Source: Clostridia bacterium (GTDB taxonomy: Bacteria > Bacillota > Clostridia > Oscillospirales > CAG-272). Taken from it: DNA of 64,000 nucleotides. Under the pieces are notes generated by a model. The model was not told the origin of the DNA. It saw only the letters and a list, made by a program, of their open reading frames with translations, and did not search any database. How positions within the stretch are numbered: position 1 is the first letter of the stretch; each line of letters opens with the position of its first letter. Location of the stretch: NCBI GenBank assembly GCA_017399145.1, contig JAFQEG010000041.1, positions 3,323 through 67,322 on the forward strand, in the 5' to 3' direction. This document shows positions 1 through 64,000 of the stretch, piece after piece. A program made the translations under genes and the position numbers.

Positions 1-1
1 T

Positions 2-1057
2 AAGGACATAGTCAAGAGAACAATAAGGGCCTTGCGTGGTGCTGACCCAATTGAGAGCCATATAAATACTATAACGGATTATACCTTCTTTTGGTTAATT
101 TCCTTGTACGACTACTATATGTACACAGGAGATAAGGAATTTCTGGAGGACATTTATACCGACGTTTTAGACGTGCTTGAATTCGTGGAGGGGCGACTAG
201 GCGAGGACGGAATGTTCGTAAGGCGTGAGGGAGATTGGGTGTTTATGGACTGGTCAACCTTCGATAGCGACGGACCTATGTGTGCCGAGCAAATTATGCT
301 AGCAAGAGCTTACGAGGCAGTTGAAGCTTGTGCAATAATAAATAAGGATAATCAGCTTGCTACTCACGCAAGAGAAAGGGCAGAATATATTAAGGGTCAA
401 GTTAATAAGCTATACTGGAATGACAAAAAGGGCGCCTTTGTTGACTCCTATACGTCAGGCAGAGAAAATGTAACAAGACACGCAAATATTCTTGCAATTC
501 TCTTTGATTACGTAAGCGAAGAAAGAAAGCAAAGCATAATTAAAAACGTAATTTATAACAAGGAAATAACACCTATTACAACCCCCTATTTTGAATTTTT
601 TGAGCTTGATGCTATGTGCAAAATAGGAGACCTTAAGTATATGACCGATATGCTGGAGTCCTACTGGGGAGGAATGCTTAGACTGGGAGCAACTACAATT
701 TGGGAGGAATTCGATCCCAAAAAGAGTGGAATAGAGCACTACGAAATGTACGGAGGCAAGTACGAAAAGAGCCTTTGTCACGCATGGGGCGCTTCCCCAA
801 TCTATCTTTTAGGTAAATATGCACTAGGAGTAAGACCAACAAAGGCTGGCTATGAGGAATATATAGTAGCGCCTAACAAAATGCCCTTTGGCAATTTTGA
901 GGGTAAGGTGCCAACGCCAAAAGGTGATGTATTTGTCAAAATTAGCGACACAGGGTGCACAATTTTATCACAAATAGACGGAGGAACGCTATTGCTAAAT
1001 GACAAATGCTATCCAATTGAAAAAAACAAAAAATTGCAAGTAAAATTTGAAAAATAA
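2..1057 (+). CDS. C-terminal part of an (alpha/alpha)6-barrel glycoside hydrolase, alpha-L-rhamnosidase (GH78)-like; 5' end is outside the window
   Basis: The reading frame is open from nt 2, so the listed TTG at 32 is not the real start. The product has six-hairpin glycosidase-like motifs (GDWVFMDW, ATTIWEEF, SLCHAWGASPIYLLGKY). A terminator follows. Confidence 0.6.
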   Translation, partial: KDIVKRTIRALRGADPIESHINTITDYTFFWLISLYDYYMYTGDKEFLEDIYTDVLDVLEFVEGRLGEDGMFVRREGDWVFMDWSTFDSDGPMCAEQIMLARAYEAVEACAIINKDNQLATHARERAEYIKGQVNKLYWNDKKGAFVDSYTSGRENVTRHANILAILFDYVSEERKQSIIKNVIYNKEITPITTPYFEFFELDAMCKIGDLKYMTDMLESYWGGMLRLGATTIWEEFDPKKSGIEHYEMYGGKYEKSLCHAWGASPIYLLGKYALGVRPTKAGYEEYIVAPNKMPFGNFEGKVPTPKGDVFVKISDTGCTILSQIDGGTLLLNDKCYPIEKNKKLQVKFEK

Positions 1058-1059
1058 CA

Positions 1060-1090
1060 AAAAAGTCCGACACTGTGTCGGACTTTTTTT
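1060..1090 (+). terminator. Rho-independent terminator
   Basis: AGTCCGACA-ctg-TGTCGGACT hairpin followed by T7. Confidence 0.85.
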
Positions 1091-1152
1091 GCTTTTTACA
1101 ATTTAATAGTTAAGTTTATATTAAAATATGACAATTCAGCATAAGGAAACTA

Positions 1153-1182
1153 TTGACAATGAATGCAAAATTGTGTTAAAAT
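1153..1182 (+). promoter_or_regulatory. Sigma-A type promoter with extended -10
   Basis: TTGACA (1153-1158), 18-nt spacer, TGtTAAAAT (-10 at 1177-1182). Lies about 30 nt upstream of the AAAGGAG RBS and the ATG at 1211. Confidence 0.6.
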
Positions 1183-1210
1183 AAATTATAAAAAATAAAG
1201 GAGAAATCTT

Positions 1211-3115
1211 ATGAAAAACAAAATTTTCCTTGTTGTTTCGATGATAATGTTGATTGCTTGTATGCTTGCGGTTTCTGTGAGTGCAGCAGCTAACGATTAT
1301 TTTGGAAACGTAGAAATCATTGATAACGACGGTGATGGTGCAAGCGATATCAACATTTCCGATATGGTACACACTATCATTCAAGAGGGTGATGGAGCTA
1401 TCTCCAGTGCAAGTGCAAGAATGACAATTTCTTGTGATTGCGAAGCGAGCAAGCACACCTTCCCTGCGTATTACATTACGTCACCAAAGAGTACAGCAAG
1501 ACGCTTTTATTGCTTTAGCTTTGACGCGATCAACTCTGTATTGCCCGGATATTGTGGAACAACCTCAAAGGTGTCTGCCTCAAACGTAACCGCATATGAA
1601 TTGCCTAATGGTTATAATGCTATCTATTCTGGCTTCTTTTATGAGGGTGGCGGTAGCACTTACAAGGGAGATGGTATAGAGTATTTTAGCTTCGCTACAT
1701 GCTCAACGCTTACATCTTTTGAGGGCACAGCAAGTGGAAAAAACTGGTTTACAAACTCCACCATAGAAGAGGTTGACTTGGGTCCATATGTTACTAACAT
1801 TCCTGTAATGCTTTTCTACAATTGTGACAGTCTTGAGTATATTACTATTCCTGATCAAATCACAACAATGGACAGACTAGCATTTGCGTACAGCGATAAC
1901 CTGAAAAGAGTATATTTTACAGAAAACTCTCTTCTTACAACAATAGGTGACTCGGTATTTGATCACTGTGGTAACTTGGAGGCATTTTATATTCCACCAA
2001 GACTCACTACACTCGGTGGTTCCTCATCAAATCAGTCCATATTTAATTGTTGTACTAAAATTTATTTCTTGAATAATCCAAACGAAACCGAAAAGCCTGA
2101 CGTGTACTATTTGCCAAGCTCAATTTTGAAATTCGACGGAGAAATTTTTAAGAGCTGTCAAAATTTGAATAATACGATAGTATTCCCTGAGAACGCGACC
2201 TCAATACCAAACGGTTGGGCATTTAACGGCACAAATGCAGTTAACGTTGTATGCCTTGGTAACATGGAAAATGTAAGCACAACGGGTAACGCTTGGAATA
2301 GTAATGTTACTATTTATTTCTGTAATCCTGCAGATAAGTCTACTGCAGACCTCACAGGCATCAACACAAGTGCTAAAAAGGTTTTCTGTAATGCAGACGG
2401 CAATACAACACACCTTTACAAAGTTTCAGTTAACAGAGCACCAACCTGTACCGTGGATGGCGCAAAGGGCTTTGAGTGCTTCTGTGGCGAAGCTGACCTA
2501 AATAACACAATTGTTGATCCGGCTCAAGGTCACGCAAAAACAACAATTGTAGAAATTGCATACAACAGTGCAAACAGATTCTTTGAAAAGGGCGATGTAA
2601 CCTATATTTGTGGCACCTGTGGCGAAAATCACACAGTTGCAAATGACGCAAATGTAATCTTTACCTTTGTTGGATTCTCAGCAACAGAGAAGGTAATGGG
2701 TACAAATGCTATTATTCAAAGCTTTAAGGTTGACCGTGATGCACTTGCGCTATACAACCAAAATTCAGAGCTTGACGTTGTAGGCTACGGTCTTGTTGCA
2801 GGTACAGAGCTTGCACTAGGCGAGAATGCTGAGATATTTGATAACACAGGCGCTGTTACTTCACCAAAGGCTGGCGTTGTTAAGATTTCAGAAAATGCAA
2901 ACAACTATGACATTTTTGAAATGAGAGTTTCTGGCTTGAATGGTACAGTTGAGGTTGAGGGTCAAGACCCAATCGACCTAGCTAAGGTTAAAGTTTACTG
3001 CTGTGGCTATTGCTTGATTCAAACACCTAGTGGTGTTGCTTCATACTATGCAAACAACGGCACAGTTACCGAAACATTAAGTGGTGCTGCAAGCTACGAA
3101 GCACTTCAACAATAA
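1211..3115 (+). CDS. Secreted BspA-type leucine-rich-repeat (LRR_5-like) surface protein with a Cys-rich module and a conserved C-terminal module
   Basis: N-terminal signal peptide (IFLVVSMIMLIACMLAVSVSAAA). Repeats of the type IPDQITTMDRLAFAYSDNLKRVYF and TTIGDSVFDHCGNLEAFYIP. Cys motif CTVDGAKGFECFCGE. The C-terminal 154 aa are homologous to the C-terminus of the 49063-52365 product. Confidence 0.75.
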   Translation: MKNKIFLVVSMIMLIACMLAVSVSAAANDYFGNVEIIDNDGDGASDINISDMVHTIIQEGDGAISSASARMTISCDCEASKHTFPAYYITSPKSTARRFYCFSFDAINSVLPGYCGTTSKVSASNVTAYELPNGYNAIYSGFFYEGGGSTYKGDGIEYFSFATCSTLTSFEGTASGKNWFTNSTIEEVDLGPYVTNIPVMLFYNCDSLEYITIPDQITTMDRLAFAYSDNLKRVYFTENSLLTTIGDSVFDHCGNLEAFYIPPRLTTLGGSSSNQSIFNCCTKIYFLNNPNETEKPDVYYLPSSILKFDGEIFKSCQNLNNTIVFPENATSIPNGWAFNGTNAVNVVCLGNMENVSTTGNAWNSNVTIYFCNPADKSTADLTGINTSAKKVFCNADGNTTHLYKVSVNRAPTCTVDGAKGFECFCGEADLNNTIVDPAQGHAKTTIVEIAYNSANRFFEKGDVTYICGTCGENHTVANDANVIFTFVGFSATEKVMGTNAIIQSFKVDRDALALYNQNSELDVVGYGLVAGTELALGENAEIFDNTGAVTSPKAGVVKISENANNYDIFEMRVSGLNGTVEVEGQDPIDLAKVKVYCCGYCLIQTPSGVASYYANNGTVTETLSGAASYEALQQ

Positions 3116-3129
3116 GAAAGGAGATTGAA

Positions 3130-3297
3130 ATGTATATTTCACCAGAATACAAGCTTGAAATTATCTCAAGCGAGGACATAATGGAATTTTCACCTAACGA
3201 TATTGTAACAACAAAGGAAACCTTTGACTTTGGCGAGGGTGAGGTAGAGGTAACAAAGGGTACTTCAACAGCAGATATTAAAGATCTACTATTCTAA
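3130..3297 (+). CDS. Small acidic protein (55 aa), not in the ORF track; paralog of 48729-48899
   Basis: AAGGAG RBS at 3117-3122, ATG at 3130, TAA at 3295-3297. Translation: MYISPEYKLEIISSEDIMEFSPNDIVTTKETFDFGEGEVEVTKGTSTADIKDLLF. The N-terminal 19 aa are clearly homologous to the second small ORF in this window. Confidence 0.65.
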   Translation: MYISPEYKLEIISSEDIMEFSPNDIVTTKETFDFGEGEVEVTKGTSTADIKDLLF

Positions 3298-3316
3298 TTT
3301 AGTACGGTTGACGGAT

Positions 3317-3340
3317 ACATGCTGGTAAAACCATAACCAC
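3317..3340. repeat. 24-bp direct repeat, copy 1 (ACATGCTGGTAAAACCATAACCAC)
   Basis: Identical to 3534-3557. Each copy lies 16 nt or fewer upstream of a terminator hairpin. Confidence 0.9.
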
Positions 3341-3356
3341 GTGATAAATAAACAAG

Positions 3357-3385
3357 AAGCAAGGACATTTTGTTCTTGCTTTTTT
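3357..3385 (+). terminator. Rho-independent terminator
   Basis: AAGCAAGGACA-ttt-TGTTCTTGCTT hairpin (one G-U pair) followed by a T-run. Confidence 0.75.
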
Positions 3386-3533
3386 GTATGTACGAAAAAG
3401 GTCGAAAGGTGTGCCACCTTTCCTCATTTGATACGTGGTTATTATCGCCGTTTTCGCCTCTCGAAATACGAAGTATTCCTTCGGTTGAAAACGACGATTT
3501 TTCCTCACCATCTATCTCGTCTGGTCAAAGCTA

Positions 3534-3557
3534 ACATGCTGGTAAAACCATAACCAC
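3534..3557. repeat. 24-bp direct repeat, copy 2
   Basis: Identical to 3317-3340. Confidence 0.9.
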
Positions 3558-3561
3558 AGAT

Positions 3562-3592
3562 AAAAAGCCTTGACGGTCGTCAAGGCTTTTTT
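3562..3592 (+). terminator. Rho-independent terminator
   Basis: AGCCTTGAC-ggtc-GTCAAGGCT hairpin followed by T6. Confidence 0.85.
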
Positions 3593-3595
3593 AAT

Positions 3596-3765
3596 GAAAT
3601 CGCTTTGCGATGAAGTCCACTAAGGTGGATGAAGTCACTCTGTGATGAAGTCCTTGCTTTGCAAGGGTTAGCTTTTTATGAAGCCACCCTTGGTGGATGA
3701 AGTCAACTGCGTTGAAGTTATGAATTTGCCCTTGGCAAATATTATGAGCTTACGTTGTAAACGTT
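3596..3765. other. Array of about 8 short hairpins separated by a conserved (G)ATGAAGTC linker; candidate structured RNA or DNA element
   Basis: Exact ATGAAGTC at 3610, 3629, 3645 and 3697. Degenerate copies at 3678, 3712, 3720 and 3744. Between linkers lie stems of different sequence that all preserve pairing: ATCGC/GCGAT, TCCAC/GTGGA, TCAC/GTGA, CCTTGC/GCAAGG, CCACC/GGTGG, TCAAC/GTTGA, ATTTGCC/GGCAAAT. Confidence 0.5.
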
Positions 3766-3800
3766 AAAAGTGCTTGACCTTAACGGTCAAGCACTTTTTT
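3766..3800. terminator. Bidirectional terminator (serves pfkA on the minus strand)
   Basis: A4, then GTGCTTGACC-ttaac-GGTCAAGCAC, then T6. Lies 13 nt beyond the pfkA stop. Confidence 0.85.
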
Positions 3801-3812
3801 CGTAATATTATT

Positions 3813-4880
3813 TTAACAGCAAATGCAATTTACAATCTTATACATATCCTCAAAGTACTTGCGACGCTCAGCACAAAGTGCTTCCATTTCTGCAATTTGC
3901 TTATCGCTAAAGCCGTCAAGGTCGTATTCCTTTAGCTTACCCTTGTACATTCTATCAACAATAAGCGCATACTTGATTTCAACAGGAACAATCTCACCAT
4001 GACGTGAGCAAATAACAACGTCACTAACACCTTGAAGTAGAAGCTCAACAGCCTTATAACCACTTCTTGATGCAAAGTTTCTATCGACAAGAGTAGGAAT
4101 ACCACCACGTACAATGTGTGCAGGACGAACAAATCTTGTTTCAACCCCTGTGTTTTCCTGAATTTCTTTAACAAGACCCTCGGAGAATTCAGCACCCAAG
4201 CCCTCAGCAACAACTACTATAAAGCTACGTTGACCAGCCTCTTGTGAAGCCTTCATTCTCTTAAACATAGCTTCCTTATCAAATGGGAATTCGTTAATAG
4301 CAACACCAATTGCGTTTAGCGCAAGACCTGTTTCAATAGCAATATAGCCAGCATTTCTACCCATAACCTCAATAACGTTACAACGTGAGTGTGACTCACA
4401 GGTATCTCTTAGACGGTCACCAAGCGCAAGTACAGAGTTCATTGCTGTATCATAGCCAACAGTAATATCGGTAGCTGTAATATCGTTATCAATTGTACCA
4501 GAAACACCGATGCAAGGAATACCTCTTATGCTAAGGTCGGTAGCACCTCTAAACGTACCATCACCGCCGATTGCAACAATACCGTCAATGTTATGCTTCT
4601 TACAGGTTGCAATAGCCTTTTGCATACCCTCCTCAGTCTTAAACTCATCGCATCTGTCAGAGTAGAGGAATGTACCTCCACGGGCAACTATATCAGCCAC
4701 GTCAAGCTTAGAAAGAGGACGAATTCTGTCGTTAATAAGACCTGAATAGCCACCTAAAATGCCAACAACCTCAACACCCATATCAATAGCTGCACAGGTA
4801 ACTGCCTTGATAACACAGTTCATACCTGGCGCATCACCGCCTGAGGTCAAAACACCGATTTTTCTAAATTTCTTTTCCAT
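3813..4880 (-). CDS. pfkA: ATP-dependent 6-phosphofructokinase
   Basis: Motifs GVLTSGGDAPGMN, IGGDGTF and GVSGTIDND. Gly is present at both positions that distinguish ATP-PFK from PPi-PFK. Confidence 0.93.
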   Translation of the reverse strand: MEKKFRKIGVLTSGGDAPGMNCVIKAVTCAAIDMGVEVVGILGGYSGLINDRIRPLSKLDVADIVARGGTFLYSDRCDEFKTEEGMQKAIATCKKHNIDGIVAIGGDGTFRGATDLSIRGIPCIGVSGTIDNDITATDITVGYDTAMNSVLALGDRLRDTCESHSRCNVIEVMGRNAGYIAIETGLALNAIGVAINEFPFDKEAMFKRMKASQEAGQRSFIVVVAEGLGAEFSEGLVKEIQENTGVETRFVRPAHIVRGGIPTLVDRNFASRSGYKAVELLLQGVSDVVICSRHGEIVPVEIKYALIVDRMYKGKLKEYDLDGFSDKQIAEMEALCAERRKYFEDMYKIVNCICC

Positions 4881-4969
4881 AATTTAAAAACTCCTTTGAG
4901 TTGCATAATATACAAAATTTAACAGTATATATTCTAGCATAATATATATATAAAATCAATACCTTTTTA

Positions 4970-5443
4970 TTAAATTTTTTCAAGCAAAAGATTAATAAGG
5001 GAGTAGCAAGCCTTGTTACGAATTTCGTCACGAGAAAGAGTGGTGCCAAGGCTAAGCCTAACACCTTCACAACCATTTTTTGTTGCAATTCCAACGTAAA
5101 CGGTGCCAACAGGGTCCTTATCTGTCCCACCGCTAGGACCCGCAAAGCCGGTCGTACTTATGCCAATATCAGTTGACATTAATCCTTTTACGCCCATTGC
5201 CATTTCCTTAGCGCATTCGTAGCTTACCTCGGTAAAGGATTCAATAGTAGAGGGCGAAACACCCAAAACCTTCATTTTTACCTCGTTAACGTAGGAAACA
5301 ACTCCACCACAAAAAACAGAGGATGCTCCTGAAATATCGGTTATATACTTAGCAATAAGCCCACCTGTACAGGATTCAGCACAGGAAATAGTAAGCCCCT
5401 TTTCCTTAAGTGTATTAACAAGCTTAGTAAAAAAATCCTTCAT
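4970..5443 (-). CDS. pncC: CinA-family nicotinamide-nucleotide amidohydrolase domain protein (PncC-like)
   Basis: 157 aa. Contains SCAESCTGGLIAKYITDISGASSVF and VYVG, as in the CinA C-terminal domain. Confidence 0.8.
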   Translation of the reverse strand: MKDFFTKLVNTLKEKGLTISCAESCTGGLIAKYITDISGASSVFCGGVVSYVNEVKMKVLGVSPSTIESFTEVSYECAKEMAMGVKGLMSTDIGISTTGFAGPSGGTDKDPVGTVYVGIATKNGCEGVRLSLGTTLSRDEIRNKACYSLINLLLEKI

Positions 5444-5512
5444 AATAAAAGCACCACCTTTAAGATTTTAATTTATTTTACCATAAATTTCCTAGTATAT
5501 CAACAATTAAGT

Positions 5513-5541
5513 GCATAAAAAGCTAAATTTGAGGAGATAAT
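5513..5541 (+). promoter_or_regulatory. Forespore sigma-F-type promoter upstream of spoIIR
   Basis: tGCATA (5513-5517), 15-nt spacer, GGAGATAAT (5533-5541). This fits the B. subtilis sigma-F consensus GCATA-N15-GGnRAnAnT and lies 30 nt upstream of the spoIIR ATG. Confidence 0.6.
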
Positions 5542-5571
5542 TAAAACCAAAGCGAAGGGAAGGAAAAATGA

Positions 5572-6174
5572 ATGAAGATAATAGGTACAATTTTAATATC
5601 AGTTATAGTGTTTCTTACAATGAATAGCTTAATACCCTCAGTCAAGGACGCACAAATTTATAATACAACCGTAAGACTACACGTCCTTGCCGATTCAGAC
5701 TCGGAAAGGGACCAGGAATTAAAGCTAAAGGTAAGAGATGCACTTCTTGAGGAAATAGCAGACTACAACGCAAAAAGCAAGGCAGAGGCACTTTTGAAAA
5801 TGGAAGAAAATAAAGAGAATTTAACCAAAATAGCCGAGGAAGTGTTGGAAAAAGAGGGGTGCGATAGGGAGGTTTCCATAGAAATAGGAAATGAAAAATA
5901 CCCAACACGCTACTACGAGGATTTTGCCCTACCTGCCGGCAACTATACCTCTGTAAGAGTAATCATAGGAAGTGGCAGTGGTCAAAACTGGTGGTGCGTT
6001 TTATACCCACCACTATGCACAGACAATGCTATTGAATTTGATGACGAATACTGTGTTGACGTAGGCTTAACCAAGGACCAATACAACCTAATCACTAGGG
6101 CAAACGGTGAATATAAGATAAAATTCAAGCTACTTGAAATGGCATCACAGGCGTTTGGCTTTAATTACGATTAA
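5572..6174 (+). CDS. spoIIR: Stage II sporulation protein R
   Basis: Signal or anchor helix, then VRLHVLADSDSERDQELKLKVRDALL and QNWWCVLYPPLC, which are typical of SpoIIR. Confidence 0.88.
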   Translation: MKIIGTILISVIVFLTMNSLIPSVKDAQIYNTTVRLHVLADSDSERDQELKLKVRDALLEEIADYNAKSKAEALLKMEENKENLTKIAEEVLEKEGCDREVSIEIGNEKYPTRYYEDFALPAGNYTSVRVIIGSGSGQNWWCVLYPPLCTDNAIEFDDEYCVDVGLTKDQYNLITRANGEYKIKFKLLEMASQAFGFNYD

Positions 6175-6199
6175 AAGCAGGGTAAACCTGCTTTTTCTT
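6173..6199 (+). terminator. Rho-independent terminator
   Basis: AGCAGG-gtaaa-CCTGCT hairpin followed by T5. Confidence 0.7.
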
Positions 6200-6312
6200 G
6201 TGTACATTATATCTTCACAGAAATTTCACTTGCAATATTTGGCAATAGGTAGTAAAATATATAATATGAGAAAATAGAAGGACATATATTTCAAGAGAAA
6301 GGGAGATACAAT

Positions 6313-7176
6313 ATGTTTGGTTATATAAAGCCCTACGTGCCCGTTTTGAGGGTAAAGGAAAACGAACTATATAAAGCAACCTATTGTGGTCTTTGCAAGG
6401 CTATGGGTAAAAGCACAGGCTGTATGTCTAATTTCACCCTAAGCTATGATTTTGTATTCCTTTCTCTTTTAAGAATGGGCTTGAAAAATGAAGGCTACGA
6501 AATAAAAGCAAGCAGTTGTATTGCCCATCCATTTCAAAAAAAGCCTATGCTATTACCTAATAAATCACTAGAATTTTCTGCAAAATCAAGTGTGATTTTA
6601 ACAAGACTAAAGCTGAAGGACAATATCAACGACAGCCACGGATTAAGAAGGCTAAAGGCAAAAATTGCAGGGAGTGTGTCTGTTTTTCTTAAAAAAACCG
6701 ACAAAAATCTGCTTCCACTAGAGATGGAAATCAATCAATGGATAAAAATCCTTTCTCAGCTAGAGAGTGAAAACGTTGACTCAATTGATAAATGTGCCCA
6801 CACCTTCGGTATGCTACTTGCAGAAATTATAGCCTTTGATATAGAGTTACCACAAAAAACTCTTGCAAAAAAGGTTGGATATCATTTAGGCAAATGGATA
6901 TACGTTGCCGATGCATACGACGACTTTTATAAGGACAAAAAAACTAAAAGCTTTAACCCCTTAGTTAATTTTTACGGAGATGACCTTGACGAAAATGCAA
7001 GGACACTTATTAAAAATTCAATGCTTTTAGAGCTAAATGAAATGTCAAGTGCGATTGAGTTAATCGACTTTCAGGATAAGGACATTGAGGAAATAGTTAA
7101 AAATATCGTATATCTTGGCTTGCCAAGAGAATTTGAAGAAATTACAAAAAGACACAAAAGGTCTATGGAGGAATAA
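6313..7176 (+). CDS. DUF5685-like protein (unknown function)
   Basis: The N-terminus MFGYIKPYVPVLRVKENELYKATYCGLCKAMGK matches my recollection of the DUF5685 family start. Not verified by search. Confidence 0.55.
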   Translation: MFGYIKPYVPVLRVKENELYKATYCGLCKAMGKSTGCMSNFTLSYDFVFLSLLRMGLKNEGYEIKASSCIAHPFQKKPMLLPNKSLEFSAKSSVILTRLKLKDNINDSHGLRRLKAKIAGSVSVFLKKTDKNLLPLEMEINQWIKILSQLESENVDSIDKCAHTFGMLLAEIIAFDIELPQKTLAKKVGYHLGKWIYVADAYDDFYKDKKTKSFNPLVNFYGDDLDENARTLIKNSMLLELNEMSSAIELIDFQDKDIEEIVKNIVYLGLPREFEEITKRHKRSMEE

Positions 7177-7177
7177 T

Positions 7178-7807
7178 ATGGATCCATATAGAGTTTTAGG
7201 ACTATCACCAGATTGCACAAACGAGGAATTAAAGACCACGTATCGCAATTTGGTAAAAAAATATCATCCAGACAACTATGCAAGCGACCCTGACCTTGCA
7301 AAAATGGCTGACGAAAAAATGAAGGAAATAAATTCTGCCTACGACGAAATTTTAAAAATTCGCACAGGTAACAAAACAGGCTATAATTCGGGCAACACGG
7401 GTAATACAGGCTATGATGCATATTCCAAGGCAGGGGCAGGTAGGTCAAGCAGTAGAAATCCTATCTATAATCAAGTACGTGATGCGATAAACGACGAAAA
7501 CTTTAGACGTGCCGAGAGTCTATTAAGCACAATTAAGCCAGAGGACAGAGAAGCAGAGTGGTACTTCTTGCACGGCTGTATACTTTTGCGTGGTGGCTAT
7601 TATTTCGACGCATTGAAGTACATTGAAACTGCTTGTCAACAGGACCCAGAAAATCCAGAGTATAGACAGGTTTATCAAATGGTATTAAATCAAGCACAGG
7701 GCTTTAGTCAGCAATATCAAGGTCAAAGCGAGGCAGATTGTGAATCTGGCCTTTGCAGAATTTGCTGTGCAATGCAAGCGATAAGCTGTTGCTGTGGAGG
7801 AAGATAA
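7178..7807 (+). CDS. J-domain (DnaJ-like) protein with a TPR-like segment and a Cys-rich C-terminus
   Basis: GGAGGA RBS at 7163-7168 and ATG at 7178. Contains MDPYRVLGLSPDCTNEELKTTYRNLVKKYHPD (HPD motif). The C-terminus is CESGLCRICCAMQAISCCCGG. The listed start at 7115 overlaps the upstream gene. Confidence 0.8.
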   Translation: MDPYRVLGLSPDCTNEELKTTYRNLVKKYHPDNYASDPDLAKMADEKMKEINSAYDEILKIRTGNKTGYNSGNTGNTGYDAYSKAGAGRSSSRNPIYNQVRDAINDENFRRAESLLSTIKPEDREAEWYFLHGCILLRGGYYFDALKYIETACQQDPENPEYRQVYQMVLNQAQGFSQQYQGQSEADCESGLCRICCAMQAISCCCGGR

Positions 7808-7810
7808 TAG

Positions 7811-8323
7811 ATGAAAAAGGCAAAAATCGTATCCTTTTGTGGCATAATATCTGCACTTAGCGTTGTGTTTTTAATGCTAGGGTCACTTATTAGCGTAATG
7901 GATATGACAATGGCTGTTGTTGCCTCAATTCTTCTACTAGTAATCTTTGAAGAAATTCGATTTAAATGCTTTTTCGTTTACTTCGTTACCATAGTGGTAG
8001 GTGCATTAATTTGCCCGGACAAGCTAGTGGTTTTCGAATACGCAATTTTTGCACTATATCCAATAGTTAAGCTTTCATTAGAAAAAGCACCGCGAATTGT
8101 TAGCTTGCTTGTAAGAATTTCTTACTCAATTCTTGCAGGAGGTGGGACTGTGCTATTAACTAGCTTCGTATTTTTAAGCGACCCAAACCCAACCTTTGAT
8201 ATAATTTTCCTTGCAGGCTTGCTTTTGATTTTCATTTTACTTGACGTGGCAGTAAAAAGATTTATCAAATTCTATCGCCAAAGACTTCGCAAAAGACTAA
8301 GAATAGACAAGTTTTTTGATTAG
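7811..8323 (+). CDS. Polytopic membrane protein, unknown function
   Basis: 170 aa with about 5 hydrophobic helices. Starts 3 nt after the J-domain gene stop. Confidence 0.6.
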   Translation: MKKAKIVSFCGIISALSVVFLMLGSLISVMDMTMAVVASILLLVIFEEIRFKCFFVYFVTIVVGALICPDKLVVFEYAIFALYPIVKLSLEKAPRIVSLLVRISYSILAGGGTVLLTSFVFLSDPNPTFDIIFLAGLLLIFILLDVAVKRFIKFYRQRLRKRLRIDKFFD

Positions 8324-8334
8324 TTAAAATAACC

Positions 8335-8366
8335 AAAAAAGTGGCACAACTGTGTCACTTTTTTAT
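8335..8366 (+). terminator. Rho-independent terminator
   Basis: AGTGGCACA-ac-TGTGTCACT hairpin followed by T6. Confidence 0.8.
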
Positions 8367-8394
8367 TTATTTATACAATATTATATATAAAAAG

Positions 8395-8424
8395 TTGACA
8401 TTGTAATCGCATATAGGCTACAAT
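8395..8424 (+). promoter_or_regulatory. Sigma-A type promoter of the yloC-to-rsgA block
   Basis: TTGACA (8395-8400), 18-nt spacer, TACAAT (8419-8424). Confidence 0.55.
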
Positions 8425-8457
8425 ATTATTAATAATATAAAAATAAGGATGTGTATT

Positions 8458-9345
8458 ATGTTTAGAAGTATGACAGCCTTTGGCAGAGCACGTGAAACCG
8501 TAAATGCCAAGGATATAGTTGCAGAAATAAAATCTGTCAACAACAGGTACTATGATTGTACTGTAAAAATCACAAGACTCTATAGCTTCCTAGAGGACAA
8601 AATCAAGCAATATCTTCAATCTAAGGGTATTTCTCGTGGTAAGGTTGAGGTTTATATTGGTATTGATTTGCTTGAGCAACAGGGTGTTGAAATTCAACTT
8701 GACACTGCTTACGCAAAATCCTACATAGACGCCCTTTATAAGCTTCGTGATACCTTCGACCTAAAGGACGATATCACCGTTTCAAGAATTGCCTCGAACA
8801 AGGAAATTTTTGTAACCAAAAAGCCTGAGGACGATATGGAAAAGGACTGGGCAGATATCAAGGTCGTTTTAGATAAGGCGCTTGAAAGCTTCCTTGAAAG
8901 AAGAGAGGCAGAGGGCGAAAACCTATATCGCAATATCGCAGAAAAGATTGATAACATAAAGGGCTACCTAAAGATTATCGAAAAGAATTCCGAGTCCGAT
9001 ATTAAGGGCTATGCCTCAAAGCTTGAGGAAAGAATTTTAAAATTCCTAGGGGACAACTCAATACAAATTGACGAGCAAAGAATTTTAACCGAGGTTGCAG
9101 TTTTTGCCGACAAGGTTGCAATTGACGAGGAGCTTGTTAGATTAAGCAGTCACTTTGACGCCTTTGAGGAAATAGTTAAGTCGAACGAGCCTGCAGGAAG
9201 AAAGCTTGACTTTTTGCTTCAGGAAATGAACAGAGAAACTAATACAATCGGGTCAAAGGCTTCAAATGCAGATACAGCACACATTGTAGTAAATATTAAG
9301 AATGAGCTTGAAAAGATAAGAGAGCAAATTCAAAATATAGAATAG
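8458..9345 (+). CDS. yloC: YicC/YloC family protein
   Basis: MFRSMTAFGRA start with an AAGGA RBS 8 nt upstream (alternative ATG at 8449). C-terminal motif FLLQEMNRETNTIGSK. Position matches B. subtilis synteny. Confidence 0.85.
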   Translation: MFRSMTAFGRARETVNAKDIVAEIKSVNNRYYDCTVKITRLYSFLEDKIKQYLQSKGISRGKVEVYIGIDLLEQQGVEIQLDTAYAKSYIDALYKLRDTFDLKDDITVSRIASNKEIFVTKKPEDDMEKDWADIKVVLDKALESFLERREAEGENLYRNIAEKIDNIKGYLKIIEKNSESDIKGYASKLEERILKFLGDNSIQIDEQRILTEVAVFADKVAIDEELVRLSSHFDAFEEIVKSNEPAGRKLDFLLQEMNRETNTIGSKASNADTAHIVVNIKNELEKIREQIQNIE

Positions 9346-9356
9346 CGGGTGTTGAA

Positions 9357-9602
9357 ATGAAATTTGTAGATATTGGCGCTGGAAATATGGTCCTTGACCA
9401 AAGAATAGTCGCCCTAGTTACCCCCGACTCAGCCCCTGCTAAAAGAATTGTGGGCGAGGCAAAGGACAAGGGCAGAATAATTGACTGCACAGGAGGAAGA
9501 AGGACAAAGACGGTAATTATAACTGATTCCGACCACGTTATTTTATCCTACCTGTCAAGTGAAGCACTAGGTGAAAGACTTAATTTGGATAAAAAGGACT
9601 AA
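9357..9602 (+). CDS. remA: RemA/DUF370 family regulator
   Basis: NMVLDQRIVALVTPDSAPAKRIV and IDCTGGRRTKTVIITDSDHVILS are typical of RemA (YlzA). Lies between yloC and gmk. Confidence 0.88.
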   Translation: MKFVDIGAGNMVLDQRIVALVTPDSAPAKRIVGEAKDKGRIIDCTGGRRTKTVIITDSDHVILSYLSSEALGERLNLDKKD

Positions 9603-9614
9603 TGGAGGTATAAA

Positions 9615-10265
9615 ATGGCACAGGAAAAAGGAAGAATATTTATAGTGTCTGGACCTGCTGGTAGTGGTAAGGGCACAGTAGTTAAGCTTCTTGCAGAAAA
9701 TTACGATAGCCTAAACGTTGCAATCTCTGCAACCACAAGAAAGCCTCGACCTGGTGAGGTGGATGGCGTAAGCTATTATTTCATTTCCAAGGAGGAATTT
9801 GATAAAAGAGTTGGAAATGGTGAATTTTTGGAGTACGCATGCTATTCCTCAAACTACTATGGCACTCTCAAAAGCGAGGTTGACAGAATTGTAGATTTAG
9901 GAAGCGACGTTATTCTTGAAATTGAGGTTGTTGGCGCAATGAACGTAGTTAACACCTATCCAAACGCAATTACAATTATGCTAACCCCACCAGATAAGGA
10001 CGTTTTGGAAAAGAGACTTCGTGGAAGAAACACCGAACAGGAGGCAGAAATCCAAAAGAGGCTGGCAAGGGCTAAGGAAGAAATAATGGAGTTGCCAAAA
10101 TATAACTATTCCGTTATCAATTACGACGGCAAAATAGACGAATGTGCAAACGAGGTTTATTCAATCGTTGAAGCGATTCGTAAGGGTACAGATGAGGCAA
10201 GACAAGAAGTTGAACATCTTGAAACCAAAAACACAAAAGCAATTATTGAAAAATTTCGCAATTAA
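9615..10265 (+). CDS. gmk: Guanylate kinase
   Basis: P-loop GPAGSGKGT, motif TTRKPRPGEVDGVSYYF, and synteny. Confidence 0.93.
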   Translation: MAQEKGRIFIVSGPAGSGKGTVVKLLAENYDSLNVAISATTRKPRPGEVDGVSYYFISKEEFDKRVGNGEFLEYACYSSNYYGTLKSEVDRIVDLGSDVILEIEVVGAMNVVNTYPNAITIMLTPPDKDVLEKRLRGRNTEQEAEIQKRLARAKEEIMELPKYNYSVINYDGKIDECANEVYSIVEAIRKGTDEARQEVEHLETKNTKAIIEKFRN

Positions 10266-10296
10266 GCGACAAAATAAAATTTAAGGAGAAAAGATT

Positions 10297-10764
10297 ATGT
10301 TATATCCATCAATTCAAGAGCTACTCGAGGTTACATCAAAGGAAGGACAAGAGAGACTCAACAAGTATTCACTAACAATGGCAACAGCTAAGTGTGCACG
10401 TGTAGTTACAAACTGCTACCATGAGCAACGCTACAATGCAGAGAAGAAAATCAACAACAAGGAAACCGACAAGGACCTAGCATCTATGATTACTAAGGAA
10501 TACAGAGATGAAAAGTCTGTGAAGAATGCGGTAAGAGAAATTAAAGAGGGCAAGTTCGAAATCTATCTTCCAAACGAAGAGGGCTACGAGGATGCGCTAA
10601 TTGAGATCGAAAACTATCAGGAGCCAAAGGCAGAGGCAGAGGACCAAAAGAGCATTTTGCCAACAAAGGACGACTTTGATATTGCTGATATTATGGACGT
10701 TGAAGAGGAATTTGACGGCGACGACGGATTTATTATAGAAGGCGGAGAGGGCGAAGAGGAATAA
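10297..10764 (+). CDS. rpoZ: RNA polymerase omega subunit with a long acidic C-terminal extension
   Basis: MLYPSIQELL and NKYSLTMATAKCARVV resemble the omega N-terminus. Sits after gmk as in B. subtilis. At 155 aa it is far longer than the usual ~70 aa. Confidence 0.7.
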   Translation: MLYPSIQELLEVTSKEGQERLNKYSLTMATAKCARVVTNCYHEQRYNAEKKINNKETDKDLASMITKEYRDEKSVKNAVREIKEGKFEIYLPNEEGYEDALIEIENYQEPKAEAEDQKSILPTKDDFDIADIMDVEEEFDGDDGFIIEGGEGEEE

Positions 10765-10792
10765 GCCCACAAAAAAAGGAAGGGAGAATGGT

Positions 10793-13282
10793 ATGTGCAC
10801 TGAGTATATAAGGGTTCATATTCTCGACGTGCCATATCAGGCAGATTGGGAATACACCTATTTTGTGCCTCAGGAATTGAGAGGGGAAATAGAAAAGGGT
10901 ACCGCAATTGTAGTCCCCTTCGGTAAGGCTGACAGACACTCAACTGCTATTGTAATAGCTACCGAGTCCGAGGTGCCAAAGGGCAAGGTAAAATCAATTA
11001 TTTCCGTGCTTAGTGGCTATTTCAAGCTAAGCGAGGATATGCTTGAATTATGTAGCTTTATGAAGCTTTATACCCTTTGTACCTTTGGTGAGGCTGTAAA
11101 ATGCATTATTCCATCAGCCATAGTTACAAAGACAAGGGAAGCCTTTAGAGTAAACGAGGAAAAGACCCCATCTAAGGATTTGACCCCTCTTTACGAGCTT
11201 ATAAAGCAAAATCCAAATATCACCCTTGATAAGCTTAAGGGAATGTATGAGGACGTATCCCCCTTACTTGCAAGACTTGTAAGAGGTGGCTTTATTGTAA
11301 AGGAAACTCTAGTTGAGGAAAAGGACAAAAGCAAGTACGAAACACTAGTGTCCCTGTCAATAGACAGAGAGATAGTAGCTAAGGAAATCAATGGGGAGAA
11401 AAGCTTTAAAAGTAAGAAGCACCCAGAGATTTTAGCCTTGCTTTGCGAAAAGGGTACTCTTTCCGACAAGGAAATTTACGACGAGCTTGACGCAAGCAAA
11501 TCCCACCTTGATGCACTTGAGAAAAAGGGCTACATAAAAAGAGAAAAAATTGAGCTTTCCCGTGACCCTTATGCCGAATGCAAGAGGCAGAAAAACCAAG
11601 AACCTGTTACTCTTAGCCCATTACAAAAGGACGCATTTAACACTCTTAAGGACCTATATTATACAAGAGAGCCTAAGGGTGCCTTGCTTTACGGTGTAAC
11701 AGGTAGTGGTAAAACTAGTGTAATCAAAAAAATGATAGACGAGGTAATAAAGGACGGCAGAGGAGTAATTATTCTTGTGCCCGAAATTTCCTTAACACCT
11801 CAAACAGTATCAACCTTCTGCGGATACTATGGTGATAGAGTGGCAGTTATCCACTCCTCACTTTCCAAGGGTGAAAGGTTTGATACCTACAAAAAAATAT
11901 TTGATGGCGAGGCAGATATAGTAATCGGCACTCGCTCAGCAATTTTTGCACCTGTTAAAAATCTTGGCTTAATAGTCATTGACGAGGAGCAGGAGCATAC
12001 CTACAAATCAGACACAAATCCTAAATATCTTGCTCACGATATAGCAAGATTTAGAGTAGCAAAAGCAAAGGCGCTTATGCTTTTAGCCTCTGCAACACCT
12101 TCTCTCAATTCCTATTATAAGGCTATGGAGGGAAAGTACGCACTTGTAAAAATGATGGCAAGATATGGAGAGGCAACTCTTCCCGACGTTATAATTACAG
12201 ATATGCGTCGTGAAAAGGCAAGAGGTAATATGACCCCCTTTGGTGGCAAGCTAGCTGACCTACTTGACAAAGCCCTAAAGGACGACAAGCAGGGCATCTT
12301 GTTTTTAAATAGACGAGGCTACCATTCCTCTGTTAGCTGTGGGGAATGTGGCAAGGTAATTGAGTGCCCTAATTGCTCAGTTGCTATGACCTACCACTCA
12401 TACAGAAAAATCGATGAGACCATAGACCACGAAAACGCAAGCGAGGTAATGAGCAAAAGTGGTATTCTAAAATGCCATTACTGTGGATATAGGTCCAAGC
12501 TTCCTAGCAAGTGCAAGGAATGTGGCTTTGAGGAATTTGACTACGTTGGCATCGGTACTCAAAAGGCAGAATCAGAGCTTTCAAGAGTATTTGAGGGTGT
12601 CAAAACCCTTAGATTAGATGCGGACACCACAGGCAGAAAATCCTCATATGAAAGAATCTTAGGAGACTTTAAAAACAAAAAGGCAGATATTCTAATTGGT
12701 ACCCAAATGGTAACAAAGGGACACAATTTCCCTAAGGTAACCGTCGTTGGAGTGCTAATGGCAGATACTATGCTTTATACAAGTGACTATCGTGCAAGCG
12801 AGCGCACCTTTTCTATGCTTACTCAGGTAATAGGTAGGGCAGGACGTGCAAAGGACCACGGCGTTGCAGTAATTCAAACTAATTCGCCTAATGACCAAGC
12901 AATTGTATTGTCGGCAAGGCAGGATTACGATTCCTTTTATGCGAATGAAATCCAAATAAGAAAGGCATACGAATTTCCACCATTTTGCGACATTGCTATG
13001 CTTACAATGTCCTCAACCGACGAGGAAGCATTAGACCAAATGGGCAAGGCGCTTATAAAAACACTTGAGGGCGAAATGCTTACCTTAAACACAAGGGCAA
13101 TAGCGTACGGACCCTTTGAGGCACCTGTATATAAGGCACAGGGCAGATATAGAAAAAGAATAATTATAAAATGCGTGCTTAACAATAAGCTAAGGGGAAT
13201 CTTTTCTAAGGTTTACATAGACTATATGAAAAAATACGACAAGGTTACCCTGTCAATAGATTTTAATCCTTCAAGCATTTAA
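10793..13282 (+). CDS. priA: Primosomal protein N' (replication restart helicase)
   Basis: Walker A GVTGSGKT, VIDEEQEHTYK, and Cys clusters CGECGKVIECPNCSV, CHYCGY and CKECG. Confidence 0.93.
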   Translation: MCTEYIRVHILDVPYQADWEYTYFVPQELRGEIEKGTAIVVPFGKADRHSTAIVIATESEVPKGKVKSIISVLSGYFKLSEDMLELCSFMKLYTLCTFGEAVKCIIPSAIVTKTREAFRVNEEKTPSKDLTPLYELIKQNPNITLDKLKGMYEDVSPLLARLVRGGFIVKETLVEEKDKSKYETLVSLSIDREIVAKEINGEKSFKSKKHPEILALLCEKGTLSDKEIYDELDASKSHLDALEKKGYIKREKIELSRDPYAECKRQKNQEPVTLSPLQKDAFNTLKDLYYTREPKGALLYGVTGSGKTSVIKKMIDEVIKDGRGVIILVPEISLTPQTVSTFCGYYGDRVAVIHSSLSKGERFDTYKKIFDGEADIVIGTRSAIFAPVKNLGLIVIDEEQEHTYKSDTNPKYLAHDIARFRVAKAKALMLLASATPSLNSYYKAMEGKYALVKMMARYGEATLPDVIITDMRREKARGNMTPFGGKLADLLDKALKDDKQGILFLNRRGYHSSVSCGECGKVIECPNCSVAMTYHSYRKIDETIDHENASEVMSKSGILKCHYCGYRSKLPSKCKECGFEEFDYVGIGTQKAESELSRVFEGVKTLRLDADTTGRKSSYERILGDFKNKKADILIGTQMVTKGHNFPKVTVVGVLMADTMLYTSDYRASERTFSMLTQVIGRAGRAKDHGVAVIQTNSPNDQAIVLSARQDYDSFYANEIQIRKAYEFPPFCDIAMLTMSSTDEEALDQMGKALIKTLEGEMLTLNTRAIAYGPFEAPVYKAQGRYRKRIIIKCVLNNKLRGIFSKVYIDYMKKYDKVTLSIDFNPSSI

Positions 13283-13299
13283 TAAAGAAAGGAATAACA

Positions 13300-13746
13300 A
13301 TGGCAAAGCTAAAGATTTTAAATAGACAAACCGACGAGGAAACTCTAAGAAAGGTAAGCCGTGAGGTTACTGAAATCACACCAAGAATACACACCTTACT
13401 TGACGATATGATAGAAACTATGAGAGGGGCTGACGGTTGTGGACTTGCAGCCGTACAGGTTGGAGTTTTACGTCGTGTGGTTGTTATTGAAACACCAGAG
13501 GGATTATTTGAGTTTATCAATCCAAAAATTATCAAAAAGTCAGGCGTACAGGTAGGCCATGAGGGCTGTCTATCTCTACCAGGCGAGAGTGCAGTTGTAA
13601 AGCGTCCAGCTTGCGTTACTGTAAGGGCACTTAACAGAGATGGCGAGGAAATAGAGGTAACAGGCTTTGACCTTTTAGCAAGGGCAATGTGCCACGAGCT
13701 AGACCACCTAGACGGGATACTCTATATCGACAAGGCAGAAAAATAA
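13300..13746 (+). CDS. def: Peptide deformylase
   Basis: Motifs GCGLAAVQVG, EGCLSLPG and HELDHLDG. Confidence 0.95.
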   Translation: MAKLKILNRQTDEETLRKVSREVTEITPRIHTLLDDMIETMRGADGCGLAAVQVGVLRRVVVIETPEGLFEFINPKIIKKSGVQVGHEGCLSLPGESAVVKRPACVTVRALNRDGEEIEVTGFDLLARAMCHELDHLDGILYIDKAEK

Positions 13747-13758
13747 ACGGAGATAATA

Positions 13759-14685
13759 ATGAAAATACTTTTTATGGGCACCCCTGACTTTGCAAGGGAT
13801 TGCCTTAAGGAAATATATGAAAGTGGCGAGGAAATTATAGGAGTTGTAACCACAGAGGACAAGCCACGTGGTAGAGGAATGGTTTTGACCCCTACACCTG
13901 TAAAGCAATATGCAATCGAGGTAGGACTTGAGGTTTATCAACCACAAACCCTTAAAAACGAAGATTTTCTTGATACCTTAAATCAGCTAAAGCCTGACCT
14001 TATCATAGTAGTAGCATATGGTAAGCTTTTACCACCATACGTCCTTGACTTCCCTCGGTATGGCTGTATAAATGCCCACGCATCTATACTTCCTAAATAC
14101 AGAGGCGCTGCCCCTATTCAAAGGGCAATAATGGACGGTGAGAGAGAAACCGGTGTTAGCATTATGAAAATGGACGTTGGCTTAGACACAGGTGACGTTA
14201 TTCTTGTTGAAAGGGTTGACATTTTAGAAAACGACAACCTAGAAAACGTTTACGATAAGCTAACAATAGCAGGATGTAAGGGACTTTTAAAGGCAATTCA
14301 GCTTTTCAAGGACAACAAGGCAACCTACACAAAGCAGGGGGATAATTTTACCTATGCAGAAAAAATCACTAAGACAGATTGCTTAATTGATTTTAACAAG
14401 GACGCACAAGAGGTGCACAACCAAATAAGAGGACTTAGTCCAATGCCACTTACCTTTACAAAAACACCAGATGGTAAGCTTTTGAAGGTAAGTCGTAGTC
14501 ATATAGCAGATAAGGACGTAAATGGTGAGGTAGGACAGGTTACCTATCTTGACAAGTCCATTTATGTAAAATGCAAAAACGGCACAATTGCACTTGACGA
14601 GGTAATTCCCGAGGGCAAGGGCAAAATGAGTGCAGATGCCTTTATTAACGGAAGAAAAATAAAGGTTGGAGATATTTTAGGATAA
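13759..14685 (+). CDS. fmt: Methionyl-tRNA formyltransferase
   Basis: MKILFMGTPDFA and HASILPKYRGAAPIQRAI; follows def. Confidence 0.95.
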   Translation: MKILFMGTPDFARDCLKEIYESGEEIIGVVTTEDKPRGRGMVLTPTPVKQYAIEVGLEVYQPQTLKNEDFLDTLNQLKPDLIIVVAYGKLLPPYVLDFPRYGCINAHASILPKYRGAAPIQRAIMDGERETGVSIMKMDVGLDTGDVILVERVDILENDNLENVYDKLTIAGCKGLLKAIQLFKDNKATYTKQGDNFTYAEKITKTDCLIDFNKDAQEVHNQIRGLSPMPLTFTKTPDGKLLKVSRSHIADKDVNGEVGQVTYLDKSIYVKCKNGTIALDEVIPEGKGKMSADAFINGRKIKVGDILG

Positions 14686-14700
14686 CTTAAAAAGGAGGGG

Positions 14701-16008
14701 ATGCGTGTGAGTAATCCAAGAGAGTTGGCATTAAAATCACTTGTAAAATGGAGCGAAAGCAATAGCTTTTCAAACCTTGAAGCAAATACTGTGCTAACAA
14801 GAAATAGCCTATCCGAGGCAGACGCATCTCTTTATTCAATGCTTTTTAAGGGAGTAATTGAAAAATCCATATATCTTGATTATGTTATTAAGCAATACTC
14901 AAAAATCCCAAATTCTAAAATAGACATAGAAACAAAAAACATACTTCGTATGTCAATATATCAGCTATTATTCTGTGATAGAATTCCAGAATATTCCGCC
15001 GTAAACGAGGGTGTAAATTTAGCTAAGAAAAGGTCAAAGGGCTTTGTAAATGGTCTTTTGCGTAGCTTTTTACGTGGGGGCAAGAGTGTTAAGCTACCTA
15101 AAAACAAGGACGAATCATTTTGCACGGAAAACTCAATTCCAAAGGATTTGTTTGACCTTTTTGAAGAGTCCTTCGGCAAGGAAACAGCTAGGGAAATTCT
15201 AAGCTATAAGGGCGAGGAAAAATACCTATGCTTAAGAGTAAACACACTTAAGACAACCGAGGAAAAGGTTTTAGAATATCTAAAAGCAAAGGGGTACGTG
15301 GCTGAAAAATCAAGTCTTGCTAAGGACATGCTACTATGTAGCTGTCCTATTTCACAAATAAAGGAATTGATTGATAAGGGCGAAATATTTATTCAAGACG
15401 AATCCTCACGTATTGCCTCACAGGTGGTTGATGCAAGGGCAGGACAATCAATAATCGACCTTTGCGCATGTCCTGGTGGAAAAAGCTTTTCTATGGCAAT
15501 TGATATGGAAAACAAGGGCACGCTTTATTCCTACGACATTCACGAAAACAAGCTTTCTCTAATCGAAAAGGGTGCATCTCGCTTAGGCATTGATATTATT
15601 AAGGTGGCTAAGGGTGATGCAAGAAATACAATAGAGGACCACGTAGAAAAATTCGACAAGGTGCTTTGTGATGTGCCTTGCTCCGGACTCGGCATAATCT
15701 TTAAAAAGCCAGATATTAAGTACAAGTCAATTGAGGACATTAACAAATTACCTCAAATTCAACTAGACATTTTAAATAACGCATCAAAATACGTAAGAGT
15801 AGGGGGCTATCTTATTTATTCAACCTGTACTCTTAACAAAAAGGAAAATCAAGATAATATAGAAAAATTCTTGCTTGAAAACAAGGACTTTGTAGCCGAG
15901 GATTTTCAAGTGGGTAATATAAATTCACAGGGGGGAGTGTACACATTTTTGCCACATAAGGACAATACAGACGGCTTCTTCGTAGCAAAAATGCGTCGTG
16001 TAAGATAA
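14701..16008 (+). CDS. rsmB: 16S rRNA (cytosine967-C5)-methyltransferase
   Basis: NusB-like N-terminus, DLCACPGGKS, DVPCSGLG, YSTCT, and synteny. Confidence 0.9.
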   Translation: MRVSNPRELALKSLVKWSESNSFSNLEANTVLTRNSLSEADASLYSMLFKGVIEKSIYLDYVIKQYSKIPNSKIDIETKNILRMSIYQLLFCDRIPEYSAVNEGVNLAKKRSKGFVNGLLRSFLRGGKSVKLPKNKDESFCTENSIPKDLFDLFEESFGKETAREILSYKGEEKYLCLRVNTLKTTEEKVLEYLKAKGYVAEKSSLAKDMLLCSCPISQIKELIDKGEIFIQDESSRIASQVVDARAGQSIIDLCACPGGKSFSMAIDMENKGTLYSYDIHENKLSLIEKGASRLGIDIIKVAKGDARNTIEDHVEKFDKVLCDVPCSGLGIIFKKPDIKYKSIEDINKLPQIQLDILNNASKYVRVGGYLIYSTCTLNKKENQDNIEKFLLENKDFVAEDFQVGNINSQGGVYTFLPHKDNTDGFFVAKMRRVR

Positions 16009-16009
16009 T

Positions 16010-17059
16010 ATGACACAAAGCCCTAAGATAGATATTTTATCACTTTTTCTAAACGAGCTTGAGGAAAAGCTTTTGGAAATGGGTGAGGCTAAATATCGTG
16101 CAAAGCAAATATATTCCTGGATAGTCAAGGGCGCTTGGGGAGAGGAAATGAAAAATATTCCACTCGCTCTAAGAGAAAAGCTTGACCAAGTGTTTGAATT
16201 TAGACTACCCAAGGTAAAAACAAAGCTAGTTTCAAAAATAGATGGTACTGTTAAGTATTTGTTTGAGTTAATAGACGGAGAGTGCATTGAGTCCGTATTT
16301 ATGAAATACGAGCACGGTAACACTCTTTGTATTTCCTCACAGGTCGGTTGTCGTATGGGATGCAAATTCTGCGCCTCGACTCTAGCAGGCAGAGTAAGAG
16401 ACCTTTCACCATCTGAAATGCTAGGACAAATAATTTCTGCCCAAAGGGACACGGGCGAAAGAGTTTCTAACGTAGTAATGATGGGTATCGGCGAGCCACT
16501 TGATAATTACGACAACGTAATTAGATTTTTAAGACTTGTAAGCGACGAGAATAATCTTAACATAGGCTTAAGGCATATTTCACTTTCGACCTGTGGCTTA
16601 GTTGACAAAATCGAAAGACTAGCCACCGAGGGATTGCCCGTTACTCTTTCTATCTCGCTTCACGCATACGATAATGCAACAAGGTCCGAGATAATGCCAA
16701 TCAATAATAAATATTCAATTGAAAAATTGCTTGAGGCGTGTCAAAAATATTTTGACAAAACAGGCAGAAGAATTTCCTTTGAATATACCCTTATAAGTGG
16801 AAAAAACGACACACCAGAGGGTGCAATAGCACTAGCTAGCCTACTTAAGAGGTATATGAAATCTGCCTCACACGTAAACCTTATTCCACTAAACGAGGTT
16901 AAGGAAACAAAGCTTTCAACATCAAAAAACGTAAACATTTTTAAGAATAAATTACTGTCACTAGGCATCAATGCAACTGTTAGACGTAGACTAGGGTCTG
17001 ACATTAATGCCTCGTGTGGTCAGCTAAGACGACAAGCAAAGGAGGGTAACAATCAATGA
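16010..17059 (+). CDS. rlmN: 23S rRNA/tRNA (adenine-C2)-methyltransferase, radical SAM
   Basis: Contains CRMGCKFCAS (CxxxCxxC), GMGEPLDN-like MGIGEPLDN, and C-terminal CGQL. Confidence 0.93.
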   Translation: MTQSPKIDILSLFLNELEEKLLEMGEAKYRAKQIYSWIVKGAWGEEMKNIPLALREKLDQVFEFRLPKVKTKLVSKIDGTVKYLFELIDGECIESVFMKYEHGNTLCISSQVGCRMGCKFCASTLAGRVRDLSPSEMLGQIISAQRDTGERVSNVVMMGIGEPLDNYDNVIRFLRLVSDENNLNIGLRHISLSTCGLVDKIERLATEGLPVTLSISLHAYDNATRSEIMPINNKYSIEKLLEACQKYFDKTGRRISFEYTLISGKNDTPEGAIALASLLKRYMKSASHVNLIPLNEVKETKLSTSKNVNIFKNKLLSLGINATVRRRLGSDINASCGQLRRQAKEGNNQ

Positions 17060-17832
17060 TTTGCTCAGCAGACTCTAACAAAGGGCAAAAAAGAAGCACC
17101 AACCAGGATAGCTACGTGGTGCGTAAATATACAGAAAGAACCTATCTTGCCATAGTATGCGACGGTATGGGAGGAGTCAAGGGTGGCGAGGAAGCATCAC
17201 AAATTGCTTGCGAGGCTTTTCTCCAAACAATTGATAAATGGATAACCCCTTACATAAAGGACAGGACCAAGAAAATAAGCACAACTGAGGTTAAAAGGGC
17301 ACTAGCTAAGGGTGCAGACCTAGCAAATGAGCAGGTTTACCTAAGGGCAAAGCAGGACCCAAGCCTAAAGGGAATGGGCACTACCCTTGTTGCCGTGCTT
17401 ATTCTTGAGCAAACTGCATTCGTAATCAACATAGGCGATAGCCGTTTGTATTACCTAAAGGGTAAGACAATTAAACAAGTGACCAAGGACCACTCTTATG
17501 TACAATATTTAATTGACATAGGTCACATAGTTGAGGAAAGCGCAGCCTCTAATTCAAACAAGAATATAATTACAAGGGCAGTTGGCACAGAGGTGTCCTG
17601 TGACCCCGACATTTATATGCAAAAGCTAGATGCAGGTGGTTTTCTTTTACTGTGCACCGATGGCTTAACTAATATGGTTGACAATGCAACTATATGCGAC
17701 ATTGTATCAAATGATAAGAATTCAAAAAGCCTTGACCAGGTTGAAATAGACCTAAAGGTTAGACGACTTATTGATACGGCAAACGAAAACGGTGGACTTG
17801 ATAACATAACCGCCGTGCTAATTAGAATTTAA
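17056..17832 (+). CDS. prpC: PP2C-family Ser/Thr protein phosphatase (PrpC/Stp)
   Basis: VCDGMGG, GDSRLYY, TDGLTN and DNITAV. Overlaps rlmN by 4 nt. Confidence 0.9.
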   Translation: MICSADSNKGQKRSTNQDSYVVRKYTERTYLAIVCDGMGGVKGGEEASQIACEAFLQTIDKWITPYIKDRTKKISTTEVKRALAKGADLANEQVYLRAKQDPSLKGMGTTLVAVLILEQTAFVINIGDSRLYYLKGKTIKQVTKDHSYVQYLIDIGHIVEESAASNSNKNIITRAVGTEVSCDPDIYMQKLDAGGFLLLCTDGLTNMVDNATICDIVSNDKNSKSLDQVEIDLKVRRLIDTANENGGLDNITAVLIRI

Positions 17833-17849
17833 GAAGGAGGACGAAGGCC

Positions 17850-18803
17850 ATGGACAAGAAATTGGAAAAATACGAAAAGTATAGACAGCTTGAGGGCAGA
17901 GTCCTCGAGGAAAGATACGTTATTAAAAAGCTAATAGGTGTTGGTGGAATGGCTGTTGTTTATCTAGCTAAGGACAAGCACCTAAACCACATGGACGTTG
18001 CAATCAAAATGCTTAAGGATGACGTTGCACAGGACGAAACAGTTGTAAAGCGCTTTAAGAATGAGGGTAGAGCACAAACTATACTTAATCACCCAAATAT
18101 CGTTTTAGTACACGACGTTTCCGTAAAGGGCGAGGCTAAGTATATGTCAATGGAATACGTTGATGGTATCACGCTTAAAAGCTATCTCAACGCTAAAAAC
18201 GAGCCACTTGAGTTTTCTGAAATAATCAGCTACACCGTTCAAATTTTAAAGGCACTAACTAAGGCGCATGCTAGTGGAATTATTCACAGAGATATTAAGC
18301 CACAAAACGTAATGGTATTGCAAAACGGACAGGTTAAGGTAATGGACTTCGGTATTGCAAAGCTACCAAACGCAGAAACCATAACCGTAACAGATAAGGC
18401 TGTTGGCACGGTTTACTATATGAGCCCTGAGCAAGCAAGTGGAATGAAGATTGATGCAAGAAGCGATATTTATTCCCTAGGCGCTATGATGTACGAGCTT
18501 GCAACAGGCACAACCCCATTCAAGGGTGAAACCCCATTTGCAGTCCTTGTTAAGCATATGACCGAGCCACTTGTACCACCAAGAAATATAAATCCAAGCA
18601 TTCCAGTAGGACTTGAGCAGGTTATTATGTGCGCTATGAGTAAGGACCCAGCACAACGCTTCCAAAGTGCTAGTGAAATGCTTAAATATGTACGAGCGTT
18701 AAAGGAAAATAAAAAGACAAGATTCGAGGAGCTTCCCTCAAACGGCTTCTGGAAAAACCTAGCTGGAAGACTAAAAAGAGTCTTTTCAAAAAAGGATAAA
18801 TAA
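17850..18803 (+). CDS. prkC: Hanks-type Ser/Thr protein kinase, kinase domain only (no TM or PASTA region)
   Basis: GGMAVVY, VAIKML, HRDIKPQN, DFGIAK and SPEQ. The 317-aa product ends in a basic tail with no hydrophobic segment. Confidence 0.88.
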   Translation: MDKKLEKYEKYRQLEGRVLEERYVIKKLIGVGGMAVVYLAKDKHLNHMDVAIKMLKDDVAQDETVVKRFKNEGRAQTILNHPNIVLVHDVSVKGEAKYMSMEYVDGITLKSYLNAKNEPLEFSEIISYTVQILKALTKAHASGIIHRDIKPQNVMVLQNGQVKVMDFGIAKLPNAETITVTDKAVGTVYYMSPEQASGMKIDARSDIYSLGAMMYELATGTTPFKGETPFAVLVKHMTEPLVPPRNINPSIPVGLEQVIMCAMSKDPAQRFQSASEMLKYVRALKENKKTRFEELPSNGFWKNLAGRLKRVFSKKDK

Positions 18804-18810
18804 GAGACCG

Positions 18811-19755
18811 ATGATAAAGGGACTTGTAACTAAATGTCAGGGTGGACTTTATACAGTTTTGCTTGACGAAAAAATTGAGGGTGAAGAGGTAGTTTCAGTA
18901 AGAGGCAGAGGTGCCTTTCGCCACGAGAAAATAGTTTTGCTATCAGGAGATAGAGTAGTGCTTGAAAGAAATCAAGACGGAAGCTATTTCTGTAAAAGCA
19001 TACTAGAGAGGAAAAATTCTCTTATAAGACCACCTCTTGCAAACCTAGACTACATTTTTGTAGTAATTCCTTGCAAAAAGCCAATGCCATCTCTTGAAAT
19101 TGTTGACAAAATGATTGCTATTGCAGAGTTTAATAAAATCGAGCCTGTGATTATAATTTCAAAATCCGACCTTGACGGAGAGTTTGCCAAGGATATGTAT
19201 CAAATTTACAAGAATAGTGGCTTTGACGTGTTTATCACCTCATCGGAAAGCAACGAGGGGGTTGATGATATAGTCGAATACCTTAATAAAATAACAAGGG
19301 ATAAAAATCCAATTTGTGCCTTTGCTGGTGCTAGTGGTGCAGGAAAAAGCACGCTTATAAACGCACTTTTCCCAACGCTTAAGCTAGAAACGGGGGCACT
19401 AAGTGAAAAAATTGAAAGAGGCAAAAACACCACAAGGACAACTGAATTGTTCCCCCTAAAGGAGCTTTTGAAAAACGAAAATGGTGGCTATCTTGCCGAC
19501 ACTCCAGGTTTTTCACTTCTAGATTTTGAAAGGTTTGACTTCTTTACTCTTAGCGACCTTCTAGGCACCTTTAGAGACCTAAATTCTGTATCTGAGCAAT
19601 GTAAATATACAAAATGCTCACATACAAAGGAAGAGGGCTGTGCCATTTTGCAAAAGATAAAAGAGGGCAAAATAGAAAAGACAAGGCATCAAAGCTACAT
19701 AGCACTCTATGAGGTGCTAAAGAAAAAGCCTAGCTGGAAAAATAAAACAAAATGA
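18811..19755 (+). CDS. rsgA: Ribosome small-subunit-dependent GTPase A
   Basis: GASGAGKSTLINAL, DTPGF, and Zn motif CKYTKCSHTKEEGC. Confidence 0.93.
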   Translation: MIKGLVTKCQGGLYTVLLDEKIEGEEVVSVRGRGAFRHEKIVLLSGDRVVLERNQDGSYFCKSILERKNSLIRPPLANLDYIFVVIPCKKPMPSLEIVDKMIAIAEFNKIEPVIIISKSDLDGEFAKDMYQIYKNSGFDVFITSSESNEGVDDIVEYLNKITRDKNPICAFAGASGAGKSTLINALFPTLKLETGALSEKIERGKNTTRTTELFPLKELLKNENGGYLADTPGFSLLDFERFDFFTLSDLLGTFRDLNSVSEQCKYTKCSHTKEEGCAILQKIKEGKIEKTRHQSYIALYEVLKKKPSWKNKTK

Positions 19756-19781
19756 GCTTGCAAAATGCAAGCTCATTTTTT
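19753..19781. terminator. Terminator (usable from both strands)
   Basis: TGAGCTTGCA-aaa-TGCAAGCTCA hairpin followed by T6. Overlaps the rsgA stop. Confidence 0.85.
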
Positions 19782-19787
19782 ATAGCC

Positions 19788-19865
19788 CTATTTCTTAGAT
19801 ATTTTAAAAAGCTTTCTTAATAAAGGGGCTAAAAGCTTAGGCGACCTTACTATAACAATCTTCAT
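19788..19865 (-). CDS. Candidate 25-aa cationic small ORF (MKIVIVRSPKLLAPLLRKLFKISKK)
   Basis: Minus strand reads GAAGGGAG RBS, 6 nt, then ATG (19865-19863), with stop TAG at 19790-19788. A candidate promoter TTGTCA-17-TAGTAT lies at 19923-19895. Bracketed by two terminators. No homology evidence. Confidence 0.3.
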   Translation of the reverse strand: MKIVIVRSPKLLAPLLRKLFKISKK

Positions 19866-19920
19866 AAAATGCTCCCTTCAAAATCCTTACTAACATACTA
19901 TGCAAATAATAAGAAGGTGA

Positions 19921-19950
19921 CAAAAAACAACCCGAAAATCGGGTTGTTTT
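19921..19950 (-). terminator. Rho-independent terminator of the deo/pdp operon
   Basis: Minus strand reads ACAACCCG-atttt-CGGGTTGT followed by T6, immediately after the pdp stop. Confidence 0.85.
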
Positions 19951-21252
19951 TTATAAAATAGTATCTAAAATCAAGGCTTCTTCTCTGGGCTTTTCCTGTG
20001 AATAGGAAAGGGAGTTAGTCAAAATTGATTTACAGCCTGGGAAAAATGACTTATCCTTAGAATAAAGGGTTGCAATAACCTGACCCTTCTCAACGTAATC
20101 GCCATAGGATTTTTCTAAAATAATTCCAGCTAAGTGGTCGATTTTATCAGTCTTTTTTACTCGTCCTGCGCCTAAAAGCATAGAGGCAATTCCCACACCC
20201 TTAGCATCAATTTTTGAAATATAGCCACTTTCCTTAGCCACATATTCATCCTTATGCTTAGCACGAAGAAGCAACTCAGGGGTGTTTATATATTTTACGT
20301 CGCCACCCTGTGCGATAACCCATTCCTTTAGCTTAATAAGGGCACGACCTGAGGTAATAGCCTCGTCGACCAGCTGATTAGCCTTTTGTGTATCAACACC
20401 AAGTCCCATAGAAACCATATTAGAGGCAAGAGCAAGGGCAATCTCACGTAGCCTTTTTTCACCCCTACCACTCAAAATTTGAATAGCCTCATATACCTCT
20501 ACGGAGTTACCAACTGCATAGCCAAGAGGAATATTCATATTAGAAATGACACAGCGCACGTTGCGACCAAAGCCACGACCGATTTTTATCATAGCATTAG
20601 CAAGAGAAATGCCACTCTCCAAATCCTTCATAAATGCCCCATTACCAACCTTAATATCTAAAACAATAGACTTAGCGCCAGAGGCAAGCTTTTTAGACAT
20701 AATAGAGGAGGCAATCAAGGGGATTGACTCGACAGTTGCAGTAACGTCACGAAGTGCGTATAGCTTTTTATCGGCAGGGGCAAGGCCTTCACTCTGTCCA
20801 ATTACGCAAACACCAATTCTATCTACTTGATTTAAAAATTTAGCTTGCGAAAGAGTGGTGGAAAGCTTTCCAAGAGACTCTAATTTATCAATAGTGCCAC
20901 CAGTAAAGCCAAGACCACGGCCAGACATTTTAGCCACCTTTAAGCCAAGAGCTGCAACAATAGGGGCAACTATAAGAGTTGTTTTATCGCCCACACCACC
21001 GGTCGAATGCTTGTCAACGCTTAAATCCCCAAAGCAGGATAGGTCAATCTCGCTACCCGACCTTAGCATTGCATTAGTAAGATTAAGAGTTTCTTCCTCA
21101 TTCATACCATTTATGCAAATAGCCATCAAGAGGGCGGATGCTTGATAATCAGCAACAGAATCATTCATATACCCACTTACGAAAAAATCAATTTCTTCCT
21201 TAGTTAAGGGCAGAGAGTGTCGCTTTTTGTCAATAATATCGTAAATTCTCAT
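19951..21252 (-). CDS. pdp: Pyrimidine-nucleoside (thymidine) phosphorylase
   Basis: DKHSTGGVGDKT and SGRGLGFTGGTIDKLES; 433 aa. Confidence 0.93.
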   Translation of the reverse strand: MRIYDIIDKKRHSLPLTKEEIDFFVSGYMNDSVADYQASALLMAICINGMNEEETLNLTNAMLRSGSEIDLSCFGDLSVDKHSTGGVGDKTTLIVAPIVAALGLKVAKMSGRGLGFTGGTIDKLESLGKLSTTLSQAKFLNQVDRIGVCVIGQSEGLAPADKKLYALRDVTATVESIPLIASSIMSKKLASGAKSIVLDIKVGNGAFMKDLESGISLANAMIKIGRGFGRNVRCVISNMNIPLGYAVGNSVEVYEAIQILSGRGEKRLREIALALASNMVSMGLGVDTQKANQLVDEAITSGRALIKLKEWVIAQGGDVKYINTPELLLRAKHKDEYVAKESGYISKIDAKGVGIASMLLGAGRVKKTDKIDHLAGIILEKSYGDYVEKGQVIATLYSKDKSFFPGCKSILTNSLSYSQEKPREEALILDTIL

Positions 21253-21260
21253 AATAATAC

Positions 21261-21665
21261 CTATTTAATACTAAACTTGTTAAATGAAGATGGTAGTAGG
21301 CTATCAAGAGTAGTAATTTTTGTTTCCTTACCATTGAATAAAACTACCTCTAATTGTGGTGGGCAAAGCTCAGACAAAAACTGCCTACATGCACCACAGG
21401 GATAAACAAAATCTGTAATTTTCTGCTTGCCACCTACAACTGAAATTGCTAAAAACTCACACTCTCCCTCGGAAATTGCCTTAGAAAGGGCAACCCTTTC
21501 TGCACATAAGCACTCGGAATAGGCAGAGTTTTCAACGTTACAGCCTGTATATATTTTTCCATTCTTACACAAAACCGAGGCGCCAACCTTAAAGCCAGAG
21601 TAGGGGGAATAGGAATTTTCCCTTACCCTTATTGCCTCGTTTATCAATTGAGAGTAATCCTTCAT
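21261..21665 (-). CDS. cdd: Cytidine deaminase
   Basis: Contains CAERVAL and PCGACRQ zinc-binding motifs; 134 aa. Confidence 0.93.
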   Translation of the reverse strand: MKDYSQLINEAIRVRENSYSPYSGFKVGASVLCKNGKIYTGCNVENSAYSECLCAERVALSKAISEGECEFLAISVVGGKQKITDFVYPCGACRQFLSELCPPQLEVVLFNGKETKITTLDSLLPSSFNKFSIK

Positions 21666-21680
21666 ATTATTCTCCTCAAT

Positions 21681-22802
21681 TTATTTCAAATTAAAATGCT
21701 TAAGCACCATATCGCCTATTTCACAGAAGGAATCAAGAGTGCCAAGATTTTTCGACGTTGCCCATTTCTTGCAAACAAGCACAGGAATATATTCTCTTGT
21801 GTGGTCGGTGCTTGTGTCCCCTGGGTCGCAGCCATGGTCGGCTGTAATAATAAGCAAGTCCTCATCTCTTAGCTTTTCTAAAATAGTAGGTATAAACCTG
21901 TCAAATTCGCTTAGGGCACTTGCATAGCCGTCAATATCATTTCTGTGGCCGTAAAGCATATCAAAGTCCACAAGATTAGTAAAGCAAAGACCACAAAAGT
22001 CCTTATCAAGATATTCAAGAGTCCTTTTAATTCCATCTAAATTAGACTTTGTTTTGTTGCTTTCTGTAATACCTCTACCTGCAAAAATATCGTTTATTTT
22101 GCCAATAGAGATAACGTCATAGTTATTTTCTGAAAGAGTATCAAGTATAGTTTTTCCACTAGGTGCAAGAGAGAAGTCACGTCTGTTAGCAGTCCTTTTA
22201 AAATTAGGAAATTCCCCAACAAAGGGTCTTGCAATTACACGACCAACACCGTGCTTTCCAACAAGCATACCTCTTGCTATTTCACAGTATCTGTACAATT
22301 CGTCGATGGGGACAACGTCCTCGTGTGAAGCAATTTGGAATACACTATCAGCCGAGGTGTATACAATTAAGGCACCAGTTTCAATATGTGTCTTGCCATA
22401 GTCGTAAATTACCTGAGTGCCAGAGTAAGGCTTGTTACAAATTACAGACCTGTTACAAAGCCTTTCAAATTCCTCGATAACCTCGGGTGGAAACCCGTTT
22501 TTATAGGTAGGCAAGGGATTTTCTGAAATGACACCGGCTAATTCCCAATGACCGACTGTTGTATCCTTGCCACGGGATTTTTCCATAGCACGACCATAAA
22601 TAGCCAAGGGAGTGTCTGTTTTTTCAATACAATCAACACCATCAATATTGCCAAGGCCTAATGAAATTAGATTAGGAATTTTCAATAGCTGAGATTTTGT
22701 TGTGCTTTTTAGAGTGTTAGGGCACTTATCCCCAAAATCCAAGCAATCGGGCAAGGGACCAATGCCAAAGCTATCTAAAACTATTAAAAAGGCTCTTTTC
22801 AT
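21681..22802 (-). CDS. deoB: Phosphopentomutase
   Basis: MKRAFLIVLDSFGIG, ITADHGCDP, and operon context. Confidence 0.9.
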   Translation of the reverse strand: MKRAFLIVLDSFGIGPLPDCLDFGDKCPNTLKSTTKSQLLKIPNLISLGLGNIDGVDCIEKTDTPLAIYGRAMEKSRGKDTTVGHWELAGVISENPLPTYKNGFPPEVIEEFERLCNRSVICNKPYSGTQVIYDYGKTHIETGALIVYTSADSVFQIASHEDVVPIDELYRYCEIARGMLVGKHGVGRVIARPFVGEFPNFKRTANRRDFSLAPSGKTILDTLSENNYDVISIGKINDIFAGRGITESNKTKSNLDGIKRTLEYLDKDFCGLCFTNLVDFDMLYGHRNDIDGYASALSEFDRFIPTILEKLRDEDLLIITADHGCDPGDTSTDHTREYIPVLVCKKWATSKNLGTLDSFCEIGDMVLKHFNLK

Positions 22803-23503
22803 AGACTAATCGCCACCTCAAGTGCAAGAGTAATCATATCTCTAAAGGTGTTTTGTCTTTCCTCGCTAGTTGTTGCCTCGTTTGTTATTAAATGGTCGGA
22901 AACAGTACAAATAGCAAGTGCATTTTTCTTTAGTCGCATAGCATTCATGTAAAGACCGGCAGCCTCCATTTCCACGGCAAGCACGCCTAATTTATTCCAC
23001 TCTAGGCTACTTGTATCACTATAAAAGGTATCGCTTGAAAGCAGATTGCCTACGTGATAGGTAAATCCAAGGTCCTTTGCCTTTTCAACTGCCCTTGATA
23101 AAAGTGTGTAGCTAGCAATAGGCGCAATTGTGCCACTAAGACCATATTGACTACCAAAGGAGGAATTTGTACAAGCACCCATGCCAATTACAATATCTCT
23201 TACCTTAACGTTTTCCTGCATACCACCGGCAGACCCTACACGAATAATATTTTCAACACCAAAAAATGAATATAACTCGTAGGCGTAAATGCTAATAGAT
23301 GGAATACCCATACCACTTGCCATTACGCTAACCTCTTTACCCTTGTATGTGCCTGTGTAGCCTTGAATGCCACGTACGTTATTTATTAGCTTAGGATTTT
23401 CCAAAAAGCTCTCAGCAATGAATTTTGCACGAAGTGGGTCCCCTGGCATAAGCACAGTTTTTGCAAAATGTCCCTGTGGATTAATATGTGGAGTCGCCGT
23501 CAT
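22799..23503 (-). CDS. deoD: Purine nucleoside phosphorylase, DeoD type
   Basis: TPHINP, GSAGG and VEMEAAGLY; 234 aa. Confidence 0.93.
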   Translation of the reverse strand: MTATPHINPQGHFAKTVLMPGDPLRAKFIAESFLENPKLINNVRGIQGYTGTYKGKEVSVMASGMGIPSISIYAYELYSFFGVENIIRVGSAGGMQENVKVRDIVIGMGACTNSSFGSQYGLSGTIAPIASYTLLSRAVEKAKDLGFTYHVGNLLSSDTFYSDTSSLEWNKLGVLAVEMEAAGLYMNAMRLKKNALAICTVSDHLITNEATTSEERQNTFRDMITLALEVAISL

Positions 23504-24161
23504 TTTTCATACCACCCCTTTTAATTATTTGTACAATTCTACTTGTACCAAGTCGAGAAGCACCAAGGTCAAGAAAATCACTTGCATCCTGTAAGGATGA
23601 AATGCCACCTGCCGCCTTGATTTTTACATTTTCACCAACGTATTTTTTGAAAAGAATTATATCCTCACGAGTAGCCCCACCCAAAGAAAAGCCAGTTGAG
23701 GTTTTAATAAAGTCGGCACCCGACTCGGTTACTATTTCGCACATTTTTATCTTTTCCTCTTCGGTCAAAAGACAGGTCTCAATAATAACCTTAAGAAGCC
23801 TACCATCACAAGCCTTTTTAATATCAATAAGATCGGCTTTGATTTTATCGTAATTTTTACTTTTCAAATCGCCAATATTTATAACAGTATCAATTTCGTC
23901 AGCACCATTTTTAACTGCATTTTGAGTTTCGTAGCATTTTGTAAGATTAGTGGTGTAGCCGTTAGGAAATCCAGTTACTGTACAAATCTTGATTTTTTCA
24001 CCCACGTATTCCTTAGCACGGGCAACGAACGAGGGTGGAATACAAATTGACGCACAGGAAAAGAAAACACCCTCGTCACAGGTTTTAATAATATCGTCAA
24101 TAGTTGCATCAACCTTAAGATTAGTATGGTCAACACAGGATAAAATTTTTTCAATATTCAT
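23481..24161 (-). CDS. deoC: Deoxyribose-phosphate aldolase
   Basis: DHTNLK and FIKTSTGF (Schiff-base Lys region). The 3' end overlaps deoD by 23 nt. Confidence 0.92.
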   Translation of the reverse strand: MNIEKILSCVDHTNLKVDATIDDIIKTCDEGVFFSCASICIPPSFVARAKEYVGEKIKICTVTGFPNGYTTNLTKCYETQNAVKNGADEIDTVINIGDLKSKNYDKIKADLIDIKKACDGRLLKVIIETCLLTEEEKIKMCEIVTESGADFIKTSTGFSLGGATREDIILFKKYVGENVKIKAAGGISSLQDASDFLDLGASRLGTSRIVQIIKRGGMKNDGDSTY

Positions 24162-24234
24162 AATTTTAAGCCCCTTTCTATTCTACTATTATAGTAACAT
24201 ATTTTGGTGGCAAAATCAACCAAAAATAAATATC

Positions 24235-24263
24235 TAGACAAAAAACGAAAAATATGGTATAAT
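24235..24263 (+). promoter_or_regulatory. Sigma-A type promoter with extended -10
   Basis: TAGACA (24235-24240), 17-nt spacer, TGgTATAAT (-10 at 24258-24263). Confidence 0.55.
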
Positions 24264-24319
24264 ATCAATGTGCTTTAAGTAAATTAGCACGCAAAAAAGA
24301 CACTAGAGAGGATAATTTT

Positions 24320-25294
24320 ATGTCAAGAAGGGTAGTAACGCTTGTGCCACAAAAAGAGGCAGAAGAGAAAAGCACCTCCAAAAAAGCAGTACAGGAAAAG
24401 CCTTGCGACAAAGTAGCCCCCAAAAAAGAAAATGGTAATAAAAAAAGGAAAAACACCTGGAGACGTGTAAAAACCTTAACCCCTTATGCAAGAATAGTAC
24501 CTTACATAATGGAGGATAGAATAGGGTCGCAAAACTTCGTTTTTGATAAAATTGAAATGAACGCTATTGATAAATACGTAAGGAAAAAGCAACAAGAGGG
24601 GCTCAAGTACTTCAATCTTATGCACGTAATTATTGCCGGCTACATTCGTTCAGTTTCACAATTCCCAGGCTTAAATCGTTTTATTCGTGGTCAAAAGGTT
24701 TACACAAGAGAGCTTATTGAAATATCCCTAGTAATCAAAAAGGAAATGTCAATAGACTCCCCCGACACAGTTATAAAGCTTTTGTTTGAGCCAAACGCAA
24801 CAGCCGATGACGTATACAACGAGCTAAACAAAAAGATTGAGGAGTACAGAGATTCACCAAACAGTAGCTTTGATAAGCTTGCTAAGCTTCTTAACCTCAT
24901 ACCAGGCTTGTTCTTGCGTTGGACGGTTAGCACACTAAGATTAATGGACTATTTTGGTATGCTACCTAGGTTTTTAACAAACCTTTCTCCATTCCATTGC
25001 TCATTCTTTATCACCTCAATGGGCTCGCTTGGTATTCCACCTATTGTGCACCATCTTTATGACTTTGGCACAGTACCCGTATTTTGCTCATTCGGTTCAA
25101 ATCAAAGAGAATACAAGGTAAGGGCAGATGGTAGCGTATATAAGCACAAGTACGTTGATGTTACATATAATCTTGATGAAAGAATTTGCGACGGATTTTA
25201 TTATGCAGCCGCAATGAAATATATGCGTGCAATCTACAAAAATCCTGAAAAATTAGACACTCCCCCTGAGGTTATAATTGAGGATATCAAATAA
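24320..25294 (+). CDS. Stand-alone 2-oxoacid dehydrogenase E2/CAT-fold acyltransferase-like protein with a basic N-terminal tail
   Basis: HVIIAGYIRSVSQFPGLNRFIRGQKV resembles the E2 catalytic-domain core. The C-terminal LDERICDGFYYA aligns with the DHRxxDG active-site motif but has Glu in place of His. No lipoyl domain. Confidence 0.5.
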   Translation: MSRRVVTLVPQKEAEEKSTSKKAVQEKPCDKVAPKKENGNKKRKNTWRRVKTLTPYARIVPYIMEDRIGSQNFVFDKIEMNAIDKYVRKKQQEGLKYFNLMHVIIAGYIRSVSQFPGLNRFIRGQKVYTRELIEISLVIKKEMSIDSPDTVIKLLFEPNATADDVYNELNKKIEEYRDSPNSSFDKLAKLLNLIPGLFLRWTVSTLRLMDYFGMLPRFLTNLSPFHCSFFITSMGSLGIPPIVHHLYDFGTVPVFCSFGSNQREYKVRADGSVYKHKYVDVTYNLDERICDGFYYAAAMKYMRAIYKNPEKLDTPPEVIIEDIK

Positions 25295-25322
25295 AAAAAC
25301 AGGCAAATGCCTGTTTTTTGTT
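25295..25322. terminator. Bidirectional terminator
   Basis: A-run, then ACAGGCA-aa-TGCCTGT, then T6. Lies between convergent genes. Confidence 0.85.
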
Positions 25323-25898
25323 TTATTTTGTTGGCTTTGCCTCAGGGTTACTTGCTTTAAGAATTGCTTTTACAAAGATAAATACAGCACCAGCCACACC
25401 TAGTAATAGAAGTAGGCAGGATGTAAGCATTGCAAATATATCTACGAAATTGTAGTAGCCATCAAGGAAGGTAACTCTACCAAAGCCCTCGAATAACTCG
25501 CCAATCTTTGGAAATACTCTTACGAGATTAACAATCCAATAGAATAGGTCGAAAAGAAGAATGCCAGCAGTACCAACTATAAAAGCAATAGGAGTTGCGT
25601 ACTTTACAACCTTGCCCTTGCCATCAACCTTGTCACCAAGCTTGTCAGCAAACAAGAATAGTGCAAAGAAGCCAACACAACCGATTGATTGAACTAAGCC
25701 TGCATGACTGGAAAGACAAGAGGATAGATAAACCTCCATAACCTGAAAGAAATCATTAGCCCTAAAGCCTACAGTAAGATACACGTTTGCAAATTCAACA
25801 ACGATTGAAGAAACTAGTAGGGAAATAGCAAGTATTGAGAAGATTTTAATAATTGCTCTTGTTCCCCTTGAAATAAATTCCTTATCCATAAAAATCAC
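25323..25898 (-). CDS. Polytopic membrane protein, unknown function
   Basis: 191 aa with about 5 predicted TM helices. No recognisable motif. Confidence 0.55.
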   Translation of the reverse strand: MIFMDKEFISRGTRAIIKIFSILAISLLVSSIVVEFANVYLTVGFRANDFFQVMEVYLSSCLSSHAGLVQSIGCVGFFALFLFADKLGDKVDGKGKVVKYATPIAFIVGTAGILLFDLFYWIVNLVRVFPKIGELFEGFGRVTFLDGYYNFVDIFAMLTSCLLLLLGVAGAVFIFVKAILKASNPEAKPTK

Positions 25899-25999
25899 CT
25901 CATAGTCAGTATATCATAACAATCTGCAAAGGTCAACAAAAATTTCAAAAAGTGGCAAGGGCGTATAAAAAAGCACCACAATCGTGGTGCTTTCTCTTA

Positions 26000-26524
26000 T
26001 TATTCTGGAAGAATAAGACCGTATCCACCAGCCTTACGTCTGTAAACTACACAGGTTTCAAGCGTATCTGCATCCTTAAACACGAAGAAGTCGTGACCTA
26101 GCATATTCATTTGAAGAATTGCTTCCTCTACTCCCATTGGTTTAAAGGAAAAGGTCTTTGTCTTAATGTTTTGTACGTAGTCGTCCTCGACAACGTCTGG
26201 TAGGTCCTCTTCAATAATTTGGAAGCCCTCAGCCTTGATTCTTTTTTGAAGCCTTGTCTTGTTTTTTCTAATTTGTCTTTCAAGTGCTTCAATAGAAGAG
26301 TCGATAGCAGTAGCGAACGTATCAGCCGTCGCCTCTGCACGATAAACCATACCGCCTGCGTGGATAGTTACCTCAACCCTTTCCTTTCCATTTGGCATAG
26401 AAAAGGTAACGTCCATTTCACAACCGTCCTCGAAAAACTTGTCAAACTTGGAAAGCTTCTTCTCGGCATTTTCCTTAACTGAGTCGTAAACTCTCATTTG
26501 GCGTGCGGTAAAATTCATTTTCAT
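26000..26524 (-). CDS. hpf: Ribosome hibernation promoting factor (long HPF)
   Basis: S30AE-like N-terminus (MNFTARQMRVYDSVKENAEKKLSKFDKFF) and a C-terminal dimerisation domain (KPMGVEEAILQMNMLGHDFFVFKD). Confidence 0.9.
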   Translation of the reverse strand: MKMNFTARQMRVYDSVKENAEKKLSKFDKFFEDGCEMDVTFSMPNGKERVEVTIHAGGMVYRAEATADTFATAIDSSIEALERQIRKNKTRLQKRIKAEGFQIIEEDLPDVVEDDYVQNIKTKTFSFKPMGVEEAILQMNMLGHDFFVFKDADTLETCVVYRRKAGGYGLILPE

Positions 26525-26725
26525 ATTAGCACCTCTTTTGCTGTGAATTCAAAGAGAAATCTCTTTGTTGATTACATTATATCATACATTTGAGTAAAAA
26601 TAAATAGAAAAAGTGAAAAAAATCTAAAAAAATTGTGAAAAGTACCTAAAAAATTTGAAAAATCACAAAAATAACTTAATTAAAACTATCAAAAAGTAGA
26701 AAAAGCAAAAATAAGTGGATTTTGG

Positions 26726-26755
26726 TTGACTTTTTTCGCTATAATATGATATACT
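26726..26755 (+). promoter_or_regulatory. Sigma-A type promoter preceded by an A-tract-rich region
   Basis: TTGACT (26726-26731), 18-nt spacer, TGaTATACT (-10 at 26750-26755). Confidence 0.5.
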
Positions 26756-26786
26756 AATTATTGTTTAGTACACACAAGGAGCAGGT

Positions 26787-28004
26787 ATGAGAAACGCAAT
26801 CGTTGGACAATCAGGTGGACCTACGTCAGCTGTAAACGCAACCCTTTCAGGAGTAATCAAAGCTTGCGCTAAAAGCGAAAAAATAGACAAGCTATATGGT
26901 ATGAAAAATGGAATTGAAGGGTTACTTTTAGGCGAGGTAGTAGATTTAAGCTATTTGTATGGGGACGAAAAAGGTCTTTCACATTTAGAAAACACCCCTG
27001 CAAGCGCCCTTGGGTCTTGTAGAAAGAGATTGCCTAGCTTAGATTGTGACACCTCTGTTTACGATAAGCTATTAGATATTTTAAAGGAATACAAAATTGG
27101 TTATTTCTTCTATATCGGTGGAAATGATTCAATGGACACAGTTAAAAAGCTAAACGAGTACGTAAATAAAAAGGGCGTTTCTCTTGTCGTTGTGGGTATT
27201 CCTAAAACAATTGATAACGACCTAGTAATAACAGACCATACGCCTGGCTACGGCTCAGCATCTAAATTCATTTCAACAACAATAAAGGAAATTGCCTGTG
27301 ACTGCTCAGTTTACCGTGTGAACGCAGTTACCATTGTTGAGCTAATGGGTAGAGATGCAGGGTGGTTAACTGCCGCTAGTGCCGTGCCAAAGCATTTTTG
27401 CGGACTGGGGGCAGACCTTATATATCTACCTGAGGTCCCATTCTATGAGGACAAGTTTATAGACGACGTTAAGAAAGCATTAACAAAGCGTCCCTATGTT
27501 GTCGTAGCAGTTAGCGAGGGCGTAAAATACGAAAACGGTGAATACGTTGGAGCAGGCAAGCAAAGTGGTGCAACTGATGCATTCGGTCACAAATATTTAG
27601 CAGGCACTGCAAAGCAGCTAGAAGCACTTGTAAAGGAGCAAATCGGCTGTAAGGTCCGTTCAGTTGAGCTAAATTTACCACAGCGTTGCTCAGCTCATAT
27701 CTTGTCTAATACCGATATTGAGGAATCAATCGGTATAGGTGCCTATGCGGTAAGACTAGCAGAAAACGGTCAAGGTGGCAAAATGGCTACTATGGTAAGG
27801 ACAGAGGGCGAGTATAAGATTGAATATTCCTACACTGATGCCTCACAGGTAGCTAACAAGGTTAAGCTTGTGCCTAGACGTTTTATAAATGAAGAGGGCA
27901 ACAACGTAACCGAGGAATGTATAAATTATATTGCACCATTGATTATGGGCGAAAGAAAAATAGAATACGAAAATGGTATGCCTGTTCATTTTAGAATAGG
28001 TTAA
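26787..28004 (+). CDS. pfp: Pyrophosphate-dependent phosphofructokinase (PPi-PFK type)
   Basis: GQSGGPTSAVN, IGGNDSMD (Asp where ATP-PFKs have Gly) and GIPKTIDNDL (Lys where ATP-PFKs have Gly). Confidence 0.8.
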   Translation: MRNAIVGQSGGPTSAVNATLSGVIKACAKSEKIDKLYGMKNGIEGLLLGEVVDLSYLYGDEKGLSHLENTPASALGSCRKRLPSLDCDTSVYDKLLDILKEYKIGYFFYIGGNDSMDTVKKLNEYVNKKGVSLVVVGIPKTIDNDLVITDHTPGYGSASKFISTTIKEIACDCSVYRVNAVTIVELMGRDAGWLTAASAVPKHFCGLGADLIYLPEVPFYEDKFIDDVKKALTKRPYVVVAVSEGVKYENGEYVGAGKQSGATDAFGHKYLAGTAKQLEALVKEQIGCKVRSVELNLPQRCSAHILSNTDIEESIGIGAYAVRLAENGQGGKMATMVRTEGEYKIEYSYTDASQVANKVKLVPRRFINEEGNNVTEECINYIAPLIMGERKIEYENGMPVHFRIG

Positions 28005-28019
28005 AATAAAGGGGAAATT

Positions 28020-29504
28020 ATGTATAAAATAGGATTTGACAATAATAAGTATTTAAAGCTACAATCCGAGAAAATCAAAGAAAGAATTGCACAATTCGGT
28101 GGCAAGCTTTACCTAGAATTTGGAGGTAAGCTCTTCGACGACTTCCACGCATCAAGAGTTTTGCCAGGCTTCGAGCCAGATAGCAAAATTAGAATGCTAA
28201 CTGAATTAAAGGACCAAGCAGAAATAATAATTGCCGTAAACTCTGCCGATATAGAGAAAAACAAGGTAAGAGGTGACCTAGGTATTACCTACGACCTTGA
28301 TGTTTTGCGTCTTATTGATGCATTCCGTGGCTTCGGCTTGTACGTTGGTAGCGTAGTTTTGACTAAATATGATGCAAACTCAGGAGTTGAGGCATTCAAA
28401 ACAAAGCTTGAGGGATTAGGCATTAAGGTTTATAAGCACTACCCAATCAAAAATTATCCTTATGACATTGATTACATAGTAAGCGACGAGGGCTATGGCA
28501 AAAACGATTTTATCGAAACTGAAAGACCTTTAGTCGTAGTAACTGCACCAGGTCCCGGAAGTGGAAAAATGGGCACCTGCCTTTCCCAAATTTACCACGA
28601 ATATAAAAGAGGCATTAGCGCAGGCTATGCTAAATTTGAAACCTTCCCTGTGTGGAATATTCCCCTATCCCACCCAGTAAACGTAGCCTACGAGGCAGCA
28701 ACTGCAGACCTAAACGACATAAATATGATTGACCCATTCCACCTAGAAAATTACGGAATTACCTCTGTAAACTATAACAGAGACGTAGACATTTTCCCTG
28801 TGCTTCGTGCAATGTATGAGGGAATTATGGGTAAGTGTCCATATAAGTCCCCAACAGATATGGGTGTAAATATGGTTGGTTACTGTATTTTCGACGATGA
28901 GGCTGTAAGAAATGCGGCTAATAACGAAATAATAAGAAGATACTACAATGCACTTTGTCAACAAAGAAAGGGCAACCTTTGTGAGGAAGAGGTAAACAAA
29001 ATCAAATCTCTTATGACTCAAAGTGGAATCAATGCAAAGCAGAGAAAGTGCATTCAAATGGCGCTTGAAAAGGCACAGGAAACAGGTGCACCTGCTGCTG
29101 CAATTGAATTAAAGGACGGAAGAGTAGTTACAGGTAAAACCTCGTCACTACTTGGCGCTTCCTCAGCTGCACTTATAAACGCAGTAAAGGCAATTGCAGG
29201 AATTGATAAGGACGTAGATATTATATCTCATCAGGTTTTGGAGCCTGTGCAAAAGCTAAAGATTGAAAATCTTGGTAACCATAACCCAAGACTCCATACC
29301 GACGAGGTGCTAATTGCACTAGCAATCACCGCCGCAACAGACGACACAGCAAAAAAAGCTATGGACGCACTAAAGGAATTAAAGGGCACAGAGCTTCATT
29401 CCTCTGTAATCCTTTCTCCGGTTGACACCGCAACCTTTAGAAAGCTAGGCGTAAACCTAACCTGCGAGCCTGTATATCAATCCAAAAAGCTATATCATGG
29501 TTAA
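28020..29504 (+). CDS. DUF1846 (UPF0371) family protein
   Basis: The N-terminus GFDNNKYLKLQSEKIKERIAQFGGKLYLEFGGKLFDDFHASRVLPGF matches my recollection of UPF0371. Confidence 0.75.
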   Translation: MYKIGFDNNKYLKLQSEKIKERIAQFGGKLYLEFGGKLFDDFHASRVLPGFEPDSKIRMLTELKDQAEIIIAVNSADIEKNKVRGDLGITYDLDVLRLIDAFRGFGLYVGSVVLTKYDANSGVEAFKTKLEGLGIKVYKHYPIKNYPYDIDYIVSDEGYGKNDFIETERPLVVVTAPGPGSGKMGTCLSQIYHEYKRGISAGYAKFETFPVWNIPLSHPVNVAYEAATADLNDINMIDPFHLENYGITSVNYNRDVDIFPVLRAMYEGIMGKCPYKSPTDMGVNMVGYCIFDDEAVRNAANNEIIRRYYNALCQQRKGNLCEEEVNKIKSLMTQSGINAKQRKCIQMALEKAQETGAPAAAIELKDGRVVTGKTSSLLGASSAALINAVKAIAGIDKDVDIISHQVLEPVQKLKIENLGNHNPRLHTDEVLIALAITAATDDTAKKAMDALKELKGTELHSSVILSPVDTATFRKLGVNLTCEPVYQSKKLYHG

Positions 29505-29507
29505 AAC

Positions 29508-29540
29508 AAAAATCCGTGTGAATTTCACACGGATTTTTTT
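29508..29540. terminator. Bidirectional terminator; left copy of a 33-bp exact direct repeat
   Basis: AAAAATCCGTGTGAATTTCACACGGATTTTTTT, identical to 31959-31991. Serves DUF1846 (+) and the XRE gene (-). Confidence 0.9.
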
Positions 29541-29826
29541 ATTGATATTTTTTAATTATGCTTTTTAGGTCCTTGAGCATTGAAAGGTCGTTTTGACTAA
29601 GTCTTGAGTATTCATTAAGGCAGAGAAGACTGTCGGCACTAAGATTTAATATTTCACATATTCTTTTCAGTTGCTCTAAGCTAGGCTCTTGAATATCTCT
29701 TTCGATTTTCGAATATCCAGATTGGCTCATTGGAATTTTTTCGGCAACGTATTCCTGAGAAAAATCTAAATCCTCACGTGCATTTCGTATTTTTTCACCG
29801 ATTTTCAACAAACTCACCACCTTCAA
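29539..29826 (-). CDS. XRE-family helix-turn-helix transcriptional regulator
   Basis: IGEKIRNAREDLDFSQEYVAEKIPMSQSGYSKIERD is a classic Cro/CI-type HTH. The start is non-ATG. The listed TTG is at 29826, but the TTG at 29808 behind AAGGTGG is more likely. Confidence 0.85.
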   Translation of the reverse strand: MKVVSLLKIGEKIRNAREDLDFSQEYVAEKIPMSQSGYSKIERDIQEPSLEQLKRICEILNLSADSLLCLNEYSRLSQNDLSMLKDLKSIIKKYQ

Positions 29827-29832
29827 TAGAAG

Positions 29833-29884
29833 TATATCATTTTCGAATAAAAATATTGACTTTTATTCGAAAATGATATATAAT
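29833..29884. promoter_or_regulatory. Perfect 20-bp inverted repeat (operator) overlapping a consensus promoter
   Basis: TATATCATTTTCGAATAAAA (29833-29852), 8-nt spacer, TTTTATTCGAAAATGATATA (29861-29880). The -35 TTGACT is at 29856-29861 and the -10 TATAAT at 29879-29884, with a 17-nt spacer. Confidence 0.8.
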
Positions 29885-29954
29885 TAAGGCGAATATAATA
29901 AAATAGAATAATTTTATTTAAAATATTCAATTTTAGAAAAGGAGAAGGTGAATA

Positions 29955-30686
29955 GTGGATAATAATCATGAGATCATTTCACATATTTCCATAAAAAGCA
30001 AATATGTAAATACAGTTGAATTATATTTTGGAGATAAAGTAGATAAAGATTTTTTAGCCTACATTAGAGACTACAAAAATTTAAATGTAAATGTAGTGAA
30101 AGAAGTGGGCGAAATGAAAGAGTATAATATAACATTCTGTTATTCAGGAGTTAATTATCAGGTCCCATATGGCAAAGATGGAGAAGAGCTTGAAATAAAT
30201 CACAAATATTTTGCTGGACAAAAGGAGGCGAACTTCAAAGTTCCGTTTGGTCAACACTACAAGGATAAGCAAAAATCTGAGGTTGATAGCGGACGAAGAA
30301 AAGCGTTAGGACGTGTGAGATTAGCACCCATAACCTTCGGTATATGCCTTCCTATTGTAGTGATATTTTGGATAATGGCATTGACTATAGCGTCCTCAAT
30401 TGACCCAAGTAAAATGACGTCGCACGCTTCAATGATTATGGAAGGTGGATTTGTGGCAAGCTTTTTTATAGCAATTGCAGGCTTGGCTTTTACAATAAGA
30501 AGTGTTAAAGCAAGAAAGAGAATTGAAAAGGTAGCTAATGATTTGAAAAATCAAATAGACAATCAGGTTGACATAACCACATATAATTTACATAGCATAG
30601 GTGGATATAGTAGATTGTCTGCAATTGCTAACGTTATATCAGTAATTATTTCTATTGTTGTATTTATAGTGATTAAATCAATTTAA
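29955..30686 (+). CDS. Membrane protein, unknown function (soluble ~115-aa N-domain plus 3 TM helices)
   Basis: GGAGAAGG RBS, 5 nt, then GTG at 29955. TM segments are ITFGICLPIVVIFWIMALTIA, GGFVASFFIAIAGLAFTI and AIANVISVIISIVVFIVI. Confidence 0.6.
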   Translation: MDNNHEIISHISIKSKYVNTVELYFGDKVDKDFLAYIRDYKNLNVNVVKEVGEMKEYNITFCYSGVNYQVPYGKDGEELEINHKYFAGQKEANFKVPFGQHYKDKQKSEVDSGRRKALGRVRLAPITFGICLPIVVIFWIMALTIASSIDPSKMTSHASMIMEGGFVASFFIAIAGLAFTIRSVKARKRIEKVANDLKNQIDNQVDITTYNLHSIGGYSRLSAIANVISVIISIVVFIVIKSI

Positions 30687-30710
30687 TATTTTCAAAAGGA
30701 GAAAAATAAT

Positions 30711-31958
30711 ATGGCATTTTGTTCAAATTGTGGTGCTGAGGTTTTTGGAAAATTCTGCTCTAATTGTGGAAACAATTGCGGCAATGAGCAAGATCTAGTA
30801 AGGTCTCAAGAAGGAAGACAAAATGAAAATATCAAGGAAACTATTAACAAGCTTTATACATTAAGAGCAGGTATTTCTTGCTCAGTGCAAGAAAAGGAAA
30901 AATACGAAAAAATCAGGGATAATATAAAAGTATGTATAGATAATACAGAAAAAGAAATAAAGGAAAAAGAGGGGGAAGTGTTCGATAATAAAGGTTATAT
31001 TTTGTCTAGAAAAATGATTTCTGCCAAAAATCCCTCGGAAAAACTAAAAAAATTGCAGGATAGAATTGAAGGCTATGAAAAAGAAGCAGAAAGATACAAT
31101 AAAATAACTATTACACTTTATGTTATAGCAGGTATACTTGTTGCTTTTGCTGCGTTTATTATGTTGGGAGGATACATGGTGTTTATGCCTCGATCTGGTG
31201 GTGAGCATTGGCTTATCATAATTCCTTGTGCTATTGTAGCTGCGATTGTAGGATATACCGGTATGCTAAAATTTTTACCGAAAAAAGAACAAGCTCAAAA
31301 TAATGCATATAATCTCAAAAGCGGAGAAGAATATAAGAAAATTTCAAAAGAAATTAGTATAGCCTCTAATGCAAAAAATGATATTAGCTATGCGGAAAAT
31401 AGTATAAGAGAGCTTGAGAATCAATTGTCTGTCTTGAATGCATCAAAATCAAAGGAATGTGAAAGATTAAAGCGCGAGCCTATTCCACATTTAATATGTG
31501 CAAACGGAATTTATGATGTACTAGTTAGAGAATATTCAGCGCTTATCGACACCCGTGACTGGGCAAATCTTGACCTTGTAATTTTCTATTTTGAAACAGG
31601 CAGAGCAAAAAGCATGCAAGAGGCTTTACAGCTAGTTGACAGACAAAGACAAAACGATAGAATTGTAGAGGCAATAAATGAAGCATCTTATCAAATTTGC
31701 AATACAATCAATGCAGGAATTGAGCATATACAAAATGTAGTAGTAGGCTGTGCGAAAATTCTATCAACTCAGCTTGATGAAATCGCAAGTCAGCAAAAAG
31801 CATTGGGTAGAGAAATTTCCAACCTACAAATATCTGCAAGTACTATGCAAAACGCACTAAAGGCAAAATCAAACGTATCAAGTAATCAATTAGCAGAGGA
31901 TATTCATCAAATGCGCATTTACGCAGAAAATGAAGCTATAAGAAAACGCAATTCGTAA
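30711..31958 (+). CDS. Zinc-ribbon / coiled-coil / 2-TM protein, unknown function
   Basis: AAAGGAGAAAA RBS. N-terminal CSNCGAEVFGKFCSNCG (CxxC-x8-CxxC), a Lys/Glu-rich coiled coil, a TM hairpin (ITLYVIAGILVAFAAFIMLGGY and WLIIIPCAIVAAIVGYTGML), then a ~220-aa helical C-domain. Confidence 0.65.
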   Translation: MAFCSNCGAEVFGKFCSNCGNNCGNEQDLVRSQEGRQNENIKETINKLYTLRAGISCSVQEKEKYEKIRDNIKVCIDNTEKEIKEKEGEVFDNKGYILSRKMISAKNPSEKLKKLQDRIEGYEKEAERYNKITITLYVIAGILVAFAAFIMLGGYMVFMPRSGGEHWLIIIPCAIVAAIVGYTGMLKFLPKKEQAQNNAYNLKSGEEYKKISKEISIASNAKNDISYAENSIRELENQLSVLNASKSKECERLKREPIPHLICANGIYDVLVREYSALIDTRDWANLDLVIFYFETGRAKSMQEALQLVDRQRQNDRIVEAINEASYQICNTINAGIEHIQNVVVGCAKILSTQLDEIASQQKALGREISNLQISASTMQNALKAKSNVSSNQLAEDIHQMRIYAENEAIRKRNS

Positions 31959-31991
31959 AAAAATCCGTGTGAATTTCACACGGATTTTTTT
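31959..31991. terminator. Bidirectional terminator; right copy of the 33-bp exact direct repeat
   Basis: Identical to 29508-29540. Serves the 30711 gene (+) and recG (-). Confidence 0.9.
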
Positions 31992-32012
31992 TGTTTTATC
32001 TACACAGGGTAG

Positions 32013-34148
32013 CTAATTTATAGTATTTGACTTTGCGTTGCACATTGCCTCAACGCGCTCTTTTAATAGTGCGTGACACTCACTAGATAGGTCAGGGTCC
32101 TTTTCCAAAAGTCCCTTTGCGTACTCAAAGGCAGAATGAAGCAATTTAGTATCAGAGCAATTTTTTGCAATACCCAAGTCAAGCTGACCTGACTGTCTAA
32201 CTGATGATGAGGCAGAGAAGAAGTCGCCAGGACCACGCATATGAAGGTCCCTTTCTGCAATTGTATAGCCGTCGTAAATTGTCTTAATTATATTAAGTCT
32301 TTCAACGGACCTTTCGTTTTTGGAATCGGAAACTAAAACGCAATAGGATTGAGTAGCACCACGACCTACACGACCTCTTAGCTGATGTAATTGAGAAAGA
32401 CCAAATCTTTCTGCATTTTCAACAATCATAAGGGTAGCATTAGGTACGTTTACACCTACCTCGATAACTGTGGTAGATACTAAAACTTGGATACGTCCCT
32501 CAGCAAAATCCATCATAATAGCATCCTTTTCCTTGCCCTTCATCTTGCCGTGCAGGAAAGCTATATTATACTCAGGAAACACTTCGTTTTTAAGATGCTC
32601 AGCATACTCAACTGCCGCCTTTAAGGGTGGCAAGCCCTCGTCAAATAGTGATGCAAATGGGTCATAGTCGGAGAAGTTGTCAACATCCTCCTTCTTTTCC
32701 TCAACAGAGGGACAAACAATATAAACCTGATGACCCTCTTCAACCTGTTTTTTAATAAAGCCGTTTAGCCTTGTGCGATAGCCCTCGTCAACCACGTAGG
32801 TATTTACCTTTTTTCTGCCAGGGGGCATTTCGTCAATAAGAGAAATATCAAGGTCGCCATACATCATAAATGAAAGAGTCCTAGGAATAGGCGTTGCACT
32901 CATAACTAGTGTATGACTGAAAAGGCCCTTGTCGGAAAGAGAAGAGCGTTGCTTTGCACCGAAACGGTGTTGCTCGTCGGTTATAGCAAGAGCTAAATTC
33001 TTAAATTCAACTCCGTCTTGAATAAGTGCGTGTGTGCCAATTATAAATTGAATTTCACCTGATTTTAGCTTGGCAAGTGTCTGATTTTTCTCTTTTCTTG
33101 AGGTTGAGCCGGTCAAAAGCTCACAACTAATTTCTAGCTTTTCAAAAAGAGGCTTCATAGACTCATAGTGCTGAGTTGCCAAAATTTCAGTAGGTGCCAT
33201 AAGTGCGCATTGATAACCATTTTTACAGGTGATGTATGCGCTAGTCGTTGCAATTAAGGTTTTACCGCTACCAACGTCACCTACAACAATTCTATTCATA
33301 GCGACACGTCTGCCCGTGCCATCAACGTCGCACATATCCCCTTCAATTTCCTTAATAGCCTTTTTCTGTGCATTGGTTGGAGAATAAGGTAAAAGTGCAA
33401 GCAATGGTGAGCAATCAACGTCAAAAAGTGCAGGGGCGTGGCTGTTTTTGTGTACTGTTTTAATTTTAGAAAGAGAAAGTGCAAATAAAAATAGCTCGTC
33501 AAAGGTAAGCCTTTTTATAGCTCTTTCTAGTGCGTCCTCGCTACTAGGTGCATGAATGTTTTTAAGTGCGGTTTGTAGAGTAGGAAGCGAATAATCAAGT
33601 CTTATATCCTCTGGCAAAAAGTCCTTTACCATAGTAGGCACGCTTGCAAGAATTTCCTCTTGTAGCTTTGCAAAAAGCCTTTGATTCATACCGTGGAACA
33701 AAGGATAAACAGGAATTAGTGGGTCAAGCGTCTTAATAGGTGAAATTGGCTCATAGGACGGGGAAGTCATATACAGAGTACGCTTTTCTCGAGTTACCTT
33801 GCCCCAAAATCTAAAGGTGGCACCCGTGTGGAAAACATCACGTAGGTAATTTTGATTAAAGTAGGTTATATTTACCTTGCCGGTATCGTCAAAGGCACGA
33901 AACTTCAAAAGTGTCATTCCTCTTTTCACCATAGCAACCGTCGGCTCGCTTGCAACTGTCAATATGTAGGAATGATATTCCTCGTAGCAATCCTCGTTTG
34001 CAAGCTCCTTAACGTCGCCTCTATTTTGGTATGCCCTAGGAAAATAGTAAAGCATATCATTTACAGTAAAAAGTCCGGCAGAGTGTAGGACTTTTTCTAT
34101 TTTATCGCCTACACCGTATAGGTCCTTAACTGGTGAATTTAATTCCAT
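32013..34148 (-). CDS. recG: ATP-dependent DNA helicase RecG
   Basis: Wedge-domain N-terminus, Walker A GDVGSGKT, DEQHRFG and QLRGRVGRG; 711 aa. Confidence 0.93.
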   Translation of the reverse strand: MELNSPVKDLYGVGDKIEKVLHSAGLFTVNDMLYYFPRAYQNRGDVKELANEDCYEEYHSYILTVASEPTVAMVKRGMTLLKFRAFDDTGKVNITYFNQNYLRDVFHTGATFRFWGKVTREKRTLYMTSPSYEPISPIKTLDPLIPVYPLFHGMNQRLFAKLQEEILASVPTMVKDFLPEDIRLDYSLPTLQTALKNIHAPSSEDALERAIKRLTFDELFLFALSLSKIKTVHKNSHAPALFDVDCSPLLALLPYSPTNAQKKAIKEIEGDMCDVDGTGRRVAMNRIVVGDVGSGKTLIATTSAYITCKNGYQCALMAPTEILATQHYESMKPLFEKLEISCELLTGSTSRKEKNQTLAKLKSGEIQFIIGTHALIQDGVEFKNLALAITDEQHRFGAKQRSSLSDKGLFSHTLVMSATPIPRTLSFMMYGDLDISLIDEMPPGRKKVNTYVVDEGYRTRLNGFIKKQVEEGHQVYIVCPSVEEKKEDVDNFSDYDPFASLFDEGLPPLKAAVEYAEHLKNEVFPEYNIAFLHGKMKGKEKDAIMMDFAEGRIQVLVSTTVIEVGVNVPNATLMIVENAERFGLSQLHQLRGRVGRGATQSYCVLVSDSKNERSVERLNIIKTIYDGYTIAERDLHMRGPGDFFSASSSVRQSGQLDLGIAKNCSDTKLLHSAFEYAKGLLEKDPDLSSECHALLKERVEAMCNAKSNTIN

Positions 34149-34175
34149 TCTTATCCCCCTTCCTTAATTTGTCTT

Positions 34176-34211
34176 AAAAAGCCTAAACCGATTAAACGAT
34201 TTAGGCTTTTG
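34176..34211 (-). terminator. Rho-independent terminator after glucokinase
   Basis: Minus strand reads AGCCTAAA, loop, TTTAGGCT, then T5. Confidence 0.7.
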
Positions 34212-34216
34212 CGTCT

Positions 34217-35179
34217 TTATAGTCCTAATACTGCTGCGCCAACGATACCAGCATCGTTGCCAAGCTCAGCAATCTTAATTTCTGTGCATTTTGAAGAATC
34301 CTTGTTGTAGGTTTCTGCATAAATCTTTTCCTTGAGTGGTACTAGCAAGTAATCCTTTTCGTTGCACACACCACCACCTATTGAAAGCACGTTAGGTTGG
34401 AAAATGTTAATCATATTTGTAATACCACAAGCTAGGTAAGAAATGTACTTGTCAACAATCTCAGCACCAAGCTCATCTCCCTGCTTCATAGCAGTGAAGG
34501 CAACTCTTGCGTTGCAGTTATCAACGTTTCCACCAATCAATTCCTCGATTTTTGTCTTACGACCCTCTTTTCTAGCTTGCAAAACTGCTTCCTTAGTCAT
34601 ATTTGTAAGACCGGTTGCGGAGCTGTATGTTTCCCAACAACCACGTCTACCACAGGTACATTGCTTTCCGTCCTTTTCAATAACAACGTGACCAAGCTCA
34701 GCACCTGCAAAGTTAAAGCCAGAGTAAACCTTACCATCAAGAACGATACCACCACCAAGACCTGTGCCAAGAGTAATCATAACAGAGAACTTAGCGCCTC
34801 TTGCAGCACCGGCAAGTGCCTCAGCCTTCGCAGCTGCATTTGCGTCGTTTTCGATGTAAACCTTCTTAATTCCCGTGTATTCCGTTAGCAAATCAGCAAT
34901 AGGGAAGTTTTTGAAGGGTAGGTTGTTTGCATACTCAACAACACCGGTTTCAGAGTTTGCTGTACCAGGTGTTGCAATACCTGCGTAAGCAATATCATCA
35001 AGAGTAAGTCCTGCCTCATTAATTAAGTCAAGACAAAGCTTACCCATATCCTTCATAATTTCCTTACCATCTCTGTGTGCAAGGGTAGGAACACTTTTCT
35101 TCTTTATAATTTGGTACTCGTTGTTAACGATACCAGCAGCGATATTTGTACCGCCTAAATCAATGCCTAAATAGTACAT
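34217..35179 (-). CDS. glk: ROK-family glucokinase
   Basis: MYYLGIDLGGTNIAAG start with AAGGAGAG RBS 7 nt upstream. ROK zinc motif CTCGRRGCWE. The listed start at 35230 adds 17 unsupported residues. Confidence 0.88.
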   Translation of the reverse strand: MYYLGIDLGGTNIAAGIVNNEYQIIKKKSVPTLAHRDGKEIMKDMGKLCLDLINEAGLTLDDIAYAGIATPGTANSETGVVEYANNLPFKNFPIADLLTEYTGIKKVYIENDANAAAKAEALAGAARGAKFSVMITLGTGLGGGIVLDGKVYSGFNFAGAELGHVVIEKDGKQCTCGRRGCWETYSSATGLTNMTKEAVLQARKEGRKTKIEELIGGNVDNCNARVAFTAMKQGDELGAEIVDKYISYLACGITNMINIFQPNVLSIGGGVCNEKDYLLVPLKEKIYAETYNKDSSKCTEIKIAELGNDAGIVGAAVLGL

Positions 35180-35526
35180 AGTCAATCTCTCCTTTTTTAC
35201 ATTACCTCTATTATAATATCCAAAAACCACAATGTCAATAGATTCACTTTAATTAACTAAAATTTTTGCCAGAAATTAAAATGTTAACACAATTTTACAA
35301 ATTTTGTTGATTTAGACAAGGTGTCAAAAAACAGCTTATATTTTTGTGCAATATGCATAAAACGATATTTGTAAAAATTTGTCCCTGCCAATCCTTGAAA
35401 GCCTTTGAATTTATTGAGCTGAAGCCACATTTTTACCTTGTTTGGTAAATATGCCAAAAAAACTTTTAGTTTTAATAAAATCTCTTATATAAAGGAAAAC
35501 GTCGAAAAATTGTGGAAAATATCAAC

Positions 35527-35555
35527 TTGACTTTATTTTCCTTATATGTTAAAAT
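35527..35555 (+). promoter_or_regulatory. Sigma-A type promoter of the 7-gene ABC operon
   Basis: TTGACT (35527-35532), 17-nt spacer, TGtTAAAAT (-10 at 35550-35555). Lies about 75 nt upstream of the ATG at 35629. Confidence 0.6.
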
Positions 35556-35628
35556 TACTTTAACCATTTACTCGCCCACGTGCGTATATATATGAGGGCG
35601 GTTTGGAAATAAACACGGAGGTTTTCTT

Positions 35629-38600
35629 ATGAGAAAGAGAGCGACAAGAGCACTGGCTATGCTTCTATGCTTAATAATGGTTTGCGCAACTATTGCCATT
35701 CCAGTTTCAGCTGCTAGCACCGGTAGCTCAACGGGAAATAAGGTCTCTATTTCTGATGTTAGTGAGATTTTGAACGCTATATCCTACACTAAGTACAGAG
35801 ATAGCATCCCGTCATTGAAGGTCGGCAACAAAGAGGTGCCACTTGACATATTCAATTATGAATACAAGTACACAGGCACAGCGCCATCAACCGACATCAC
35901 AAAAGACTACAATGGAGAGGAAAACACCTTGTACATTCCTGAAAAGGGAACAGTTACATGGTCCTTCCAAATCCCAGAGGGTGGTACTGGTAACTATACC
36001 ATCGAAATTGAATATTGCCACGCAACAAGCAAGGCGAACTCAATTGAAAGAATTTTCTATATCAACGGAGAGGTTCCATTCTCCGAGGCTCGTTCCATAG
36101 TTCTTTCAAAGGTTTGGGAATATCAATACCTAACCGATGACAAGGGCAACATAGTTTACAACGAGAACGGACAGCCTATGTTCGACATAGACAATAATGG
36201 AAACGATATTCGTCCAGTCGTTGGTATAGTTTCTGACCCAAATAAAAAGTGGGTTACATACGCAATTAGCGACTCAAACGGCTATGAGATTCACCCATTC
36301 CAATTCTACTTTGAGGAGGGTGCAAACACAATCTCTATGGAAAGCCAAAGAGAGCCTGTTATAATTAGGTCCATTAAGCTTGTACCATACAACAACCTTC
36401 CAAGCTATGAAAGCTACATACAACAAATCTTGAACAAGGTTGGTGGAACACTTGAGAGCAACAGAGTAACCGAGCAAATGATAAAGGATGCTATCAACAA
36501 GGGTAACATTATTATCGAGGCTGAGGCACCAGATAGAGTTTCAGCAGTTACTATGTACCCAGTTTACGATAGAACCTCTTCTATCACAAGTGGTGTTACA
36601 GGTCCACAATCTGCAGTTGTTACAAAGTACAACACAGCAGGTAAGGAGCAATGGCAAAACGTTGGTGAGTGGATGACCTATACCTTCAAGGCGCCAGCAA
36701 CAGGCTTCTATTCTATTTCTGTAAGATACAAGCAAGCCCTACTTAGTGGTATGTTTGTTTCAAGAAGATTGTACATCAATGGTGAAATTCCATTTGAGGA
36801 AGCAAACAACTGTCGTTTCCCATTTGCAGACCAATGGCAAACAATATTCCTAGGCGACGGAAATAAGACCTTCGAGTTTTATTTCGAGGAGGGCAAGGAA
36901 TACGAGCTTAAGCTAGAGGCAGTTTTAGGTGAAGAAATGGGTGCCGAGATTGAAAAGGTAAACGAGGCGCTTTCAGTAATCAACAACTGCTACCTTGAAA
37001 TCCTAAAGCTTACAGGTAGTGATCCTGACGCAAACCGTGACTACGACTTTGCAAGAGTAATGCCAGGCGTTATGCGTGATATGTTTGACCAATTCGTAAA
37101 CCTTAAGGGCGTTTATACAAGAATGGTTGCAAGCTCAGGTAAGGGCGAAAAGACATCAACAATTGAACAGGTTTATCTGTTGCTAGAAAAAATGGCAAAG
37201 GACGAAAAGCAGATACCTGGAAACCTTCAAACACTAAAATCCAATATCGGTTCACTCGGTACTTGGGTAAATAGTGCAAAGACTCAACCACTACAGGTTG
37301 ACCTTTATAGCGTTCAATCAATCGACAGTGCAGTCCCACAGGGCTCATCAGGCTTCTTTGCATCTCTTTGGTACGAGATTCAGCTATTCTTTGCAAGCTT
37401 CACAATCGACTATAATGACCTCGGTGGTGGTAGCGAGGAAGGCGTAGTTGGCGAAGACCACAAGGTAGATGTTTGGGTTGCAACAGGTCGTGACCAAGCA
37501 CAAATTATAAGAAACCTCATTGATAATAATTTCTCACAGGTAGCGGGACACGAGGGAATTAAGGTTAGCTTGAAGCTTATTTCAGGTGGTACACTTCTTC
37601 CATCTGTTCTTGCAGGCTCAGGTCCTGACGTTGCGCTTATGGAATCAAGCACAATGATTATCGACTATGCGCTTCGTGATGCTGTATATCCATTAAACGA
37701 GTTTATCGAAAAGGATACAGTATATGATGAAAAGGGTAATGTGGTAAGTAGCCCATTGGATGCGTTCCCAGATGCAGCTATGATTCCTCTTACACTTCAC
37801 GACTACGATATGAAGACAGACACAACCTATAAGAATTACTATGGCTTGCCAGATTCCTTAACCTTCCCAATGATGTTCTATCGTAAGGACGTTTTGGCAT
37901 CTCTTGAGCTTTCAGTACCAGAAACATGGGATGATATGCTTTCTATCCTACCTGTATTACAATACAACAACATGGAAATCGGTATTCAAAACGATATCTA
38001 TACATTTATATATCAAAGCGGTAATGAGGCTTACTCAAACAAGGGTATGTCAATCAACTTTGACGACCAGGGCGTACTAAACGCATTTACAAAGATGTGT
38101 AATATGTACACTCAATACTCACTACCATACACCTTTGATTTTGCAAACCGTTTCAGAACAGGTGAAATGCCAATCGGTATCGCACCATATACAACATGTA
38201 ACCAGCTCGCAGTATTCGCATCTGAGCTATCAGGTCTATGGACCTTCGTTCCAATGCCAGGCTATGAGTTGACAAATGAAGACGGTGAAACCTACATTAA
38301 TAACTGCGCTATTGCAACAGTTACAGGATGCTTAATGCTCAACGGCTGTGACAATAGAGAGGACACTTGGAAGTTTATGAAGTGGTACACCGCTAAGGAT
38401 TTCCAGGTTGCATATTCAAACGAAATCGTATCCATTATGGGTATTGCAGCAAGACCTGCAACAGCAAACTCTGAGGCAATCAGAGAGCTTCCTTGGACAA
38501 CAGAGGAGGCAGATAACATTCTTGCTCAATTTGAAAACCTTACAGCAGTTGAAAACCACCCAGGTAGCTATTACCTAGCTCGTTATATCAGCTTCGCATT

Positions 38601-39024
38601 CCTAGCTGCATACAACGAGGGCAAGGACCCAGCTGACGCACTTCTTTCATATGTTAATACTATTAACGCAGAAATTGAAAGAAGAAGAGAAGAATTTAAA
38701 AACGACGTAGCAGACGACGACCCCAATAAGAGATATATGTACACAGTTGCAGAGCTTGATGCATATTTACTTGCTGAGGGTACTGATAGCTATGAAGCGT
38801 TCCTTGACAATCTTGCCAAGGATGAGGCTAAGTACAACGAGTACGTAAAGACCTCACAAATTTATGAGCGCTACTTAGAAAAGCAAGAGGAATACGTAAC
38901 CTCAAGCGAGTACGAAAGCTACCTTGAAGCTCTTGCTAGCAACCAAGCAGAATTCGAAAAGTACAAGAAGGAATCCAGAATGTACGCTCGTTATCTTGAA
39001 TTGGTTGTAAACGTAGAAGACTAA
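35629..39024 (+). CDS. Giant secreted protein: two CBM-like beta-sandwich modules fused to a family-1 extracellular solute-binding domain
   Basis: Signal peptide ending VSA-AS with no lipobox. Internal duplication: GTVTWSFQIPEGGTGNYTIEIEYCHA...RIFYINGEVPFSEA versus GEWMTYTFKAPATGFYSISVRYKQA...RRLYINGEIPFEEA. SBP-like segment VDVWVATGRDQAQIIRNLIDNNF...LLPSVLAGSGPDVAL. The C-terminal tail has three Y-x-x-YLE repeats. Confidence 0.75.
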   Translation: MRKRATRALAMLLCLIMVCATIAIPVSAASTGSSTGNKVSISDVSEILNAISYTKYRDSIPSLKVGNKEVPLDIFNYEYKYTGTAPSTDITKDYNGEENTLYIPEKGTVTWSFQIPEGGTGNYTIEIEYCHATSKANSIERIFYINGEVPFSEARSIVLSKVWEYQYLTDDKGNIVYNENGQPMFDIDNNGNDIRPVVGIVSDPNKKWVTYAISDSNGYEIHPFQFYFEEGANTISMESQREPVIIRSIKLVPYNNLPSYESYIQQILNKVGGTLESNRVTEQMIKDAINKGNIIIEAEAPDRVSAVTMYPVYDRTSSITSGVTGPQSAVVTKYNTAGKEQWQNVGEWMTYTFKAPATGFYSISVRYKQALLSGMFVSRRLYINGEIPFEEANNCRFPFADQWQTIFLGDGNKTFEFYFEEGKEYELKLEAVLGEEMGAEIEKVNEALSVINNCYLEILKLTGSDPDANRDYDFARVMPGVMRDMFDQFVNLKGVYTRMVASSGKGEKTSTIEQVYLLLEKMAKDEKQIPGNLQTLKSNIGSLGTWVNSAKTQPLQVDLYSVQSIDSAVPQGSSGFFASLWYEIQLFFASFTIDYNDLGGGSEEGVVGEDHKVDVWVATGRDQAQIIRNLIDNNFSQVAGHEGIKVSLKLISGGTLLPSVLAGSGPDVALMESSTMIIDYALRDAVYPLNEFIEKDTVYDEKGNVVSSPLDAFPDAAMIPLTLHDYDMKTDTTYKNYYGLPDSLTFPMMFYRKDVLASLELSVPETWDDMLSILPVLQYNNMEIGIQNDIYTFIYQSGNEAYSNKGMSINFDDQGVLNAFTKMCNMYTQYSLPYTFDFANRFRTGEMPIGIAPYTTCNQLAVFASELSGLWTFVPMPGYELTNEDGETYINNCAIATVTGCLMLNGCDNREDTWKFMKWYTAKDFQVAYSNEIVSIMGIAARPATANSEAIRELPWTTEEADNILAQFENLTAVENHPGSYYLARYISFAFLAAYNEGKDPADALLSYVNTINAEIERRREEFKNDVADDDPNKRYMYTVAELDAYLLAEGTDSYEAFLDNLAKDEAKYNEYVKTSQIYERYLEKQEEYVTSSEYESYLEALASNQAEFEKYKKESRMYARYLELVVNVED

Positions 39025-39056
39025 GCTTCGAAAATACTAGAAGAAGGAGAATGTAA

Positions 39057-40124
39057 ATGGACGAACGTAATAATAATGTTGAAAATGACGTTTTAGTTGA
39101 CGACCAAAACGTTGAAAAAGCAGATTTACATGTAGAAGGTATTGTCGAAGATAATAGCCCAAAGGGTAATAAGGTAGCAAAGCCAAAGAAAAAGAAGGCA
39201 ATTGCAAGAAAAGATATGACCATGGCACAATGGACATGGCACGAAATGAAGAGAAATAAGGTTGCTTACCTTATGATTCTTCCATTTATGCTTGTATTCA
39301 TACTTTTCACAGTATTCCCAGTAGGACTTTCACTTGTACTCAGCTTTACAAACTTCAATATGCTATCCTTTAGCTGGGATATGTTTATTGGAATTGATAA
39401 CTATCTAAGATTGTTCTTCGAGGACGATATATTCCTACTCGCATGTAAGAACACCTTAGTATTCGCAATGATAACAGGACCTGTATCCTATATCCTTTCA
39501 TTCTTGGTTGCGTGGTTCATCAATGAGCTACCACCAAGAGTAAGAGCAGTGGTTACCCTTGTATTCTACGCACCATCAATTTCAGGTGCCGTATATACAA
39601 TTTGGGGTGTGCTTTTCTCAAACGACTCATATGGTTGGGTAAACGGTACACTTATGGATTTGGGCTTTATCGACTCCCCAATCCTTTGGTTCTATGACGA
39701 AAACTATGCAATGCCACTTTGTATCGTAGTTGCACTTTGGATGTCACTCGGTACGGCATTCCTTTCATTCATCGCAGGTCTTCAAACAATCGACAAGAGC
39801 TTGTTTGAGGCTGCAGCGGTTGACGGTATCAAGAACAGATGGCAGGAGCTATGGTACATTACCTTGCCTATGATGAGACCTCAGCTAATGTTCGGTGCGG
39901 TTATGGCTATCACAAGCTCATTCGGCTTTGGTGGTGTTGTTACAGCACTTTGTGGCTTCCCATCAGTAAACTATTCGTGTCATACAATTATGCACTGTCT
40001 AGATGACTATGGTAACCAACGTTGGGAGGTAGGTTATGCCTCCGCAATAGCCTTTGTGCTATTCTTAATTATGATTGGCGCTAACACGCTAGTTAATAAA
40101 ATGCTATCGAAGGTAGGACAATGA
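39057..40124 (+). CDS. Carbohydrate ABC transporter permease, MalF-type (pair 1), with an acidic N-terminal extension
   Basis: Six TM helices, YLMILPFMLVFILFTVFP start and EAA loop EAAAVDGIKNRWQELWYITLPMMRP. Confidence 0.88.
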   Translation: MDERNNNVENDVLVDDQNVEKADLHVEGIVEDNSPKGNKVAKPKKKKAIARKDMTMAQWTWHEMKRNKVAYLMILPFMLVFILFTVFPVGLSLVLSFTNFNMLSFSWDMFIGIDNYLRLFFEDDIFLLACKNTLVFAMITGPVSYILSFLVAWFINELPPRVRAVVTLVFYAPSISGAVYTIWGVLFSNDSYGWVNGTLMDLGFIDSPILWFYDENYAMPLCIVVALWMSLGTAFLSFIAGLQTIDKSLFEAAAVDGIKNRWQELWYITLPMMRPQLMFGAVMAITSSFGFGGVVTALCGFPSVNYSCHTIMHCLDDYGNQRWEVGYASAIAFVLFLIMIGANTLVNKMLSKVGQ

Positions 40125-40125
40125 T

Positions 40126-40998
40126 ATGCAAAAAATGAGAGTTAGAAATCATCAAGTTGTCCTCAACCGTTCGGTAGGAGGCGACGCAGGAATATTTTTC
40201 TTCCTTGCAATAATGGGAGCATTTATGTTCCTTCCTATGATATATGTAGTGGTACAATCCTTTAAGCCTCTTGATGAGCTATGGATGTTCCCACCTAAGT
40301 TTATCGTTATGAAACCTACACCTAAAAACTATGTAGACCTATTTACCTTGCTTAGTGATTCATGGGTTCCATTTTCGAGATACATATTCAACACAGTATT
40401 AATTACAGCTGCTGGTACCTTTGGTAACCTTGTATTATCATCACTTGCAGCTTATGCGGTATCAAAAATACCATTCCCAGGCAGAAAAGGCGTGTTCTGG
40501 ATTATTCAACGTTCACTTATGTTTACGTCCACAGTAACCGCTATTGCAAACTTTATGACATTGACAAGACTAGGACTTATGGATAACCCCTTAGCACTTA
40601 TTATTCCTGCGTGGGGCTCAACTATGGGTCTTTACCTAATGAAGCAGTTTATGGACTCCTCAATTTCCGATGCGGTGCTAGAAAGTGCCCGACTTGACGG
40701 ATGTAGTGAGTTTAGGACCTTCTGGACCATAGCAATGCCAATGGTTAAGCCTGCTTGGCTAACATTGATTATTTATTCATTCCAAGGCCTATGGAACACA
40801 GGTGCCTCTGCATACATATATAGTGAGCAGTGGAAAACCCTTAACTATGCTATCACTCAGATTACCGCAGGCGGTATCGCCCGTGCAGGTGCATCTGCTG
40901 CCGGCTCAGTTCTTATGATGATTGTTCCTATTCTTGTATTCGTAATATCACAAAGTAATATTATTGAAACAATGGCATCTAGTGGTATGAAGGATTAA
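40126..40998 (+). CDS. Carbohydrate ABC transporter permease, MalG-type (pair 1)
   Basis: EAA loop ESARLDGCSEFRTFWTIAMPMVKP. Starts 1 nt after the preceding stop. Confidence 0.88.
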   Translation: MQKMRVRNHQVVLNRSVGGDAGIFFFLAIMGAFMFLPMIYVVVQSFKPLDELWMFPPKFIVMKPTPKNYVDLFTLLSDSWVPFSRYIFNTVLITAAGTFGNLVLSSLAAYAVSKIPFPGRKGVFWIIQRSLMFTSTVTAIANFMTLTRLGLMDNPLALIIPAWGSTMGLYLMKQFMDSSISDAVLESARLDGCSEFRTFWTIAMPMVKPAWLTLIIYSFQGLWNTGASAYIYSEQWKTLNYAITQITAGGIARAGASAAGSVLMMIVPILVFVISQSNIIETMASSGMKD

Positions 40999-41014
40999 GG
41001 AGGGTAATGAGTAT

Positions 41015-43183
41015 ATGAATAAATTAGTAAGAATCATTTCCTTCGCCTTTGTATTGCTATTCGTTTTCGCAACAGTGATATCAGCTGCAACACCTTATGC
41101 TACCTATACTTATTCAATAGACGGCTTAGTGCTTGATTCACCTGATGCATACGTGCCATACGGCGACGGACCAATCACATCTGCAATCCTAGGACTTGAT
41201 AAGCCTATGCAGGACCCATCTGATATTGAATCAGATGCCAATGAAAACATTTATATTGCCGACAAGGGTAATAACAGAATTATCGTAACCAACAAGTTTT
41301 ACGAGGTTAAATATATAATTGAAAAGTTTACAAACTACGACGGAGTAGAGGATACCTTTAAATCCCCAGTTAGCACCTTTGTAGTTGACGACGGCGCCTA
41401 TAAGGGACTTTACGTTTGCGATAAGGACAACAAGAGAATTGTAGTATTCGACCAAGATACAGGCTTCCTTAAAAAGGTGTTTAACGAGCCTGAGATTGAA
41501 TTTGAGGACGACAACTCAGGCTATTCACCTGTAAGCTGTGTAGTTGACCAACACGGTAGAATTTACGTTGTTTCCGATAAAACAACAAAGGGTATCATAG
41601 TATTAACACCTAATGGTGACTTCATCAACTTTATCGGTGCACCAAAGGTTTCCGTTTCTGCTATGGAAAGCTTGCTACAAATCGTAAACCCAAATGCAGC
41701 ATCAAACATTTCACACGCAGCAACACCATACTCAAAGCTTGACCTTGATAATATGTCAAGAGACTTCGTTTATGGTACAGTTGTTTACACAACAGACGAC
41801 GACCAAAAGAACCAACAATCAGCAATCACAAGCAAAAATCCTGACTATGCGCCAGTAAGACTTCTCAATGCAAGTGGTAACGACATTATGCAAAGAAATG
41901 GCTTCTTCGCACCAGCAGGTGAGGTTGCGGTTGCTAAGACAGGCCCAACAACAGCTATCAATAAGAATGCACCTACCGGTGTTTCCTCAGTAGTTGACGT
42001 TGCAAGTGGTCGAGACGGAATTTGGTCAATCATTGACAACAAGCGTTCAAAGGTTTATACCTACGACCAAAACGGTAACCTACTTTACATCTTCGGTGAC
42101 GCAGGTGATAAATTCGGTAATATTTCAAAGGCGCAGGCTATTACATATCAGGGCGACAAGATAGTTGTACTTGACGTAACCTCACTTTCCTTTACCGTTT
42201 ACAGACAAACAGAGTATGCTAAAAAGCTTTCACAGGCTATTAGATATCAAAATGAAAGAAACTTTGACAAGGCAACAGAGGCATGGCAAGAGGTTCTAGC
42301 ATGGAACAACAACTTCGACACTGCTTACGTTGAAATGGGTAAGGCACTCTTCCGTGATAATCAACCTGAAAAGGCTCAAGAATACTTTATGAATGCCTTC
42401 GATACAGAAAACTATGCAGAGGCATTTAAGCAAACTCGTGCAAACCAAATGAAAATCTGGTTTATTCCTTTAATTATATTAGTAGTAGTATTGCTCATTG
42501 GTGTTGTTTACCTATTCAAGTGGGCAGGCAAGGTTAATAAGGCAACAGCTACTAAGGGTGGCAAGCGTACCTTCCTTGAGGAATTTATGTTCGGCTTCCA
42601 CTTGATGTTCCACCCATTCGATGGATATTGGGACCTAAAGCACGAAAAGCGTGGCTCAGTAAGAGCATCTATCGTTTACATTGTTTTAACAATCCTTGCA
42701 TTCTACTGGCAATCAGTAGGTCAGGGCTATTACTACAACCCACAAAATGTAACCAGTACAATATTTGCACAGGCATCATCAATTTTGATTCCTTTGTTCC
42801 TATGGATTATTGCTAACTGGTGCTTTACAACATTGTTTGATGGAGAGGGTAGCTTTAAGGATATCTTTATCGCAACCTCATACGGCTTATTCCCAGTACC
42901 TGCACTTGTAGTAGTTTCTACAATACTTACAAACTTCCTAGTTGGTACAGAGGCACAAATTACAACAATGATTGTAACTATTGCATACATTTGGATGGCA
43001 TTCCTAATTGTTATTGGTATGCAGGTAACACACGACTACTCAATGGGCAAGAATATTCTTACCGTAATAGCGACACTTGTTGGTATGATATTCATTATGT
43101 TTATTGCAGTATTGTTCACATCACTTATTTCTAAGATGACATCACTTGTAACAACAATTATAAGTGAATTAAGCTACAGGTAA
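41015..43183 (+). CDS. Fusion membrane protein: signal peptide, NHL-repeat beta-propeller, TPR-like segment, TM helix, then a Yip1-like 5-TM domain
   Basis: NHL-type blades (NIYIADKGNNRIIVTN, GLYVCDKDNKRIVVFDQ, GRIYVVSDKTTKGIIVLTPNG, SKVYTYDQNGNLLYIFG). TPR-like FDKATEAWQEVLAWNNNFDTAYVEMGKAL. TM helix IWFIPLIILVVVLLIGVVYLF. The polytopic C-domain starts FHLMFHPFDGYWDLK, read as Yip1-like from memory. Confidence 0.6.
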   Translation: MNKLVRIISFAFVLLFVFATVISAATPYATYTYSIDGLVLDSPDAYVPYGDGPITSAILGLDKPMQDPSDIESDANENIYIADKGNNRIIVTNKFYEVKYIIEKFTNYDGVEDTFKSPVSTFVVDDGAYKGLYVCDKDNKRIVVFDQDTGFLKKVFNEPEIEFEDDNSGYSPVSCVVDQHGRIYVVSDKTTKGIIVLTPNGDFINFIGAPKVSVSAMESLLQIVNPNAASNISHAATPYSKLDLDNMSRDFVYGTVVYTTDDDQKNQQSAITSKNPDYAPVRLLNASGNDIMQRNGFFAPAGEVAVAKTGPTTAINKNAPTGVSSVVDVASGRDGIWSIIDNKRSKVYTYDQNGNLLYIFGDAGDKFGNISKAQAITYQGDKIVVLDVTSLSFTVYRQTEYAKKLSQAIRYQNERNFDKATEAWQEVLAWNNNFDTAYVEMGKALFRDNQPEKAQEYFMNAFDTENYAEAFKQTRANQMKIWFIPLIILVVVLLIGVVYLFKWAGKVNKATATKGGKRTFLEEFMFGFHLMFHPFDGYWDLKHEKRGSVRASIVYIVLTILAFYWQSVGQGYYYNPQNVTSTIFAQASSILIPLFLWIIANWCFTTLFDGEGSFKDIFIATSYGLFPVPALVVVSTILTNFLVGTEAQITTMIVTIAYIWMAFLIVIGMQVTHDYSMGKNILTVIATLVGMIFIMFIAVLFTSLISKMTSLVTTIISELSYR

Positions 43184-43200
43184 AGGAGGAGGTCGCTAGT

Positions 43201-45645
43201 ATGAAAAATAGAATAATAGCACTCACCCTTGCCGTGTTAATGCTTATTCCTATGTTTGTAATGAATATAGGTGCAGAGAATGTTGAGCAAACAGCCGACT
43301 TCTCAAAGGAAGAGGCTCGCTTAGAGGCAGAAACAATGAATGTTTGTGCAGTAAGTGAAAATGGCTTGTACGAGCTTTGGTATGACGACACAACAGGTGA
43401 GCTTGCTGTAAGAAATACCAAAACTGATGAAATTACTCTATCCAATCACTACGATGCACAGGATATGGAAAGGGTAGGTAAGGACGGCACACCAATTAAA
43501 GCAACTGCAGAGAGACTTTCACAGGTATATCTAAACTATACCACAATAAAGTCTAACTCATCAACTCAGCTTAATAGCTATGAGCACTGTGTTTTCTATA
43601 AGAGACACACCTATGACACACTAAGACATGGTATAACAATTCACTATGTTTTCAAGTCAACCCCATCAGATGTGGACACCTTTAGCTTCTCGGTTAAATA
43701 TGAAATTACAAACGATGGCTTAAGGGCAAGCTTGCTTGGCTCAACTATTAAGTATGACAAAACAAAATACGTGCTAAACACAATTTCAATCTTGCCTGAC
43801 TTTAATGCCGCAAAGAGAACTGATAAGGGCTACACCTTTATTCCTGACGGTAGTGGCGCACTTGTTAGATTTGAGGATGTTTATGGCAAGAATATCCAAG
43901 TAATCATTTCTGAGGCTATGTATGGTAATGACTATGCATACTATCAGGTAGGTATTAAGAATTCTGAGCAATATACAATGCCAGTATTCGGCTTGGTAAA
44001 TAATTCCGTTGCAAACGGTACAGGCTTCTTCGCAATTATCGAGGAGGGTGATTCCTTTGCAATGCCAACATCAGCACACAACATAATGACCAACTCAGCA
44101 TATGCAGTATTTAAGATTACACCATCTGACGTTTACGACCTTGCAAAGTTTGATAAAAACGGCACACAAAGTAACTCATCAATGTCAATCACCTCTGCAT
44201 ATGATTACAAGGGTAATTATACAGTAAACTACAAGCTTTTAACTGCTGATGAAACTGCTAAGGCTAATAACCTTACAGACACGTACGACACAAGCTATAT
44301 GGGTATGGCACAGTATTACAGAGATTACCTCGTTAAAAATGGTAGCCTAAAGAAAAATGAAAAGATTGAAGAGGATGTTAAGCTTTTCATTGAGGTATTC
44401 GGCTCAATCGAGGTTGACGATAAGGTGCTTACATTCCCAGTTAGACGTAACAAGCCACTTACAACCTTTGCTGATGTAAAGGCAATGCAACAATATTTCA
44501 CAAATGCTGAGGAAAATGAAATAACTAGCATTAAGAATATGTCCTTTATTCTAAAGGGCTTTGCAAACGGTGGTATTTTGTCCAACTATCCAACAAAAAT
44601 GAAGTGGCAAAAGGATGTAGGAGGCTACAACGGACTCGTTGACCTTATTAAGGATTCTCAAGATAAGGGCTACGAGGTTACTCCAGACGTAGATTTCGTA
44701 TATTCCTATGGCACAACGTGGTTTAGTGGCTATTCTAACGATAAGAATGGTGTAAGAACACTAGACAATCGTTTCACAACAAAGCGTATTTACTACGCTT
44801 CAACACAAACCTTTGAGCGTACAGGTGGCGTTGCAGTATCAAGTGCATCATTTGTGTACCTATACGATAAATTCTTCAATTCTATTAAGGATATAGAATT
44901 TACAACTCTAGCAACAAGAACACTTGGCTCTGACTTAAACTCTGACTTTGATAAGGATGAGTTTTACGACAGAGAATCATCAAAGAATAACACCGTAGCC
45001 CTTCTTAAGGCACTTACAGGTGCAAACGATAGAAAGGCTTACAATCTAATTGTTAATGCGGGTAACTCTTACGCAATCCCTTATGCAAGCACAGTTTTGA
45101 GTGCAGCACTTGATAGCTCACGCCGTACAAATGCAAGCGAGGCAATTCCATTCCTAGGTCTTGTATATCACGGCTCAATAGAGTATGCAGGTAATGCTCT
45201 TAACACAGAGGGTGACAGCAAGTATATGTTCCTAAAGGCACTTGAAAATGGTGCATCACTTTACTACACACTTGCAATGCAAAACTATGAATATTTGAAG
45301 TTTAATGAGGAATATAACCAATATTACTCAATAAGCTACGAAAATCTAAAGGATACAATTCTTGAAACCTATAAGGAATACAACGAGCTTATGAAGGGCA
45401 AGCAAGACGATTACATCGTTGAGCACGCATTCATGAACACAGAGTATGGCTACAACGTAAAAAGAGCTGAGGACAACAAAGAACTTAACAACTCACTAGT
45501 TGTGCTCGTTGTTTACGAGGACGGAGAAGGCTTTATTCTTAACTACAACGACTATGCAGTAGTAGTTGAGTACGAGGGCACAACCTATAACGTTGATGGC
45601 TTAGGTTATGCAAGATATACTAAAACAACACAGGAGGTAGAGTAA
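43201..45645 (+). CDS. Secreted 814-aa protein of unknown function (possibly DUF5696-like)
   Basis: Signal peptide MKNRIIALTLAVLMLIPMFVMNIGA. No catalytic motif that I recognise. The DUF5696 assignment comes only from recalling that such proteins are annotated next to YIP1-family and sugar permease genes. Confidence 0.4.
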   Translation: MKNRIIALTLAVLMLIPMFVMNIGAENVEQTADFSKEEARLEAETMNVCAVSENGLYELWYDDTTGELAVRNTKTDEITLSNHYDAQDMERVGKDGTPIKATAERLSQVYLNYTTIKSNSSTQLNSYEHCVFYKRHTYDTLRHGITIHYVFKSTPSDVDTFSFSVKYEITNDGLRASLLGSTIKYDKTKYVLNTISILPDFNAAKRTDKGYTFIPDGSGALVRFEDVYGKNIQVIISEAMYGNDYAYYQVGIKNSEQYTMPVFGLVNNSVANGTGFFAIIEEGDSFAMPTSAHNIMTNSAYAVFKITPSDVYDLAKFDKNGTQSNSSMSITSAYDYKGNYTVNYKLLTADETAKANNLTDTYDTSYMGMAQYYRDYLVKNGSLKKNEKIEEDVKLFIEVFGSIEVDDKVLTFPVRRNKPLTTFADVKAMQQYFTNAEENEITSIKNMSFILKGFANGGILSNYPTKMKWQKDVGGYNGLVDLIKDSQDKGYEVTPDVDFVYSYGTTWFSGYSNDKNGVRTLDNRFTTKRIYYASTQTFERTGGVAVSSASFVYLYDKFFNSIKDIEFTTLATRTLGSDLNSDFDKDEFYDRESSKNNTVALLKALTGANDRKAYNLIVNAGNSYAIPYASTVLSAALDSSRRTNASEAIPFLGLVYHGSIEYAGNALNTEGDSKYMFLKALENGASLYYTLAMQNYEYLKFNEEYNQYYSISYENLKDTILETYKEYNELMKGKQDDYIVEHAFMNTEYGYNVKRAEDNKELNNSLVVLVVYEDGEGFILNYNDYAVVVEYEGTTYNVDGLGYARYTKTTQEVE

Positions 45646-45648
45646 AAT

Positions 45649-47502
45649 ATGAAGAAATCAGTAAGACTCGTATGTGGCTCTAGCTCCGCATCAAAAAATC
45701 ATGTAACAGTACCTGTTTCCGTAAATGGAAAGAAGGTAGAATTCACCAACGAGGAGCTTGAAAAGCTTCTCAAGGTGAACCAACAAGCACCGGTTGAGGA
45801 ACCAATTGTTGAGGAAACTCCAGTAGTTGACGAAGCGCCAGCTGAGGAAGAACCAATTATTGAGGAAATTCCAGTAGTTGACGAAGCACCAGCTGAGGAA
45901 GAGCCAATTATCGAGGAAATTCCAGAAGTTGACGAATCACCAGCTGAGGAAGAGCCAGTTATTGAGGAAATTCCAGTAGTTGACGAAGCACCAGCTGAGG
46001 AAGAACCAGTTATCGAGGAGATTCCAGTAGTTGACGAAGTCCCAGCCGAGGAAGAACCGGTTGTTGAGGAAATTCCAGTAGTTGACGAAGCACCAGTTGA
46101 GGAAGAGCCAGTTATCGAGGAAATTCCAGCAGTTGACGAAGCACCAGCTGAGGAAGAGCCAATTATCGAGGAAATTCCAGAAGTTGACGAAGCACCAGCT
46201 GAGGAAGAGCCAGTTATCGAGGAAATTCCAGTAGTTGACGAAGCACCAGCTGAGGAAGAACCAATTATCGAGGAAATTCCAGTAGCTGACGAAGTACCAG
46301 CTGAGGAAGAGCCAGTTATCGAGGAAATTCCAGTAGTTGACGAAGCACCAGCTGAGGAAGAACCAATTGTCGAGGAAACTCCAGTAGTTGACGAAGTACC
46401 AGCTGAGGAAGAACCAATTGTTGAGGAAACTCCAGTAGTTGACGAAGTTCAATCCGAGGAAGAGCCAGTTGTTGAGGAAAATCCAATAGCTGTCGAGGAA
46501 CCAATTGCTGCACCGGTAGTAGCTGAAGAAACGCCAATGGTTGAAAAGGAGCCAGTTGTTCATCCAAAGAAAAAGCAAAAGAGAGGGCTTTCACTAACTA
46601 CTAAGAGGTCGCTTTCAGGTTGGCTATTCGTTTTACCATTCGTTATTGGTATTTTGTTCATTTACGCACCAATCGTATTCGATTCTGTAAGATTCACATT
46701 TATGGACAGTACGTCCTTGTATAGTGGCTCAGGACTTGAATTTGTAGGTTGGGAAAACTACAATTACATTTTCAACAAGGACCCATGGTTCTCAATCACG
46801 ATCGTTGACGGTCTTAAGGATTTGATACTTCAAATTCCTGCAATTGTAATATTCGCTCTCTTTATGGCTATTATTCTTAACCAAAAGATGAGAGGAAGAA
46901 CTGTATTCCGTGCAATCTTCTTCCTACCTGTTATTCTTTGTACAGGTATCATTGATACAATTGATACAAACTCTGCATTTATGAGCCAAGTTGAAAACTC
47001 TCAAGGTGGCATTGACGACAACACAGGTGCAGAATCAGAGGGAATTATGTCAGCCCTAGACATTGAAATGCTTCTATCTAATATCAAAATGGGTAGTGAG
47101 CTAGTTGACATTGTAACAACACTTATTAACAATATCTTTGATATCGTAAGCCGTTCAGGTGTACAAATGCTTATCTTCCTATCAGGCTTGCAATCTATCT
47201 CACCAGCGATTTATGAATCCTGTCAGGTAGAGGGCGCAACCGCTTGGGAAACCTTCTGGAAGATAACACTTCCAATGATAAGCCCAATGATTCTTGTAAA
47301 CGCAGTTTACACAGTAATCGACTTGTTTACAGCTGCAGATAACCGTGTAATGTCCTACATATTCGGTAGCCAAATTTATGGTAAGAGTATGTTTGCAGAG
47401 GCAGGCGCAATGGCTTGGGTATACATAGGTATCGTACTTGTATTTATTGTACTGGTAGCAATATTACTAAAATCGGTAGTATTCTATCAGAGAAGAGACT
47501 AA
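45649..47502 (+). CDS. Carbohydrate ABC transporter permease, MalF-type (pair 2), with a ~300-aa N-terminal extension containing 17-aa acidic tandem repeats
   Basis: The permease core starts after KKKQKRGLSLTTKRSLSGWLFVLPF. EAA loop ESCQVEGATAWETFWKITLPMISP. The N-terminal region is (EEPVIEEIPVVDEAPAE)n. Confidence 0.85.
   Translation: MKKSVRLVCGSSSASKNHVTVPVSVNGKKVEFTNEELEKLLKVNQQAPVEEPIVEETPVVDEAPAEEEPIIEEIPVVDEAPAEEEPIIEEIPEVDESPAEEEPVIEEIPVVDEAPAEEEPVIEEIPVVDEVPAEEEPVVEEIPVVDEAPVEEEPVIEEIPAVDEAPAEEEPIIEEIPEVDEAPAEEEPVIEEIPVVDEAPAEEEPIIEEIPVADEVPAEEEPVIEEIPVVDEAPAEEEPIVEETPVVDEVPAEEEPIVEETPVVDEVQSEEEPVVEENPIAVEEPIAAPVVAEETPMVEKEPVVHPKKKQKRGLSLTTKRSLSGWLFVLPFVIGILFIYAPIVFDSVRFTFMDSTSLYSGSGLEFVGWENYNYIFNKDPWFSITIVDGLKDLILQIPAIVIFALFMAIILNQKMRGRTVFRAIFFLPVILCTGIIDTIDTNSAFMSQVENSQGGIDDNTGAESEGIMSALDIEMLLSNIKMGSELVDIVTTLINNIFDIVSRSGVQMLIFLSGLQSISPAIYESCQVEGATAWETFWKITLPMISPMILVNAVYTVIDLFTAADNRVMSYIFGSQIYGKSMFAEAGAMAWVYIGIVLVFIVLVAILLKSVVFYQRRD
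45796..46509 (+). repeat. In-frame 51-bp tandem repeat: 13 near-perfect copies plus 1 degenerate copy
   Basis: Units start at 45796 and every 51 nt up to 46458. Consensus is GAGGAAGAGCCAGTTATCGAGGAAATTCCAGTAGTTGACGAAGCACCAGCT. A degenerate 14th unit runs to about 46509. Confidence 0.95.
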
Positions 47503-47514
47503 GGAGGGGTAGAA

Positions 47515-48555
47515 ATGGAAACTGTTAAGGTTAAAAGAGAAACCAAAAACAAAATCCGTGTAGATTTTGAAAGAGCCCCACTTGGCGAAAGATTGAAGGC
47601 AAAGTTTTTGTCAATGCACTTCTTAAAGAATGTAGTATTCGTTATATTTAGATTTGTTCTATTGCTTGGCGTATCCTACGTAATTCTTTATCCATACATT
47701 ACAAAGATTTTCGGTTCATTTATGAACCCAGCAGACTTTGAGGACGTAACAGTTGTACTTCTTTCAAAGTCACCAAACATTCATCAGTATCAAGCAATCA
47801 TTTCGGAAAACGGATATCTAATGGCACTGTTAAATACGTTTTTAGTATCCATTTCCGTAGCACTATTGCAGACACTTGTATGCGCCCTTGTAGCTTATGG
47901 CCTTGCAAAGTTCAAGTTTAAGGGAAACAACATTGTTTTCTTCCTTGTTATCTTTACAATGATGGTACCACAAGAGGCAATCAAGTTTGCAATGCAACAC
48001 TTCTTTAACTATTTTGGCTCAAACAACCTATTTGGTATGCTACTAAGCTCCATGGGAATAATAGAGTACGGCTTTATTGATACAATATTCCCACTCTATA
48101 TGCTATCTCTATTTGGACTTGGCTTTAAAAATGGCTTGTTTATCTTCATGCTAAGACAGTTCTTTAGAGGCGTACCTGATGAGCTTGAGGAGTCAGCATA
48201 CGTTGACGGCTCCAACACCTTTAGAACCTTCTTTAGTATTATTATTCCACTTGCAATTCCAATGCTAATCACAGTATTTATATTCGCATTTGCATGGCAA
48301 TGGACAGACGACTTCTATTCATCTATATTCTTCTCAAAGGGATACTTCGAAAAAGAGGGCGCAATGCAATTTATGAGTAGTGTAGCGACTAAGATACCAC
48401 CTTCATTGAAGGCGCAGGCTGAATCAATAACGCTTTACGGCTCTGCAATTACAGGCACCTCATCAATTCTCGTGGCATTGCCATTGATTATTGCATACGT
48501 ATTCCTACAGAATAAGATTGTTCAAGGTATCGAGCGTAGTGGTATTGTAGGTTAA
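47515..48555 (+). CDS. Carbohydrate ABC transporter permease, MalG-type (pair 2)
   Basis: EAA loop ESAYVDGSNTFRTFFSIIIPLAIP. Six TM helices with a long loop after TM1. Confidence 0.85.
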   Translation: METVKVKRETKNKIRVDFERAPLGERLKAKFLSMHFLKNVVFVIFRFVLLLGVSYVILYPYITKIFGSFMNPADFEDVTVVLLSKSPNIHQYQAIISENGYLMALLNTFLVSISVALLQTLVCALVAYGLAKFKFKGNNIVFFLVIFTMMVPQEAIKFAMQHFFNYFGSNNLFGMLLSSMGIIEYGFIDTIFPLYMLSLFGLGFKNGLFIFMLRQFFRGVPDELEESAYVDGSNTFRTFFSIIIPLAIPMLITVFIFAFAWQWTDDFYSSIFFSKGYFEKEGAMQFMSSVATKIPPSLKAQAESITLYGSAITGTSSILVALPLIIAYVFLQNKIVQGIERSGIVG

Positions 48556-48640
48556 TTTTTACAAACTTGCTGGGCAAAAGCCCAGTGAGTTTGATAAAAG
48601 TCACAATATTTGCAAAAATCAAAAAAAATTCCAAAAAGTG

Positions 48641-48669
48641 TTGACAAACACTACATATTGTGATAAAAT
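48641..48669 (+). promoter_or_regulatory. Sigma-A type promoter with extended -10, upstream of the small ORF
   Basis: TTGACA (48641-48646), 17-nt spacer, TGaTAAAAT (-10 at 48664-48669). Confidence 0.6.
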
Positions 48670-48728
48670 ACTTACAGTAATATCTATGCAATTATATTAT
48701 TTAGCTTGGCACAAGGAGGGTATTTGAT

Positions 48729-48899
48729 ATGAAATACGTATCACCTAAATATGAATACGAAGTACTTAATACTGAAGATATAATGTTTATTTCTCTAGGA
48801 AATGGAATCTTGGGAACATTAATCCCAGGTGGAGCTGACGAAGATGACAACACAAACGACGTTAGCGTAGAGGTTGATGTAGGTAACCTACTTCCATAA
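48729..48899 (+). CDS. Small acidic protein (56 aa), not in the ORF track; paralog of 3130-3297
   Basis: AAGGAGGG RBS, ATG at 48729, TAA at 48897-48899. Translation: MKYVSPKYEYEVLNTEDIMFISLGNGILGTLIPGGADEDDNTNDVSVEVDVGNLLP. It has its own promoter and terminator. Confidence 0.65.
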   Translation: MKYVSPKYEYEVLNTEDIMFISLGNGILGTLIPGGADEDDNTNDVSVEVDVGNLLP

Positions 48900-48918
48900 C
48901 TTAATTAAGGCGATAAAG

Positions 48919-48949
48919 AAATCCGCACGTTTTTTGTGCGGATTTTTTT
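48919..48949 (+). terminator. Rho-independent terminator
   Basis: AAATCCGCAC-gtttttt-GTGCGGATTT hairpin followed by a T-run. Confidence 0.85.
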
Positions 48950-48998
48950 GTTGTCATTTTTTACAAATTATACCTGCATATTTTGGGATTTATGTCAA

Positions 48999-49027
48999 TT
49001 GACTTGTTTTATAATATATGGTAAAAT
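48999..49027 (+). promoter_or_regulatory. Sigma-A type promoter with extended -10
   Basis: TTGACT (48999-49004), 17-nt spacer, TGgTAAAAT (-10 at 49022-49027). Confidence 0.6.
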
Positions 49028-49062
49028 TATAATGATAAAATAGTATCAAAAAGGAGAAAACT

Positions 49063-52000
49063 ATGAAAAATAAGTTTTTAACACTAGTCTTTATCCTTGC
49101 ATTTGTTATAGTAATGGCATTTTCAGTAACAGCTGCAACAACCGTTACACCAAGTGCCGAGGACCTAGGCGACTGTGTAATTAATGGAGAGGTTGTCAAC
49201 GGAGATGGCTTACTTGTAACTCAGGGTATGTCCTACACCGTCCTTGACGAGGAATCAAAAACAGTTGCACTTTCCTCACGTGGTAGTGCTGATTCCTTTA
49301 CAGGTGCAGTAGTAATTCCTTCAACAATCAAAATAAATGGAGAGGACTATTCCGTTACAAAAACAAACCCTTATGTTTTTAAGGGTACAAGCATCACAAA
49401 AATTTACGTTCCTGATACAGTAGAAACAATCGCAGGCGATAGCGGACAAGATAACGGTACCTTTGCAAACTGCCATTATATTAGCGAGGTATATATTGGC
49501 ACAGGAATTAAGGTGCTTGGTCGTTTTGCCTTTACAAGCATTGGTAAATACTCACCTGTTAAGGTATTCTACGTAGCAGGTAGAGTACAAGAGTTAGGAG
49601 ACTATGCATTCAATGCAGCAAACTTTGCAGATGATTGCCAAATCACCTTTGACTCCACCGATATGAGAAAAATCGGTATAAGTGTATTTGAAAATGGCTC
49701 GAAATCCTTGAAGAAAATCGACTCACACGTACTTGAATCAATCGGCGAAAGAGGCTTTGCATCAAGTAAGAGCCTTGAATACGTTTTGATTCCTGAATAC
49801 TGTAAGGTTGGTCTGTATGCCTTTAATGGTACAGACAATCTTCAAACTGCAATTATCCTTTGTGCAGATGACGAGATTAAGGAAATTCCGAAGGAAATGT
49901 TTAGCTCGGGAACAGATGGCTACAAGACCAATATATATATTAAAGGTAGAGTAATAGCTACCGAGTGGGCAGTTTTGCCAGGCAGAGCCTTTAATATCTA
50001 TATGGACTCTTATGAAAATGCAAGATATTTTGCAGATTCAATTATGAAATACCAGCACAACAGAATAGCAAACGGCACGTGGTACTTCTGCACACCATAC
50101 AACGGATACTATTGCTTCTCTGCAAATAGTAGCTTTAGCTTGACGCCTAAAACAGACGTAACGGAAGCACCTCACACGGCTATTTATAACAAAGGTGTTG
50201 AAACAAAGGCAACCTGTAACCAATACGCAGGTGTAGGCGATATTTGTGAGGTATGTGGCGCATACTTTAACGTAACTCAAACAGGTAACGAGTACGACGA
50301 AAATGCACACAACTACGTACTAAAATCCCACACAGAACCTCAATGCACTGTAACAGGCTTGGATGTTTACGAATGTACCTACTGTAAGGATACAAAGGAT
50401 GAAGAAATCCCTGCTTTAGGCCACGACTATGCTCAAACGGTAATCGCACCAACCTGTTCGTTAATAGGCTATACAAACAACGTTTGTAAGCGTTGTGAAT
50501 ACTCAATAATCACAGATAAAATCGAAAAAACACCTCACAGCTACGTAGGAAATAGCTTTGTACTTGACGGCATTAATATTTCTTACAAAACAACCTGTGA
50601 GTATTGTGACTCAATAGGTGAGGCTGTAAATACAACACTTGTAAACAAGTGCTATATTGAGGGCTACGGTATTTTTGACGCAACGCTTGAATATCTTTAT
50701 GTTTCAGAGGATGGCACAGCTACCCCGTTAGGCACAACCTTTGACAACGCAGTAATTTACTTCCCATCCTATGTTGAAATAGGTGGCAATGTAGTAGAGG
50801 TAAAGACAATTCAAGGCTTTACAGGCTTATCAATCAAGGGCGTATACATTCCAGACACAGTTACAAGAATTGTAGGTGGCTCAAATGGTACAGGATGCTT
50901 CCAAAATGCTTATGACCTTAAGAATATAGTTGTTGGTAAGGGCATTACCGAGCTTGAAGCATACGCATTCTGTATGTATGGCACAAGCATAAATGTTGAT
51001 GAATTTATCTTTACTAACACAATCCAAAGACTTGGCTCACGTTCCTTGGCACGTATAAACGCATCATCAAGCGATATTCCTTATCAGTTTAATACACGTT
51101 TAACCTATGTAGGCGCTTATGTTTCTGTTTACGACAGAACTGGTGGCAACATTTTAAGAGAGGTTTATATTACAAACGATTGTGATTTAACTGAAAAATT
51201 TGCTTTTAATGGTTCTAATGGCTTAAAGCGTGCTTACATTGAGGGTGGCGAAACAGAAGCTACTGCAAAGGAGCTAACTCAAGAAATGTTTAGTGGCGAT
51301 GCAAAGGACCTGGAAATCTTAATAAGAGGCTACGTAAAAGCAACAGGTCAAGCAGTATTGCCAACTGCTGGTGCACGATTATTCTTCAAAACTATTGACC
51401 AAGCACAGGTGTTTGCAGCAAGTGCAAGAGCACAGTACTATTATGAAAGAGCCTCAAACTCCGCTTGGTATATATGTGAAAGCACTGAAACTGATAGATA
51501 CCTACTTGACAATTTCACAACTACGGCTAGCGAAATTACATTCAAGATACAATCAGGCTATAAACGTTACGAGGCTGGTTTAGAGGTATCAACAGAAAGC
51601 ACCTGTACACAAGGTGGCACAGTTTCTTCATCTTGCTTTTTGTGTGGTAAGGTGCTAGAAAATACAGTTTCAGACCCACTACCACATAGATACGATGGTG
51701 GTGTGTTCGAGGTAACACCAATCTGTTGCGTTACAGGCTCAGTAAAATATACCTGCCTTGATTGTGGCGATGAAATTTTTGTTGCAACAGGACTTGACCT
51801 AAGTGCACATAATCTCGATACCGAAAATGGCGCAGTAATCGTAGATATTACGTACGCAAACGGCTTCCTTGCAAATGGTACGCAAATCGTTTGCTGTGGC
51901 ACATGCTTCGAAAACGTTGAGGGAGAGACAGTTGCACCAATCTTTGTAAACCTTGGCTATACCTATTCAGAAACAGGCTCAGGCGCAATTATGCAGGGCT

Positions 52001-52365
52001 TTGCAATTGATAATAAGGCACTTAACCTTTACCAAAAGGTGACAGGCAAGACAATGGGCTACGGACTAGTTGTAGCAGTTAAAAATGTAGTAAATACAAC
52101 AAGCCTAGTTGACGCAAACGAAAACCCAACAACCGATAAAATCGGTGTAGTTTCCTTCACAGGCAAAACCTACGACGTATTTGAGATGAAGCTTCAGGGC
52201 TTAAAGGAAAGCTATGGAGACCTAGAGGTTTATTGCTGTGCATACTACGTTTTAGATGGTAACGTTTACTATATCGACAACGGCGTAGCAGGACGACAAG
52301 CCCCCGTCGCCGTAACCTATAATAAAGTTGTTGCCCTAACCGAAAACAAAACACCCCTAGAATAA
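49063..52365 (+). CDS. Secreted BspA-type LRR surface protein (1100 aa) with Cys4 modules; paralog of 1211-3115
   Basis: Signal peptide FLTLVFILAFVIVMAFSVTAA. LRR_5-like repeats (VPDTVETIAGDS..FANCHYISEVYIG, IPDTVTRIVGG..FQNAYDLKNIVVG). Cys modules such as PQCTVTGLDVYECTYCKDTKDEEIPALGH. The C-terminal 143 aa are homologous to the other LRR protein. Confidence 0.75.
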   Translation: MKNKFLTLVFILAFVIVMAFSVTAATTVTPSAEDLGDCVINGEVVNGDGLLVTQGMSYTVLDEESKTVALSSRGSADSFTGAVVIPSTIKINGEDYSVTKTNPYVFKGTSITKIYVPDTVETIAGDSGQDNGTFANCHYISEVYIGTGIKVLGRFAFTSIGKYSPVKVFYVAGRVQELGDYAFNAANFADDCQITFDSTDMRKIGISVFENGSKSLKKIDSHVLESIGERGFASSKSLEYVLIPEYCKVGLYAFNGTDNLQTAIILCADDEIKEIPKEMFSSGTDGYKTNIYIKGRVIATEWAVLPGRAFNIYMDSYENARYFADSIMKYQHNRIANGTWYFCTPYNGYYCFSANSSFSLTPKTDVTEAPHTAIYNKGVETKATCNQYAGVGDICEVCGAYFNVTQTGNEYDENAHNYVLKSHTEPQCTVTGLDVYECTYCKDTKDEEIPALGHDYAQTVIAPTCSLIGYTNNVCKRCEYSIITDKIEKTPHSYVGNSFVLDGINISYKTTCEYCDSIGEAVNTTLVNKCYIEGYGIFDATLEYLYVSEDGTATPLGTTFDNAVIYFPSYVEIGGNVVEVKTIQGFTGLSIKGVYIPDTVTRIVGGSNGTGCFQNAYDLKNIVVGKGITELEAYAFCMYGTSINVDEFIFTNTIQRLGSRSLARINASSSDIPYQFNTRLTYVGAYVSVYDRTGGNILREVYITNDCDLTEKFAFNGSNGLKRAYIEGGETEATAKELTQEMFSGDAKDLEILIRGYVKATGQAVLPTAGARLFFKTIDQAQVFAASARAQYYYERASNSAWYICESTETDRYLLDNFTTTASEITFKIQSGYKRYEAGLEVSTESTCTQGGTVSSSCFLCGKVLENTVSDPLPHRYDGGVFEVTPICCVTGSVKYTCLDCGDEIFVATGLDLSAHNLDTENGAVIVDITYANGFLANGTQIVCCGTCFENVEGETVAPIFVNLGYTYSETGSGAIMQGFAIDNKALNLYQKVTGKTMGYGLVVAVKNVVNTTSLVDANENPTTDKIGVVSFTGKTYDVFEMKLQGLKESYGDLEVYCCAYYVLDGNVYYIDNGVAGRQAPVAVTYNKVVALTENKTPLE

Positions 52366-52373
52366 ACCAAAAA

Positions 52374-52413
52374 AGAGTAAACGCAAAAGCGTTTACTCTT
52401 TTTCGTTCTATGT
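52374..52413. repeat. Terminator-containing repeat, copy 1 (divergent)
   Basis: AGAGTAAACGC-aaaa-GCGTTTACTCT hairpin followed by TTTTCGTTCTATGT. Confidence 0.75.
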
Positions 52414-52496
52414 CTGCCAATCACGAGCACAAACGCCACCTTGAGGCGGGAGAGTGGGCAGAGAAATCATTATAGACAACAAATGTGCGATAAAAT

Positions 52497-52547
52497 AAAA
52501 GCAAGGGCAATTTACCCCTGCTTTTCGTTCTATGTGCTAAATTACTC
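52497..52547. repeat. Terminator-containing repeat, copy 2
   Basis: Imperfect hairpin GCAAGGG...CCCCTGC, then TTTTCGTTCTATGTGCTAAATTACTC. Positions 52516-52547 are identical to 52761-52792 (32 nt). Confidence 0.85.
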
Positions 52548-52741
52548 ACGCACAAACCAACCCTTGAGGAGTAAGGAGTGCAGAGAAAAGGTGAACGCGT
52601 ACACGTCGGCGTACTTTGTACGACAGAGTAGCGGTCGCCTTTAGAAAAGCAGATAAAAAGGATTTTTCTAAGAAAAACTAAGAGAATTGATAAACAAAAT
52701 TAAGAAAAATCCTACCTTGTAGACAACTCGCTTGGAAACAA

Positions 52742-52792
52742 AAAAAGCAAGGAATAAATTCCCTGCTTTTCGTTCTATGTGCTAAATTACTC
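52742..52792. repeat. Terminator-containing repeat, copy 3 (functional asd terminator; its last 6 nt are the final asd codon and stop)
   Basis: AGCAAGGAAT-aaa-ATTCCCTGCT hairpin flanked by A and T runs, then the same 26-nt tail as copy 2. Confidence 0.85.
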
Positions 52793-53791
52793 CTCAACCA
52801 ATACTTCCATTATTTGAATAGCATTAGTAGCCGCACCCTTGCGCACTTGGTCACCACAACACCATAGCGCAATCGCACCCTCGTTTACAAGGTCTTGTCT
52901 AATTCTACCAACGAATACAAGGTCTTGGTCAGAGGTTACAAGTGGCATTGGATATACCTTGTTAGCTACGTCATCGTAAAGCTTACAGCCCTTTTCCTTA
53001 GCGATAGCCTCCTTAACTGCCTCAACAGTTAGCTTATCCTCGGTAATAACTGTAACGGAAATAGAGTGTGAGCGAACAACAGGAACTCTTACACAAGTGC
53101 AAGTAACCTTTAACTCAGGCAAGTGCATAATCTTTCTGCCCTCGTTTTGCATCTTCATTTCCTCAGTTGTATAGCCATCATCATTAAATGAACCGATTTG
53201 TGGAATTAAGTTTTGAGCAATTTGGTATTGGAATACCTTGTTTTCAATTTCGCCACCGTTTACGATAGCCTTCATTTGGTTTTCAAGCTCAACAGGACCC
53301 TCAGCGCCTGCACCACTTGTTGCTTGATAGGTTGATGCAATCATACCCTTAATTTTAGAAAGCTTGTTAATAGCATTTACAGCAACAAGAGTAATAATTG
53401 TAGAGCAGTTAGGGTTAGAAATAATACCCTTGCTTTTCTTTGCGTCCTCAGCATTTATTTCAGGAACAACTAGTGGAACGTCATCGCACATACGGAAGGC
53501 GCTTGAGTTATCAATAAACTTAGCACCAGCCTTAACGATATGAGGAGCAAGCTCCTTGGCAACTGCATTAGAAGCAGCACCTAAAACAAAATCAAGACCC
53601 TCAAATGCGTTTGGTTCAGCAAGCTTAACCTCAATCTCCTTGCCCATAAATTCAAGCTTCTTACCAACACTACGTGGGGAAGCAAGAAGTCTTAATTCAC
53701 CAATAGGGAAATTTCTTTCCGCCAAAACCTTCATCATTTCACGGCCAACAGCACCTGTTGCACCAAGAATACCAACATTATACTTTTTCAT
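52787..53791 (-). CDS. asd: Aspartate-semialdehyde dehydrogenase
   Basis: GATGAVG and NPNCSTI (active-site Cys); 334 aa. Confidence 0.93.
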   Translation of the reverse strand: MKKYNVGILGATGAVGREMMKVLAERNFPIGELRLLASPRSVGKKLEFMGKEIEVKLAEPNAFEGLDFVLGAASNAVAKELAPHIVKAGAKFIDNSSAFRMCDDVPLVVPEINAEDAKKSKGIISNPNCSTIITLVAVNAINKLSKIKGMIASTYQATSGAGAEGPVELENQMKAIVNGGEIENKVFQYQIAQNLIPQIGSFNDDGYTTEEMKMQNEGRKIMHLPELKVTCTCVRVPVVRSHSISVTVITEDKLTVEAVKEAIAKEKGCKLYDDVANKVYPMPLVTSDQDLVFVGRIRQDLVNEGAIALWCCGDQVRKGAATNAIQIMEVLVEE

Positions 53792-55119
53792 TATTCCTCA
53801 ACCTCGCTTAAATTATATAGAACTCTTATAGTTTTCTTAAAGTTTGCATTATCAACACCGATAATAATATTAATCTCGTCAGCGCCTTGCTCAATCATCT
53901 TAATATTGATATCGTTTTCACCGAGTGCGCTAAAAATCTTACCTGCAATACCAACGTTTGCTTGAAGCTTTCTACCAACGATAGCAATCAAGCTAATTTC
54001 GTTATCAATCTTAATAGAATCTGGTGCAAGTGCAGTATTTAGTGCAGAGATAAGCTCGTGCATTGAGCTTTCAATATGAGAGGAAGCCACAACAACAGAG
54101 AAGCTATCAATACTACTTGGAATATGCTCAATTGGAACACTAAAGCGCTCAAACACCTCAAGGGCACGTCTTACGTAACCAATTTCCTCATTCATTCTAT
54201 TCTTAGCAATAGTAATAATAGAATAGTTCTTCTTGCCGGAAATACCTGTGATAAAATGAGCATTTTTGCTTTCTGCATCGTCATCAAATGCCTCCATAAT
54301 AAGAGTACCACGAGCATTCATATCGTTTGTATTCTTAATGTAAAGAGGAATATTCTTTTGACGAACAGGGAAAACTGTTTCCTCGTGAAGCACCTCAGCA
54401 CCCATATAGGAAAGCTCACGAAGCTCAGCAAAGGTAACGTTTTCAATAGGTCTTGGATTGTCAACAATTCTTGGGTCGGCAGTCATAATACCTGAAACGT
54501 CAGTCCAGTTTTCATACATATCTGCATTAACCGCAGCTGCCGCAATAGCACCGGTAATGTCGGAGCCACCACGAGAGAAGGTCTTAACGTTTCCATCAGG
54601 AGTTACACCATAGAAGCCAGGAATAACAACTCTAGGATTGTTTTCAATTATATCGGAAAGTGCCTTGTAGGACTTTTCGAAATCAACCTTACCGTTGAAA
54701 TTAAAGTGTAGCCAATTTGTGCTATCAATAAAGGTGTAGCCAAGATATTCAGCCATAAGCTTGGCGTTTAGATATTCACCACGGGAAACAATGTAATCAA
54801 CGCTTGTTTTCTTGTTAAGCCTTGACTTAATCTCCTCAAAATCGCTTTCAATATCCTGTGTAAGACCACAATGCTTGTGAATTTGACGATATCTTTCCTT
54901 AATCTCATCAAAAAGAGTATCAAAGTTTGCGCTATACTTAATGTGTGCGTGTACAAGATACAAAAGGTCGGTAACCTTCATATCTCCACTATATCTTTTA
55001 CCGGGTGCGGAAACTATAACAATAGCTCTTGATGCATCAGCCTCAACAATTCTCTTTACCTTTTCAAAGGTTTCACCAGAGGCAAGAGATGAACCACCGA
55101 ATTTTAATACCTTCAACAT
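53791..55119 (-). CDS. Aspartate kinase
   Basis: VLKFGGSSL, C-terminal ACT-like region. Its stop overlaps the asd start (TAATG). Confidence 0.9.
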   Translation of the reverse strand: MLKVLKFGGSSLASGETFEKVKRIVEADASRAIVIVSAPGKRYSGDMKVTDLLYLVHAHIKYSANFDTLFDEIKERYRQIHKHCGLTQDIESDFEEIKSRLNKKTSVDYIVSRGEYLNAKLMAEYLGYTFIDSTNWLHFNFNGKVDFEKSYKALSDIIENNPRVVIPGFYGVTPDGNVKTFSRGGSDITGAIAAAAVNADMYENWTDVSGIMTADPRIVDNPRPIENVTFAELRELSYMGAEVLHEETVFPVRQKNIPLYIKNTNDMNARGTLIMEAFDDDAESKNAHFITGISGKKNYSIITIAKNRMNEEIGYVRRALEVFERFSVPIEHIPSSIDSFSVVVASSHIESSMHELISALNTALAPDSIKIDNEISLIAIVGRKLQANVGIAGKIFSALGENDINIKMIEQGADEINIIIGVDNANFKKTIRVLYNLSEVEE

Positions 55120-55122
55120 AAA

Positions 55123-56262
55123 TTATTCCTCAATACCTGCAACAAACATAGCAGGGTCCTTTTCTTGAATTTGCTTAGCAAGTGCGTGTGCTTTTGATAC
55201 ACTTAACTTGCTTGTAATATAGTAATTATAACCATCAATTACCTCATAGGTTGTATATGGCACGTCTAAAACAGACGTTGTCCTTATATAATATGCACGT
55301 AATTGCTTATCGTTATCAACATTTAGGCTTGTTTGCAACGGTTGAATATATGAACAGTTGCTCATAACATCAATTATATCCTGTGCCAAAGCATTACCGG
55401 TAGGATATTTACCAGCGCCTTGACCAAAAAATGAAAGACGACCAACGCTTTTGCCAAACAAGGTAATCATATTAAAGTTTTTGCAAACTGTACTTTCCGG
55501 CGCGCCAAGTGGAAGAATAGTAGGCTCAACAAAAACAGAAACAGAGTCCTTATCCTTAATACCAAAGCCCATATAACGAATAGTACCAAGCCTCTTGCAA
55601 ATGTAATCAATATCACACTTTTGAATGTATCTCATAGAGAATACGTCAACGTTTTCTTCCTTTATTATAGTATTAAAGGCAACGGAGGCAGAAATAGCAG
55701 TTTTTCTTGCCACGTCAAGACCATCAATGTCAGCCGAAGGATTAGCCTCTGCATAGCCTAGGGCTTGCGCTTCCTTTAAAACCTCGTCAAAATCTCTCGA
55801 GTCGGAAATCATTGCATCAAGAATAAAGTTTGTAGTACCATTCATAATACCCATAACCTTTGAAATCTCATCACAACGAACCGAGCGCCTTAGGTTATAA
55901 AGCCAAGGAATACCACCACCAACCGCAGAGGTGAAGCGAATTGTAACGCCGTTTTCAGTAGCAAGGTTGTGTAATTCCTCGTAATATTGACAAATTAGAT
56001 GCTTGTTTGAGGAAACAACGTGCTTACCAGCCTTAAGTGCCTTAACAACAATGGTGTGGGCAGGCTCAAGACCACCGATTGCCTCGGCAACAACAGTAAC
56101 CTCTTTATCATTTAATATATCATCGTAATTTGAGGTGAGCACAGAGCCAAGCTCCTCGTGAGGACGAATATCAAGCACCCATTTAACGTCGTACCCATAA
56201 TTTTTGAGTATTTCATAAGCGCCTGAGCCTACCACTCCGTAGCCCAAAATAGCGATTTTCAT
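55123..56262 (-). CDS. hom: Homoserine dehydrogenase
   Basis: MKIAILGYGVVGSG NAD-binding fold, and operon context with AK and asd. Confidence 0.85.
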   Translation of the reverse strand: MKIAILGYGVVGSGAYEILKNYGYDVKWVLDIRPHEELGSVLTSNYDDILNDKEVTVVAEAIGGLEPAHTIVVKALKAGKHVVSSNKHLICQYYEELHNLATENGVTIRFTSAVGGGIPWLYNLRRSVRCDEISKVMGIMNGTTNFILDAMISDSRDFDEVLKEAQALGYAEANPSADIDGLDVARKTAISASVAFNTIIKEENVDVFSMRYIQKCDIDYICKRLGTIRYMGFGIKDKDSVSVFVEPTILPLGAPESTVCKNFNMITLFGKSVGRLSFFGQGAGKYPTGNALAQDIIDVMSNCSYIQPLQTSLNVDNDKQLRAYYIRTTSVLDVPYTTYEVIDGYNYYITSKLSVSKAHALAKQIQEKDPAMFVAGIEE

Positions 56263-56366
56263 AAAAATTTTACCTTTCTGAGTGTTTTTCTTTCAAAAAC
56301 ACTTGTTTTTCTATGAGAGATAGTGTATCATATATCTTGTAAAAAATCAAGGGGGTATTTAAAAAA

Positions 56367-57863
56367 ATGTTATATTTAAGTACAAGAAATAATAAAATAT
56401 CAAAAAAACCATCTGAAGCAGTGCTTGAGGGCATTGCAAAGGACGGCGGACTCTATATGCCACATAGCTTTGAGGGAGTTGAATTTCCTTTGAAGGACCT
56501 AGAAAAAATGTCAAATAAGGAAATCTCTGCACAGGTAATTTCATTACTTTTCAAAAATGATGAAATGCTATCAAACCCAAAGGGCGAGCTAGCAGGCGCC
56601 TACGACCTTGTATCAAAGGCTTACGACGGAAAATTTGACGACGAGGACTACGCACCACTTGCTAAGGTAGCAGACGCTTACATAATGGAGCTTTATCACG
56701 GACCAACCTGTGCCTTTAAAGATGTTGCACTTCAGCTTCTACCTCAGCTTATTTCTTCAGCGAAGAAATCAACAGGCATGAAGGACGAAATCGTTATTCT
56801 TACTGCAACCTCAGGTGACACTGGTAGTGCTGCACTTAGTGGCTTTTCAAACGTTGACGGAATTAAAATTATAGTATTCTATCCAAGAAACGGTATTAGT
56901 GCAGTGCAAGAAAGACAAATGGTGTCGGTTGACGGCAAAAACACCTGTGTTTGCTCAGTAGGTGGCAACTTTGACGACGCACAAAGTGGAGTTAAAAACA
57001 TCTTTGCATCACTTGATTTACCAAAGGGGGTTGTGCTATCAAGCGCTAACTCAATTAACATAGGCAGACTTGCACCACAGGTTGCATATTACTTCAAATC
57101 ATATCGTGACCTGCTTTTAAATAAGGAAATCAAAATGGGCGAGCTTGTTAACTTCGTCGTACCAACAGGTAATTTCGGTGATATTTTAGCAGGCTACTTT
57201 GCAAAGAAGATGGGCTTACCAGTAGGTCAGCTTGTTTGCGCATCAAACACTAATAAGGTTTTGACAGACTTCTTTGAAAATGGTGTTTATAATAAGAATA
57301 GAAGCTTTTATATCACAAAATCCCCATCAATGGATATTCTTATTTCCTCTAACCTTGAAAGACTTCTTTACCTTGTATGTGGTGCAGAGAAGTGTGCTTA
57401 CTATATGAATGAGCTAAAGGAAAAGGGCGAATACAAGCTTGAAAAAGAGGAGCTTGACAAAATAAGAAACGAATTTGACGCAGGCTTCTGTGATGATGAG
57501 GAAACTCTTGAAACAATCAAAAAGGTATACGAAAACGAAAAGTACCTAATGGATACCCACACAGCTGTTGCTTGGAACGTATACGAAAAATGGCAAAAGA
57601 AAACAGGCAATAAGAATAAAACTGTTGTATTGTCAACTGCATCTCCTTACAAATTCTCATCTAGCGTAATGAACGCACTAGGTCAAGAGTATGGTAGCGA
57701 ATTTGATGCGGTAAACAAGCTTTACGAATACACAGGGGCTAAAATTCCAGGCTCACTTGTAAATATCGAGAGCAAGCCAATTGTACACACAGTAACCGTT
57801 GAAAAGGACGAAATGCTAAGCTTTGTTGACAAAATGGTCAACAAAAAGAAATGGATGGAATAA
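56367..57863 (+). CDS. thrC: Threonine synthase (long form)
   Basis: MLYLSTRN start and PLP-lysine region GPTCAFKDVALQ; 498 aa. Confidence 0.92.
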   Translation: MLYLSTRNNKISKKPSEAVLEGIAKDGGLYMPHSFEGVEFPLKDLEKMSNKEISAQVISLLFKNDEMLSNPKGELAGAYDLVSKAYDGKFDDEDYAPLAKVADAYIMELYHGPTCAFKDVALQLLPQLISSAKKSTGMKDEIVILTATSGDTGSAALSGFSNVDGIKIIVFYPRNGISAVQERQMVSVDGKNTCVCSVGGNFDDAQSGVKNIFASLDLPKGVVLSSANSINIGRLAPQVAYYFKSYRDLLLNKEIKMGELVNFVVPTGNFGDILAGYFAKKMGLPVGQLVCASNTNKVLTDFFENGVYNKNRSFYITKSPSMDILISSNLERLLYLVCGAEKCAYYMNELKEKGEYKLEKEELDKIRNEFDAGFCDDEETLETIKKVYENEKYLMDTHTAVAWNVYEKWQKKTGNKNKTVVLSTASPYKFSSSVMNALGQEYGSEFDAVNKLYEYTGAKIPGSLVNIESKPIVHTVTVEKDEMLSFVDKMVNKKKWME

Positions 57864-57881
57864 AAAAAGAGAGGCTTTGTA

Positions 57882-58319
57882 ATGATAAGTAAGTATCTAC
57901 TTGTTGATAAGGAAATTTTGCCCTCGTACTATGAAAAGGTAATAGAGGCAAAATCACTAATTAGCTCTGGTAAGGCAAAGGACGTGTCTGAGGCAAGCAA
58001 AATGGTTGGCATTTCAAGAAGTACATATTACAAGTATAAGGACTACGTTTTTGCACCAAATAGCGACACAGAGTGCCGAAAAGCGGTAATTTCCTTTACT
58101 CTATATCATAAATCAGGCATCTTGGGTGACGTTTTAAAAACACTTTCCGAAAAGGGTGCAAATATTTTAACGATAACCCAAAATCTTCCGGTAAACAAAA
58201 GGGCACACGTTGTAGTTTCAGTAGACGCATCTGCCGTTGTAGGCGACATAAATACAATAATTGATGCACTAAAGCTAATTGACGGTGTGTCTCACGTTAA
58301 GCTAGTAGCAATAGAATAA
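57882..58319 (+). CDS. pheB: UPF0735/PheB-like ACT-domain protein
   Basis: YLLVDKEILPSYYEKVIEAKSLISSGKAKDVSEASKMVGISRSTYYKYKDYVF plus a C-terminal ACT fold, as in B. subtilis PheB. Confidence 0.75.
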   Translation: MISKYLLVDKEILPSYYEKVIEAKSLISSGKAKDVSEASKMVGISRSTYYKYKDYVFAPNSDTECRKAVISFTLYHKSGILGDVLKTLSEKGANILTITQNLPVNKRAHVVVSVDASAVVGDINTIIDALKLIDGVSHVKLVAIE

Positions 58320-58326
58320 CGACACA

Positions 58327-58364
58327 GGGTCAAGCCATTTTAAAAAAGGCTTGACCCTTTATTT
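58327..58364 (+). terminator. Rho-independent terminator
   Basis: GGGTCAAGCC, 11-nt loop, GGCTTGACCC, then TTTATTT. Confidence 0.75.
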
Positions 58365-58415
58365 GTGCAAAAGGTAGAATTGTTAAAAAATAGTAGGACT
58401 TTGTCTAATATTATA

Positions 58416-58444
58416 TTGACTTTTTAACAATAAAGTGATAGAAT
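58416..58444 (+). promoter_or_regulatory. Sigma-A type promoter with extended -10
   Basis: TTGACT (58416-58421), 17-nt spacer, TGaTAGAAT (-10 at 58439-58444). Confidence 0.6.
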
Positions 58445-58488
58445 AATAGTACAAATAAGTGCAAATTGCACTAAACAAGGAGAAATTT

Positions 58489-60420
58489 ATGAAAAAAAGC
58501 TTATTAGTAGCAGTGCTTGCTATTTTGTGCTTAACTCTTATTCTTTCCTTTACTGCCTGTGGTGGCGGTGGAAACGAGGGTGGCGAATGTGTTGAGCATA
58601 GCTACGGTGAATGGACTTTAGTTAAGTCCCCTTCCTGTACTGACAAGGGCTCTGAAAAGAGAGTTTGTACAGCTTGTCAATCAGAGGAAACTCGTGACAT
58701 TGAATCCCCAGGCCATGATTGGAATGATTGGGTTGTAGTTTCTGAACTTACATGTACAACAGATGGAAAACAGACAAGGTCCTGTAAGACATGTGGCGAA
58801 ACAGAAAATAAAACAGAGGTACACCTAGGACACAATCCAGTTGCAATCGTGCCCGAAAAGGCGCCAAGTGCAGTTGAGGATGGTAATAGTGCAGGCTCAA
58901 AGTGCTCTGAGTGTGGTGAGATATTTGAGGAATCACTTGTTTACCACAAGTACGCAAACGTAGCAAGCAAGGCAGAATGGTCAACAACCGGTAACGGTGA
59001 CTTCTGGGCTATCGATTGGACAAGACTATATGATGGAGATGAGCACACAGGCTCTAACTCACCAAAGGGTGGTAACTACTTTATCTATATGGATTACGAA
59101 AATCCAATGTACCTCAACGATTTCTATATCGTATGTAACGGTTATGGTTCATACAAGCCAGGTGTTGCTTCAACAACTGAAAATACATATAATGTAAAGA
59201 ATCTTAAAATAGTTCTTTACACAAAGGTTATCGACTCAGTAACAAGTGAGGTAACCTACAACGAGGCTTATTCAACTGAGCTAATAGACACGTCAAGCCT
59301 ACTAAGTGTAAGAATTTCTGAGTATGGATATAGTGATACGCTACTTATTTCAAGAATCGGTATTTATATCCAAGGCGGTCAATACAGTGGTGGCGAATAC
59401 CTATATGAGATAGATGCTTACGGCTCAACTCTTATCACAGTATGTGACAATGAGGGCTGTGACTGGGGTGACTGGGTAGTAACCAAGGAGGCAACATGCT
59501 CTAAGGAAGCTCTTACAAACGGCGAGGAAGCTCGTTCATGCTCAAGATGTGGCAAGACAGAAACTAAGACAATCGTAGCGGCTCACGATTGGAGCGATTA
59601 CGTGGAATACGAGGCAGCAAGCTGTGGTACAAACGGCTCAAAGGGAAGATATTGCTTAGTTTGTGATAAGGACGACGAGCTAGTTACAATTCCAATGCCT
59701 TATGACCACAAGTTCGGCGAGTGGTTTGGTGAAGGCTATAGCTGTACCGAGGGTGGTACAATGACAAGAACCTGTCAAAACGATGGCTGTGGCTTCACAG
59801 AAGAAAAGTTTGCTGAACCAGGTCAACACGTAAACGTAACAGTTGAGGGCTACGTAGCACCAACAACAGAGCAAGATGGTGCAACGGGCGTTGCAACATG
59901 TAATTCTTGTGGTACAGTAATTTACGAGAATAGAGTAATTTCTAAGATAGTAAACTATACAAGCACTGCCGAAGTAACTGTATTATCCGACTTTTGGGGT
60001 ATAAAAAACAATGGTGGAACAATTATTGATGGCAATCCAAATACCGGACTTGGAAATGATACAAGGACAACCTCACATGGTATAAGAATTACACTTGCTG
60101 AGTCTTCAGTAATAAACAAGATTATAATAGTAGTAAATAGCACAGGTAGCATTAAAGACCTAGGAACTGCAACCGAGCTTAGCCAAAATAATTATCAGCT
60201 TTCATTTAAATTGTTAAATGCAGCCGGTGAAGAGGTATTTACATCAGAAACCTTCCTTACCGAGGGCAAGGAAACAATCGAGCTAGAGCTTAATGATATA
60301 GAAGCTAAGACTATCGAGATTAATCGTTTCCAACAATCGTATGGTGGTTCAACAAACTGTGCATTGTGGGAGTTTACAGCACTTGGTGGCGGTAAAATCA
60401 TCGAAAACGAAGGAGAATAA
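58489..60420 (+). CDS. Lipoprotein with Cys4 modules and two galactose-binding-like (discoidin/F5-8C-like) domains
   Basis: AAGGAGAA RBS and ATG at 58489. Lipobox LSFTAC. Modules such as SPSCTDKGSEKRVCTACQSEETRDIESPGH and LTCTTDGKQTRSCKTCGETENKTEVHLGH. Domain ends ...YLYEIDAYG and ...ALWEFTALG. The listed start at 58459 has no RBS. Confidence 0.7.
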   Translation: MKKSLLVAVLAILCLTLILSFTACGGGGNEGGECVEHSYGEWTLVKSPSCTDKGSEKRVCTACQSEETRDIESPGHDWNDWVVVSELTCTTDGKQTRSCKTCGETENKTEVHLGHNPVAIVPEKAPSAVEDGNSAGSKCSECGEIFEESLVYHKYANVASKAEWSTTGNGDFWAIDWTRLYDGDEHTGSNSPKGGNYFIYMDYENPMYLNDFYIVCNGYGSYKPGVASTTENTYNVKNLKIVLYTKVIDSVTSEVTYNEAYSTELIDTSSLLSVRISEYGYSDTLLISRIGIYIQGGQYSGGEYLYEIDAYGSTLITVCDNEGCDWGDWVVTKEATCSKEALTNGEEARSCSRCGKTETKTIVAAHDWSDYVEYEAASCGTNGSKGRYCLVCDKDDELVTIPMPYDHKFGEWFGEGYSCTEGGTMTRTCQNDGCGFTEEKFAEPGQHVNVTVEGYVAPTTEQDGATGVATCNSCGTVIYENRVISKIVNYTSTAEVTVLSDFWGIKNNGGTIIDGNPNTGLGNDTRTTSHGIRITLAESSVINKIIIVVNSTGSIKDLGTATELSQNNYQLSFKLLNAAGEEVFTSETFLTEGKETIELELNDIEAKTIEINRFQQSYGGSTNCALWEFTALGGGKIIENEGE

Positions 60421-60421
60421 C

Positions 60422-60454
60422 AAAAAAGGCAACCGAGCAATCGGTTGCCTTTTT
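60422..60454 (+). terminator. Rho-independent terminator
   Basis: GGCAACCGA-gcaa-TCGGTTGCC hairpin followed by T5. Confidence 0.85.
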
Positions 60455-60468
60455 AACACATAAAATAG

Positions 60469-60496
60469 AAAAAGGCTACCCAGTGTAGCCTTTTTT
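60469..60496. terminator. Bidirectional terminator (serves the minus-strand ABC gene)
   Basis: A5, then GGCTAC-ccagt-GTAGCC, then T6. Confidence 0.75.
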
Positions 60497-60502
60497 CGAT
60501 AA

Positions 60503-63328
60503 TTATTCAGTTCTTAGTGCTATTACAGGGTCCTTCTTTGAAGCCATTGATGATGGCACAAGACCGGCAATAAGTGTAAGAGTCATACTGATAAGCACAA
60601 GGATTATTGCAGCACCAACGTCAAGTGCAGCCTTTAGGGTTGCAAGACCGGTTAGTGAGAATAGAATAATGTTTATAACAATATTCAAAAGCAATGTTGC
60701 ACCAATACCAATTACACCAGCAGTTAAGCCGATTATCAAGGTCTCTGCATTGAATACTCTTGAAATATCCTTCTTAGATGCACCGATTGCACGAAGAATA
60801 CCAATTTCCTTAGTCCTTTCAAGCACGGAAATGTAGGTAATAATACCAATCATAATTGAAGAAACCACAAGGGAAATTGAAACAAAGGCAATAAGCACGT
60901 AGGTTATAGCATCAACTATTGTTGTAATCGAGCCTATAAGAGTTGCAGCGGCATCGGAGTAAGAAATCTTGTCTGCATCCTCTTGCTTATCGTTGTAAAC
61001 GACCTTAATTTCGTTGTTTATTACTTCCTTAGCATCAAAATCCTTAGGATAGATAACAATTGATGACGGCTTTGTTAAATCAATATAGCCAACACTCTCC
61101 AAAACCTTATCCTGTGTCGGATTTTCAAGCATATAGTTTACAATTTTAAGAAGATTTTCGTCAGTTTCTCTTGCAAAGGTAAAGCCTGTTGCACCTCTTA
61201 TTGCGCTAATATGCTCACTTGTAAAGCCACCATAAGGCGCAGTATCTAAAAGATTGCTTAGATTATTACCAAGACCACTCTTTAGCGCAAGAATTTTTTG
61301 GTCGGTTGTCATCTTATCAAGATAAGCGCTAACCTGAGGATTCATTGCAAGAAGTGCGTCAATTCCAGTCATATCTGGCTCAACCTTTTCAAAGGGTAAG
61401 CCTGTGATAAGATTTATCTTATCGTTATTTTTCTGTGCCTCTATAACAGGACTATTATTTGAAAGAGTCATAATTTCCTTCATTAAGGCAGAGGTATAAC
61501 CGATTGAGCCAATTGTAACAGAGTCCTTGTTAGTAGGAGTAACAATACCTACAATCTTTACCCTTTTAGCAGTAGAATTTTCGGAAATTACAAATTCACC
61601 AAGATTATCTCTTTCCAATATCTCACCATTATCACCAAGATAAAATCTTTCAGAGTCTGGCAAAATCATAAACTCATATCCCAAAAGGTCAGAGGTTGAA
61701 AACTCAGGGGATTCAATCTTTGTCTTGTCCTTGTCCTCAAGGTCAGGATTCATTTGGTCAGCCACCCAGTTGCGAAGCTCTTGAAGATTTCTTATACCAA
61801 GAGTGTAGAGAATAAAGTCGGTTACTTGATTATACTGGTCAACAATTAATACAACCTCGTTTGTTTCCCCTTCCTTAGTTGGGAATCTACCATCAACAAG
61901 CTCATACTGTGTTTTAATGTGGTCAAGACTACCAACTAGCTCAGTCCAAGCGGCAGTACCCATCATATCCATAGATGCCATGCTACCACTCATGCTACCA
62001 AGACCAATTTCAGTCATAAGCTCGGATAGTCCACTTAAGTTTTCAAAGCTACCAACAACCACGCCTGTGTCGTTCTTAATAAGAGTAAAGGCGTTTAGCT
62101 TGGCATTATAAATATATTTAATATCCGTTGCACTGTCGGTAATAGTTGTATTATTATCAATGTATTCCTTAAGCTTTTCAAGGTTATTTTTTGTCAAACC
62201 GGTTGAAATAGCCTGCATAACGTCGGTCATAATGTTGTTAGAATAAATCTTATCCTTCTCAACGTCCTCACGACCCGTGTTTGACATTATAACCTCAAAC
62301 ATAGACATTGCGTCCATTGAGCTTTCATTAATTTGAATAGGGAATGAGGACATAGTGTCATTTTCAACACTAGCAATATAAGCATTAACACCGGTTGAAA
62401 CCGAAAGAATGAGTGCAATACCAATAATACCAATCGAGCCTGCAAAGGCTGTTAGGAAGGTACGACCCTTCTTTGTCATAAGGTTATTTAAGGAAAGTGC
62501 AAGGGCGGTAAAGAAGGACATTGAGGTTTTGCCTCGCTTTTCTCCTCTTTTTTCCTTTTTCTTTCCCTTGTGCTCAACCTTATTACCGTCCTTGTCGATA
62601 ACAGTAACGTCAGGGCTTACAACAACGGAGCTTCTATTTAAAGCACCCTCTGGCACAGGGTTAGAATCGTCAACCACGTTACCGTCAAGCAAATTAATAA
62701 TTCTTGTAGAATATTCCTTTGCCAAATCAGGGTTGTGAGTAACCATAACAACAAGCTTATCTCTTGAAATTTCCTTCAAAAGCTCCATAATCTGCACACT
62801 CGTTTCAGAGTCAAGGGCACCGGTTGGCTCGTCGGCTAGCAAAATGTCAGGATTGTTTACAAGTGCACGTGCAATAGCAACTCTTTGCATTTGTCCACCG
62901 GACATTTGATTAGGCTTTTTATTTATTTGGTCACCTAGTCCAACAGTTTCAAGTGCTTCAATAGCCCTTATTCTTCTTTCCTTTTTAGAAACACCGGAAA
63001 GAGTAAGCGCAAGCTCAACGTTTGAGAGCACAGTTTGGTGTGGAATAAGATTGTAGCTTTGGAAAATAAATCCGATAGAGTGGTTTCTGTACGTGTCCCA
63101 ATCTCTGTCCTTAAATTCCTTAGTAGATTTTCCGTTTATTATTAAATCGCCACTTGTATATTGGTCAAGTCCACCGATGATGTTAAGTAGAGTAGTCTTG
63201 CCACAGCCACTTTGTCCAAGAATGGAAACGAATTCGCTTTCTCTAAAATTAAGAGAAACGCCACGAAGCGCATGCACTGTGCTATCGCCTGTTACGTAGG
63301 TTTTTTTAATATTCTTTAACTGTAACAT
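60503..63328 (-). CDS. MacB/FtsX-type ABC transporter, fused ATPase and permease with a large extracytoplasmic domain
   Basis: MLQLKNIKKTY start (ATG at 63328-63326). Walker A GQSGCGKTT, signature MSGGQMQRV, Walker B LLADEPT. One TM helix, a ~480-aa external domain, then a C-terminal FtsX 3-TM bundle. The listed start at 63424 adds 32 unsupported residues. Confidence 0.88.
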   Translation of the reverse strand: MLQLKNIKKTYVTGDSTVHALRGVSLNFRESEFVSILGQSGCGKTTLLNIIGGLDQYTSGDLIINGKSTKEFKDRDWDTYRNHSIGFIFQSYNLIPHQTVLSNVELALTLSGVSKKERRIRAIEALETVGLGDQINKKPNQMSGGQMQRVAIARALVNNPDILLADEPTGALDSETSVQIMELLKEISRDKLVVMVTHNPDLAKEYSTRIINLLDGNVVDDSNPVPEGALNRSSVVVSPDVTVIDKDGNKVEHKGKKKEKRGEKRGKTSMSFFTALALSLNNLMTKKGRTFLTAFAGSIGIIGIALILSVSTGVNAYIASVENDTMSSFPIQINESSMDAMSMFEVIMSNTGREDVEKDKIYSNNIMTDVMQAISTGLTKNNLEKLKEYIDNNTTITDSATDIKYIYNAKLNAFTLIKNDTGVVVGSFENLSGLSELMTEIGLGSMSGSMASMDMMGTAAWTELVGSLDHIKTQYELVDGRFPTKEGETNEVVLIVDQYNQVTDFILYTLGIRNLQELRNWVADQMNPDLEDKDKTKIESPEFSTSDLLGYEFMILPDSERFYLGDNGEILERDNLGEFVISENSTAKRVKIVGIVTPTNKDSVTIGSIGYTSALMKEIMTLSNNSPVIEAQKNNDKINLITGLPFEKVEPDMTGIDALLAMNPQVSAYLDKMTTDQKILALKSGLGNNLSNLLDTAPYGGFTSEHISAIRGATGFTFARETDENLLKIVNYMLENPTQDKVLESVGYIDLTKPSSIVIYPKDFDAKEVINNEIKVVYNDKQEDADKISYSDAAATLIGSITTIVDAITYVLIAFVSISLVVSSIMIGIITYISVLERTKEIGILRAIGASKKDISRVFNAETLIIGLTAGVIGIGATLLLNIVINIILFSLTGLATLKAALDVGAAIILVLISMTLTLIAGLVPSSMASKKDPVIALRTE

Positions 63329-63520
63329 CTTAAATCCTTTCATTTTATGATATATAATTATAAAATCAATACAACCCTGTGTCAATAAAAAACAATGAAT
63401 TTTTTGTAAAAAATCACACAACACTCACACAAATATATTAAATACTTGATATTTATATATTATTATGATATTATAAATAGTAGAATAAACTAAACATTAA
63501 CAAAAAATTACGAGGTAATT

Positions 63521-64000
63521 ATGACTGATAGAACGAAATGGTTTGTCGAGGCAGGCTACGGAATATTTGTCCATTGGACCACTAAAAGCTTGCCCGAAAA
63601 GGGTGAAAGGAAGTCTCACGCACAAGCAATTCTTGATTTTGACGTAGAAACCTTTACAAATCAAATTATTGCCACAGGGGCTAAGTTTTTATTCTTCACA
63701 ATAACACATTCTGATATGTTTGTGCCATTTCCCTTGCCCGAGCTTGAGGAATTGACCCCGGGCTATACAAGCAAAAGAGACCTTCTAGGTGAAATTGCCG
63801 ATAAACTTGAAAAGCACGATATTAAGCTTTTAGTATATTTTAATGGCGACGGACAAACAAGTCCAGAATGGCGTGCTCACTTTAACAATGAAAAAATCTG
63901 TGATAAAAAAGCAGAGTATTGCTATAAAATTACCTCAGCAATTTCAAAGAAATATGGCAAGAAAATTAGTGGCTGGTGGATTGATTGCTGTTACGAGCCG
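63521..64000 (+). CDS. N-terminal part of a GH29-like (alpha-L-fucosidase-like) glycosidase; 3' end is outside the window
   Basis: ATG at 63521, open to the window end. WFVEAGYGIFVHWTT resembles the GH29 N-terminal WF..A.FGIFIHWG motif. Assigned by eye only. Confidence 0.45.
   Translation, partial: MTDRTKWFVEAGYGIFVHWTTKSLPEKGERKSHAQAILDFDVETFTNQIIATGAKFLFFTITHSDMFVPFPLPELEELTPGYTSKRDLLGEIADKLEKHDIKLLVYFNGDGQTSPEWRAHFNNEKICDKKAEYCYKITSAISKKYGKKISGWWIDCCYEP

Follow-up and report, generated by a model that had tools for sequence, protein, structure and literature searches.

Two short open reading frames (ORFs), each close to a gene for a large BspA-type LRR surface protein, raise the question of whether such small acidic peptides are genes at all, what ties them to their large neighbours, and what they might do. 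They lie in the window analysed here, a 64,000-nt stretch of contig JAFQEG010000041.1 from a Clostridia bacterium (assembly GCA_017399145.1). The original prediction had taken them for members of an unlisted peptide family, one next to each LRR gene and functionally tied to its product. The features that bear on this question are, by position in the window:

1153..1182, + strand: sigma-70-like promoter, TTGACA-18-TAAAAT, TG-extended, agreeing at 11 of 12 consensus positions (consensus match only)
1211..3115, + strand: gene for a secreted BspA-type protein (634 aa, LRR_5), partner of peptide copy 1 on its upstream side
2609..3109, + strand: C-terminal beta-sandwich domain of the 634-aa protein (aa 467-633), for which there is no Pfam model
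3118..3123, + strand: ribosome-binding site (RBS) of copy 1, AAGGAG, read directly from the sequence, 6 nt 5' of the ATG
3130..3297, + strand: peptide copy 1, 55 aa, MYISPEYKLEIISSEDIMEFS...DLLF, from direct reading and family searches
3354..3384, + strand: terminator-like hairpin, 14-bp stem and T-run, closing the LRR-peptide unit
48641..48669, + strand: sigma-70-like, promoter-like site of copy 2, TTGACA-17-TAAAAT, TG
48713..48719, + strand: RBS of copy 2, AAGGAGG, read directly from the sequence, 9 nt 5' of the ATG
48729..48899, + strand: peptide copy 2, 56 aa, MKYVSPKYEYEVLNTEDIMFIS...GNLLP, a monocistronic 'orphan' of the family
48909..48955, + strand: strong intrinsic terminator right behind copy 2, 20-pair stem and T-run
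49063..52365, + strand: gene for a 1100-aa LRR_5 protein (Pfam LRR_5), with its own promoter at 48999-49027

Both ORFs, each with an RBS, lie where the original prediction had placed them, and its description of the products as acidic, Cys-free and devoid of a signal peptide was borne out (pI 4.05 for both, no hydrophobic signal-like stretch). So was their setting: 14 nt separate the stop codon of the 634-aa gene from copy 1, the 1100-aa gene follows 163 nt beyond the end of copy 2, and Pfam LRR_5 was found in both large proteins. The 634-aa protein begins with a signal peptide and continues with LRR_5 at aa 156-272, a His/Cys module and, at its C-terminus, an Ig-like beta-sandwich that recurs at the C-terminus of the 1100-aa protein (aa 945-1096, nt 51895-52350). 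Judging from its consensus match, the promoter at 1153..1182 probably drives an LRR-peptide bicistron; the hairpin behind copy 1 has favourable folding statistics (region MFE -24.7 kcal/mol, z = -3.2) and was not called by a consensus scanner. Copy 2 is set apart from the 1100-aa LRR gene by the terminator that stands between them and is, on these signals, a separate transcription unit outside the operon of that gene. The likeness between the two N-termini that had first been noticed also stood up, with 10/20 identities and 17/20 positives (pairwise E 2e-7). Because copy 2 matched the family profile at E 5e-18, with a clean gap to noise among all six-frame ORFs of the genome, this likeness is far above chance.

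A search of the ORFs in all six frames of the complete assembly (1.83 Mb, 44 contigs, 39% GC, 76% complete) returned 13 family members, 12 full and one truncated, cleanly apart from noise, so that the HMM scan suggested for finding further homologs did find them, here and in further MAGs. Nine copies are close to copy 1 (eight full-length and one truncated at a contig end), and four are divergent, namely copy 2 and one each on contigs C2, C17 and C28. Among the eight full-length copy-1-type paralogs the DNA is ~90% identical and the proteins are almost identical: variable sites at codon positions 1/2/3 number 6/2/30, and pairwise dS spans 0.23-1.0 against a dN of 0-0.04 (dN/dS ~0.02-0.05). Such values mark demonstrably real, translated and tightly constrained protein-coding genes, as had been predicted, and exclude recent gene conversion as the source of the protein identity. 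The possibility of chance or decaying ORFs, or of an RNA or DNA element conserved at the 3' ends of LRR genes and open only by accident, is suggested by the shortness of the ORFs (uncalled at a 60-aa cutoff) and by the location of copies at assembly breakpoints beside repeated intergenic DNA. It is effectively refuted, with next to no probability left to it, by this purifying selection with changes mostly at the third codon position, by the RBS and ATG retained in every copy, and by protein-level homologs across families and orders in unrelated DNA.

What the peptide genes are linked to is a large secreted-protein gene upstream. Apart from copy 2 of the window, all assessable copies (9/9) lie on the same strand, -4 to ~100 nt behind a gene for a signal-peptide protein of 555-801 aa, with no terminator between the two genes. 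This linkage was likewise observed in other genomes, where the peptide gene directly follows a gene for a signal-peptide protein of 550-1000 aa (loci L001-L007, L038-L051 and L057-L062) and where the pairing recurs in unrelated chromosomal contexts. The neighbours of the pairs are housekeeping genes (PolA, TsaD, XerC-like, RuvAB, DnaD/DnaC, PFK and similar), and a conserved third gene, which we looked for beside the peptide-exoprotein pairs, was not found. The proposed functional tie thus stood for the large upstream secreted protein and not for LRR proteins as such. The genome carries ~84 LRR_5-type ORFs, which make up 8.7% of its DNA, against only 13 peptide genes, and just ~10 of these ORFs have a peptide gene behind them, so that 'one next to each LRR gene' did not hold. 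Nor did a general co-localisation with LRR_5 genes (~10-13 of ~84 ORFs with a peptide), since partners elsewhere include non-LRR proteins, namely 3keto-disac_hyd lectin-like, DUF4886 and Phosphodiest+Laminin_G_3 proteins. On both counts we rejected an LRR-specific accessory protein.

Most partners share a ~150-aa C-terminal beta-sandwich, the domain noted above in both LRR proteins of the window, which also occurs in other orders. It is present in ~38 proteins of this genome, ~28 of which have no small ORF behind them, and a search downstream of these ~28 for degenerate peptide genes found none. In the tree of this domain, the same ~98%-identical peptide stands behind two domain clades that are only 27-33% identical, which indicates that the peptide does not co-evolve with its neighbour; the constraint on the peptide is something common to the whole cell. 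Across the wider family, peptide subfamilies follow the partner C-terminus (DLLF/YCCGY-type domain, ...GWN/GAQIR-type domain and WFDSIF/DUF4886 proteins).

The family is broadly yet thinly spread. A profile search against 1.84 billion representative proteins (E<1e-3) returned 75 clusters at 50% identity, nearly all of 35-77 aa, with homologs recognizable at the protein level across families and orders while the surrounding DNA is unrelated. Members were detected in 12 of 151 genomes of an order sample, 12 of 399 genomes of a class sample, and 17 of the 18 other species of the genus, at 1-20 copies each. Aligning 61-62 diverse members, both window peptides included, revealed a family-wide motif: a Tyr, a Pro and one Ser are kept in every member, and an Asp in nearly all. 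The consensus reads M-K-Y-x-x-P-x-Φ-E-x-E-Φ-Φ-x-x-E-D-I-Φ-x-x-S (Φ, hydrophobic); the +5 position is hydrophobic, Y+14 is acidic, and the invariant Ser occupies Y+19. Behind this motif comes a segment rich in Thr, Ser, Asp, Glu and Gly, in which a turn at Gly is conserved, and the C-terminus is aromatic or rich in Leu. When 36,925 six-frame ORFs of the genome were searched with M-x(0,3)-[YW]xxPx[hydrophobic]-x8-[DE]-x4-S, 12 true members were recovered along with a single false ORF. Five family members scanned against Pfam and NCBIfam gave only noise, the nearest hit being a sub-threshold ryptide match (E 0.007), the family profile had 0 matches to PDB sequences at E<=10, and no paper came up in a literature search for sequence strings of the family, EDVITTS among them. 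Two families are therefore absent from these collections: the peptide (at least 75 clusters) from Pfam and NCBIfam, and the C-terminal Ig-like domain (~38 proteins in a 1.8-Mb genome) from Pfam.

For the peptide alone, AF2 gave a low-confidence model (pLDDT 64, pTM 0.25) in which the N-terminus is coil and EDIMEF forms a short helix, with a beta-hairpin behind it and, at the C-terminus, a short helix or turn; the unstructured N-terminus of this model fits a leader that would fold on its binder. One genome (G116, locus L042) has a natural in-frame read-through fusion of a partner C-terminus to the peptide across a 5-residue linker. In the AF2 model of this fusion, from a shallow, unpaired alignment, an Ig-like sandwich with two C-terminal helices is predicted at pLDDT 80-93 and the peptide is disordered (pLDDT 28-37). 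Donor-strand complementation or docking of the peptide onto the domain was rejected on this model. Foldseek matched the Ig-like domain of L042 to generic Ig/FnIII/CBM-like folds only, with no PDB match at E<1e-3. Reading the D-x-G-x-G loop and the DLLF tail as a dockerin, EF-hand or clamp-binding motif was set aside, for want of a consistent spacing.

The motif itself points to a known chemistry. Linear polyphosphorylated peptides (LPP) are a RiPP class from Bacilli (Popov et al., Nat Commun 2026, PMC13381572), whose biological role is unknown by that paper's own account. Their leader reads YxxPxVLxHQxIxFETxxS and contains the RRE-binding motif [Y/W]xxPx[L/V/I/F/A], through which discrete PqqD-type RREs also bind lasso leaders; an HprK-like kinase polyphosphorylates a conserved Ser, a SipW-type signal peptidase cuts off the leader that the RRE presents to it, and the product leaves the cell through an MsbA-like pump (PMC13381572). 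Cleavage falls after T-1 in F-E-T|x-x-S, which places the phospho-Ser at core position 3 and the Ser at Y+18 (PMC13381572). Like the LPP precursor LppA, our peptides are short and Cys-free; both carry Y-x-x-P-x-hydrophobic near the N-terminus with a beta-strand behind it, and both are acidic at Y+14, with a conserved Ser just past that position. Ours differ in that the Ser is at Y+19 and in lacking the F-E-T cleavage triad; since neither a Thr nor a Phe is conserved in the family, no cleavage site can be placed. They also differ in their hosts, gut Clostridia rather than Bacilli, and in that a genome can hold many copies of the gene (up to 20), scattered behind secreted-protein genes instead of residing in the cluster.

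The corresponding gene set does occur in related genomes. Outside the genus, every genome with the peptide (22/22) gave a strong match to a stand-alone PqqD protein; in the order sample, 43 of the 139 genomes without the peptide did so (31%). This co-occurrence has a Fisher p of 6e-6, or 1e-3 when counted by genus, the only way in which kinship was handled. The presence of the RRE in 31% of peptide-negative genomes means that the cassette is not specific to the peptide family as our profile detects it. The PqqD proteins had the lasso and LPP RREs PbaB1, TbiB1 and LppB as best PDB matches, and the stand-alone PqqD proteins of peptide-positive genomes matched NCBIfam lasso_PqqD models as well. 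They belong to a cassette of a ~240-aa P-loop HprK-like kinase, the PqqD-type RRE and a ~150-aa GxSMxP peptidase of the archaeal/SipW signal peptidase I type; the kinase resembles NCBIfam ScmC/HprK_rel_A and the peptidase sigpep_I_arch/SipW, both below curated cut-offs. In five genomes (G078, G117, G054, G098 and G330) the cassette is followed by a gene for an ABC_membrane+ABC_tran exporter of the MsbA-like type, and in one genome it comes with NTP_transf_5 and Wzz genes, which are those of the polysaccharide locus known from LPP. The four cassettes examined within the genus have no exporter gene and consist of kinase, RRE and peptidase only, a further difference from LPP. Occasional clustering of peptide genes with the cassette was also observed: in G330 a motif-bearing peptide gene lies inside it, after a secreted-protein gene and ahead of the kinase gene, and in G136 two peptide genes sit right beside it, together with two genes for secreted proteins. 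Only 2/16 cassette loci have such a motif-bearing small ORF, where ~0.13 chance motif matches would be expected in their DNA.

The cassette is missing from the assembly of the window itself (G000), which is 76% complete. Searches of it with PF05402, NF033530 and a custom profile found no PqqD, and neither an HprK-like kinase nor a SipW-like peptidase of the cassette type was found, with generic ABC exporters only. Within the genus, 12 of the 17 other peptide-bearing species have the cassette, and five lack it, one of them in a 94%-complete assembly with 20 peptide copies. Genus-mates with the three-gene cassette carry it between radC-like and rlmA-like/rumA-like genes, and all 13 cassette-flanking proteins tested (13/13) are absent from G000. 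Of the five other assemblies without the cassette, four lack the rumA-like flank too; in the fifth, the 94%-complete one, this flank sits on a 3.9-kb contig that ends ~0.8 kb short of the expected cassette start. As the flanks are missing too, or the contig ends there, assembly gaps are the simplest explanation for the lack of the cassette in these six assemblies, with true loss a possible alternative.

Taken together, we consider it probable, if by no means assured, that both window ORFs encode LPP/lasso-like precursor-type peptides (45-60 aa) which are processed centrally and whose genes are dispersed behind surface-protein genes. Copy 1 divides naturally into a leader-like part (residues 1-21) and a core-like part (residues 22-55). 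On the LPP model, the first ~21 residues, with their Y-x-x-P-x-hydrophobic motif, amphipathic beta-strand and acidic Y+14, would act as leader, and the discrete PqqD-type RRE would bind it and present the peptide to the HprK-like kinase and the SipW-type signal peptidase. The invariant Ser at Y+19 would be the likely phospho-acceptor, and an ABC exporter or another route would release the acidic C-terminal part of ~33 residues, predicted to form a beta-hairpin followed by an amphipathic ...DLLF tail. The precursor gene would normally be the second, translationally coupled cistron behind the gene for a large Sec-secreted surface protein, so that peptide and surface protein would be made together. 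Binding to the RRE, phosphorylation, removal of the leader, export and whatever the mature peptide may do on or with the co-expressed surface protein are inferred. Among the functions first suggested, a 'signal' or exported peptide fits best, given the RiPP-like leader and the co-occurring cassette; docking on the partner domain was not predicted. Two properties of the family count against LPP-type precursors: the genes lie outside the biosynthetic cluster, 13 of them beside unrelated large genes, which is unusual for RiPPs, and the putative 'core' is almost invariant among paralogs, whereas RiPP cores are typically hypervariable.

An arrangement of this kind is familiar from small partner genes that lie right behind secreted-protein genes, such as those of staphostatins and staphopains, barstar and barnase, or immunity genes and polymorphic toxins. 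The peptides might be cytoplasmic escorts, chaperones or immunity-like partners that remain in the cell, bind the nascent exoprotein 1:1, perhaps at its C-terminal Ig-like domain, and keep it export-competent or inactive up to its secretion, the RRE cassette being unrelated. Tight translational coupling behind a secreted-protein gene in ~30 loci speaks for such a partner, as do the acidic character of the peptide without a signal peptide, the subfamilies that track partner C-termini, and the lack of the cassette in this assembly and in five genus-mates that carry the peptide. Staphostatins, barstar and immunity proteins are also small, acidic proteins without a signal peptide, co-transcribed immediately downstream, but they are folded, of at least 90 aa, and co-evolve with a catalytic or toxic domain, whereas the partner domain here is a plain Ig-like sandwich with which the peptide shows neither co-variation nor predicted docking. 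The near-identical peptides behind strongly divergent domain clades argue against co-evolution, and the L042 fusion model argues against docking, with the reservation that its alignment is shallow and its linker has five residues. Moreover, ~28 of the ~38 proteins with the same domain do without a peptide, orphan copies have their own promoter and terminator, and Sec substrates cross unfolded; an escort would also leave the YxxP...S motif and its co-occurrence with the RRE cassette unaccounted for. We therefore rate an escort as a minor, though real, possibility.

If the peptides are RiPP precursors, the chemistry could still be another one than that of LPP (lasso, graspetide or radical-SAM), or they could be quorum-type pheromones that leave the cell through an ABC/C39 transporter of the bacteriocin kind. 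The leader motif [Y/W]xxP and the PqqD-type RRE are shared with lasso systems (TbiA/TbiB1, PbaA/PbaB1 and FusA/TfuB1), in several members the core starts with Ser and has Asp/Glu at positions 8-9, and the core is rich in Thr, Ser, Asp, Glu and Lys. The two window peptides, however, lack the penultimate Thr of lasso leaders and a positioned Asp/Glu at core 7-9, which is not conserved in them, and no macrolactam cyclase or B2 cysteine protease was found among the neighbours scanned with Pfam, the loci examined having housekeeping neighbours. Bacteriocin-type export was ruled out, as the genome has no Peptidase_C39. So was a radical-SAM RiPP: the only SPASM enzymes are the SCIFF maturase, which has its own Cys-rich precursor, and one unrelated gene, and the peptides are Cys-free. 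A different RiPP class or a pheromone is for these reasons quite improbable.

Returning to the LPP-type reading, it is an attractive conjecture that the acidic phosphopeptide, once mature, would work with the shared C-terminal domain or with the wall or capsule. One specific version is RiPP-assisted surface display, in which a single central kinase-RRE-peptidase machine would serve many near-invariant precursor copies, each made with a different adhesin or enzyme, and the exported phosphopeptide would be a universal tether or maturation co-factor. The phosphorylated acidic peptide could bind or attach to the shared Ig-like domain, or bridge this domain to wall or capsule polymers. Surface display would account for the 1:1 coupling in operons, for a peptide so extremely conserved although its partners diverge, and for the fact that LPP clusters lie in the context of polysaccharide loci; it is nonetheless a speculative proposal that we think unlikely to be right in this form.

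The placement of putative precursor genes behind surface-protein genes is the novel part of our finding. Should the LPP-type reading be correct, gut Clostridia would harbor a sister family to LPP whose precursor genes left the cluster, multiplied to as many as 20 copies and became attached to operons of adhesin-like LRR proteins, lectins and hydrolases. This would provide a lead on the purpose of such phosphorylated peptides, as something done with cell-surface proteins, and would expose a blind spot, since cluster-based RiPP mining would miss all these precursors. Of the two window copies, copy 1 would keep the bicistron pattern and copy 2 would now be a stand-alone unit. The copy 2 locus likewise lies between an ABC permease gene and an LRR gene in another assembly, and 11 of the 12 amino-acid changes between copy 2 and its counterpart there fall in the C-terminal half of the peptide (dN/dS 0.62).

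BspA-like proteins have undergone an extreme expansion in this Clostridia genome, with about 84 LRR_5-type ORFs making up 8.7% of the 1.83-Mb assembly, frequently in tandem runs (e.g., at 6.6-20 kb and 40-52 kb of contig C17). The window holds three such genes, two of which encode an unannotated C-terminal domain of about 150 aa:

1211-3115, LRR_5-type gene (634-aa protein, partner of peptide copy 1)
~2500-2610, His/Cys-rich module, H..x..Y.C...C..(H), aa ~430-466 of the 634-aa protein
2609-3109, C-terminal Ig-like beta-sandwich domain
49063-52365, LRR_5-type gene
51895-52350, C-terminal Ig-like beta-sandwich domain
58459-60420, LRR_5-type gene

The sandwich domain, marked by the motifs ...GYS/GAQIR...GLRF...FG...AY.. 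DG.V.Y, has no Pfam model and no PDB match. It is carried by about 38 proteins genome-wide and is common to proteins with quite different N-terminal domains across several orders of Clostridia, and its behavior resembles that of a sorting or anchoring module. In group-A partners (the 634-aa protein and its paralogs), the His/Cys-rich module lies immediately N-terminal of it.

Among about 20 partner-peptide pairs from the contigs of this genome and from loci of other genomes (L001-L062), the peptide start was in frame with the upstream gene in only 1, against an expected one third, and the frame offset was 2 in most of them. Common descent of the pairs may account for this rarity, as may selection that disfavors read-through fusions. 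In one related species only, a Peptidase_C39_2 protein gene is convergent to the LRR-peptide pair (L002, 6040-7170; L003, 2676-3782).

The orphan copy 2 (48729-48899) differs from copy 1 in its mode of evolution. Compared with its counterpart at L055 432-602, it shows 12 non-synonymous vs. 5 synonymous codon changes, with a conserved leader part but a fast-changing C-terminal half, which is more reminiscent of a classical variable RiPP core.

Assembly breakpoints coincide with peptide copies and with repeated hairpin-rich DNA just 3' of them (window 3298-3700; contig ends C8:1, C12:7393, C14, C22, C43:81854, and C20:1), and further copies of window 3358-3682 occur on other contigs at 90-96% identity. 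Of the 19 genus assemblies, 6 either lack the chromosomal region with the kinase-PqqD-peptidase cassette or have it interrupted, among them G550 (contig C58, 3,859 bp), G541, G545, G551, and G553, which suggests that this locus is either systematically hard to assemble or strain-variable.

The sole clear RiPP pair in the assembly is a SCIFF precursor (…GGCGECQTSCQSACKTSCGIANQACE…) adjoining its radical-SAM/SPASM maturase (C35:32458-34118). The same contig encodes, near one of its ends, an NTP_transf_5-type nucleotidyltransferase (C35:5945-7120) that is 30% identical to the counterpart beside the cassette of another genome, G116. Its gene is embedded in a polysaccharide-biosynthesis locus; the linear polyphosphorylated peptide clusters of Bacilli (PMC13381572) also have such an enzyme inside capsule loci.

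Follow-up and report, generated by a model that had tools for sequence, protein, structure and literature searches.

A gene module between duplicated copies of a terminator hairpin at the DUF1846/recG site of an uncultured Clostridia bacterium: probable insertion with target duplication

How did a small group of genes come to lie between two identical copies of a transcription terminator, at a place where removal of one copy and the interior would leave two convergent core genes sharing a single one? The question is raised by an islet in the window (the whole 64,000-nt stretch of DNA analyzed here), which belongs to G000, a metagenome-assembled genome of 1.83 Mb in 44 contigs (76% complete). 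The source samples are from roe deer and ruminant gut. A preliminary description of the sequence had proposed that a three-gene cassette was inserted into, or recombined at, the terminator hairpin between the DUF1846 and recG genes. The gene arrangement agrees with that description (Table 1): the stop codons of DUF1846 (+; TAA, 29502-29504, inside the putative ancestral duplicated segment), XRE (-; 29539-29541), ZNR415 (+; TAA, 31956-31958, apparently a duplicate of the DUF1846 stop) and recG (-; 32013-32015) flank the two copies as described. DUF1846 orthologues are present in 48 of the 50 species of the genus. The AT-rich appearance of the interior was also confirmed by windowed GC content, which is 32.7% in the islet interior compared to a genome mean of 39.0% (sd 2.5%, windows of equal size), corresponding to the 1.6th percentile. 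Scans of all three islet genes against Pfam, PHROGs, PADLOC and NCBIfam detected no integrase or transposase domain, again as described.

Table 1. Coordinates of the islet and its flanking features in the window
Feature	Position	Strand	Remarks
DUF1846 gene	28020..29504	+	Left flanking core gene; Pfam DUF1846 N/C domains, E 1e-180 and 2e-68
Left terminator copy	29502..29540	.	TAAAAC, A-tract, 11-bp stem, T-tract; exact 33-mer 29508-29540
XRE-family HTH repressor gene, 95 aa	29539..29826	-	Conserved left end of module; Pfam HTH_3, E 1e-14
Palindrome and promoter	29833..29884	+	Putative XRE operator/cargo promoter
Segment differing from conspecific L049	29949..31500	+	blastn breakpoints, per-region identities
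MEM243, optional membrane-protein cargo gene	29955..30686	+	
ZNR415, core cargo gene	30711..31958	+	
Right terminator copy	31956..31998	.	Exact 33-mer 31959-31991; right flank GTTTTA
recG	32013..34148	-	Right flanking core gene, convergent with DUF1846; Pfam RecG_wedge, DEAD, Helicase_C, RecG_dom3_C

The 33-mer AAAAATCCGTGTGAATTTCACACGGATTTTTTT is present, base for base, at both ends of the islet, and none of 100 shuffled sequences contained any match of this kind. A search of the entire genome, which had been suggested as a check, yielded these two copies only, both in the window, so a common genome-wide repeat was rejected. Both copies are predicted to fold at -18.5 to -20.4 kcal/mol on either strand with U-tails (z -5.1 to -6.6), and a terminator scan classed both of them as terminator-like. 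With a GC-containing stem-loop, a U-tract on each strand and a location between convergent genes, they have the predicted features of bidirectional intrinsic terminators, in line with the original assignment. The length of 33 nt is an underestimate of the duplicated segment: because the right copies of L044, L049 and L043 carry TAAAA(C/T)A... ahead of the stem, the ancestral duplication is taken to be about 37 nt and to include the DUF1846 stop codon. A GTTTTA continuation is present at the right copy only and completes an extended palindrome that is found at the empty site described below. The loop sequences vary freely between the two copies in G047, L049 and L052, and the loop of the left copy is split by a non-coding element of 276 or 358 bp in L049, L052, L055 and L056. 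Neither the islet nor the insert of L049 gave an Rfam match at the gathering threshold. A stem-pattern scan of 596 Gb returned only chance hairpins besides those of G045 and G047. A single viral match to the hairpin search was also observed, in an unrelated context.

An empty site was found in genome G045, where the order is DUF1846-TAAAACAAAAATCCGTGTGATTTCACACGGATTTTTGTTTTA-recG and one hairpin separates convergent genes 61 bp apart. Its left flank is that of the left copy in the window and its right flank that of the right copy; removing one copy and the interior on paper, as had been proposed, reproduces this actual site with a single shared hairpin. G045 and the occupied L052, L055 and L056 belong to one species (98.6-99.1% nucleotide identity in the flanks; against L052 and L055, 98.9-99.1% for DUF1846 and 98.6% for recG), and the flank mismatches against L052 and L055 are spread evenly right up to the hairpin. 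Both occupied/empty and cargo polymorphism exist within one species. Homologous import with divergent flanks was rejected, as no excess divergence was seen beside the junctions of G045 relative to L052 and L055; import from a conspecific donor is possible. Since on the DUF1846 tree G045, with its empty site, falls within a group of occupied conspecifics and sister species, its site is most likely a secondary precise deletion and not a virgin target. The polarity of the duplication at DUF1846/recG rests on the extended palindrome and, by analogy, on the C2 locus described below.

The duplicated hairpin and the module are common to the sister species G047 and L044 and the species of G045, and XRE orthologues occupy the DUF1846/recG site in 15 other genomes or assemblies from three clades of the genus. 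Recent acquisition of a three-gene cassette by G000 was rejected on the basis of these 15 orthologues, the optional nature of MEM243 and the module in sister species. Judged from its presence in three or more species and from XRE orthologues that span the genus, the insertion appears to be old. To account for the distribution of XRE, the module must either be very old and have been lost many times or have been gained more than once; given an old insertion, selection on the stem or gene conversion would be needed to keep the two copies of each lineage nearly identical.

The architecture, an XRE-led module between convergent genes with a duplicated terminator hairpin on both sides, is not limited to this insertion. 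On C2 of G000, an exact 33-nt hairpin (C2:21595 and 22317) brackets a second XRE gene (XRE2) and a gene for an 84-aa Cys-rich protein (CYS84). G045 and G047 have a single hairpin and no insert at this locus, and therefore the hairpin predates the insert there. CYS84 homologues lie at another locus in G001 and G016, where no repeats were found. G041, a deep relative, carries an XRE-ZNR module at the DUF1846/recG site, and the hairpin duplicated there is its own, different one, similar to the native terminators that occur singly in the relatives G060 and G021. HTH-ZNR modules are likewise bracketed by hairpin repeats in L157 (an exact 30-mer, with empty sites in the relatives L174 and L175), L153 (where a compensatory base-pair substitution distinguishes the repeats), L036 and C44 of G000. 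Within 8 kb of each other, about 20 same-stem hairpin pairs were counted in G000, whereas about 0.02-0.05 would be expected by our estimate. The ZNR modules at other loci are 24-39% identical, and no copies of the same module at new loci, which would indicate recent transposition, were found. Flanking hairpin repeats are absent at about two-thirds of the ZNR-family loci examined, which counts against the terminator-insertion reading.

With regard to its content, the module is smaller than the three genes originally counted: the recurrent core is a two-gene unit, XRE diverging from ZNR415, with MEM243 as an extra gene. MEM243 is missing from the conspecific L049 and also from L052 and L055, it is present in G047 (52% identity) and L044 (64%), and its homologues form only 3 clusters among 5.8 billion proteins. 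The segment in which G000 and L049 differ (Table 1) comprises MEM243 and the divergent N-terminal two-thirds of ZNR; its counterpart in L049 is 778 bp, and its flanks are 98-99% identical. Upstream of the cargo, a perfect 20+20-bp palindrome (arms 29833-29852 and 29861-29880) overlaps a near-consensus promoter, TTGACT-17-TATAAT, at 29856-29884 (11/12 match). We presume that the palindrome at 29833-29880 is the XRE operator and that 29856-29884 is the cargo promoter. The leader and the RBS are conserved to about 29948, and identity in the operator and leader up to the cargo start codon is 99.3% in L049 and about 90% in L052 and L055. XRE matches PHROG families of transcriptional repressors/regulators and is RstR-like in NCBIfam, under the cut-off. 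From these features we infer that XRE regulates the cargo. A type II toxin-antitoxin system with XRE as antitoxin was rejected, because XRE and the cargo are divergent and the cargo has a promoter of its own instead of single-operon co-transcription.

ZNR415 consists of an N-terminal zinc ribbon, a long coiled coil, a helical hairpin with two transmembrane (TM) segments and a conserved C-terminal helical domain; its AF2 model is all helical (pLDDT 78). The ZNR family, for which a Pfam domain is absent, contains 1365 clusters (50% identity) and has a hypervariable middle region, at residues 26-263. Neither ZNR415 nor MEM243 had a family match above cut-off in Pfam, PHROGs, PADLOC or NCBIfam; PADLOC assigned the cargo to no known defence family, and no R or M domain of restriction-modification systems was detected in it by Pfam or PADLOC. 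The match of ZNR415 to SLATT_1 (NF033634; 19.8 bits, E 5.7e-4, residues 113-204) is below the curated cut-off of 41 bits. Foldseek comparison of the AF2 model with the PDB gave nothing at E <= 1e-3 and only generic coiled coils (TM-score <= 0.34), and a PDB profile search gave weak matches to ClyA-type pore formers (E about 3e-3), which we do not trust as the query is a coiled coil. A membrane-perturbing effector of the defence or addiction type would be a guess, all matches being below thresholds; because of the hypervariable middle region and the putative repressor control, the family is nevertheless a reasonable conflict/defence candidate.

Taken together, these data favour the reading (probability about 0.68) that the islet is a repressor-controlled accessory module that was inserted, long ago, into the terminator shared by DUF1846 and recG, with a target duplication of about 37 bp, and that has since been precisely lost in some genomes and had its cargo swapped. 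Under this reading, the XRE gene would diverge from a sigma-70 promoter overlapping the 20+20-bp palindromic operator, and this promoter would drive the protein with the Zn-ribbon, coiled coil and two TM segments, preceded in G000 by MEM243. The module would have entered one bidirectional intrinsic terminator between the convergent genes and duplicated a target made up of the stop codon, A-tract, hairpin and T-tract; with the terminator duplicated, all four transcription units would retain one. The direct repeats would permit precise loss with one hairpin remaining, and homologous recombination would swap the cargo that lies downstream of the conserved leader and upstream of the conserved C-terminal part of ZNR. 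Since no recombinase is encoded, the molecular process would probably be an insertion with long target duplication. The cassette insertion at the hairpin proposed in the preliminary description thus holds as regards the empty site and the lack of a recombinase, but not as regards three genes or 33 nt, and the insertion is not a recent arrival in G000.

Several other explanations were weighed against this insertion into a native terminator. The hairpins could be terminal direct repeats belonging to the module itself, in which case the hairpin of G045 would be a solo recombination scar. This agrees with the nested position of G045, probably a deletion product, and with the GTGT/ACAC found in the stem of four of the five distinct bracketing hairpins. 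We consider it unlikely, as the outgroups at C2 have the hairpin without the insert, the G041 hairpin resembles native terminators of its relatives, every lineage has different hairpins, and the outer GTTTTA pairs with the inner TAAAAC, as expected from a longer palindrome that existed beforehand. The direct repeats of 30-40 bp and the precise presence/absence are also typical of site-specific integration, so that the islet could be a decayed or non-autonomous CIME-like element with the hairpins as attL/attR and a tyrosine or serine recombinase acting in trans. However, no integrase lies in or beside the islet in about 10 assemblies, and neither a cognate recombinase nor a third hairpin copy was found in G000 (76% complete); because the hairpin is absent elsewhere in the genome, there is no attP-bearing partner, and viral contigs did not contain it in a related context. 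In addition, the insert spans from stop codon to stop codon and therefore has no space for lost genes, and separate insertions duplicate separate, locus-specific hairpins, unlike the action of a sequence-specific recombinase. Such an element is thus quite improbable here. Insertion by an IS200/IS605-type element (PATE) was rejected: the hairpin stays at the empty site, and PF01797 (Y1 transposase) was unmatched in G000 while the controls were positive.

It is very improbable, in our view, that two unrelated terminators (DUF1846/XRE and ZNR/recG) were homogenised by gene conversion with no target duplication. In G000 and in G041 alike the two copies match each other exactly, yet they differ between lineages, which resembles concerted evolution, but gene conversion requires prior homology, and in the 10 species that have XRE only, the left terminator bears no relation to the hairpin on the recG side. 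Furthermore, the free variation of loops between copies, the clean polarity at C2 and the junctions of the empty sites exactly at the repeat, which this process leaves unexplained, argue against it. As for an assembly or binning artefact, the genome is an incomplete, fragmented MAG, as noted above. A 33-bp repeat is shorter than the usual final k-mers of assemblers, and the same architecture is present in at least 8 independent assemblies from differing samples and sources; an artefact is therefore ruled out for practical purposes.

More tentatively, and with the odds in our opinion against it, a structure-specific pathway free of recombinase genes may target intrinsic terminator hairpins and duplicate the whole hairpin, and XRE-led two-gene modules may be 'terminator-hopping' cassettes. 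Candidate routes would be cleavage of an extruded cruciform at its base, or template switching after a fork has stalled. If this is true, modules would land already insulated by flanking terminators and could exit precisely, which would give this lineage of gut Clostridia (about 20 duplicated terminator pairs in a 1.8-Mb genome) a general way of acquiring accessory genes. In any case, the locus offers a comparative case of gain and loss of small modules in which no mobility gene is present, with occupied and empty sites inside a single species and at two loci, and it suggests as a landing pad the bidirectional terminators that lie between convergent genes. Terminator duplication keeps the neighbours properly terminated and may render insertions nearly neutral. 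The analysis also brings to light a large protein family that lacks annotation (about 1,400 clusters at 50% identity).

Comparison with known systems reveals several partial likenesses. As in XRE/C-protein defence or addiction modules, a small HTH repressor is accompanied by a putative palindromic operator that overlaps the promoter of the neighbouring candidate effector gene, and as in SLATT-type 2-TM effectors, ZNR415 has a helix and a 2-TM hairpin with a weak SLATT_1 match; every match, however, is below the family cut-off. With respect to integron gene cassettes, which have an attC site with R/L boxes and an intI integrase with attI, the islet hairpins have the A-tract, stem and T-tract of terminators and differ between loci. 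IS elements and MITEs that target REP or terminator hairpins (PMC1525189) also use a palindromic extragenic hairpin as insertion site, and the element in the left-copy loop of L049, L052 and L055 is comparable to them; they split the hairpin, have ends of their own and make short or no duplications, whereas the islet lies between two whole hairpins and has no terminal inverted repeats. Like the islet, CIMEs are recombinase-less DNA with direct repeats at a core gene's 3' end and with presence/absence polymorphism, but the repeats here are locus-specific and not element-specific, and G000 contains no attP copy.

The closest likeness is to insertion with long target duplication, in which a few kb of DNA carrying genes, but neither a transposase nor an integrase (Nobusato et al. 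2000; PMC2853133), lie between direct repeats of more than 30 bp. These repeats have no further copies in the genome, are found singly where the site is empty in a related genome and overlap the neighbouring genes at their 3' ends, and the insert is lower in GC (PMC2853133). The islet has repeats of this length that are not multicopy, a single repeat at the uninterrupted site and no mobile-element gene. The described cases have restriction-modification cargo and come for the most part from Proteobacteria with natural competence (Furuta, Abe and Kobayashi 2010, PMC2853133), and neither terminators nor palindromes are mentioned in that paper. Here, in contrast, the cargo encodes membrane proteins, putatively under XRE control, and no restriction-modification genes, the hosts are uncultured Clostridia, and what is duplicated is in every case an entire bidirectional terminator hairpin. 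Should the process prove general, insertion with long target duplication would extend past restriction-modification systems and be linked to DNA structure.

The islet between DUF1846 and recG is bounded by two exact copies of a 33-mer, AAAAATCCGTGTGAATTTCACACGGATTTTTTT, which gave 0 matches in 100 shuffles and is not a genome-wide repeat, since no third copy was found in the rest of the genome (1.83 Mb, 44 contigs searched). On both strands, each copy folds into a stem of 14-16 bp with a U-tract behind it; folding energies range from -18.5 to -20.4 kcal/mol (z between -5.1 and -6.6), and a terminator scan classed both copies as terminator-like. The exact copies, their folds and the gene layout thus confirm the islet between identical 33-bp bidirectional terminators that the preliminary description had proposed. 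That repeat length is exact in the window, and the ancestral repeat is longer: the right copies of L044, L049, L043 and L052 (loci of relatives) read TAAAA(C/T)A(G)AAAAATCC... and match TAAAACAAAAATCC... of the left copy, which gives a repeat of ~37 nt including the stop codon TAA; the stop codon that ends ZNR415, the zinc-ribbon gene, is thus a duplicate of the one that ends DUF1846. The sequence GTTTTA follows the right copy only and pairs with TAAAAC to give a 43-bp perfect palindrome, as at the empty site; this layout is what one would expect if part of a longer palindromic terminator, already present, had been duplicated.

Features of the islet and duplicated hairpins on other contigs of the same genome (window positions unless a contig is named)
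Feature	Position	Strand or direction	Description
Left terminator copy	29508-29540		Between the stops of DUF1846 (29502-29504) and XRE (29539-29541, minus strand)
XRE	29539-29826	minus	95-aa HTH_3 repressor
Perfect 20+20-bp palindrome	29833-29880		Overlaps the TTGACT-17-TATAAT promoter
Promoter TTGACT-17-TATAAT	29856-29884	opposite to XRE	Near-consensus; upstream of XRE
MEM243	29955-30686		Membrane protein
ZNR415	30711-31958		N-terminal zinc ribbon, long helices, 2-TM helical hairpin, conserved C-terminal helical domain
Promoter-like TTGACA-16-TAGAAT	31636-31663		11/12 match; within ZNR415, close to where the conserved C-terminal part begins, just downstream of the ~31500 recombination breakpoint
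Right terminator copy	31959-31991		Between the stops of ZNR415 (31956-31958) and recG (32013-32015, minus strand)
Duplicated hairpin	C17:40511/42495
Duplicated hairpin	C6:54511/55730/57916
Duplicated hairpin	C43:4906/7478
Duplicated hairpin	C44:about 9710/12650
Duplicated hairpin	C20:57420-63920		Five copies in 6.5 kb

The interior is AT-rich, as had been supposed, with 32.7% GC against a genome mean of 39.0% (sd 2.5%, same-size windows; 1.6th percentile), and domain and family scans of its three genes found no integrase or transposase domain, in agreement with the first description. Homologues of MEM243 form only three clusters among 5.8 billion proteins. ZNR415 belongs to a large, uncharacterised family with no Pfam domain (1365 clusters at 50% identity; 686 at E <= 1e-30), which has six further paralogous matches at four other loci of this genome and the conserved motifs LYxLRAGxS and RDWxNLDLxIYYxETGRA...EALQLVDRxRQ. 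Judged by its predicted features (a repressor, a strong promoter overlapped by an operator palindrome, and membrane cargo), the module probably encodes a membrane protein under tight repression. ZNR415 (AF2 model pLDDT 78) matches SLATT_1 weakly over residues 113-204 (19.8 bits vs a cut-off of 41), and Foldseek and a PDB profile search gave only weak, generic helical matches, which include alpha-pore-forming toxins. These matches are hints; as a tentative working guess, the cargo may be a defence, exclusion or addiction effector.

Across 48 species of the genus, together with metagenome contigs encoding close ZNR homologues, the interval that follows DUF1846 was found in four states: empty, with DUF1846 and recG convergent on a single hairpin (A); XRE only, in ten species of one clade (B); XRE and ZNR, in L049, L052, L055, L056 and the deep-branching G041 (C); and XRE, MEM and ZNR, in the window's genome, G047 (= L043) and L044 (D). 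The empty site of the related genome G045 reads ...CATGGC-TAA-AACAAAAATCCGTGTGATTTCACACGGATTTTTGTTTTATC...recG, where the two genes are 61 bp apart and share one hairpin; it corresponds exactly to the sequence on the left of the window's left copy fused to the sequence on the right of the right copy. G045 is conspecific with the occupied L052, L055 and L056 (DUF1846 98.9-99.1% nucleotide identity, recG 3' end 98.6%), and its flank mismatches are evenly spaced up to the hairpin; thus, the islet is a precise presence/absence polymorphism within a species. Insertion of a cassette at the hairpin, as first proposed, is supported by this empty site, whereas the count of three genes is not: L049 lacks MEM243, leaving a core of two.

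The same DUF1846 3' site shows other variation. Its hairpin differs in sequence in nearly every species (L003-L032, L057-L101) despite a flanking protein 81-97% identical, which indicates very fast terminator turnover. In L049, the loop of the left hairpin is the exact site of a 276-bp non-coding element (L049:4316-4590), and one of 358 bp occupies the same position in L052, L055 and L056; it contains many small hairpins and ATATCACT words plus its own terminator, and fragments are present on six of the contigs in the window's genome, where the left hairpin itself is uninterrupted. One to three tandem ~130-nt units directly follow the DUF1846 stop in many species (L004, L009, L016, L018, L023, L025, L026, G052, G060, G063), some with a GGGTTCCCC...GGGGGTTC hairpin, of which the window's genome has seven; they look like an unclassified intergenic repeat family also using this site.

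The module, flanked on each side by one and the same hairpin stem, occurs in the window's species, G047 and the G045 species, and the XRE proteins of states B, C and D are clearly orthologous, with a tree that follows the clades. Because G045 is nested among occupied relatives in the DUF1846 tree, the simplest explanation of its empty site is secondary, precise deletion between the two repeats. The insertion appears old, and its cargo is variable. Compared with the window, L049 has flanks of 98-99% identity and an XRE-promoter-leader segment of 99.3%, and the N-terminal two-thirds of its ZNR is very different (divergent segment: window 29949-31500 vs 778 bp). Among ZNR orthologues, the zinc ribbon (92-96%) and the C-terminal 150 residues (93-96%) are conserved, against 20-64% identity for residues 126-200 and 20-73% for the coiled-coil and TM middle. 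In XRE-promoter DNA, L052 is closer to the window's genome than G047 (89.5% vs 84.9%), whereas DUF1846 gives the reverse order (84.5% vs 89.5%), suggesting exchange between species.

Further interest lies in the recurrence of terminator duplication for XRE-led modules and more widely in the window's genome. At the DUF1846/recG site of G041 (C11, L095), XRE (69% identity) and a ZNR homologue (37%) lie between duplicated copies of a different hairpin, AAAAACCGACACTCTGTGTCGGTTTTT; either independent insertion or concerted evolution could account for this. The G041 hairpin resembles the native terminators present as single copies in G060 and G021, two relatives of G041. On contig C2 of the window's genome (C2:21595-22349), an exact 33-nt terminator repeat, AAAAAAAGACGGATTTTTCCGTCTTTTTTATTT, at 21595 and 22317 brackets XRE2 (124 aa) and a divergent 84-aa Cys-rich gene, and the duplicated copy supplies the XRE2 stop codon. 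The orthologous site in G045 and G047 has one hairpin without insert, so the hairpin is ancestral and the duplication derived. HTH-ZNR modules at loci unrelated to DUF1846/recG were also bracketed: by an exact 30-mer on each side between AP-endonuclease and M23-peptidase genes in L157 (these genes are adjacent, with one hairpin, in L174 and L175), by two hairpins differing by a compensatory base pair in L153, and by a 44-nt repeat with one mismatch in L036. On C44, likewise unrelated, the same 10-bp stem flanks ZNR409-XRE-ZNR427 on both sides. No flanking hairpin repeat was found at about two-thirds of the ZNR loci examined. Among 1046 perfect 9-bp-stem hairpins in the window's genome, ~20 same-stem pairs lie within 0.3-8 kb (0.02-0.05 expected by chance, by our own estimate), and several, on C2, C6, C17, C43 and C44, are repeats of the hairpin alone that enclose one or two genes. 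Genes bracketed on C17, C6, C43, C44 and C20 comprise a 608-aa secreted protein, a CoiA-like gene, a fucosidase, an 808-aa protein and two ZNR paralogues.

Comparison of occupied and empty sites shows insertion at a predicted bidirectional terminator with duplication of the whole hairpin, precise loss and no recombinase gene. A sequence-specific recombinase, or a hairpin carried as part of the element, would be alternative explanations; each insertion duplicates a different, locus-specific hairpin, which argues against both, and a search of the window's genome found no Y1 transposase. Duplication at the terminator may instead have arisen by cruciform cleavage and fill-in, or by fork stalling at the hairpin with template switching, and short-homology recombination between the repeats could lead to loss and perhaps to re-integration of a circle. 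Among described processes, the nearest is "insertion with long target duplication", known for restriction-modification units with unique >30-bp repeats overlapping gene 3' ends (PMC2853133); that work makes no mention of terminators or palindromes, whereas the target of the islet is a predicted terminator hairpin.

Follow-up and report, generated by a model that had tools for sequence, protein, structure and literature searches.

The window, by which we mean the whole 64-kb stretch of DNA that was analysed, carries a small repressor gene and, divergent from it, two genes for membrane proteins, all bracketed by a pair of direct repeats. The features are as follows.

29508..29540, no strand: left 33-nt direct repeat and terminator hairpin (direct-repeat search, terminator-like score)
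29539..29826, minus strand: XRE-type HTH repressor gene, 95 aa, with an HTH_3 match
29833..29880, no strand: candidate operator, an inverted repeat with arms at 29833-29852 and 29861-29880
29856..29884, plus strand: sigma-70-type promoter of gene 1 and gene 2, TTGACT-17-TATAAT
29955..30686, plus strand: gene 1, orphan membrane protein with three predicted transmembrane (TM) segments, 243 aa, GTG start
30711..31958, plus strand: gene 2, member of an undescribed family, 415 aa
30720..30767, plus strand: gene 2 zinc ribbon CxxC-x8-CxxC, residues 4-19, from the sequence
30852..30878, plus strand: gene 2 motif LYTLRAGIS, residues 48-56, invariant columns
31098..31277, plus strand: gene 2 TM hairpin, residues ~130-189, from hydropathy
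31482..31955, plus strand: gene 2 conserved C-terminal helical domain, residues 258-415, from invariant columns and profile
31959..31991, no strand: right 33-nt direct repeat and terminator hairpin (direct-repeat search, terminator-like score)

This anatomy agrees with the original prediction, which had described the three genes, the zinc ribbon and the TM segments, together with the 24-nt gap between gene 1 and gene 2 (30687-30710), their ribosome binding sites and an operator lying over the promoter; all of these were found again at the same positions. The sequence AGGAG is present 8-9 nt ahead of the start codon of gene 1 and gene 2 alike, the GTG start of gene 1 is backed by an orthologue at locus L001 that starts with ATG, and the promoter matches the consensus at 11 of 12 positions. 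Since dN/dS against orthologues in two other species is 0.14-0.25 for gene 1 and 0.12-0.18 overall for gene 2, both are real genes. As to the broader reading offered at that time, control by XRE, an islet-like setting and membrane proteins outside characterised families have stood, whereas the view of the two membrane genes as a pair, the importance given to the zinc ribbon and the proposed role in defence have not.

The XRE protein is a small HTH of ~90-95 aa from which a sensor domain is absent. It matches HTH_3 (PF01381) with 54.8 bits against a cut-off of 23 (E=1e-14), is 93% identical to its L001 orthologue and has a dN/dS of 0.04; it also matches the PADLOC models HTH_VI and Control_protein (E=3e-8), which are generic HTH matches. 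The candidate operator consists of two perfectly matching inverted arms of 20 nt (TATATCATTTTCGAATAAAA / TTTTATTCGAAAATGATATA) separated by 8 nt; it is centred on the -35 box and extends to the -10 box, and L001 keeps it with one mismatch. The half-site has no other copy in the 64-kb window, with 0.12 matches expected by chance. We infer that XRE binds this inverted repeat (29833-29880). The predicted operator over the promoter speaks for the XRE control that had been proposed, as does the finding that members of the gene 2 family have a single conserved neighbour, which is a small HTH gene (see below).

A strain-variable islet between DUF1846 and recG

The locus is an insert of 2.45 kb between the core genes DUF1846 and recG. 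The left repeat is a bidirectional intrinsic-terminator hairpin (AAAAATCCGTGTGAATTTCACACGGATTTTTTT) that ends DUF1846 on the plus strand and XRE on the minus strand, and the right repeat starts 1 nt past the stop codon of gene 2 and doubles as the terminator of recG, which is convergent. The two copies are 100% identical (33/33) at a spacing of 2451, and are the only two in the 64-kb window; the ends of the cassette are exactly the XRE stop codon and the gene 2 stop codon. The cassette is poor in GC (0.327 against 0.393; GC3 0.24-0.27 against 0.35-0.37). In L055 the site is empty, with DUF1846 (82% identity) followed by an 88-bp gap containing a single terminator and then recG. In L135, which belongs to the same species (RecG 99.7% identical, dS 0.06), the site holds a different cassette comprising two gene 1-like paralogues with no XRE and no gene 2, and only the right-hand copy of the repeat is kept. 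The region is a genuine islet that carries a strain-variable accessory cassette, and the islet-like location that had been proposed is upheld by the empty site, the alternative cassette, the GC content and the repeats. We read the cassette as an insertion at the bidirectional terminator between DUF1846 and recG, with a copy of this terminator now on either side.

Similar repeats are found around relatives of this module: at L006/L008, L031, L032, L041, L042 and L048 they are 28-77 nt long and present in two copies, and at L021 and L027 they are multi-copy and REP-like. If L006 and L008 are treated as one case, two-copy flanking repeats were found at 7 of 47 independent modules (the one in the window and those of six further independent locus groups), compared with 5 of 494 control segments at gene boundaries (Fisher p=1.4e-5). 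It is unlikely that the repeats arose as an assembly artefact, because those of L006/L007 recur in independent assemblies and because the loops of the two copies in L001 are not the same. No recombinase, transposase or integrase was found in the cassette, and none was recurrent among the neighbours of the family. Long direct repeats without a recombinase at several family loci, together with a core-genome site at which near-identical strains have different cassettes, point to a route for gaining and losing genes that population metagenomes could help to explain.

The membrane proteins and the regulators of the gene 2 family

Gene 1 encodes a ~117-aa N-terminal region followed by hydrophobic segments at ~118-152, 158-184 and 218-243, with an N-in topology predicted by the positive-inside rule. 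It has 3-4 homologues (4-5 proteins) among 5.8 billion proteins, and a profile search recovered only 4 proteins. It is 53-58% identical to its orthologues, the flanking proteins of which are 89-97% identical. The AF2 model of gene 1, built on a 4-sequence alignment, was poor (pLDDT 59) and unfit for fold search. Judged by its sequence, gene 1 is a lineage-restricted orphan membrane protein. Since it is lineage-restricted and is found alone in L135, where the tandem gene 1-like paralogues are long (385 aa) and stand without XRE and without gene 2, the "pair" of membrane proteins that had been envisaged is not conserved.

The gene 2 protein is arranged in the order zinc ribbon, LYxLRAGIS helix, coiled coil, TM hairpin and helical C-domain. 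The cysteines, read directly from the sequence, are C4-x2-C7-x8-C16-x2-C19, and the hydrophobic segments span 130-161 and 162-189, such that the TM hairpin would leave the N and C termini on the cytoplasmic side. In the AF2 model (mean pLDDT 79.6) the protein is entirely helical, the helices spanning 41-105, 108-151, 167-204, 206-255 and 302-371. In an alignment of 34 family sequences, L48, Y49, L51, R52, A53, G54 and S56 are invariant, and the N-terminal LYxLRAGIS motif is present in 131 of 156 full-length family representatives. The C-domain carries the motif D283-W-x-N-L-D-L-V-I-F-Y-x-E-T-G-R-A...EALQLVDRQ, ends in ...RNS and includes the invariant, highly polar residues D283, D288, E295, R298, E304 and D310. 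Constraint follows the same pattern, with a dN/dS of 0.03-0.04 for the C-domain (258-415) and 0.21-0.26 for residues 126-257, the TM hairpin being the fastest-evolving part.

Neither membrane protein matched a Pfam, NCBIfam, PADLOC or PHROG family above threshold, and searches of PDB sequences with whole-protein and C-domain profiles of gene 2 gave only TM and coiled-coil noise. In Foldseek, the gene 2 model had no match at E<=1e-3 in PDB, where the best matches were 2ch7 and 3zx6 (TM-score 0.47-0.48, target-normalised; E ~1e-2), and across PDB and BFVD it found only generic coiled coils. The view that these are membrane proteins outside characterised families has therefore held for both proteins in Pfam, NCBIfam, PADLOC and PHROG, and for gene 2 also in PDB.

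Gene 2 has 45 close relatives, and its C-domain profile recovers 956 representative clusters, so that the family numbers ~950 when counted as clusters at 50% identity. Its members are all ~350-460 aa with the conserved domain C-terminal, their hosts are MAGs of animal-gut Clostridia and Bacilli, and at least six MAGs carry two paralogues. The family has no Pfam or NCBIfam model and is undescribed. The zinc ribbon is present in 33 of the 156 full-length representatives, and P0010 and P0018 have a Prok-RING_1 domain in its place. From these sequences the ribbon is an optional N-terminal add-on rather than a core feature, and being dispensable in the family it cannot bear the weight that the original prediction had given it.

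The loci of the family lie in housekeeping neighbourhoods. The only recurrent neighbour is a small XRE-type HTH gene, found divergently upstream in 22 of 49 loci against a background of only 27 HTH matches in 657 kb. These HTH partners are 66-99 aa and lack a ligand or sensor domain, and both their types (HTH_3, HTH_26) and their operators vary between lineages. The remaining 27 loci are without an HTH gene. When the repeat-to-gene gaps of these HTH-less loci were searched for overlooked HTH ORFs, none was found, but a leader RNA came to light.

Thirteen family loci carry, instead of the HTH gene, a covarying leader RNA of ~165 nt that contains a terminator and has complementary GUAUCC and GGGAUAC stretches. 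In this leader 97.8% of cells pair and 29 of 43 pairs are changed on both sides, and none of 500 shuffles reached the observed values. A sensitive covariance-model search of the HTH-less loci also returned a borderline but position-consistent match at L025:7808-7978 (E=0.0065) and others of the same class at L005:5749-5929 (E=0.22) and L044:3928-4083 (E=0.31); these matches are suggestive and are left out of the 13-locus count. Comparison of the L041 leader with Rfam 15 gave no family, the best matches being to miRNA-precursor-like hairpins (23 bits against a gathering score of 119), and the L005 leader likewise gave none. The leader is a candidate riboswitch or attenuator. It also precedes one gene of the SPFH class (L025:16103-16260; 46.3 bits, E ~1e-8), the product of which matches Band_7_1 in Pfam (3e-33); this is the single such case. 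The gene 2 family would then have two interchangeable off-switches, a private HTH or a leader RNA, and the ligand or partner of the leader would reveal the cue to which the family responds.

A proposed gated membrane protein and what it may do

We propose that the cassette (29541-31958) has two parts that are independent of each other. The first is a two-gene module widespread in animal-gut Clostridia and Bacilli, in which a sensor-less HTH gene is divergent from a gene of the gene 2 family, and the second is the lineage-restricted gene 1, which is wedged in between gene 2 and the promoter of this module. By sitting on the inverted repeat from the -35 to the -10 box, the HTH protein would keep gene 1 and gene 2 off, and it probably represses its own gene too. 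The gene 2 protein would be held in the membrane by its TM hairpin, would have its two ends on the cytoplasmic side and would form a long helical stalk; judging from helix lengths alone, the LYxLRAGIS and DWxNLDLxIxYxETGRA motifs may meet at the membrane-distal tip of the model, beside the optional zinc ribbon. Such a tightly gated cytoplasmic protein may serve as a scaffold or sensor for membrane stress or homeostasis. We put this forward tentatively, as a reading with a reasonable prospect of being right. It is favoured because the leader RNA of HTH-less members also precedes a Band_7_1 gene of the YdjI/SamI type, and because the gene 2 family has housekeeping neighbourhoods and is under purifying selection. 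The link to membrane stress is thus drawn from one extra leader copy (L025), the architecture and the context, and we regard it as more likely than a link to immunity.

The original prediction had proposed an anti-phage, abortive-infection, exclusion or toxin-like module. On such a reading gene 2, with or without gene 1, would be a membrane effector silenced by XRE and freed on infection. Several features lend themselves to this: the islet is strain-variable, with different cassettes occupying the same site within a species; direct repeats occur here and at six other independent locus groups; the cassette has low GC and a dedicated repressor; two paralogues are found in several MAGs; and gene 1 and the TM/middle region of gene 2 evolve at 3-5 times the rate of the flanking genes. 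Since mobility, presence and absence, low GC, paralogues and a dedicated repressor are typical of conflict genes, they count against the membrane-stress reading, and cassette-like mobility with tight gating is compatible with a conflict role. However, neither gene 1 nor gene 2 matched any family in PADLOC-DB v2 at E<=1. A SLATT_1 match to gene 2 residues 113-204 (E=5.7e-4) was rejected, as its 19.8 bits fell short of the 41-bit cut-off and it was seen in only 2 of 34 members. The original prediction had looked to enrichment beside known defence genes, but the 128 neighbouring proteins (positions +/-3) of ~44 loci included no known defence system and no SMODS, SLOG, cyclase or nucleotide-signalling genes; the only PADLOC matches were housekeeping PcrA/UvrD-type helicases, from pcrA-ligA operons, and ABC/SMC-type ATPases. 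The lack of an integrase or transposase among recurrent neighbours also counts against defence. Homologues of the membrane genes were not found in IMG/VR (2.9 million viral contigs), INPHARED (50,697 phage records) or PLSDB (72,556 plasmids), and a literature search on zinc-ribbon or XRE membrane proteins in an anti-phage context brought up nothing relevant. Furthermore, positive selection was not seen at the whole-gene level and, over three species, dS of the cassette genes equals that of the flanking genes; equal dS together with purifying selection implies long-term vertical retention. Homologues were instead found in housekeeping contexts, the very setting that the original prediction had placed against its own reading. 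An anti-phage role is therefore weakened, the analyses having given it no support, and we consider it unlikely.

The match of XRE to phage repressor profiles (phrog_8 and phrog_3, E ~1e-13; also RstR-like) and the divergent layout, which resembles a genetic switch, could suggest that the locus is the remnant of a cI-like lysogeny switch from a decayed prophage, or a type II toxin-antitoxin system with XRE as the antitoxin. This is largely refuted and we give it very little credence. PHROG matches of gene 1 and gene 2 appeared only at E>0.008, leaving both without a phage homologue, no phage genes were found in the flanks of ~49 family loci, which consist of housekeeping genes, and the cassette stops exactly at both stop codons. 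The HTH gene is divergent rather than co-transcribed and is missing from 27 of the 49 loci, and the profile libraries detected no toxin domain or family in the cassette proteins.

The gene 2 protein might instead act upon its own repressor, sensing a membrane or extracellular cue and sequestering or inactivating the HTH protein to form a self-contained switch. The HTH proteins are small and sensor-less with a membrane protein as their only conserved neighbour, the predicted cytoplasmic tip is invariant and polar as would suit a protein-binding surface, and SdpI/SdpR and CylR1/CylR2 provide precedents. Nevertheless, the HTH is swapped for unrelated subtypes (HTH_3, HTH_26) with other operators while the tip is unchanged, and more than half of the loci lack it, many having the RNA leader in its place, which argues that the HTH is an exchangeable regulator and not a specific ligand. 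Since the operator half-site is found only at this locus, no wider regulon is visible in the window. Such a switch seems improbable to us.

In a bolder form of the proposal, the HTH-gene 2 unit would be a recombinase-less mobile cassette that enters terminators or the 3' ends of genes and leaves target duplications of variable and unusual length (28-77 nt). It would carry a new helical effector tethered to the membrane, with either a private repressor or a new riboswitch-like leader shared with SPFH genes as its gate. We hold this to be rather unlikely, but if true the unit would be an accessory system of a new kind in gut Firmicutes, one that regulates itself and serves in membrane stress or conflict. 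At face value the locus is an ordinary repressor with hypothetical membrane proteins. Of wider use may be a sizeable family of ~950 clusters limited to uncultured animal-gut Clostridia and Bacilli, with an invariant polar motif that invites biochemistry, along with the leader RNA and the recombinase-less direct repeats described above.

Comparison with known systems

In TetR-TetA-type units and in the C (control) proteins of restriction-modification systems, as is predicted for XRE, a small HTH protein acts at a palindromic operator over the promoter of a divergent gene that would presumably do harm if expressed without control. The regulator travels with its target, as it does here. Unlike TetR, XRE has no ligand-binding domain, and unlike restriction-modification cassettes this one has no restriction enzyme or methylase, its regulated product being a helical membrane protein. 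SdpI-SdpR and CylR1-CylR2, in which a small HTH repressor is under the control of a membrane protein, resemble our module as dyads of a sensor-less small HTH with a membrane protein; the differences are that our family can exchange one HTH type for another and often has none, and that the genes are divergent and not co-transcribed.

With the SLATT effectors of CBASS and related conflict systems gene 2 shares a two-TM hairpin preceded by a helix, but the conserved part of the gene 2 family is the C-domain and not the TM region. The model of gene 2 also recalls the cytoplasmic domains of methyl-accepting chemoreceptors and other long antiparallel helical bundles (SMC arms, and the helices of Tc-toxin and ClyA-type alpha-pore-forming toxins), with a predicted membrane-anchored helical hairpin stalk and a conserved distal tip. 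Gene 2 has no MCPsignal match in Pfam, and its likeness to all of these is one of generic coiled-coil geometry.

A further comparison is with the membrane-stress module PspA-SamGHI (YdjFGHI) of B. subtilis, in which the zinc-ribbon membrane protein YdjG/SamG and a second membrane protein act on the cytoplasmic side of the membrane together with an SPFH protein of the Band_7_1 class and an ESCRT-III protein with long helices (PMC8581546, PMC9239133, bioRxiv 10.64898/2026.02.06.704340). In B. subtilis, SPFH proteins of the YdjI/SamI type tether PspA to the membrane (PMC8581546; bioRxiv 10.64898/2026.02.06.704340). Gene 1 and gene 2 differ from this system in having no sequence match to PspA, PspC, Band_7 or TF_Zn_Ribbon, and in the neighbourhoods of the family psp genes are absent and Band_7 is not recurrent. 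What the two have in common is a zinc-ribbon membrane protein accompanied by a second membrane protein; the one link between them would be the family leader RNA, a single copy of which stands ahead of a Band_7_1 gene.

The cassette between DUF1846 and recG

The XRE gene, gene 1 and gene 2 make up a discrete, strain-variable cassette with an operator-overlapped promoter. Our analysis confirmed the ORF positions, TM segments, CxxC-x8-CxxC motif and promoter of the original prediction, as well as the 24-nt gap between gene 1 and gene 2 and the ribosome-binding sites (AGGAG 8-9 nt 5' of both start codons).

Features of the cassette
29508-29540 and 31959-31991: perfect 33-nt direct repeats, a terminator hairpin, bracketing the cassette
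29539..29826, (-) strand: XRE, 95 aa
29833-29852 / 29861-29880: perfect 20-nt inverted repeat overlapping the promoter
29856-29884: near-consensus promoter, TTGACT-17-TATAAT
29955..30686, (+) strand: gene 1, 243 aa, GTG start
30711..31958, (+) strand: gene 2, 415 aa

The islet-like location that had been proposed is borne out by comparison with other genomes. The order PFK-DUF1846-[XRE-gene 1-gene 2]-recG-ROK recurs in other species at loci L001/L010 and L002 (dS about 1), whereas L055 (DUF1846 82% identical) has 88 bp and a single terminator between DUF1846 and recG, which is an empty site. L135 and the window belong to one species (RecG 99.7% and DUF1846 98.8% identical, dS 0.06), and the DUF1846-recG interval of L135 holds neither XRE nor gene 2 but two tandem 385-aa gene 1-like paralogues (807-3145) with a mutual identity of 34%. 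The site is a hotspot at which cassettes are exchanged. The module is low in GC (0.327 versus 0.393 for the window; GC3 0.24-0.27 versus 0.35-0.37 for the flanks), and the DNA enclosed by the 33-nt repeats, the only two copies within 64 kb, has the stop codons of XRE and gene 2 at its two ends. The first L135 paralogue starts 16 nt past the DUF1846 stop codon, and a short AACAAAA duplication seems to lie at both ends of that insert.

Since dS is the same for gene 2 (1.0-1.08) as for recG (1.07-1.14), the three species have inherited the cassette vertically, together with its flanks. The dN/dS of gene 2 is 0.12-0.18 overall, 0.03-0.04 in the C-terminal helical domain (residues 258-415) and 0.21-0.26 in the TM/middle region, with 0.14-0.25 for gene 1 and 0.03-0.07 for the flanking genes. 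The gene 2 family is under purifying selection.

XRE is made up of an HTH_3 domain alone (E=1e-14) and lacks a sensor domain; its matches in PADLOC, PHROG and NCBIfam are generic HTH matches. It is 93% identical to its L001 orthologue, where the operator is retained with one mismatch; the half-site has no further occurrence in the 64-kb window. Since the inverted repeat overlaps the promoter, XRE probably represses both the gene 1-gene 2 promoter and its own gene. A near-consensus promoter-like site inside gene 2 (31636-31663, TTGACA-16-TAGAAT, 11/12 matches) is probably a chance occurrence in AT-rich DNA.

Gene 1 has hydrophobic segments at about 118-152, 158-184 and 218-243 after an N-terminal region of ~117 aa, which is larger by ~140 residues in the 385-aa long form. 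Its AF2 model is poor (pLDDT 59). Only 3-4 homologues were found among 5.8 billion proteins, even with a profile query, all from the window's lineage. Gene 1 is absent from all other gene 2 loci examined and occurs in L135 without gene 2, so the pair that had been supposed is not supported. A 15-nt direct repeat, 87% identical, brackets gene 1 at the two RBS regions (29932-29946 / 30689-30703; TTTAGAAAAGGAGAA / TTTTCAAAAGGAGAA). One possibility is that insertion of gene 1 between the module promoter and gene 2 duplicated the RBS; the repeat may equally be mere Shine-Dalgarno similarity.

The gene 2 protein family

A word-indexed search of the 5.8 billion proteins found 45 relatives of gene 2, the few named ones, from Clostridia MAGs, being annotated as "zinc ribbon domain-containing" or "hypothetical". 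The C-domain profile matched 956 clusters at E<=1e-3 (844 at E<=1e-10) among 1.84 billion representatives, and the best 150 matches are all proteins of about 350-460 aa with the domain C-terminal. In the family alignment (A1), a variable coiled-coil/TM region separates two invariant blocks, LYxLRAGIS (residues 48-56) and D283-W-x-N-L-D-L-V-I-F-Y-x-E-T-G-R-A...E-A-L-Q-L-V-D-R-Q. Many members end in RNS; the extreme C-terminus (R/K)RNS (gene 2 residues 412-415, 31944-31955; A1 columns 700-712) is kept in most close relatives and may serve as a tag for docking or degradation.

The N-terminus of gene 2, MAFC-SN-C-GAEVFGKF-C-SN-C, had been read as a zinc ribbon. Among 156 full-length representatives, only 33 have an N-terminal ribbon, whereas 131 have the LYxLRAGIS motif, and Prok-RING_1 takes its place in two family proteins, P0010 and P0018. 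The ribbon is thus an accessory and no part of the family core.

The profile searches and structure prediction that had been proposed place gene 2 in no known family, there being no significant match in Pfam, NCBIfam, PADLOC, PHROG or PDB sequences. A SLATT_1 match (19.8 bits versus a cut-off of 41, in 2/34 members only) was treated as compositional. The AF2 model is all-helical and confident (pLDDT 79.6), and Foldseek found no PDB match at E<=1e-3. Its matches were all long helical bundles of a generic kind, from chemoreceptor cytoplasmic domains (TM-score 0.48), SMC arms, Tc toxins and ClyA-type toxins. The adjacent hydrophobic segments (130-161 and 162-189) provide two TM helices, so both termini are cytoplasmic. 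From the helix lengths in the model, the protein would be a stalk of >100 Å at whose distal tip both invariant blocks meet, along with the Zn ribbon in members that have one.

Regulators, leader RNAs and direct repeats at other loci

The family is large and conserved, and its sole recurrent partners are regulatory devices. Our sample comprised 45 loci in GTDB species representatives, together with others taken from metagenome assemblies. Their hosts are MAGs from animal guts: Clostridia (Candidatus Scatosoma, Caccosoma, Christensenellaceae) and Candidatus Coproplasma are among them, and some belong to Bacilli, Acholeplasmatales or Erysipelotrichaceae. Two dispersed paralogues occur in at least six MAGs (L010/L011, L021/L022, L035/L042, L039/L041, L012/L050, L034/L054), and one MAG has a tandem duplication (L029:7095-8411 and 8503-9657).

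When 388 neighbouring proteins were clustered, the only family recurring across unrelated loci was a small XRE-type HTH. A dedicated HMM search found it divergent and upstream of the gene 2-family gene in 22/49 loci, with just 27 matches in total in the 657 kb searched. Subtype and operator vary by lineage, L006-L009 having 66-aa HTH_26 proteins with two ACATTATATAATGT palindromes. That the membrane protein is a signalling partner of this HTH seems to us improbable.

HTH-less loci of GC-richer lineages have a common leader of ~165 nt, which separates the start codon from a TTGCAA...TATACT promoter. Its elements are a long hairpin in three parts (11-bp P1, variable P2, conserved apex), a conserved linker and a terminator hairpin with a U-run. 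The covariance model of this leader, R1, finds it 5' of 13 gene 2-family genes and once 5' of a Band_7_1 SPFH gene (Pfam 3e-33; L025:16103-16260).

Leader copies 5' of gene 2-family genes
L016:496-649
L019:7580-7743
L021:2683-2849
L022:3816-3969
L023:7561-7730
L028:7033-7200
L033:1393-1557
L036:1566-1730
L037:4501-4665
L041:6927-7093
L042:7226-7389
L045:2621-2784
L050:7021-7204

In 14 sequences aligned to the model, which favours structure, 97.8% of cells pair, 29/43 pairs change on both sides and the covariation score of 0.535 falls to 0.05-0.11 when the register is shifted by 1-3 columns; 0/500 shuffles reached the observed values. De novo MAFFT/RNAalifold alignment of 9 sequences gave 10 compensatory pairs. 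The leader has no Rfam match and is a candidate for a new type of riboswitch or attenuator, in which two invariant complementary stretches, GUAUCC / GGGAUAC, could pair as a pseudoknot. Weak but position-consistent matches point to divergent forms of it at L025, L005 and L044. The ~350-nt L005 leader (5645-6000, = L011) precedes P0012, the HTH-less second paralogue of the family in RGIG4648, a close relative; the leader's long stem (CGCCAAACAAACTGA / TCAGAGTTTGTTTGGCG) and terminator-like hairpin give an R1-like architecture with a borderline match (13.2 bits, E=0.22). A private off-switch, HTH or leader, is thus found at 34/49 loci, L045, which has both, being counted once.

In seven independent lineages, the window included, the module lies between the two copies of a direct repeat, 28-77 nt long.

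Bracketing repeats at other loci
L006, 5597-5633/7341-7377, and L008, 5608-5635/7469-7496: terminator hairpins of 28-37 nt (L006/L007/L009 and L008), seen in independent assemblies
L031, 4496-4531/6249-6284: 36 nt, part of a terminator
L032, 6939-6969/8497-8527: 31 nt, perfect, taking in the neighbouring gene's 3' end
L041, 6683-6714/8714-8745: 32 nt
L042, 6952-7028/8549-8625: at least 77 nt
L048, 7420-7468/9267-9315: 49 nt

Terminator hairpins, or the 3' end of the adjoining gene, often make up the repeats, and between L006 and L008 both copies have changed in concert. In L041 and L042 the bracketed unit is the family gene plus its RNA leader; elsewhere it is HTH-gene 2. L021 and L027 were left out of the count, their flanking repeats being multi-copy, REP-like and non-specific. 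Bracketing of 7/47 independent cases compares with repeats of >=24 nt around 5/494 runs of one to three consecutive genes of comparable span (1-3 kb) at other positions in the same loci, four of the five in a single locus (Fisher p = 1.4e-5); a random-segment control gave 10/1704. Since the repeats are locus-specific and variable in length, they look more like target duplications than a common att site, and no recombinase is associated with the modules in the seven lineages.

Among other features, L048 has three tandem copies of a 66-nt repeat 3' of the module (9613-9810), and L016 has an array of ~36-nt GC-rich repeats (..CCCCTGTCATTTCGAGCGTAGCGCAGCGGCAAAG..) at approximately 930-1230, directly 5' of the family gene and 3' of its leader. 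Small conserved proteins without a Pfam match lie just 5' of the module, one of 125 aa (L012:2950-3327, L015:6478-6852) and one of 133-151 aa (L049:6695-7150, L051:6627-7028, L052:5551-5961), the latter group adjoining a pcrA-ligA operon.

Possible functions

The mobility signatures of the cassette would suit the defence or abortive-infection system originally envisaged, but gene 2 has no PADLOC match and the recurrent families among 128 neighbours (positions +/-3) include no defence system, integrase or transposase. We therefore regard this interpretation as unsupported and unlikely. PADLOC "GajB" matches among the neighbours were PcrA/UvrD beside LigA. A prophage remnant or toxin-antitoxin is essentially excluded; no relatives of gene 2 were found in IMG/VR, INPHARED phages or PLSDB plasmids.

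The window locus is a self-regulated accessory membrane-protein cassette, a familiar theme, based on an undescribed protein family. XRE would hold the gene 1-gene 2 operon silent, expression would have to be conditional on account of its cost, and the product would be a helical stalk in the cytoplasm, tethered to the membrane and bearing a conserved polar tip. We lean, tentatively, towards a scaffold or sensor in membrane stress or homeostasis, since the leader also precedes a YdjI/SamI-type SPFH gene, the neighbourhoods consist of housekeeping genes and the family has been retained vertically over long periods. The candidate cis-regulatory RNA and the recombinase-less cassettes with direct-repeat brackets are by-products worthy of follow-up. 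In B. subtilis, YdjI/SamI-type SPFH proteins connect PspA with the membrane (PMC8581546; bioRxiv 10.64898/2026.02.06.704340), and the PspA/SamI module, like the cassette, includes a Zn-ribbon membrane protein, YdjG (PMC9239133).
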